DNA of 7,041 nucleotides from the IMG/VR virus record IMGVR_UViG_2534682175_000009; one strand, given 5' to 3'. Of this stretch, positions 1-7,041 are shown one piece after another. Source of the DNA: a virus (taxonomy: Duplodnaviria; Heunggongvirae; Uroviricota; Caudoviricetes). Made by a program: the position numbers and the translations under genes. How positions within the stretch are numbered: position 1 is the stretch's first letter; each line of letters starts with the position of its first letter. The notes under the pieces are model-generated. The model was not told where the DNA came from and made no database searches. It worked only from the letters and a program-made list of their open reading frames with translations.

Positions 1-1
1 G

Positions 2-1627
2 ACCGCAGAAGTCACCGCAGACAGCGGGGAATACCAGGTGCTGGCGCGCTGGGACACGCCGAAGGTGGTGAAGGGCGTGAGCTTCCTGCTTCGCCTGACC
101 GTGGCAGCGGATGACGGCCGTGAGCGGCTGGTCAGCACGGCCCGGACGACGGAAACCACTTACCGCTTCACACAACTGGCTCTGGGGAACTACAGGCTGA
201 CAGTCCGAGCAGTAAATGCGTGGGGGCAGCAGGGCGATCCGGCGTCGGTATCGTTCCGGATTGCCGCACCGGCAGCGCCGTCGCGGATTGAGCTGACGCC
301 GGGCTATTTTCAGATAACCGCCACGCCGCATCTTGCGGTTTATGACCCGACGGTACAGTTTGAGTTCTGGTTCTCGGAAAAACGGATTGCGGATATCAGG
401 CAGGTTGAAACCAGCGCGCGTTATCTTGGTACGGCACTGTACTGGATAGCCGCCAGTATCAATATCAAACCGGGCCATGATTATTATTTTTACGTTCGCA
501 GTGTGAACACCGTTGGCAAATCGGCATTCGTGGAGGCTGTCGGTCAGCCGAGTGATGATGCATCAGGCTATCTGGATTTTTTCAAAGGCGAGATAGGGAA
601 AACCCATCTGGCTCAGGAGCTGTGGACGCAGATTGATAACGGTCAGCTTGCGCCTGACCTGACTGAAATCAGGACGTCCATAACGGATGTCAGCAATGAA
701 ATAACACAGACCGTCAATAAGAAACTGGAAGACCAGAGTGCAGCGATCCAGCAGATACAGAAGGTTCAGGTTGATACAAATAATAACCTGAACAGCATGT
801 GGGCAGTGAAGCTGCAGCAGATGCAGGACGGACGCCTTTATATTGCGGGTATCGGTGCCGGTATTGAGAACACCCCTGACGGCATGCAGAGTCAGGTGCT
901 GCTGGCAGCAGACAGGATTGCGATGATTAATCCTGCGAATGGCAACACAAAGCCGATGTTTGTTGGTCAGGGCGATCAGATATTCATGAATGAAGTGTTC
1001 CTGAAACGCCTGACGGCCCCCACCATTACCAGCGGCGGTAATCCTCCGGCATTTTCCCTGACATCAGACGGGAGACTGACGGCGAAAAATGCGGATATCA
1101 GTGGCAGTGTGAATGCGAACTCAGGAACGCTCAACAATGTCACGATTAACCAGAACTGTACGATTAAGGGCATGCTGGAGGCGACCCAGGTCAGAGGAGA
1201 TTTCGTTAAAGCTGTATCAAAAGCCTTCCCGAAAAAAGTCGGTACGTGGGGTAACACGGAAACACCAAACGGTACGGTTACAGTCACCATCAGCGATGAT
1301 CATAACTTTGACCGCCAGATTATTATTCCGCCCATTATTTTTAACGGTATAGCGTATGACGATCCGGGGAGCGGAAATAACCCAGGAGGCACGCGATACA
1401 CGGGTTATGGTTTTGAAGTTCGCAAAAACGGCGTATTAATCGCATCCAGAGAAACTAAAGGGGCCATTCCCGGTAGTTACAGTGCGGTTATTGATATGCC
1501 GAGTGGCAGGGGAAGCGTCACTCTGGAGTTTAAGATTTTCCAGAAAGGCAATCAGGGGGCAGGCAATATCACCGACTGTACGGTGATTGTGACCAAAAAA
1601 GCTGCTTCCGGCATCAGTATTCGTTGA
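2..1627 (+). CDS. J: Central tail fibre / tip attachment protein J, C-terminal part (5'-truncated by window start)
   Basis: Frame is open from base 2 ([12 protein letters not shown]... precedes the GTG the ORF track uses at 38), so this is the interior of a longer gene. The translation matches my recollection of lambda gpJ, including a fibronectin-III-like stretch ([22 protein letters not shown]) and the [18 protein letters not shown] region. Ends at TGA 1625-1627. Gene order J-lom-stf-tfa is the lambda arrangement. Confidence 0.88.
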
Positions 1628-1647
1628 AATTGTTATAACCCATATAA

Positions 1648-1672
1648 GGGCACCAGAAATGGTGCCTTTTTT
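1648..1672 (+). terminator. Rho-independent terminator downstream of J
   Basis: Perfect 6-bp GC-rich stem GGCACC (1649-1654) / GGTGCC (1661-1666) with a 6-nt loop AGAAAT, immediately followed by TTTTTT (1667-1672). Located about 20 nt after the J stop. Confidence 0.7.
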
Positions 1673-1696
1673 ATTGCAGAAAAGCGAGAGGTAATT

Positions 1697-2296
1697 ATGC
1701 GTAAACTTTATGCCGCCATTTTGTCCGCAGCCATTTGTCTGGCTGTATCCGGTGCGCCTGCATGGGCGTCTGAACATCAGTCCACGCTGAGCGCGGGGTA
1801 TCTTCATGCCCGGACCAACGTTCCCGGCAGCGACGATCTGAACGGGATTAACGTGAAATACCGTTATGAGTTTACGGACACACTGGGGATGGTGACGTCA
1901 TTCAGCTATGCAGGAGACAAGAATCGCCAGATTACCCGTTACAGCGATACCCGCTGGCATGAAGATTCAGTGCGTAACCGCTGGTTCAGCGTGATGGCGG
2001 GGCCATCTGTACGCGTGAATGAATGGTTCAGTGCTTATGCGGTAGCGGGTGTGGCTTACAGCCGTGTGTCGACTTTCTCCGGGGATTATCTTCGCGTAAC
2101 TGACAACAAGGGGAAAACGCACGATGTACTGACCGGAAGTGATGACGGTCGCCACAGCAACACGTCTCTGGCGTGGGGAGCTGGCGTGCAGTTTAACCCG
2201 ACCGAATCCGTGGCCATTGATATTGCTTATGAAGGCTCCGGCAGTGGCGACTGGCGCACTGACGGTTTCATCGTGGGTGTCGGTTATAAGTTCTGA
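1697..2296 (+). CDS. lom: Lom outer-membrane beta-barrel protein (Ail/Lom/PagC/Rck/OmpX family)
   Basis: ATG at 1697 preceded by a GAGAGG Shine-Dalgarno (1686-1691). N-terminal signal peptide ([24 protein letters not shown]|SE) and a C-terminal aromatic residue (..GVGYKF) typical of outer-membrane barrels. The translation matches my recollection of lambda Lom. Stop TGA 2294-2296. Confidence 0.92.
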
Positions 2297-2322
2297 TTAG
2301 CCAGGTAACACAGTGTTATGAC

Positions 2323-2349
2323 AGCCCGCCGGTTCAGGCGGGCTTTTTT
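2323..2349 (+). terminator. Rho-independent terminator downstream of lom
   Basis: 7-bp GC-rich stem GCCCGCC (2324-2330) / GGCGGGC (2337-2343) with loop GGTTCA, followed by TTTTTT (2344-2349). Confidence 0.75.
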
Positions 2350-2360
2350 GTGGGGTGAAT

Positions 2361-5300
2361 ATGGCAGTAAAGATTTCAGGTGTACTGAAAGACGGCACAG
2401 GAAAACCAGTACAGAACTGCACAATCCAGCTGAAAGCAAAACGTAACAGCACCACGGTGGTGGTGAACACGCTGGCCTCAGAAAATCCGGATGAAGCCGG
2501 GCGTTACAGCATGGACGTTGAGTACGGTCAGTACAGCGTTATTCTGTTGGTGGAAGGATTCCCGCCGTCACATGCCGGGACCATCACCGTGTATGAAGAT
2601 TCTCAACCCGGTACGCTGAATGATTTTCTCGGTGCCATGACGGAGGATGATGCCCGTCCGGAGGCACTGCGCCGTTTTGAACTGATGGTGGAAGAGGTGG
2701 CGCGTAACGCGTCCGTAGTGGCACAGAACACGGCAGCCGCGAAGAAGTCAGCCGGCGATGCCAGCACATCTGCCCGTGAGGCGGCAACCCATGCGACTGA
2801 TGCTGCAGATTCAGCACGTGCAGCCAGCACGTCAGCCGGACAGGCCGCTTCGTCGGCTCAGTCAGCGTCTTCCAGCGCAGGAACGGCATCAACAAAGGCC
2901 ACTGAAGCCTCAAAAAGTGCTGCCGCTGCAGAGTCCTCAAAAAGCGTGGCAGCTACCAGTGCCGGTGCCGCGAAAACGTCAGAAACGAATGCTGCAGCGT
3001 CACAACAATCAGCAGCCACTTCTGCATCCACCGCGACTACGAAAGCGTCAGAAGCTGCCACCTCAGCCCGGGATGCGTCGGCTTCAAAAGAGGCGGCAAA
3101 ATCATCAGAAACGAACGCATCCTCGAGCGCCAGTAGCGCAGCTTCCTCGGCAACGGCGGCAGCAAATTCCGCGAAGGCGGCAAAAACGTCCGAGACGAAC
3201 GCCAGGTCTTCTGAGACGGCAGCGGGACAGAGCGCCTCAGCTGCGGCAGGCTCAAAAACAGCGGCTGCGTCGTCTGCCAGTGCCGCGTCAACAAGTGCCG
3301 GGCAGGCCTCAGCCAGTGCCACCGCCGCCGGAAAATCGGCAGAAAGCGCCGCATCATCCGCTTCAACAGCCACAACGAAGGCTGGCGAAGCCACTGAGCA
3401 GGCCACGGCAGCAGCGAGGTCAGCTTCCGCAGCGAAGACATCCGAAACGAACGCGAAAGCGTCGGAAACCAGCGCAGAATCCTCAAAAACGGCAGCGGCA
3501 TCGTCCGCCAGTTCGGCGGCGTCATCGGCCTCATCGGCGTCTGCTTCAAAAGATGAGGCGACCAGACAAGCGTCAGCAGCGAAGGGCAGCGCCACGACGG
3601 CATCCACGAAGGCAACAGAGGCTGCTGGCAGTGCGACGGCGGCAGCACAGAGCAAGAGTACGGCAGAATCCGCAGCAACGCGCGCCGAGACAGCAGCAAA
3701 ACGGGCAGAGGATATTGCATCCGCTGTGGCGCTTGAGGATGCGAGCACGACGAAAAAGGGGATAGTACAGCTCAGTAGTGCGACTAACAGCACTTCCGAG
3801 TCACTGGCGGCAACACCAAAAGCCGTTAAGGCCGCGTATGACCTGGCTAACGGGAAATACACCGCACAGGATGCAACGACAGCACAGAAAGGGATAATCC
3901 AGCTAAGCAGCGCGACCAACAGCACGTCTGAAACGCTGGCGGCAACGCCAAAGGCAGTAAAAGCAGCCAATGACAATGCTGAGAAACGTCTGCAGAAAGA
4001 TCAGAACGGTGCGGATATCCCTGGCAAAGACACCTTTACGAAAAATATTGGTGCCTGCCGTGCCTTTGGTGGGTCAGTAAGCACAACAACAGGAAACTGG
4101 ACGACTGCACAGTTTATCGAGTGGCTGGATTCTCAGGGAGCATTTAACCATCCCTACTGGATGTGCAAGGGTTCCTGGTCTTATGGCAATAATAAAATCA
4201 TTACTGATACTGACTGCGGTAATATTCATCTCGCCGGAGCTGTCATTGAAGTAATGGGGATAAAGTCAGCGATGACGATCCGCATTACCACTCCGACCAC
4301 CTCCACTGGTGGTGGAACAACTAACGCCCAGTTTACCTATATTAATCACGGAACAGATTATTCACCTGGCTGGCGAAGGGACTATAACTCCAGAAATAAG
4401 CCAACGGCATCAGAGATCGGGGCGTTACCGTCAGGTGGAACAGCAGTATCATCAGTTAATCTGTCTTCAAAAGGTCGGGTAACCGCGCTGACAGACAATA
4501 CGCAGGGGGCAACAGGTCTTGAGTTATACGAGGTGTATAACAACGGATATCCAACAGCGTATGGAAATATCATTCACCTGAAAGGGATGACAGCCGTTGG
4601 CGAAGGTGAGTTACTCATCGGCTGGAGTGGTACAAGCGGTGCTCATGCTCCGGCATTTATTCGTTCACGACGGGATACGACCGACGCAAACTGGTCGCCG
4701 TGGGCGCAGCTTTACACCTCGGCTCATCCTCCTGCAGAGTTTTATCCAGTCGGTGCACCAATCCCGTGGCCATCAGATAACGTTCCGTCTGGTTATGCCC
4801 TGATGCAGGGGCAGACTTTTGACAAATCTGCATACCCGAAACTTGCAGCCGCTTATCCGTCAGGCGTGATCCCTGATATGCGTAGCTGGACGATTAAGGG
4901 CAAGCCTGCCAGTGGTCGGGCCGTATTGTCTCAGGAACAGGACGGCATTAAATCGCACACCCACAGCGCCAGCGTATCCAGTACGGATTTGGGGACGAAA
5001 ACCACATCGTCGTTTGATTACGGCACTAAATCCACGAATAACACCGGGGCGCATACGCACAGTGTGAGCGGTACAGCCGCAAGTGCCGGAAACCATACTC
5101 ATAGTGTCACAGGCGCATCAGCAGTCAGCCAGTGGTCACAAAATGGGTCAGTACATAAGGTTGTGTCTGCGGCCAGTGTGAATACAAGTGCTGCAGGAGC
5201 GCACACTCATAGTGTCAGCGGCACAGCTGCATCTGCAGGTGCTCACGCACATACTGTCGGTATTGGTGCTCATACGCACTCTGTTTCGATTGGCTCACAT

Positions 5301-5387
5301 GGACACACCATCACCGTTAACGCTGCGGGTAACGCGGAAAACACCGTCAAAAACATCGCATTTAACTACATTGTGAGGCTTGCATAA
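2361..5387 (+). CDS. stf: Side tail fibre protein Stf, intact full-length, mosaic
   Basis: The ORF track opens at GTG 2355, but the ATG at 2361 gives [26 protein letters not shown]..., the lambda Stf N-terminus as I recall it, and GGGGTG upstream serves as ribosome-binding site. The C-terminus (...[37 protein letters not shown]...[31 protein letters not shown]) also matches my recollection of lambda Stf. The middle part differs. Stop TAA 5385-5387. Confidence 0.92.
2740..3740 (+). repeat. Ala/Ser/Thr-rich degenerate repeat region encoding the Stf shaft
   Basis: About 330 codons made almost entirely of A/S/T/K/E/G with recurring motifs: AAKTSETNA three times (about nt 2967, 3176, 3430) plus [11 protein letters not shown], and TSAGQAS/SAAS blocks. 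The low complexity leaves two other frames stop-free here, one sense and one antisense. Confidence 0.8.
3756..3833 (+). repeat. Conserved tail-fibre linker motif, copy 1 ([26 protein letters not shown])
   Basis: Read directly from the stf translation. This motif is, to my knowledge, a conserved block shared among otherwise unrelated phage tail fibre genes. Confidence 0.75.
3888..3965 (+). repeat. Conserved tail-fibre linker motif, copy 2 ([26 protein letters not shown])
   Basis: Second copy 44 codons downstream of the first. The protein is nearly identical (one conservative I/V change and one S/T change), but the DNA differs at many third-codon positions (e.g. GTACAGCTCAGTAGTGCGACT vs ATCCAGCTAAGCAGCGCGACC). 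Confidence 0.75.
4950..5310 (+). repeat. His-x-His repeat array in the Stf C-terminal tip
   Basis: Recurring HxH motifs in Gly/Ser/Ala/Thr context: [73 protein letters not shown]. The sub-repeats are imperfect at the DNA level. Confidence 0.8.
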
Positions 5388-5971
5388 TGGCATTCAGAAT
5401 GAGTGAACAACCACGGACCATAAAAATTTATAATCTGCTGGCCGGAACTAATGAATTTATTGGTGAAGGTGATGCATATATTCCGCCTCATACAGGTCTG
5501 CCAGCAAACAGTACCGATATTGCACCGCCAGATATTCCGGCAGGCTTCGTGGCTGTTTTCAACAGTGATGAGGCATCGTGGCATCTCGTTGAAGACCATC
5601 GGGGTAAAACGGTTTATGACGTAGCGTCAGGGGACGCGTTATTTATTTCTGAACTCGGTCCGTTACCGGAAAATGTTACCTGGTTATCGCCGGAAGGGGA
5701 GTTTCAGAAGTGGAACGGCACAGCCTGGGTGAAAGATGCAGAAGCAGAAAAACTGTTCCGGATCCGGGAGGCGGAAGAAACAAAAAACAGCCTGATGCAG
5801 GTAGCCAGTGAGCATATAGCGCCACTTCAGGATGCTGTAGATCTGGAGATCGCAACGGAGGAAGAAACCTCATTGCTGGAAGCCTGGAAAAAATATCGGG
5901 TGTTGCTGAACCGTGTTAATACAACAACTGCACCGGATATTGAATGGCCAACAGTACCCATTATCGAATAG
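5387..5971 (+). CDS. tfa: Tail fibre assembly protein (chaperone) Tfa
   Basis: 194 codons. ATG 5387-5389 overlaps the stf TAA by one base (TAATG), and the GAGG 8-11 nt upstream can act as Shine-Dalgarno. The translation ([78 protein letters not shown]...) matches my recollection of lambda Tfa. Stop TAG 5969-5971. Confidence 0.92.
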
Positions 5972-5982
5972 TGCATTACGAA

Positions 5983-6015
5983 CTGCAGGATATTATATGG
6001 GATAATATTCTGCAG
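5983..6015. repeat. Inverted repeat between convergent genes; candidate terminator for the late tail transcript
   Basis: CTGCAGGATATTAT (5983-5996) and ATAATATTCTGCAG (6002-6015) pair at 13 of 14 positions around a 5-nt spacer ATGGG. On the + strand it is followed by TTTATT. On the - strand the following sequence is not T-rich, so it is a weaker terminator for the cargo gene. It sits exactly at the G+C composition break. Confidence 0.4.
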
Positions 6016-6044
6016 TTTATTGGGGCTGTATTTTAAAAAGGTGT

Positions 6045-7041
6045 TTATTTTGAGTGAATTATCACCTTGTTTTTTCCGGTTCTTTTGGCTTGATATAACG
6101 CTTTATCGGCATTGACTAACATTTCAGATGGGCTGAGATTATTCTCTTTTGAAGTAAAGCAACCAATACTGACAGTTATTTTCTCAGGTCCATGCGATAA
6201 TAATTTTTCCGAGCATTGCTCTTCAATGTTTTTTCTGATTCGCTCTGCAATTGATAGCAAGAGCTTTTGAGTATTACCTTTAATGATAATACCGAACTCC
6301 TCACCGCCTAAGCGCCCTAATATATCCTCTTTCCTGATGGATTTTTTTATTATTCTGGTAACCATTACTATGACTTGATCACCCATATGATGCCCCCATT
6401 TGTCATTGATGCTTTTGAAACTGTCAATATCTAACATTATTACTGAGAAATCATGGTGTTTTGATATATTCTTCAATGAGTCAATAAAGTATCTTCTATT
6501 GTATGTATTCGTTAGTGGATCATGAATTGCCATATGATTAGCATGATTTAATTTCCTGAAAATATAATACATGAGTGTTGAAATGATATAAATCATTGAT
6601 ATCAATTCAAGAAATTTTGTCATGTACCATGCAGGATGGGATTTATCAATAAAATACAATAAAATTAGATTATTGCATACTGACACTATACTAATAAGTA
6701 TTATACACAACCATATTTTTGAGTAATTACGTATGCTGATGCATGAGCTGATAAGTAATACAAGCCAAAATACTGATATTATTTTGGTGTACACGATATT
6801 CCACGTCGGCAAATGACGATTCAGCGAGTATTGTATAATATTAAGACTATATTTTATATTGTCACTGCTTAGATTTTTTGCTACAAACGGAGTAATAAAA
6901 AGAATTAATATTGACAAAACAACAATTATTATGTTTCTTTTATCTTCTAAAACACTTTTATTTTTAACATTGGTGGAATAAACAGCCAGAAAGATTATAG
7001 ATATAAAGCTGAACTGACGGAATAGATAATATATTGCGATA
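6045..7041 (-). CDS. Multi-pass membrane protein with C-terminal GGDEF domain (predicted diguanylate cyclase); N-terminus beyond window
   Basis: The - strand translation has hallmark GGDEF-domain motifs: DIDSFKSINDKWGHHMGD (metal/substrate-binding region), the active-site motif RLGGEEFGI (nt 6294-6308), and an RxxD inhibitory-site motif (RKED) exactly five residues upstream of GGEEF. Preceding it are at least three hydrophobic helices (IISVFWLVLLISSCISI, IWLCIILISIVSV, FLELISMIYIISTLMYYIF). The ORF track starts at TTG 6917, but the same frame has no stop up to base 7041 and encodes more hydrophobic sequence (...FSFISIIFLAVYS...), so the gene probably starts outside the window. Stop TAA on the - strand at 6045-6047. 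Strongly AT-rich, unlike the tail genes. Confidence 0.85.
   Translation of the reverse strand, partial: IAIYYLFRQFSFISIIFLAVYSTNVKNKSVLEDKRNIIIVVLSILILFITPFVAKNLSSDNIKYSLNIIQYSLNRHLPTWNIVYTKIISVFWLVLLISSCISIRNYSKIWLCIILISIVSVCNNLILLYFIDKSHPAWYMTKFLELISMIYIISTLMYYIFRKLNHANHMAIHDPLTNTYNRRYFIDSLKNISKHHDFSVIMLDIDSFKSINDKWGHHMGDQVIVMVTRIIKKSIRKEDILGRLGGEEFGIIIKGNTQKLLLSIAERIRKNIEEQCSEKLLSHGPEKITVSIGCFTSKENNLSPSEMLVNADKALYQAKRTGKNKVIIHSK

Follow-up and report, generated by a model that had tools for sequence, protein, structure and literature searches.

The side tail fibre gene and its surroundings

The window, by which we mean the whole stretch of 7,041 nt analysed here, contains the side tail fibre gene stf of a lambdoid prophage (Table 1). 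The gene order is J–lom–stf–tfa, as could be judged from the neighbouring open reading frames, which contain J C-terminal domains, Ail/Lom and Caudo_TAP, and the gene 3′ of tfa encodes a GGDEF protein according to Pfam. The stf product is a lambda-type side tail fibre. Pfam matches are phage_tail_N (PF08400, residues 3–136, E 5.3e-72), Phage_fiber_2 (twice) and Collar (residues 800–846). A PDB sequence search showed that successive segments match 9e7m, 5yvq, 8ju3 and 2xgf: residues 3–96 match 9e7m (lambda fibre N-terminus), residues 541–697 match 8ju3 (Mu S/S′, E 3.7e-68) and residues 796–1010 match 2xgf (E 4.6e-86). The C-terminus is of the lambda type as well, with a T4 gp37-like collar (PF07484), needle and tip followed by the gene of the Tfa chaperone.

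For residues 690–802 the PDB sequence search gave no match, even at E 10. A Pfam match to Gp34_trimer stayed below threshold (20.3 bits, cut-off 27; residues 118–177 of the nt 3969–4754 query, approximately Stf residues 656–715). An AlphaFold2 monomer model of residues 455–800 (28-sequence alignment) was unusable with a mean pLDDT of 34.5 and a pTM of 0.32, and gave a weak hint of helices in each repeat unit.

Table 1. Positions of the features of stf and tfa in the window
Feature	Position (nt)	Strand	Description
stf, side tail fibre gene	2355–5387	+	ORF, 1010 codons plus stop; between lom and tfa, lambdoid prophage
Lambda-type (StfR-like) proximal segment	2355–3836	+	N-terminal attachment domain, Ala/Ser-rich shaft, motif copy 1
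Motif copy 1 (K468–A494, SES variant)	3756–3836	+	First PF03406 core
Left crossover zone	3837–3895	+	59 nt: 17-codon spacer (3837–3887) plus first 8 nt of copy 2
Motif copy 2 (K512–A538)	3888–3968	+	Second PF03406 core; P2-type origin with other-type patch 3938–3963
Conserved post-array (NGADIP) element	3969–4061	+	From protein comparison; common to P2, 186, PSP3, Mu and 2H10-type fibres
P2-type cassette, minimal extent	3896–4793	+	Copy 2, post-array element, Mu S′-like domain (residues 541–697), uncharacterised residues 698–795
Right crossover zone	4794–4993	+	Within collar domain region (Collar residues 800–846, nt 4752–4892); parental types about 96–98% identical
Lambda-type distal needle and receptor-binding tip	4994–5387	+	T4 gp37-like, HxH repeats; hypervariable at about 5072–5218
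tfa, tail fibre assembly chaperone	5387–5971	+	Pfam Caudo_TAP, E 1.4e-43; lambda-type parent

The two motif copies as units of the Phage_fiber_2 repeat

Inspection of the sequence had suggested two near-identical motif copies 44 codons apart whose DNA differs mostly synonymously, and both observations are correct. The copies, of 27 codons each, are offset by exactly 44 codons (132 nt). They share 25 of 27 residues, the differences being V/I and S/T, and 62 of 81 bases; 15 codons differ synonymously only and two non-synonymously. An independent repeat search aligned 3736–3842 with 3868–3974 (74% identity, spacing 132). Tandem Repeats Finder did not report the 132-nt array in stf because the identity is below its score threshold.

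The Stf protein matches the family PF03406 with 125.4 bits (curated gathering cut-off 22) in two stretches (E 5.9e-37), the best of which, residues 464–504, covers profile positions 1–41 of 42. Given that the profile matches both copies, their likeness is not due to chance. PF03406 is a tandem repeat of tail fibres with a period of approximately 40 residues; here the period is 44 residues, and the same period was found in 130 of 130 neighbouring copies among the homologues. The two motifs are therefore neighbouring units of the tandem repeat Phage_fiber_2, each made up of a 27-residue core that starts with KG(I/L/F) and a 17-residue spacer. In the trimeric fibre the repeat may form a small knob or joint.

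The repeat is present in one to six copies in the fibres of lambda-like, P2-like, 186, PSP3, P1 and Mu phages, and in all these groups the array lies between the phage-specific proximal part and the exchangeable distal part of the fibre. The arrays of lambda Stf, P2 H, 186 K, PSP3 H, P1 S and Mu S have the same motif, period and position as that of stf, whose spacer is the commonest one among the database matches of the repeat; nothing essential differs besides the two units of stf compared with one to six in the relatives. One copy is found in lambda, 2H10, ev099, L-413C and StfR, two in the window and in 186, three in PSP3 and four in P2 and P2_2H4. The same distal module follows one or two copies after lambda-type N-termini and two to six copies after P2-type N-termini. 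The SES variant of the motif occurs mostly in lambda-type contexts.

Of 5,426 complete E. coli genomes 3,674 contain the motif, often in several places, and a literal text search of the literature for the motif string found no occurrence. The hits of an initial protein search with the motif region were for the most part fragments of 64–184 residues, many of them encoded on contigs a few hundred bases long; we used them for the spacing statistics, and they are unsuited to questions of gene architecture. A motif so widespread in E. coli, with many database entries being fragments from very short contigs, calls for caution in annotation and assembly.

The original prediction took the synonymous divergence between the copies as a sign of recombination. 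In every multi-copy array that we examined (P2, P2_2H4, PSP3 and 186) the copies are diverged as well, with 51–72 of 81 nt identical. Diverged DNA between the copies is thus normal in such arrays and is alone no proof of recombination, and we dropped synonymous divergence as non-diagnostic. In stf an identical codon is used at 10 of the 25 conserved residues, as compared to 8.5 ± 2.3 expected for independent draws from the gene's own codon usage.

We also considered that the second unit arose by a recent tandem duplication within stf followed by fast synonymous divergence, for example through selection against identical repeats. The exact 132-nt register would agree with this, as would the changes in unit number seen in close relatives (see below). 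Against it, the synonymous sites between the copies are fully saturated (pS 0.81) at a dN of 0.034, and copy 2 is 93% identical to a P2-type copy, whereas copy 1 is 98% identical to the copy in other lambda-type genes. As the two copies have different nearest relatives, a recent origin from each other is impossible, and we regard this explanation as refuted and give it practically no probability.

Two crossovers between lambda-type and P2-type fibre genes

For the comparison of both sides of the array we used as A-type the lambda-type stf genes L019 and L020 and as B-type the P2-type H genes L016 and L017 of E. coli prophages. The lambda-type genes compared were those of the O157:H7 and strain 8479 prophages and K-12 StfR. 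The H gene of L016 is cut by the contig end, and P2 baseplate genes are located upstream on the same 173-kb contig.

The lambda-type genes match the window with 94–98% identity up to and including copy 1. The segment 2355–3836 is 94–96% identical both to L019/L020 and to 2H10/ev099, and K-12 stfR is 95.2% identical over the BLAST alignment 2355–3842. Copy 1 is identical at 79 of 81 positions (98%) to L019/L020 and at 62–63 of 81 (75–78%) to L016/L017. Further downstream L019/L020 share 50–51 of 51 nt of the spacer and 72 of 81 nt of copy 2 with the window and give no match from 3981 to 4737. The P2-type genes behave in the opposite way. Upstream of 3736 they have no homology to the window (26% identity), and they match with 98–100% from the spacer on, extending about 0.9–1.1 kb past copy 2 (spacer 98%, 3896–4793 and 3969–4930 each 98–100%). 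Copy 2 is identical to them at 75 of 81 positions (93%), its 5′ half at 98–100%.

The identity comparison for breakpoints at the motif copies, which the original prediction had proposed, gave a maximum chi-square breakpoint after nt 3836 against both L016 and L017 (Fisher 3.5e-14 and 9e-13), these statistics being post hoc and based on two sequences per parental type. In a three-way comparison copy 1 has 19 A-type and 2 B-type informative sites, and copy 2 has 5 A-type and 10 B-type ones (p about 8e-4). Between the two parental types, 57–58 of 59 positions are identical in the crossover zone, 60–61 of 81 in copy 1 and 70 of 85 in copy 2, and within 3837–3895 the window matches both types alike at 98–100%. 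The crossover between the lambda-type and P2-type fibre genes sits in this 59-nt spacer zone. In copy 2 the informative sites follow the order BBBBB AAAA BBB A BB, so that this copy is a micro-mosaic (patch 3938–3963) and more than one event must have touched the array.

There is thus a recombination junction between the copies, as had been supposed, and it separates different nearest relatives; the synonymous divergence brought forward for it does not count. The duplication itself was not made by joining two single linkers. The motif belongs to a 44-residue tandem repeat of ancestral origin, arrays of three copies are present in both parental types, among them the H genes of L016/L017, and the crossover is in register. 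A first reading of ours, that both copies were inherited as one cassette, was built on P2 (about 78% identity throughout) and 500465-3 (79–85% throughout), with no change of identity between the copies, and was overturned by the close relatives of each side.

On the right side the window is B-type at 28 consecutive informative sites (4701–4793). In 4794–4993 the informative sites are few and mixed, and from 4994 on they are consistently A-type, the distal part being A-type at about 140 sites. The alignment 4738–5949, which includes tfa, is 96.6% identical to L019, as compared to 90.7% for L017 over 5250–5950, and the informative sites of tfa are predominantly A-type. For nt 5072–5218 no match was found in mEp460, ev099 and lambda. 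A second crossover lies in the collar domain at about 4794–4993. Both breakpoints, here and at 3837–3895, fall within a stretch shared by the two parental types, each of which has high identity to stf on one side.

As the second crossover is in the collar, the swapped piece is an internal cassette resembling Mu S′ (about 3866 to 4800–4990) and not the distal receptor-recognising module that had been proposed; the gp37-like receptor tip and tfa stay lambda-type. Likewise, the view that what follows copy 2 is not lambda Stf is right for residues 539–795, which have no lambda DNA match, and wrong for residues 796–1010, which are lambda/T4-gp37-like.

The cassette DNA is 74–80% identical to P2, P1 Sv′ and P7 (P2 alone 78–80%; P1 Sv′ 74% over window positions 3991–4720) and absent from lambda, StfR and L019/L020 in the DNA comparison. 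L016/L017 and, more distantly, P2 (NC_070905), Mu S′ (8ju3) and P1 Sv′ share with stf the spacer, the last motif copy, the NGADIP element, the S′-like domain and the collar. The P2-type H genes differ from stf in their N-terminus, which is the P2 baseplate-binding domain PF12571, and in having three motif copies. In Mu and P1 the module is part of an invertible segment with its own C-terminal receptor domain, which is missing in stf.

The cassette is homologous to the variable part of the invertible fibre segments (S/S′, Sv/Sv′) of Mu, P1 and e14, as judged from 8ju3 and P1 Sv′; of the inversion machinery neither an invertase gene nor matching crossover sites were found in the window. Invertase-driven exchange was reportedly proposed for fibre evolution by Sandmeier in 1994, and a Din-family invertase (Gin/Cin/Pin) might have exchanged the distal module of stf at a fibre-gene crossover site. 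Invertase genes directly follow tfa in mEp460, 2H10 and Rac (pinR), and the cassette is similar to invertible segments (Sv′) of P1 and Mu. Moreover, a Mu-like crossover site is annotated in gene K of 186 (L007:2784–2809, encoding FVQNIGLKP) at the homologous FxxNIG position, which in stf is the end of the NGADIP element (4035–4061). The breakpoint at 3837–3895, however, is about 150–200 nt upstream of this position. Searching the window for the 186 site and for P1 cixL/cixR gave at best 15/26 or 13/20, none at the homologous position, and a junction within an extended near-identical stretch is the mark of homologous and not of site-specific exchange. With an invertase gene lacking in the window too, we judge this route highly unlikely.

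Origin of the recombinant gene and its relatives

The mosaic very probably arose by a double crossover between a lambda-type stf gene (similar to StfR or the O157 prophage gene) and a P2-type H gene, in which the adjacent Phage_fiber_2 units served as recombination joint. The protein sequence of PF03406 is under very strong constraint, by which DNA stretches stay alike in otherwise unrelated fibre genes, and the array therefore acts as an in-frame site for homologous recombination. The left exchange would have taken place in register in the spacer between copies 1 and 2 and the right one in the conserved collar region, with the recombinant keeping one motif copy from each side. The lambda-type parent would have supplied the attachment domain, shaft, copy 1, receptor tip and tfa, and the P2-type parent copy 2, the NGADIP element, the Mu S′-like domain and about 100 further residues. 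RecA or a phage recombinase of the Red/Rad52 type may have carried out the exchange. No parental pair, i.e., both types in one genome, was found.

The cassette is 69–80% identical in P2, the Yersinia P2-like phages, PSP3, P1, P7 and D6, and the lambda-type carriers found are all at least 96.6% alike. From this cassette diversity, the one guide to direction that we have, the transfer probably went from the P2-type to the lambda-type. In the alternative orientation the window type could be older and the O157-type and P2-type genes recombinant, which needs two events instead of one. An ancient tandem repeat would then have descended vertically in stf, and the P2-type and O157-type genes would have acquired pieces of the window's lineage. 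The tandem array clearly goes back to the ancestor of the family, synonymous saturation between the copies fits an old duplication and a comparison of three types cannot strictly orient the event. Vertical descent, however, requires two exchanges that stopped independently of each other within one 59-nt zone. It also has to face the deep cassette diversity in the myovirus fibres (P2, PSP3, P1 and P7) next to uniform lambda-type carriers, and the fact that in StfR, 2H10 and L019 the lambda-type proximal part is joined to several other distal modules. We consider it unlikely and retain the double crossover.

It has also been considered that the array is maintained as a dedicated recombination adapter, the cores being kept apart synonymously, which limits self-deletion, and the spacer DNA being kept near-identical in unrelated phage families as a shared in-frame crossover site. 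The spacer zone is 97–98% identical between lambda-type and P2-type genes and the flanking cores 74–82%; pooled over non-independent pairs, synonymous differences in spacers and cores are 0.31 vs 0.54 within genes and 0.47 vs 0.65 between genes. Recent exchange alone could yield this pattern, and we think an adapter of this kind rather improbable.

The stf genes of mEp460, PhiR26_1, PhiR42_1, PhiR68_2 and SPF_0923 are the same recombinant allele as that of the window (97–98% identity overall for SPF_0923, mEp460 and the PhiR phages). The SPF_0923 gene is 97% identical to stf from end to end, that of mEp460 98% up to nt 5071, and those of PhiR26_1, PhiR68_2 and PhiR42_1 96.5–97.7% over 95% of the gene. 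Both motif copies were confirmed in mEp460, SPF_0923 and PhiR68_2, the three checked. In mEp460 copy 2 is unpatched B-type and the hypervariable tip is different. Uniform identity to a single known fibre gene had been named as an argument against a junction, and taken literally mEp460 and SPF_0923 provide it; as they carry the same recombinant allele, uniform identity to them does not discriminate.

PhiR29_1 has the same stf allele minus exactly one 132-nt unit, with a chimeric copy whose crossover lies in CTGGCGGCAAC, and one-copy lambda-type proteins fall into two chimera classes. Among close relatives, unequal crossover continues to add units to the array and to remove them. Among the 5,426 E. 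coli genomes the end points of homology cluster at the ends of copy 1, copy 2 and the NGADIP element, and many E. coli genomes lose homology to the window at nt 4021. Rac StfR of K-12 and lambda Stf (P03764) resemble stf in the N-terminal domain, the Ala/Ser-rich shaft, a motif copy, the collar, the gp37-like tip and Tfa, and differ in having a single motif copy, a different module after it and no Mu S′-like cassette. StfR is 95% identical over 2355–3842 and 89% from nt 4711, lambda 78–87% in four blocks.

The horizontal passage of stf segments between unrelated phages has been called "well documented" (PMC3945230), and the same paper cites Haggard-Ljungquist et al. 1992, Sandmeier et al. 1992 and Sandmeier 1994 on the mosaic evolution of tail fibres. 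The module swap in stf is a clean but ordinary example of a phenomenon known since 1992; as the gene, the repeat family and the exchange of fibre modules are all known, it leaves the picture unchanged. As in the mosaic-fibre literature and in engineered lambda–P2 STF chimeras, distal fibre parts were exchanged between unrelated phages at conserved blocks, with the difference that the natural junction in stf is resolved to 59 nt in the array and looks homologous, and not invertase-driven as that literature prefers. Lambda-type and P2-type E. coli prophages currently share an internal fibre cassette at 98–100% DNA identity. An engineered fibre of lambda Stf (1–393) and P2 H (251–) is functional, and its fusion point, residue 393 of lambda Stf, directly follows the PF03406 motif (PMC11338833). 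Natural joints are places of fusion for engineered chimeric fibres that retarget phage particles (PMC11338833), and stf provides a natural, evidently functional in-frame junction pinned to the 59-nt spacer and a second one in the collar.

The tail fibre repeat and its copy number

Both motif copies of the side tail fibre gene stf are assigned by Pfam to PF03406 (Phage_fiber_2, 'phage tail fibre repeat'; 125 bits, cut-off 22), the repeat unit of 44 residues being made up of a 27-residue core and a 17-residue spacer. The original prediction had described two near-identical copies 44 codons apart whose DNA differs mostly synonymously, and this description is correct: the spacing is exactly 44 codons, 25/27 residues and 62/81 bases are identical, and 15 codons differ only synonymously and 2 non-synonymously. 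A repeat search pairs 3736-3842 with 3868-3974 (identity 74%, spacing 132). Synonymous sites are saturated (pS 0.81, dN 0.034), and the same codon is found at 10 of the 25 conserved residues, with 8.5 +/- 2.3 expected from independent codon draws.

This divergence had been read as evidence of recombination. Within-gene copies in P2, P2_2H4, PSP3 and 186 are identical at 51-72 of 81 nt and likewise differ mostly synonymously; since these arrays show the same pattern, the divergence is not diagnostic. Synonymously diverged copies are the normal state of the PF03406 repeat and by themselves no sign of recombination.

One motif copy is found in lambda, K-12 StfR, 2H10, ev099 and L-413C, two in the stf of the window and in 186, three in PSP3 and four in P2 (NC_070905) and P2_2H4. 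Among the 120 best database proteins with the same distal module, the period is 44 residues in 130/130 cases, and the arrays hold one copy (17 clusters) or two downstream of a lambda-type N-terminal part and two, three, five or six downstream of a P2-type one. In 120 database fragments the copies are spaced by 44 residues in 46 cases and by 56 residues in 25, and the spacer of the window stf is the commonest one. These motif-region matches (P0001-P0120) are mostly 'partial' proteins encoded on contigs just 200-550 bases long; apparently short-read assemblies break at this repeat, which is common to several prophages per genome.

Breakpoints within stf

We compared stf with two groups of relatives. 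Group A holds two stf genes of lambda type, from E. coli O157:H7 H2495 and from strain 8479 (L019, L020), which have three motif copies and a distal module different from that of the window stf. Group B consists of two P2-type H genes from E. coli assemblies (L016, L017) with three motif copies each; L016 immediately follows the P2 baseplate genes V, W, J and I.

Features of the window and of Stf, with nucleotide identity to both groups and PDB sequence matches
Feature	Nucleotides	Strand	Stf residues	Group A	Group B	PDB match
tip protein J, C-terminal 529 codons	38-1627
lom	1697-2296
stf, side tail fibre gene, 1010 codons	2355-5387
stf segment	2355-3755			94-96%
upstream of copy 1					26% (unrelated)
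copy 1	3756-3836		K468-A494	79/81	75-78%
spacer				50-51/51	98%
copy 2	3888-3968		K512-A538	72/81	93%
stf segment	3969-4930				98-100%
stf segment	3981-4737			not alignable
segment to end of tfa	4738 to end of tfa			95-97%
tfa	5387-5971
MASE4-GGDEF protein gene, AT-rich	6045 to window end (7041)	-
lambda fibre N-terminus			3-96			9e7m, E 3.7e-52
Mu fibre S, one motif copy inside			491-570			5yvq, E 4.6e-16
Mu S/S' construct			541-697			8ju3, E 3.7e-68
T4 gp37 receptor-binding tip			796-1010			2xgf, E 4.6e-86

A maximum chi-square scan placed a change after nt 3836 in both group B comparisons, with 19/81 mismatches before and 17/1094 after this position in one (Fisher 3.5e-14) and 18/81 and 21/1194 in the other (9e-13). 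Three-way informative sites are A:B = 19:2 in copy 1, almost absent from 3837-3895, and 5:10 in copy 2, where they follow the order BBBBB AAAA BBB A BB (p about 8e-4). The parental types themselves are identical at 57-58/59 positions in 3837-3895, whereas copy 1 gives only 60-61/81 and copy 2 only 70/85. The repeat spacer therefore forms an island in which both types are nearly identical, and the left crossover took place there. The suspected junction between the copies is thus real, with its breakpoint after nt 3836 and relatives of both types, but the array itself is ancestral.

At five sites in a patch of copy 2 (3938-3963) the window and SPF_0923 agree with lambda-type copies, unlike the P2-type genes and mEp460, which points to another, very short conversion within the motif. 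Pooled synonymous differences were smaller in the 17-codon spacers than in the 27-codon cores, at 0.31 versus 0.54 within genes and 0.47 versus 0.65 between genes (window 3837-3887, P2, P2_2H4, PSP3, 186, 500465-3, L016 and L019); as the pairs are not independent, we attach no significance to the difference.

On the right side an unbroken run of 28 B-type informative sites ends at nt 4793. Sparse, mixed sites follow in 4794-4993, and from 4994 onwards, across the tip and tfa, the roughly 180 sites are A-type. Given this B-type run and the A-type sites beyond it, stf reads as an A-B-A structure. A lambda-type gene has probably had the matching stretch replaced by a P2-type cassette about 0.9-1.1 kb long, through a double crossover whose exchanges lie in the repeat spacer (left) and the collar region (right). 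The cassette DNA is 74-80% identical to P2, Yersinia P2-like phages and the Sv' segments of P1 and P7.

From the PDB matches together with the DNA comparison we conclude that the swapped piece is an internal module and that the lambda-type side contributed both the receptor tip, with its hypervariable stretch, and the chaperone gene. The original prediction of a swapped receptor-recognising end is therefore not borne out, and its interpretation is supported in part only. The PDB sequence search gave no solved relative for residues 698-795. In the gp37-like needle a hypervariable stretch (5072-5218, aa ~907-955) is unmatched in mEp460, ev099 and lambda and matched in SPF_0923 and 2H10; probably it is the receptor-contacting head of the tip. 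According to Ghosh et al. (PMC3368898) the PF03406 repeat is little understood; judging from their micrographs, it may be a small globular element that separates stalks. Its structural role is putative, the monomer structure model being of very low confidence (pLDDT 34.5).

Array variants, direction and mechanism

The motif region is present in 3,674 of 5,426 complete E. coli genomes, where homology to the window usually ends at the end of copy 1, of copy 2 or of the NGADIP element, a conserved element following the array (3969-4061). Among sequenced phages the same allele is carried by mEp460, the PhiR series and SPF_0923. PhiR29_1 has this allele (97%) minus exactly one 132-nt unit, and its single copy starts as copy 1 and ends as copy 2, the switch lying inside the shared CTGGCGGCAAC. 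The single copies of 2H10, ev099 and StfR are also chimeric with an earlier switch, and both chimera classes occur among one-copy lambda-type proteins. In the E. coli fibre P0182 (596 aa) the N-terminal domain (…TVYEDSQPG) runs directly into the repeat spacer, followed by the last motif copy; the entire Ala/Ser-rich shaft is deleted along with copy 1.

A transfer from P2-type to lambda-type genes is favoured, as an argument from sequence diversity and not as proof, because the carriers found among lambda-type genes are all at least 96.6% alike, against a deep diversity of the cassette in myovirus fibres, and because the lambda-type proximal part is also combined with several other distal modules. 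Exchange of the module by an invertase, an idea prominent in older literature (cited in PMC3945230), is disfavoured. The position that corresponds by homology to the annotated Mu-like crossover site of 186 gene K is 150-200 nt downstream of the breakpoint, and neither an invertase gene nor a crossover site of this type occurs in the window. A serine recombinase/invertase gene directly 3' of tfa is found in mEp460 (L003:5251-5841), 2H10 (L004:5533-6123) and Rac (pinR, L018:7085-7675); directly after tfa there is none in the window, L019 or L020.

Fibre-module exchange of this kind is already known. That unrelated phages exchange stf segments horizontally is described as well documented (PMC3945230, citing Montag 1989, Haggard-Ljungquist 1992, Sandmeier 1992, 1994), and an engineered lambda(1-393)-P2 H(251-) fibre, fused immediately 3' of the motif, works (PMC11338833); we checked the lambda residue numbering of this fusion point.

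Gene context

The window covers the right-hand end of a lambdoid prophage's tail-gene cluster, and E. coli chromosomes match it entirely at 97-98% identity. In E. coli AL.H8, a complete genome spanning the whole window, the arrangement is the same and adjoins torT; stf is annotated there as frameshifted/pseudogene (L015:8362-11387). The Stf protein (2355-5384) is matched by 51 different PHROG families, each over another segment, which reflects the strong mosaicism of fibre genes, with which family-level clustering copes poorly. Long ORFs of 335, 372 and 227 codons in other frames and on the opposite strand (2758-3976) overlap the Ala/Ser/Thr-rich shaft and are most likely by-products of its GC-rich repetitive codon composition, not genes. 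The MASE4 + GGDEF diguanylate cyclase gene, incomplete at the window end, has a GC content of 31% versus 52-55% in J, lom and stf. It appears to be prophage cargo placed where lambda has its b region, because in AL.H8 a 444-residue version is flanked by tfa of the same prophage and by torT.

Follow-up and report, generated by a model that had tools for sequence, protein, structure and literature searches.

A sharp compositional break after tfa at the right end of a lambda-like prophage and the AT-rich gene dgcX beyond it

Morons were reportedly described by Juhala et al. 2000, and the genes lom and bor of phage lambda are examples of them. They have been defined by a deviant G+C content, a promoter of their own and a terminator of their own (PMC3594210). 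A gene of Escherichia coli SE11 lying beside a prophage, to the left of uspF-ompN, was named dgcX by Richter et al. 2014 in a passage of PMC4287979 which also reports the RxxD motif of its product. In the same source, a reporter fusion is stated to have shown that the dgcX upstream region gives the strongest expression among the diguanylate cyclase genes of E. coli, via RpoD and RpoS; published work found expression of ycdT to be very weak and that of dgcX to be very strong. According to the account given in PMC10459773, DgcX raises cellulose and rdar biofilm formation, and the protein is listed for E. coli O104:H4, 55989, H10407, E24377A and SE11 in the parts of PMC4287979 and PMC10459773 concerned with its occurrence; its diguanylate cyclase activity, its MASE4-GGDEF architecture and the location of its gene beside tail-fibre genes of the lambda type are likewise taken from these sources.

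The DNA analysed here, referred to as the window, is a stretch of 7,041 nucleotides from a tailed virus record of IMG/VR, in which a break in base composition just after the tail fibre assembly gene tfa had been pointed out by a first-pass annotation made from the sequence alone. We found that the break is real and highly significant. It is very probably the left edge of an AT-rich cargo cassette ('moron') of about 1.7 kb, which follows tfa in a lambda-like prophage, holds dgcX alone and is the counterpart of the slot occupied by ea47 in lambda.

The late genes and dgcX in the window

The window covers the right-hand end of a lambda-like prophage's late operon, and its best whole-window genome match is 97.3% identical. 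Four plus-strand late genes were recognised: J, of which the portion for the C-terminal region of the tail tip protein is present (38-1627; Pfam Ig_J, Ig_J_second, Phage_Tail_Tip and Ig_GpJ_C, with a gpJ annotation in SE11); lom, for an Ail/Lom outer-membrane beta-barrel protein (1697-2296; Ail_Lom over the full length, E 1.7e-119); the side tail fibre gene stf (2355-5387; phage_tail_N, Phage_fiber_2 and Collar, with an stfR annotation in SE11); and tfa, the last conserved gene of the late module (5387-5971; Caudo_TAP, E 1.4e-43), which is 90-92% identical to lambda tfa. The J reading frame as listed opens at an internal GTG, and the true start of the gene is upstream of the window. No tandem repeats were found in the window. 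The sole above-threshold Rfam match, IS009, lies inside the tfa coding sequence and does not explain the break.

Beyond a spacer of 73 nt, an AT-rich gene runs on the minus strand, convergent with tfa (6045-7041, stop codon at 6045-6047). Its strand had not been given in the first-pass annotation. The frame is open to the last base, so that the gene is cut by the end of the window. Positions 5900-7041 show 100% nucleotide identity to E. coli SE11 (NC_011415), in which the gene measures 1332 bp, encodes 443 amino acids and lies between tfa and uspF-ompN. SE11 was taken as the continuation of the window (the coordinate in the SE11 locus, L001, being the window position plus 6614), and everything to the right of 7041 was read from SE11 and other genomes rather than from the window's own strain. 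The window holds the 3' two-thirds of the gene, that is, residues 113-443 of 443, comprising the second half of the MASE4 domain (PF17158, E 1.7e-12) and the complete GGDEF domain (PF00990, E 1.5e-44); in the full SE11 protein, residues 1-273 contain several hydrophobic segments. By motif mapping, the catalytic (A-site) motif GGEEF is at residues 357-361 (6294-6308, minus strand), aligning with GGEEF in diguanylate cyclases of solved structure, PleD among them, and RKED, an RxxD product-inhibition (I-site) motif, is at residues 348-351 (6324-6335, minus strand), 5 residues before it. From these matches the AT-rich gene is identified as the published dgcX, with a predicted MASE4-GGDEF diguanylate cyclase as its product in which GGEEF and RxxD are both intact.

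The dgcX slot and its place inside the prophage

The change in composition coincides with the end of synteny, as the first-pass annotation had supposed. Megablast matches to 43 phage records, lambda included, covered tfa only and ended at 5949-5959, and homology to the Rac prophage of K-12 ended at 5953. High similarity to the tfa genes of lambda and Rac fades in the last 20 nt or so of tfa, from about 5950; by a more sensitive alignment, lambda could be followed further, at about 60-65%, past the tfa stop codon and across a hairpin at 5980-6018, designated hairpin A. On the far side, homology to K-12 Rac (L002 10728 onward) restarts at L001 14247, and homology to strains with dgcX elsewhere in the chromosome extends to L001 14287. 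The interval L001 14247-14287 is a second hairpin, hairpin B, and matches lambda 24162-24200, the gap between ea47 and ea31; the stretch bearing it is homologous to lambda 24162-24265. The AT-rich segment, from the tfa stop codon to hairpin B, measures about 1.67 kb with a G+C content of 0.305. Since the same two flanks enclose ea47 in lambda and pinR-ynaE-ynaM in K-12 Rac, the segment takes the place of these genes. The position had been equated with the start of the lambda b region, and this is upheld both by the far-end match and by the lambda P arm and core GCTTTTTTATACTAA, which come next in strains carrying the element at the lambda site. The layout, extended with SE11, is thus tfa, hairpin A, dgcX on the minus strand, about 260 nt with a promoter-like site, hairpin B, the integrase arm-site region, the att core and the host gene uspF.

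The lambda att core GCTTTTTTATACTAA was not found in the window with up to 3 mismatches allowed, and the window ends before any att site. A flanking repeat, which the first-pass annotation had proposed to look for downstream, was found in SE11: an exact att repeat of 26 nt, TTGTTCAGGTTGTATTGTTCTTTCTT (43 nt at 93%), is present at the ttcA/intR junction and, to the right of dgcX, at L001 14478-14503. The right-hand copy is the ttcC remnant at which Rac ends in K-12; some 2.5 kb separate it from the tfa stop codon on its left, and the dgcX start codon is 488 nt inside it. The element between the two repeats is about 52.6 kb long and contains intR, xisR, recET, an immunity region and lysis, terminase, capsid and tail genes. 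Its arm is of the Rac type, and the DNA from dgcX to the repeat also occurs within the annotated Rac prophage of K-12. Two strains (L003 and L005) have the cassette at the lambda site; in both, hairpin B is followed by a segment of about 270 nt with 88-89% identity to lambda 27471-27742, annotated Int binding sites included, then by the exact core GCTTTTTTATACTAA and, beyond it, by ybhB-bioA. We concluded that the dgcX cassette is inside an att-bounded prophage and not merely beside one. In two integration systems, Rac/ttcA and lambda attB, dgcX has tfa on one side and an intact phage arm on the other. It would therefore leave with the phage in normal excision, and aberrant excision is not needed for its present-day mobility.

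The gene was detected in 771 of 5426 complete E. coli genomes (14%), 767 of which have at least 80% of it. A 241-nt probe spanning the junction of the tfa 3' end, hairpin A and the dgcX 3' end was fully covered in 767 genomes; with these two counts being equal, essentially every intact copy (767/767) appears to share the left junction to the tfa 3' end. This junction survives even in decayed elements with just 96-177 nt of tfa, at the argW-dsdC site and in a DLP12-like remnant at attB. The right junction, comprising the promoter region and hairpin B, was fully covered in 677 genomes at megablast sensitivity. Three chromosomal sites were seen, namely lambda attB, the Rac site and argW-dsdC, all of which are among the sites given for dgcX in PMC10459773. 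Megablast and tblastn searches of 50,697 records of isolated phages returned no dgcX, the matches being to tfa and to distant GGDEF domains with less than 40% identity, none of which covered 80% of the protein; the gene is thus not one conserved at this position in most lambda-like phages, lambda itself having ea47 there. IMG/VR yielded 17 matches, all fragments on contigs of 4-25 kb, many of which end at or inside dgcX. Among GTDB species representatives the gene was present in E. coli only, apart from a 2.5-kb contig with 98% identity in a 'Bacillota' metagenome-assembled genome, which we took as contamination.

These data bear on a suggestion published in PMC4287979, in the passage dealing with the prophage, by which dgcX would be a host gene next to the prophage, and not a gene of the phage itself, taken up through aberrant excision and hitchhiking by specialised transduction. 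The arrangement from which an ancient capture of this kind could start does exist, in the form of a chromosomal relative with 67% identity near the right end of prophage DLP12 (see below). As a description of the present locus the suggestion is nevertheless unlikely, for the gene is inside the att repeats, between tfa and an intact P arm, in both integration systems; an excision of the gal type would swap the P arm for bacterial DNA, and this was not seen; and no phage-free native dgcX locus was found, with all 767 intact copies appearing to be joined to the end of tfa. Specialised transduction therefore fails for the present arrangement and survives as a possible ancient origin. For the locus as it now stands we favour a cargo cassette that belongs to the phage.

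Base composition on the two sides of the break

In a sliding window, the G+C content was 0.50-0.56 across 4600-5900, fell to 0.365 at 5901-6100, was 0.335-0.375 in windows covering 6001-6500, which correspond to the GGDEF part of dgcX, and 0.27-0.31 across 6400-7000, which correspond to the MASE4 part. By maximum likelihood, a single change point for the whole window was placed after base 5959, with a G+C content of 0.536 on its left and 0.31 on its right. The log-likelihood ratio was 95.6; when blocks of 30 nt were shuffled 200 times, it averaged 4.7 and never exceeded 14.5. With the analysis limited to 5001-7041, the change point was placed after 5989. The step from 0.54 to 0.31, and with it the left edge of the cassette, thus lies at 5959-5989, where the homology of the chromosomal 67% relative also starts. 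The break can be placed at the end of tfa, because the tfa stop codon is at 5969-5971; that part of the first-pass annotation stands, and its estimate of about 6020 was some 30-60 nt too far to the right.

The entire dgcX gene has a G+C content of 0.297, as against 0.48-0.55 in J, lom, stf and tfa. The described shift towards the AT-ending codons ATA, AAA and TTA was also seen in the counts: per 100 codons, these occur 7.2, 7.5 and 3.6 times in the AT-rich gene and 0-1.5, 1.5-3.6 and 0-1.5 times in the four late genes. In the AT-rich gene, isoleucine is encoded by ATA, ATT and ATC 24, 19 and 10 times, and leucine by TTA and CTG 12 and 2 times, respectively. Contrary to the first-pass annotation, long A/T runs do not distinguish the right side, since the longest pure runs are 14, 13 and 12 nt there and 15, 13 and 11 nt on the left. 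Lambda has a like step, from 0.489 in tfa to 0.314 in ea47, so the step appears to be a general property of the slot after tfa.

Could the low G+C content simply follow from an abundance of Ile, Leu, Phe, Asn and Lys in a membrane protein, with no separate ancestry? The MASE4 part is indeed the most AT-rich part of the gene, and G+C at the second codon position is 0.286. Yet the content is about 0.30 at each codon position, and synonymous choice is shifted too, with 0.32 at the third position; the non-coding flanks are as AT-rich (0.34 and 0.33, the former being the 73-nt spacer between tfa and dgcX); the K-12 genes dgcT and cdgI, which code for proteins of the same architecture, have 0.386 and 0.385; and it is at the break that homology to other phages stops. 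With third positions and non-coding flanks this low and same-architecture paralogues at 0.386, the amino-acid make-up is insufficient for the step, and we consider such an explanation very improbable.

A prophage end (attR) at the break, with host chromosome beyond it, is hardly credible. Among the structural genes of lambda-like phages tfa is the last to be conserved, and attR would come close to it if the b region were short or deleted, but no att core lies at 5972-6044 and no lambda core in the window even at 3 mismatches, the SE11 repeat is 488 nt past the dgcX start, the DNA leading up to it is also inside K-12 Rac, a lambda-type P arm and core follow dgcX in the lambda-site strains, and the cassette is found at three or more chromosomal sites, always with the tfa end.

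The break is thus best regarded as the left edge of the cargo cassette. The first-pass annotation had called it a junction between the late module and acquired DNA of different origin; composition and synteny both do break there, and the different origin could not be assigned to a donor, because every close relative of dgcX is in Escherichia. Neither the GTDB species representatives nor a large protein search pointed to a low-G+C donor taxon.

Hairpins, relatives and comparison with known systems

Hairpin A (5980-6018) is predicted to form a 17-pair stem with the core CTGCAGGATATTAT / ATAATATTCTGCAG and a 5-nt loop, with folding energies of -22.1 kcal/mol on the plus strand and -15.8 kcal/mol on the minus strand. 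It sits between the convergent genes tfa and dgcX and aligns with a hairpin just after lambda tfa. Across eight members of its family, 5 of 13 stem pairs are changed on both sides and still paired. TTTATT comes next on the plus strand, and the hairpin could therefore end the late transcript; on the dgcX strand TTCGTAATG follows, a poor U-tract. Hairpin B consists of 40 nt common to all compared loci, CCGCAGCACG...CGTGCTGCGG, with a predicted energy of -24.7 kcal/mol, and is followed on the minus strand by TTTTCTTTAT. A simple terminator scan called neither hairpin a terminator. From the predicted folds, hairpin A is likely to be a two-way transcription stop, and hairpin B could halt leftward transcripts from the int side ahead of the dgcX promoter. 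A near-consensus promoter-like site (TTGACA, a 17-nt spacer and TAGTAT) lies 73 nt upstream of the dgcX ATG, and would place the transcription start about 65 nt before the ATG. Four alleles with up to 10% divergence elsewhere have one and the same sequence in the region of its second hexamer; consensus promoter matches are commonplace in this AT-rich DNA, 15 being found and 12 expected.

Taken together, these features suggest how the cassette may work. Hairpins A and B would shield dgcX from late (rightward) and int-side (leftward) phage transcription, so that dgcX would be expressed in the lysogen, being transcribed towards tfa from the repressed prophage. DgcX, a MASE4-GGDEF membrane protein, would make c-di-GMP and raise its level, and the gene would thereby act as a lysogenic-conversion gene pushing the host towards matrix production. 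The cassette would move with the phage by normal excision and lysogeny, and may pass between phages through recombination in the conserved flanks.

A large protein search revealed a graded clade of relatives in Escherichia alone, with identities of 99, 94, 85-80, 68-67 and 52-51%; beyond it came proteins of Citrobacter (42-44%) and DgcT and CdgI (about 37%). GGEEF and RxxD are kept in all clade members examined. The alleles at 99, 94, 85 and 51% identity are all at the right ends of prophages. The 85% variant is 75 nt from tfa at the end of a contractile-tail prophage near torT, and it differs hardly at all from SE11 in its upstream region and hairpin B. The 51% variant occurs at the Rac site within an insert of 2.4 kb that has a copy of a duplicated Rac arm/att segment of about 195 nt on either side; we read this as the remnant of a second, tandem prophage. 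The 67% variant is the sole chromosomal relative of the lineage. It stands in place of envY between ybcH-nfrA-nfrB and the right end of DLP12, adjoins folD where DLP12 is absent, and has the same orientation relative to the phage late genes. It shares 74% nucleotide identity with the dgcX cassette over a stretch that opens 12 nt before the ATG and closes 4 nt past the position of the tfa stop codon; a counterpart of hairpin A is present and tfa is absent.

This variant is directly downstream of nfrB-nfrA-ybcH, a c-di-GMP-activated polysaccharide system serving phage N4 as its receptor, and NfrB is a c-di-GMP-activated glycosyltransferase required for N4 infection (PMC8669469, PMC8669472). We found no published link between dgcX and nfrB in the literature. 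It is a speculation that the nfr-linked locus was the source of the phage-borne gene and that DgcX acts on NfrB. A wider idea, quite unlikely in our judgement, is that the MASE4-GGDEF lineage has long been phage cargo at the tail-fibre end, in a slot with covarying hairpins, and may act on NfrB or a similar surface-glycan synthase, altering the phage susceptibility of the lysogen; biofilm formation would then be a side effect and the hairpins sites of cassette exchange.

Since the dgcX gene and its association with a prophage are already published, the additions made here are incremental. Relative to the passages of PMC4287979 and PMC10459773 that treat dgcX, they are the cassette bounds at nucleotide level, the location inside the att repeats and the tfa junction, which on probe coverage appears to be on every intact copy in the 5426 genomes; the equivalence with the ea47 slot and the diverged relatives are further small additions. 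DgcX is an extra, very strongly expressed putative diguanylate cyclase found in the lineage behind the 2011 O104:H4 outbreak and in many ETEC, EAEC and commensal strains. With its gene inside an att-bounded prophage, any such lysogen could spread it by ordinary lysogeny, and the invariant tfa-hairpin-dgcX junction allows dgcX to be recognised in draft genomes. The break itself is the boundary of a horizontally acquired module and not a new biological system.

Among proteins, the nearest described counterparts of DgcX are DgcT (YcdT) and CdgI (YeaI) of K-12, which have the MASE4-GGDEF architecture and 38% amino-acid identity to DgcX over about 410-425 residues. GGEEF and RxxD are kept in DgcT, whereas CdgI has a degenerate EGEVF site. 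Both genes differ from dgcX in being at fixed chromosomal loci and, as given above, in having a higher G+C content.

Among loci, the ea47 slot of lambda (J02459 22558-24200) is alike in that a minus-strand gene of about 1.2-1.3 kb with a G+C content near 0.30 directly follows tfa (0.314 for ea47, 0.297 for dgcX), in that related hairpins form the bounds, and in that dispensable accessory DNA precedes attP. The cargo is unrelated, ea47 in the one case and a predicted diguanylate cyclase in the other. Unlike lambda, the dgcX phages are without ea31 and ea59, and therefore their P arm comes almost directly after hairpin B.

Like a moron, dgcX is a single gene present in some related phages only, other phages having ea47 or pinR-ynaE-ynaM between the same flanks; and its G+C content deviates from that of its neighbours (0.297-0.31 against 0.48-0.55). 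A promoter and a terminator of its own are suggested by the predicted promoter-like site and the flanking terminator-like hairpin, and, as with morons, the gene would be expressed in the lysogen and alter a host phenotype. It differs from a pure moron insertion in that its terminators are predicted ones and in that the slot always holds some cargo, so dgcX is a replacement rather than a pure insertion.

Hairpins and arm region bordering the cargo slot

The slot 3' of tfa, which in the window holds the AT-rich cargo gene dgcX, is bracketed by members of a related family of hairpins having the form C[C/T]GCAG...CTGC[G/A]G. Copies were found at 5980-6018 in the window (hairpin A), at 14251-14287 in the E. 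coli SE11 locus L001 (hairpin B, at the far end of the dgcX cassette), at 10728-10770 in the K-12 Rac prophage (L002), and at 1573-1609 and 3163-3200 in lambda (L006), where one copy lies 3' of tfa and the second between ea47 and ea31. In the stem of this family, 5 of the 13 pairs are altered on both sides with pairing kept. In 201 phage records, mostly of lambda-like and Stx phages, hairpin B is present together with about 60 nt of flank, as a rule close to the right end of the prophage.

Between hairpin B and the att core, the right-hand att repeat of the SE11 prophage, the Rac-type arm carries four GGGGCAAAA-type repeats (L001 14325-14380). AAATGGGGCAAA was found in this arm and also near attL. 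The repeats and AAATGGGGCAAA are probably integrase arm-type binding sites, and the 57-aa "hypothetical protein" annotated over the arm repeats (L001 14265-14438) is probably spurious.

Rfam matches and the low-complexity part of stf

The Rfam family IS009 (RF02111) matches the window at 5730-5928 on the plus strand with 225.9 bits, and the whole match falls in the coding sequence of tfa, in its 3' half. The family need not be an RNA gene; its model was probably built from tfa remnants that appear intergenic in K-12. A sub-threshold match to the Shigella sRNA CssrB (44 bits versus a gathering score of 76) was also observed at L001 14187-14282 (+), overlapping hairpin B and the region upstream of dgcX.

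The centre of stf (window 2700-3800) codes for an Ala/Ser/Thr-rich low-complexity stretch with a G+C of 0.59-0.65 and a strong A-over-T skew, in which Tandem Repeats Finder reported no array. The stretch gives long spurious ORFs in other frames, at 2758-3765 (+), 2858-3976 (-) and 3037-3720 (-).

Other occurrences and relatives of DgcX

A DgcX of 98% identity occurs at L027 768-2096, on a contig of 2.5 kb assigned to a MAG labelled "Bacillota bacterium"; the contig is almost certainly mis-binned E. coli DNA. A relative of 67% identity (L030/L032 6001-7335) is a chromosomal gene directly 3' of nfrB-nfrA-ybcH, where it stands in place of envY and adjoins the right end of DLP12. Its homology with the cassette that holds dgcX starts 4 nt past the point at which the tfa stop codon would lie. 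At the Rac site, a 51%-identity relative lies within a 2.4-kb insert (L033 5029-7434) bounded by a duplicated Rac arm/att segment of about 195 nt, and the insert looks like what is left of the right end of another Rac-type prophage, once present in tandem. An 85%-identity variant (L036-L038 6001-7992) and a tfa gene lie 75 nt apart at the end of a prophage near torT that encodes a contractile tail (Baseplate_J, sheath initiator), and the tfa-dgcX unit is therefore not restricted to phages with lambda-like tails.

Follow-up and report, generated by a model that had tools for sequence, protein, structure and literature searches.

The window, by which we mean the whole stretch of 7,041 nucleotides that was analysed, ends in a leftward reading frame lying directly beside the tail fibre genes of a lambdoid phage (Table 1). 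On the minus strand, 7040 to 6045 translates into 331 sense codons closed by a stop, and the frame is uninterrupted as far as the edge; according to the full-length gene of E. coli SE11, these are 331 of 443 codons, and the other 112 lie past base 7041. A 290-amino-acid open reading frame with a TTG start at 6917 was rejected as an artefact of the listing of edge ORFs, the frame being open to the window edge. The window ends inside the gene, and the N-terminus was read from other genomes, not from the window copy. In the matching genomes (SE11 and 12 others) the full-length gene is annotated as a sensor diguanylate cyclase of 443 amino acids.

The initial annotation had pointed out that this gene is convergent with tfa and very different from the tail genes in base composition, and both observations hold: the spacer between the two genes is 73 bp, and the GC content of the dgcX part is 0.31, as against 0.48-0.55 in J, lom, stf and tfa. 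The 3' end of tfa is also where homology to K-12 Rac and lambda breaks off. Inside tfa, towards the 3' end of its coding sequence, there is a match of 225.9 bits at 5730-5928 (+) to IS009 (RF02111), an Rfam family and candidate small RNA. The neighbouring stf (2355-5387, +) contains a long Ala/Ser/Thr-rich low-complexity stretch, which generates long spurious antisense ORFs, and carries His-x-His repeats in the vicinity of its C-terminus. It is unlike the stf of every complete genome searched, and it is because of this difference that the window as a whole finds no better identity than 97.3% among these genomes.

Table 1. Features of the dgcX locus (positions in the window unless another locus is given)
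Feature	Position	Strand	Basis or remark
tfa, tail fibre assembly	5387..5971	+	Pfam Caudo_TAP; last backbone gene before the cassette
Left-edge hairpin, 17-bp stem	5980..6018	.	Folding energy; between tfa and dgcX
dgcX, 3' three quarters	6045..7041	-	Codons 113-443; runs past the window edge
dgcX stop codon	6045-6047	-
GGDEF catalytic domain	6066..6530	-	Pfam PF00990, E 1.9e-44; TIGR00254; matches to PleD, DosC and WspR
GGEEF active-site motif	6294..6308	-	Residues 357-361 of the full protein
RKED, putative RxxD inhibitory (I) site	6324..6335	-	Residues 348-351; five residues before GGEEF
MASE4 membrane domain, C-terminal part	6555..7040	-	Pfam PF17158; helices 4-8 of 8
Right-edge hairpin, AACCGCAGCACGT-N11-ACGTGCTGCGGTT	L001 16736-16772		GC-rich 13- to 14-bp stem

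Identity with DgcX and architecture of the protein

Judged by its sequence, the gene in the window encodes DgcX, a diguanylate cyclase of E. coli that has been described before. The fragment shows 0/996 nucleotide differences from the SE11 gene, which lies left of uspF-ompN and which Richter et al. (2014) named dgcX (PMC4287979), so that the gene was already known; from the O104:H4 allele it differs at 8/996 nucleotides. The segment 5900-7041 is 100% identical in 13 complete E. coli genomes, SE11 included. The initial annotation had raised DgcX as an uncertain possibility, and this proves right: its observation is correct, and a rediscovery. Richter and colleagues also described copies at the lambda attachment locus of O104:H4, EAEC (55989) and ETEC strains, noted the GGEEF and RxxD motifs, recognized an eight-helix N-terminal domain common to YcdT and YeaI, and found expression of dgcX::lacZ to exceed that of every other E. 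coli diguanylate cyclase gene (PMC4287979). In a 2023 study, overexpression of DgcX led to csgD-independent cellulose, the GGEAF and GGAAF mutants had no effect, E359A/E360A mutants lost the phenotype, and deletion of dgcX in strain Fec101 had a minor effect only (PMC10459773). The E359/E360 numbering used there agrees with the protein described here. In the DgcX literature searched, no measurement of c-di-GMP for this protein came to light.

The prediction that the gene encodes an intact diguanylate cyclase with an inhibitory site, fused to a multi-pass membrane domain, is borne out by the domain searches and by structure prediction. The GGDEF domain is complete (residues 171-325 of the fragment, Pfam) and resembles PleD, DosC and WspR both in sequence and in fold. 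The GG(D/E)EF signature of active enzymes is intact in the form GGEEF, and the metal- and substrate-binding residues D316, N324, D333, R355 and K431 are invariant in the family, as are R348 and D351 of the RxxD motif in the family alignment; DgcX is accordingly placed, by its motifs, among the predicted active and product-inhibited cyclases. In the membrane part, PF17158 matches the window fragment with E 3.2e-23 and 82.8 bits, over the C-terminal two thirds of MASE4, and the full protein with E 9.3e-36 and 123.8 bits, the curated cut-off being 28.4. The AlphaFold model of DgcX (mean pLDDT 77.5) has eight membrane helices, in agreement with hydropathy, and five of the eight fall inside the window; the model also places a small beta hairpin in the loop that joins helices 5 and 6, and the long last helix runs into the GGDEF fold. 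A fold search with DgcX returned matches to GGDEF only, with no solved structure covering the MASE4 part. Among diverged dgcX alleles, dN/dS is 0.1-0.2 in MASE4 and in GGDEF alike, which shows both domains to be under purifying selection.

The dgcX cassette and its attachment sites

The gene lies in a cassette of about 1.7 kb with a GC content of 0.30 and a hairpin at each edge, a segment of 1679 bp that stands in place of pinR-ynaE-ynaM of K-12 Rac. The left-edge hairpin has a folding energy of -26.6 kcal/mol (z -5.7) on the plus strand and -16 kcal/mol (z -5.9) on the minus strand, and is probably a two-way terminator between the convergent tfa and dgcX. The 70 nucleotides 3' of the dgcX stop codon are also common to a relative linked to the nfr genes (see below). 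Past base 7041, the related loci contain the remaining 336 nt of dgcX, a promoter region of about 260 nt, a terminator-like hairpin and the att arm. This right-edge hairpin (-25.8 kcal/mol, z -5.6, with a U-rich tail on the minus strand) is present in all canonical dgcX loci, where it probably keeps leftward transcripts from reading through towards the dgcX promoter. Further copies stand in K-12 Rac and, between ea47 and ea31, in the b region of lambda (24162-24199), so the hairpin may delimit modules in lambdoid phages. Its identification with lambda sib/tI was rejected, as it is a separate hairpin and sib/tI lies nearer the core. The best promoter-like site, TTGACA-17-TAGTAT at about 70 nt upstream of the ATG, is a candidate only; promoter-like sites are no more numerous than in shuffled sequence. 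We infer the exact promoter and the terminator function of the hairpins.

The initial annotation had placed the gene in the lambda b-region position of a phage, and had named as the alternative an ordinary host gene beside the attachment site; the mapping of the att sites in O104:H4, SE11 and AL.H8 upholds the former. At the O104:H4 locus, the lambda core GCTTTTTTATACTAA occurs exactly twice and bounds a lambdoid prophage of 44.6 kb. The int and xis genes stand at one end; at the other, dgcX is found 641 bp inside the core, separated from it by DNA that matches lambda in its sib/tI region and P arm. The large terminase gene of this prophage is frameshifted, and the prophage may be defective. 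In SE11, dgcX is separated from uspF by a Rac arm and by the ttcC core, inside which it lies at a distance of about 490 bp. In AL.H8, K-12 sequence is joined at CTTTAGGTGAAAAAGGTT beside torT, which we take to be the HK022 site, and dgcX lies inside this HK022-type junction. A fourth location is found in SFE8, where a 90% identical dgcX allele and a 96-nt remnant of tfa sit in an argW-dsdC element (L011 3900-5400), the location reported for dgcX in strain Fec101. The SFE8 element is of the KpLE1 type and decayed; dgcX has been kept while the surrounding phage decayed.

The junction of tfa with dgcX, present in all loci examined and placing dgcX directly beside lambdoid tail fibre genes, is the same at four chromosomal locations and in every case lies inside the att core, which shows dgcX to be part of the phage genome. 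It is true phage cargo, located in the b-region slot and inside the right-hand attachment site. A reading of dgcX as host chromosomal DNA that flanks the prophage end and is mobile only via specialised transduction could draw upon the description of the gene as adjacent to prophage DNA and 'hitchhiking' by specialised transduction (Richter et al., 2014; PMC4287979), and also upon a 68% identical chromosomal relative located about 300 bp from argU, which would fit an ancient capture of host flank. However, host flanks would vary from site to site, whereas the junction is constant at all four, and phage arm and core lie outside dgcX in three att systems; for the present-day gene this reading is already contradicted, and we consider it very improbable. 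Our mapping rather refines the hitchhiking idea. As for a moron, dgcX lies inside the att boundaries, has an atypical GC content and brings its own promoter and terminator, the promoter activity being published (PMC4287979), its exact site a candidate and the putative terminators hairpin-based.

A further suggestion had been that the cyclase belongs to a larger anti-phage defence or signalling module with partner genes past base 7041. Defence genes are common among the accessory genes near the ends of prophages, and c-di-GMP controls surface glycans used by phages, such as the Nfr glycan of phage N4; both would be in keeping with such a module. Against this, at none of the three sites does a gene intervene between dgcX and the att core, PADLOC gave no match, and no PilZ, EAL or HD-GYP gene is adjacent, so that neither a known defence model nor a linked partner gene is to be seen there. 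With no gene before the core and no PADLOC match, the idea of a partner module is not supported, and we give it next to no likelihood.

Distribution and relatives of dgcX

Among complete E. coli genomes, dgcX is found in about 14% (in 768/5426, 80% or more of the 5900-7041 query is present). By its junction, the gene could be assigned mostly to lambda attB, in 585 genomes, and to the Rac site in 8 and torT in 3, counts that cover these three sites. The allele identical to that of the window occurs at both lambda attB and the Rac site. Neither dgcX nor a full-length relative was found in 50,697 phage genome records, searched as DNA and as protein, the protein search giving GGDEF-domain matches only, at no more than 40% identity and often from doubtful records; the phage records thus document no packaging or transfer of dgcX by an active phage. 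A 2.5-kb contig (L026) of a metagenome-assembled genome labelled 'Bacillota' carries dgcX together with the upstream hairpin, and is almost certainly E. coli contamination.

Full-length relatives of DgcX come only from genomes labelled E. coli and from Citrobacter, where the relative sits in the cdgI position beside dgcJ. The 68% identical MASE4-GGDEF gene mentioned above (L014 7001-8335; also L013, L015 and L024) is chromosomal and directly downstream of nfrB-nfrA-ybcH, a c-di-GMP-activated glycan synthase needed by phage N4, and the nearby argU is a tRNA-Arg(TCT) gene and a lambdoid integration site. It belongs to a divergent Escherichia lineage, with flanking DNA about 91% identical to that of E. 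coli. It may be from this nfr-linked gene that dgcX derives; a direct repeat of argU origin, which would mark an island remnant, was looked for on either side of the nfr-linked gene and not found. A second relative, 51% identical (L016 7001-8341), occupies the right end of a Rac-type prophage and is flanked by two copies of the Rac att arm (8435-8670 and 5513-6028), an arrangement that resembles what is left of a second, tandemly integrated prophage. Both the 68% and the 51% relatives are absent from complete RefSeq E. coli genomes.

Proposed function and comparison with known systems

Based on these results, dgcX is very probably a known accessory diguanylate cyclase gene that occupies, as a self-contained cassette with its own promoter, gene and terminator, the non-essential b-region slot of lambda-like prophages, from tfa to the att arm. 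In the mechanism that we propose, the eight membrane helices of MASE4 would be followed by a helical stalk and then by a cytoplasmic GGDEF domain, the dimer would make c-di-GMP from two GTP, and binding of the product at RKED would limit the output. In the lysogen, integration would separate dgcX from the early promoters of the phage, and the strong leftward terminator predicted just upstream would insulate it; cut off and insulated in this way, the gene would be transcribed from its own promoter. The extra c-di-GMP would then raise the matrix (cellulose, and curli in some strains) and so alter the biofilm behaviour of the lysogen. A signal sensed by MASE4, and a benefit that the phage draws from dgcX, are likewise what we infer. 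A more far-reaching proposal is that dgcX was captured from the MASE4 cyclase linked to nfrBA-ybcH and argU and serves as a phage-benefiting factor of lysogenic conversion, whose strong output would remodel the surface polysaccharides of the lysogen (cellulose, PGA, Nfr glycan) and so alter how susceptible the lysogen is to other phages, N4 among them; we regard this as unlikely.

For enteroaggregative E. coli and the O104:H4 outbreak strain, it has been proposed that DgcX increases c-di-GMP and biofilm matrix; for this reason DgcX matters for colonisation and virulence, as has been known since 2014. What we add is modest, namely the status of dgcX as att-bounded prophage cargo and its prevalence among complete E. 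coli genomes. Since the gene lies inside the att sites, ordinary lysogeny, and not rare specialised transduction, can explain its spread.

Compared with the published DgcX of O104:H4, EAEC 55989, ETEC and SE11, the gene in the window is the same, matching in the length of 443 amino acids, GGEEF, the I-site and the tfa neighbour; the loci show no difference of substance, although the neighbouring stf of the window differs. In E. coli K-12, DgcT (YcdT) and CdgI (YeaI) share the MASE4-GGDEF architecture and the conserved MASE4 residues, but are only 34-37% identical to DgcX, have a GC content of 0.39 as compared to 0.30, and are chromosomal, DgcT beside pga and CdgI beside dgcJ; moreover, the active site of CdgI is degenerate (EGEVF), unlike the GGEEF of DgcX. 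In lambda, the slot that dgcX takes, from tfa to attP, is filled by ea47, ea31 and ea59, which are encoded leftward as dgcX is, yet their proteins are unrelated to DgcX, and dgcX stands there as a single low-GC cassette.

What the first reader, a model, noticed from the sequence alone, without database searches (positions are those of the whole stretch)
6918..7041. The called start of the GGDEF gene is probably not the real start
The six-frame track starts the gene at TTG 6917, but the same - strand frame runs without a stop to the window edge. The extra 41 codons read IAIYYLFRQFSFISIIFLAVYSTNVKNKSVLEDKRNIIIVVL..., i.e. additional hydrophobic helix-like sequence, and contain no ATG, GTG or TTG. 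The membrane domain is therefore larger than the 290-residue model, and its identity (MASE-like or a novel sensor) cannot be judged from this window.
Basis: seen in the sequence. Interest (0 to 1): 0.4.

Follow-up and report, generated by a model that had tools for sequence, protein, structure and literature searches.

The report
Window cuts off known dgcX gene
The window ends inside dgcX, a known prophage-associated Escherichia coli diguanylate cyclase, so the "TTG start" is an artefact of the cut, and the real ATG start lies 336 bases beyond the edge.

Summary
The minus-strand frame of the GGDEF gene stays open from TTG 6917 to the window edge: 41 codons with no ATG, GTG or TTG.

The extension is larger than it could see.

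- **Identity.** Window 6045-7041 is 100% identical to dgcX of E. coli SE11 and 12 other listed complete genomes. There the gene is 1332 nt (443 aa).
- **True start.** The ATG lies 112 codons beyond base 7041. It has a cAGGTG Shine-Dalgarno sequence 5 nt upstream and an in-frame stop 25 codons further up.
- **The called start.** TTG 6917 is Leu154, in the middle of transmembrane helix 5. It has no ribosome-binding site.
- **Membrane domain.** It is Pfam MASE4, not a novel sensor. The window fragment alone already scores E = 3e-23.
- **Conservation of the start.** The ATG and Shine-Dalgarno sequence are kept in a divergent allele. The N-terminus aligns Met1 to Met1 with the paralogue DgcT. Published E359A/E360A mutants fit the 443-aa numbering.

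DgcX was described in 2014 in the O104:H4 outbreak strain, so this is already known and of low interest.

One side observation: dgcX lies on the phage side of the lambda att core, between sib and tfa. That places it inside the prophage as cargo.

The parts
6045..7041 (-). The 3' 997 nt of dgcX: last base of codon 112, codons 113-443 and the TAA stop. The gene is cut by the window edge, and its first 336 nt lie outside the window.
   Evidence: 100% identical over all 997 nt to the annotated 1332-nt CDS of E. coli SE11 (WP_000586336.1) and 12 other listed complete genomes.
6918..7040 (-). They are residues 113-153 of DgcX: transmembrane helix 4 (IAIYYLFRQFSFISIIFLAVYS), a positively charged cytoplasmic loop (TNVKNKSVLEDKR) and the first residues of helix 5.
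   Evidence: The NDIAIYYLFRQ motif is shared with DgcT and CdgI.
6915..6917 (-). The TTG called as the start by the six-frame track. It is really Leu154, inside transmembrane helix 5, with no Shine-Dalgarno sequence upstream (aacataataattgttgttTTG).
   Evidence: Leu154 is invariant in DgcX, DgcT and CdgI.
6555..7040 (-). The part of the MASE4 integral-membrane domain that lies in the window (residues 113-274). By my hydropathy model, TM4 is 6975-7040, TM5 6879-6935, TM6 6735-6785, TM7 6648-6716 and TM8 6558-6626.
   Evidence: Pfam PF17158: window fragment 82.8 bits; full protein 123.8 bits, residues 40-274. Hydropathy.
6066..6530 (-). GGDEF diguanylate cyclase domain, residues 283-437.
   Evidence: PF00990 at 151.7 bits (window fragment) and 150.9 bits (full protein); TIGR00254 at 161.9 bits; PDB matches to PleD, WspR and DosC GGDEF domains.
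6294..6308 (-). Active-site (A-site) motif GGEEF, residues 357-361.
   Evidence: The published catalytic mutants E359A and E360A (PMC10459773) match this numbering.
6324..6335 (-). Inhibitory I-site motif RxxD (RKED, residues 348-351), five residues upstream of GGEEF.
   Evidence: Described for DgcX in PMC4287979.
5983..6015 (.). AT-rich inverted repeat in the 73-nt spacer between the convergent stops of tfa (5971) and dgcX (6045). It is probably a bidirectional terminator.
   Evidence: Fold energy -15.8 kcal/mol, z = -5.76, and 0 of 200 shuffles fold as well. The consensus terminator scan did not flag it.
5387..5971 (+). Tail fibre assembly gene (tfa) of the adjacent lambdoid prophage. It follows the end of J (38-1627), lom (1697-2296) and stf (2355-5387). 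This is the genomic context typical of dgcX.
   Evidence: Pfam Caudo_TAP, phage_tail_N, Ail_Lom and tip-attachment protein J domains. The same gene order occurs in SE11 and O104:H4.

Best explanation
The window ends inside dgcX, the accessory diguanylate cyclase gene of E. coli that always sits next to lambdoid prophage tail genes. The 290-aa "TTG 6917" model is an artefact: it is simply the first start-like codon after the window edge. The real gene is 1332 nt (443 aa) and starts at an ATG 336 nt beyond base 7041.

The protein has about eight transmembrane helices. One N-terminal helix is followed by the Pfam MASE4 domain (residues 40-274), then a short linker, then a cytoplasmic GGDEF domain (283-437). 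The GGDEF domain carries an intact GGEEF active site and an RxxD inhibitory site.

Inferred mechanism, from established knowledge of the GGDEF family:

- The membrane domain holds the enzyme in the inner membrane and probably controls dimerisation of the GGDEF domains in response to an unknown signal.
- The dimer condenses two GTP into c-di-GMP.
- Product binding at RxxD limits output.

Shown by others:

- dgcX is expressed more strongly than any other E. coli diguanylate cyclase gene.
- Its overexpression raises cellulose production.
- E359A and E360A catalytic mutants were built and tested in that overexpression system.

Shown here: the gene's identity, its true start, its domain make-up and its position inside the prophage.
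For: **Identity**

- Window 6045-7041 is 100% identical to 13 listed complete E. coli genomes, SE11 among them. In all, 770 of 5,426 genomes carry the gene.
- Richter et al. 2014 name SE11, left of uspF-ompN, as a dgcX carrier. The SE11 locus shows exactly that context.

**Start**

- The SE11 CDS is 5666-6997 of L001, 443 aa.
- The ATG is the first ATG, GTG or TTG after an in-frame stop 25 codons upstream. AGGTG sits 5 nt before it.
- The same ATG, Shine-Dalgarno sequence and 443-aa length occur in 8 of 10 independent loci. The two exceptions are one locus cut by a contig end and one disrupted copy.
- In the divergent allele of strain STW0522-31, the ATG and CAGGTG are conserved. Divergence drops from 31.5% upstream to 8.9%, 4.5% and 15.2% at codon positions 1, 2 and 3 of codons 1-112.
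- DgcX aligns Met1 to Met1 with DgcT, and residue 42 pairs with residue 42 in the pairwise alignment.
- GGEEF falls at 357-361, matching the published E359A/E360A mutants.
- The exact 443-aa protein is recorded on 713 contigs. The 290-aa model is recorded once, on a 1,204-bp contig.

**Domains**

- MASE4 at 123.8 bits and GGDEF at 150.9 bits.
- 38% identity to both DgcT and CdgI over nearly the full length.
- Hydropathy gives seven segments above 1.6 plus one weaker segment, and the loop charges fit the positive-inside rule.
Against: - The window's own genome is not among the collections searched. The best whole-window match is 97.3%, so the 336 nt upstream are inferred from relatives that are identical over the overlapping 997 nt, not read from the source.
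- A few copies are damaged. Six of 772 genomes lack most of the 5' segment, and one metagenomic copy is disrupted.
- No experiment mapping the N-terminus or the translation start was found.
- The number of helices is disputed in the literature: eight in PMC4287979 and six by SMART in PMC10459773. I checked it only by hydropathy, not with a dedicated topology predictor or a structure model.
- The signal sensed by MASE4 is unknown.
Confidence: 0.95

Rival explanations
1. TTG 6917 is the true start, and the gene encodes a 290-aa protein with a short membrane anchor.
For: It is the first ATG, GTG or TTG in frame after the window edge. A protein of exactly this sequence exists once in the 15-billion-protein collection.
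Against: - That single record sits on a 1,204-bp contig, so it is the same truncation artefact.
- There is no Shine-Dalgarno sequence before the TTG.
- The codon is an invariant Leu in the middle of a transmembrane helix.
- The upstream frame is open, matches MASE4 and shows purifying selection.
- The RefSeq annotation of each of the three loci inspected (SE11, O104:H4, STW0522-31) starts at the upstream ATG.
Confidence: 0.01
2. In the particular genome the window comes from, dgcX is broken just beyond the edge by a contig end, an insertion element, a deletion or a nonsense mutation. In that case no intact 443-aa protein is made there.
For: - The window's exact source is not in the collections.
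- About 1% of carriers lack most of the 5' segment.
- One metagenomic copy is disrupted (L012).
- Many partial records exist.
Against: - 766 of 772 genomes carrying the 5' segment have at least 80% of it.
- The window part has no defect and is identical to intact alleles.
Confidence: 0.04
3. The N-terminal membrane region is a novel sensor domain unrelated to known MASE families.
For: - No solved structure covers residues 1-250.
- The sensed signal is unknown.
- Residues 1-39 (helix 1) lie outside the Pfam MASE4 model.
Against: - The Pfam MASE4 match is far above the gathering score, 123.8 against 28.4 bits.
- DgcX is 38% identical over nearly the full length to the MASE4 proteins DgcT and CdgI.
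- The literature already calls DgcX a MASE4-GGDEF protein.
Confidence: 0.01

Closest known systems
DgcX of E. coli O104:H4, 55989 and SE11 (Richter et al. 2014, PMC4287979; Cimdins-Ahne et al. 2023, PMC10459773)
   Same: It is the same gene. The 331 residues encoded in the window are identical to SE11 DgcX. They carry the same GGEEF and RxxD motifs and have the same neighbours, the tail fibre genes of a lambdoid prophage.
   Different: Nothing differs in the gene itself. The adjacent stf and J tail genes of this window are a mosaic not seen exactly in any of 5,426 complete genomes; the best match is 97.3%.
DgcT (YcdT) of E. coli K-12
   Same: It shares the MASE4-GGDEF architecture and has nearly the same length (452 against 443 aa). 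It is 38% identical, the N-termini align Met1 to Met1, and it has an intact GGEEF.
   Different: It is a chromosomal core gene next to pgaABCD and is reported as weakly expressed (PMC4287979). dgcX is accessory, linked to a prophage, 31% G+C and strongly expressed.
CdgI (YeaI) of E. coli K-12
   Same: It has the MASE4 plus GGDEF-like architecture and is 38% identical over 426 residues.
   Different: Its A-site is degenerate (EGEVF in the alignment), so it is regarded as a c-di-GMP binding protein and not a cyclase. It also has an N-terminus about 47 residues longer.
Cargo genes (morons) in the b-region slot of lambdoid phages
   Same: dgcX lies between the att/sib region and tfa, on the phage side of the att core. 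It has its own promoter-like site and a hairpin after its stop, and its G+C is much lower than that of the tail genes.
   Different: None of the 50,697 phage records searched carries it. The original description treated it as a flanking gene that hitch-hikes by specialised transduction.

Membership tests
DgcX (E. coli accessory diguanylate cyclase) | Sequence identity to the dgcX gene of the strains in which it was defined (O104:H4, 55989, SE11) | tested here: met
   100% over 997 nt to SE11. The SE11 protein is 98.4% identical to that of O104:H4 strain 2009EL-2071.
DgcX (E. coli accessory diguanylate cyclase) | Location directly next to lambdoid prophage DNA | tested here: met
   In the window, J, lom, stf and tfa are followed by convergent dgcX. 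SE11 and O104:H4 have the same order.
DgcX (E. coli accessory diguanylate cyclase) | Very high expression from sigma-70 and sigma-S promoters | not testable with these tools
   Reported in PMC4287979. Here I found only a promoter-like TTGACA-17-TAGTAT site about 70 nt upstream of the ATG in SE11. That site lies outside the window.
MASE4 (Pfam PF17158) | Profile match above the curated gathering score | tested here: met
   Full protein: 123.8 bits against a 28.4-bit cut-off, residues 40-274, profile 4-237 of 239. Window fragment alone: 82.8 bits, profile 76-237.
MASE4 (Pfam PF17158) | Multi-pass integral membrane domain N-terminal to a signalling output domain | tested here: met
   Hydropathy gives seven 19-residue segments with H of 1.7-3.0 plus one weaker segment. 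Loop charges fit N-in and C-in. The GGDEF domain follows at residue 283. The helix count (8 against the published 6) was not checked with a dedicated predictor.
MASE4 (Pfam PF17158) | Homology to E. coli YcdT and YeaI, the MASE4 proteins the literature pairs with DgcX | tested here: met
   BLASTP E = 2e-83 and 3e-91, 38% identity, covering the membrane domain.
Active GGDEF diguanylate cyclase | GGDEF domain profile match | tested here: met
   PF00990 at 150.9 bits; TIGR00254 at 161.9 bits.
Active GGDEF diguanylate cyclase | Intact GG[D/E]EF A-site | tested here: met
   GGEEF at residues 357-361, window 6294-6308.
Active GGDEF diguanylate cyclase | RxxD I-site five residues upstream of the A-site (feedback-inhibited subclass) | tested here: met
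   RKED at residues 348-351, window 6324-6335.
Active GGDEF diguanylate cyclase | Synthesis of c-di-GMP from GTP | not testable with these tools
   Only indirect evidence from the literature. Overexpression raises cellulose production, and E359A/E360A catalytic mutants were tested alongside the wild type (PMC10459773).

The most novel reading that the evidence does not exclude
dgcX may be a true phage-borne cargo gene (moron), not a host-side passenger. In copies at the lambda attachment site it lies inside the att-bounded prophage, filling the slot between sib and tfa that is nearly empty in HK97. Lysogeny itself would then deliver a strongly expressed diguanylate cyclase. That is lysogenic conversion of c-di-GMP and biofilm behaviour, which differs from the published idea of hitch-hiking by specialised transduction.
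Probability: 0.7. Interest if true: 0.3.

Novelty: already known. Interest (0 to 1): 0.08.

Why it matters
For annotation, the lesson is practical. An ORF that reaches a window or contig edge must be reported as partial, not trimmed to the first start-like codon. Here the trimming removed 153 residues and placed the "start" inside a transmembrane helix.

[quoted passage not shown] It has been linked to the biofilm and curli phenotype of the 2011 O104:H4 outbreak strain. All of that was already published.

The one point that adds to the literature is that dgcX sits inside the prophage boundaries. That makes it a candidate lysogenic-conversion gene.

Tried and rejected
- **Source of the window.** A megablast of the whole window against 5,426 complete E. 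coli genomes gave no exact match; the best was 97.3%. None of eight IMG/VR contigs carrying dgcX is the source either.
- **Phage records.** A megablast of dgcX against 50,697 phage records found nothing.
- **Regulatory RNA upstream.** An Rfam search of the region upstream of dgcX in SE11 gave only sub-threshold hits: CssrB at 44 bits against a gathering score of 76, plus IsrM and STnc310. There is no riboswitch or known leader.
- **Terminators.** The consensus scan found none in L001 5150-7100. The AT-rich hairpin after the stop emerged only from folding.
- **Solved structures.** The sequence search covers only the GGDEF domain and the end of helix 8. Nothing covers the rest of MASE4.
- **Other species.** A pattern-based scan of 185,579 species-representative genomes found DgcX at 98% only in E. 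coli, plus one 2.5-kb contig binned as Bacillota that is probably contamination. The next relatives are at 40% or less, so no donor lineage was identified. The scan depended on two peptide patterns, so intermediate relatives could have been missed.
- **Searches not run.** I did not run the large homology searches or a structure prediction. The start and the identity were already settled, and full-length DgcX is not a window sequence.
- **Rejected readings.** I considered TTG 6917 as an internal start for a short isoform, and a novel sensor domain. Both are listed under the rival explanations.

Full report
**1. The observation**

On the minus strand, window 6045-7040 translates as 331 codons followed by a stop, with no internal stop.

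The codons before TTG 6917 contain no ATG, GTG or TTG. The ORF listing reports the mechanical model 6045..6917, 290 aa, TTG.

The other five frames over 6918-7041 all contain stops.

At the gene's 31% G+C, an open run of 41 codons has a chance probability of about 0.03. The run alone is only suggestive, and homology makes it decisive.

**2. What the gene is**

Pfam scans show the window is the right end of a lambdoid prophage:

- the end of tail-tip gene J (38-1627)
- lom (1697-2296)
- the side tail fibre stf (2355-5387)
- tfa (5387-5971)
- a convergent GGDEF gene

A megablast of window 6045-7041 against 5,426 complete E. coli genomes finds the gene in 770 of them. Thirteen listed genomes match at 100% identity, including strain SE11.

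In SE11 the annotated CDS is 1332 nt (443 aa, WP_000586336.1). It lies between uspF and the prophage gene tfaR.

Richter et al. 2014 (PMC4287979) named this gene dgcX. They cite SE11 explicitly, with the gene to the left of uspF-ompN and next to a prophage. They describe an N-terminal hydrophobic domain of about 270 aa with eight predicted helices, an intact A-site and I-site, and paralogy to YcdT and YeaI.

Cimdins-Ahne et al. 2023 (PMC10459773) call it a MASE4-GGDEF protein and made E359A and E360A mutants.

**3. The true start**

In SE11 (locus L001) the window edge corresponds to position 6001. The frame continues upstream for 112 codons to an ATG at 5666.

- This ATG is the first ATG, GTG or TTG after an in-frame stop 25 codons further up.
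- AGGTG lies 5 nt before it.
- TTG 6917 is therefore Leu154, and the window begins at residue 113.

Five lines of evidence support this ATG.

1. The identical ATG, Shine-Dalgarno sequence and 443-aa length occur in 8 of 10 loci examined: SE11, O104:H4 and six IMG/VR contigs. The exceptions are one locus cut by a contig end and one disrupted copy.
2. A divergent allele in strain STW0522-31, in a different genomic context, keeps the ATG and CAGGTG and is also annotated at 443 aa. Divergence from SE11 is 31.5% in the 295 aligned upstream bases. It is 8.9%, 4.5% and 15.2% at codon positions 1, 2 and 3 of codons 1-112, the pattern expected of a coding region.
3. DgcX aligns Met1 to Met1 with K-12 DgcT, and residue 42 pairs with residue 42 in the pairwise alignment.
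4. In the 443-aa numbering GGEEF falls at 357-361, so the published E359A and E360A mutants hit the two glutamates.
5. The exact 443-aa sequence is on record from 713 contigs. The 290-aa model is on record once, from a 1,204-bp contig, which is the same truncation artefact. A 446-aa variant has the same start plus a three-residue duplication in the first outer loop.

The TTG at 6917 has no purine-rich tract upstream. It is also an invariant leucine in the three paralogues.

**4. Domain make-up and topology**

The full protein matches MASE4 (PF17158) at 123.8 bits over residues 40-274 and GGDEF (PF00990) at 150.9 bits over residues 283-437. NCBIfam gives only the generic GGDEF domain model above its cut-off.

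The window fragment alone already matches MASE4 at 82.8 bits, starting at profile position 76. That both identifies the domain and shows that about 75 profile positions were missing.

DgcX is 38% identical to both DgcT and CdgI over nearly the full length.

A Kyte-Doolittle scan gives seven segments above 1.6 and one weaker segment (72-97). My eight-helix model is:

| Helix | Residues |
|---|---|
| TM1 | 10-28 |
| TM2 | 42-65 |
| TM3 | 72-97 |
| TM4 | 113-134 |
| TM5 | 148-166 |
| TM6 | 198-214 |
| TM7 | 221-243 |
| TM8 | 251-273 |

The model puts most lysines and arginines in the predicted cytoplasmic loops. It leaves a 31-residue outer loop at 167-197.

It agrees with the eight helices of Richter et al. 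and not with the six from SMART. It is a hydropathy model only.

The window edge falls at the first residue of helix 4, and TTG 6917 falls inside helix 5.

No solved structure covers the membrane domain beyond the end of helix 8.

**5. How it works**

*Shown here:* an intact GGEEF A-site and an RKED I-site five residues upstream.

*From the literature:* very high expression dependent on sigma-70 and sigma-S. Overexpression raises cellulose production, and E359A/E360A catalytic mutants were tested in the same system.

*Inferred from general knowledge of GGDEF enzymes:* the membrane domain controls dimerisation of the catalytic domains, two GTP are condensed to c-di-GMP, and the product inhibits through the I-site.

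The signal sensed by MASE4 is unknown. A literature search found nothing on it.

**6. Caveat**

The window's own genome is not in the collections; the best whole-window match is 97.3%. The upstream 336 nt are therefore inferred from relatives that are identical across the overlap.

Of 772 genomes with the 5' segment, 766 hold at least 80% of it. I put about 4% on the gene being broken in the source.

**7. Side findings**

*Position inside the prophage*

- In O104:H4 (L005) the 15-bp lambda att core lies at 2452, between ybhB (which ends at 2361) and dgcX (ATG at 3107).
- The 400 nt on the dgcX side of the core match the attP-to-sib region of phage HK97 at 95-98.6%.
- In HK97 the order is int, att core, sib, then tfa after about 230 nt.
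- So dgcX occupies the slot between sib and tfa on the phage side of the core. That is inside the prophage, where lambda has its b region.
- The same 655-nt distance from core to ATG is seen in two IMG/VR contigs.
- The module shared between the SE11 and O104:H4 contexts starts at a hairpin about 297 nt upstream of the ATG.
- Together with the G+C drop from about 0.5 to 0.28-0.36, this points to a cargo gene (moron) and away from the published specialised-transduction idea.
- However, no phage record in the collection searched carries the gene.

*Other points*

- 87 genomes carry an allele whose 5' 441 nt are only 80-90% identical (86.9% in the three sampled), while the 3' 997 nt are at least 95% identical in all but one genome.
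- A scan of species-representative genomes found DgcX only in E. coli, and the next relatives are at 40% identity or less.

**8. Verdict**

The gene is the already described dgcX, and its membrane domain is MASE4. Interest is low.

Noticed in passing
L005 2448-3106 (O104:H4 str. 2009EL-2071); also L006 at 56 and L009 at 2021: The lambda att core lies 655 nt upstream of the dgcX ATG, between host ybhB and dgcX. The stretch next to it matches the HK97 attP-to-sib region at 95-98.6%. So dgcX is on the phage side of att, in the slot between sib and tfa, and not outside the prophage as the specialised-transduction model implies.
   Followed up: partly
L004 3001-4437 (strain STW0522-31), compared with L001 5560-6997: A second dgcX allele exists. 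In 87 genomes the 5' 441 nt (promoter region plus codons 1-112) are only 80-90% identical, 86.9% in the three sampled. The 3' 997 nt are at least 95% identical in all but one genome. The gene therefore looks mosaic, with a more diverged front of the sensor domain. In STW0522-31 it sits next to a tfa remnant and an alpha/beta hydrolase gene.
   Followed up: partly
window 5983-6015: A 33-nt AT-rich inverted repeat (CTGCAGAATATTAT...ATAATATCCTGCAG) lies between the convergent stops of tfa and dgcX. It folds at -15.8 kcal/mol with z = -5.8 and is probably a bidirectional terminator. The G+C-based terminator scan missed it.
   Followed up: partly
window 1-7041: G+C drops from about 0.47-0.64 in the tail genes to 0.28-0.36 in dgcX, as expected for a foreign cargo gene.
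   Followed up: yes
window 1-5400: The J-lom-stf part of the window has no exact match in 5,426 complete E. coli genomes; the best match is 97.3%. Different relatives match different segments best, which is the usual mosaic pattern of tail fibre genes.
   Followed up: no
L001 5369-5415 (SE11), equivalent to L005 2810-2856: A G+C-rich hairpin followed by a T run (CAACCGCAGCACG...CGTGCTGCGGTTTTCTTTAT) lies about 297-250 nt upstream of the dgcX ATG. It is shared with HK97, where it sits between sib and tfa. It marks the left edge of the sequence shared by dgcX copies at different chromosomal sites. A weak sub-threshold Rfam hit (CssrB, 44 bits against a gathering score of 76) overlaps it on the opposite strand.
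   Followed up: partly
L001 5565-5593: A promoter-like site, TTGACA-17 nt-TAGTAT (10 of 12 matches), lies about 70 nt upstream of the dgcX ATG. It could underlie the reported very high expression. The -35 hexamer differs in the divergent allele (TTAATA).
   Followed up: no
L001 5277-5332: Four closely spaced copies of a TTTTGCC(C/A)C-like motif lie between uspF and the dgcX module in SE11. They overlap a 57-codon annotated hypothetical gene on the opposite strand. Their function is unknown, and they may belong to the Rac-type attachment region.
   Followed up: no
L012 (IMGVR_UViG_3300011888_000045), around 591-756: This metagenomic copy of dgcX has an in-frame stop in its 5' part, so the longest ORF starts at an internal ATG (388 aa). 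It is a disrupted allele.
   Followed up: no
L015 (JAEWTL010000008.1, a 2.5-kb contig of a MAG labelled Bacillota): A 98%-identical dgcX sits on a short contig binned into a Bacillota MAG. This is almost certainly a binning contaminant from E. coli. Among species-representative genomes, no relative falls between 98% and 40% identity.
   Followed up: no
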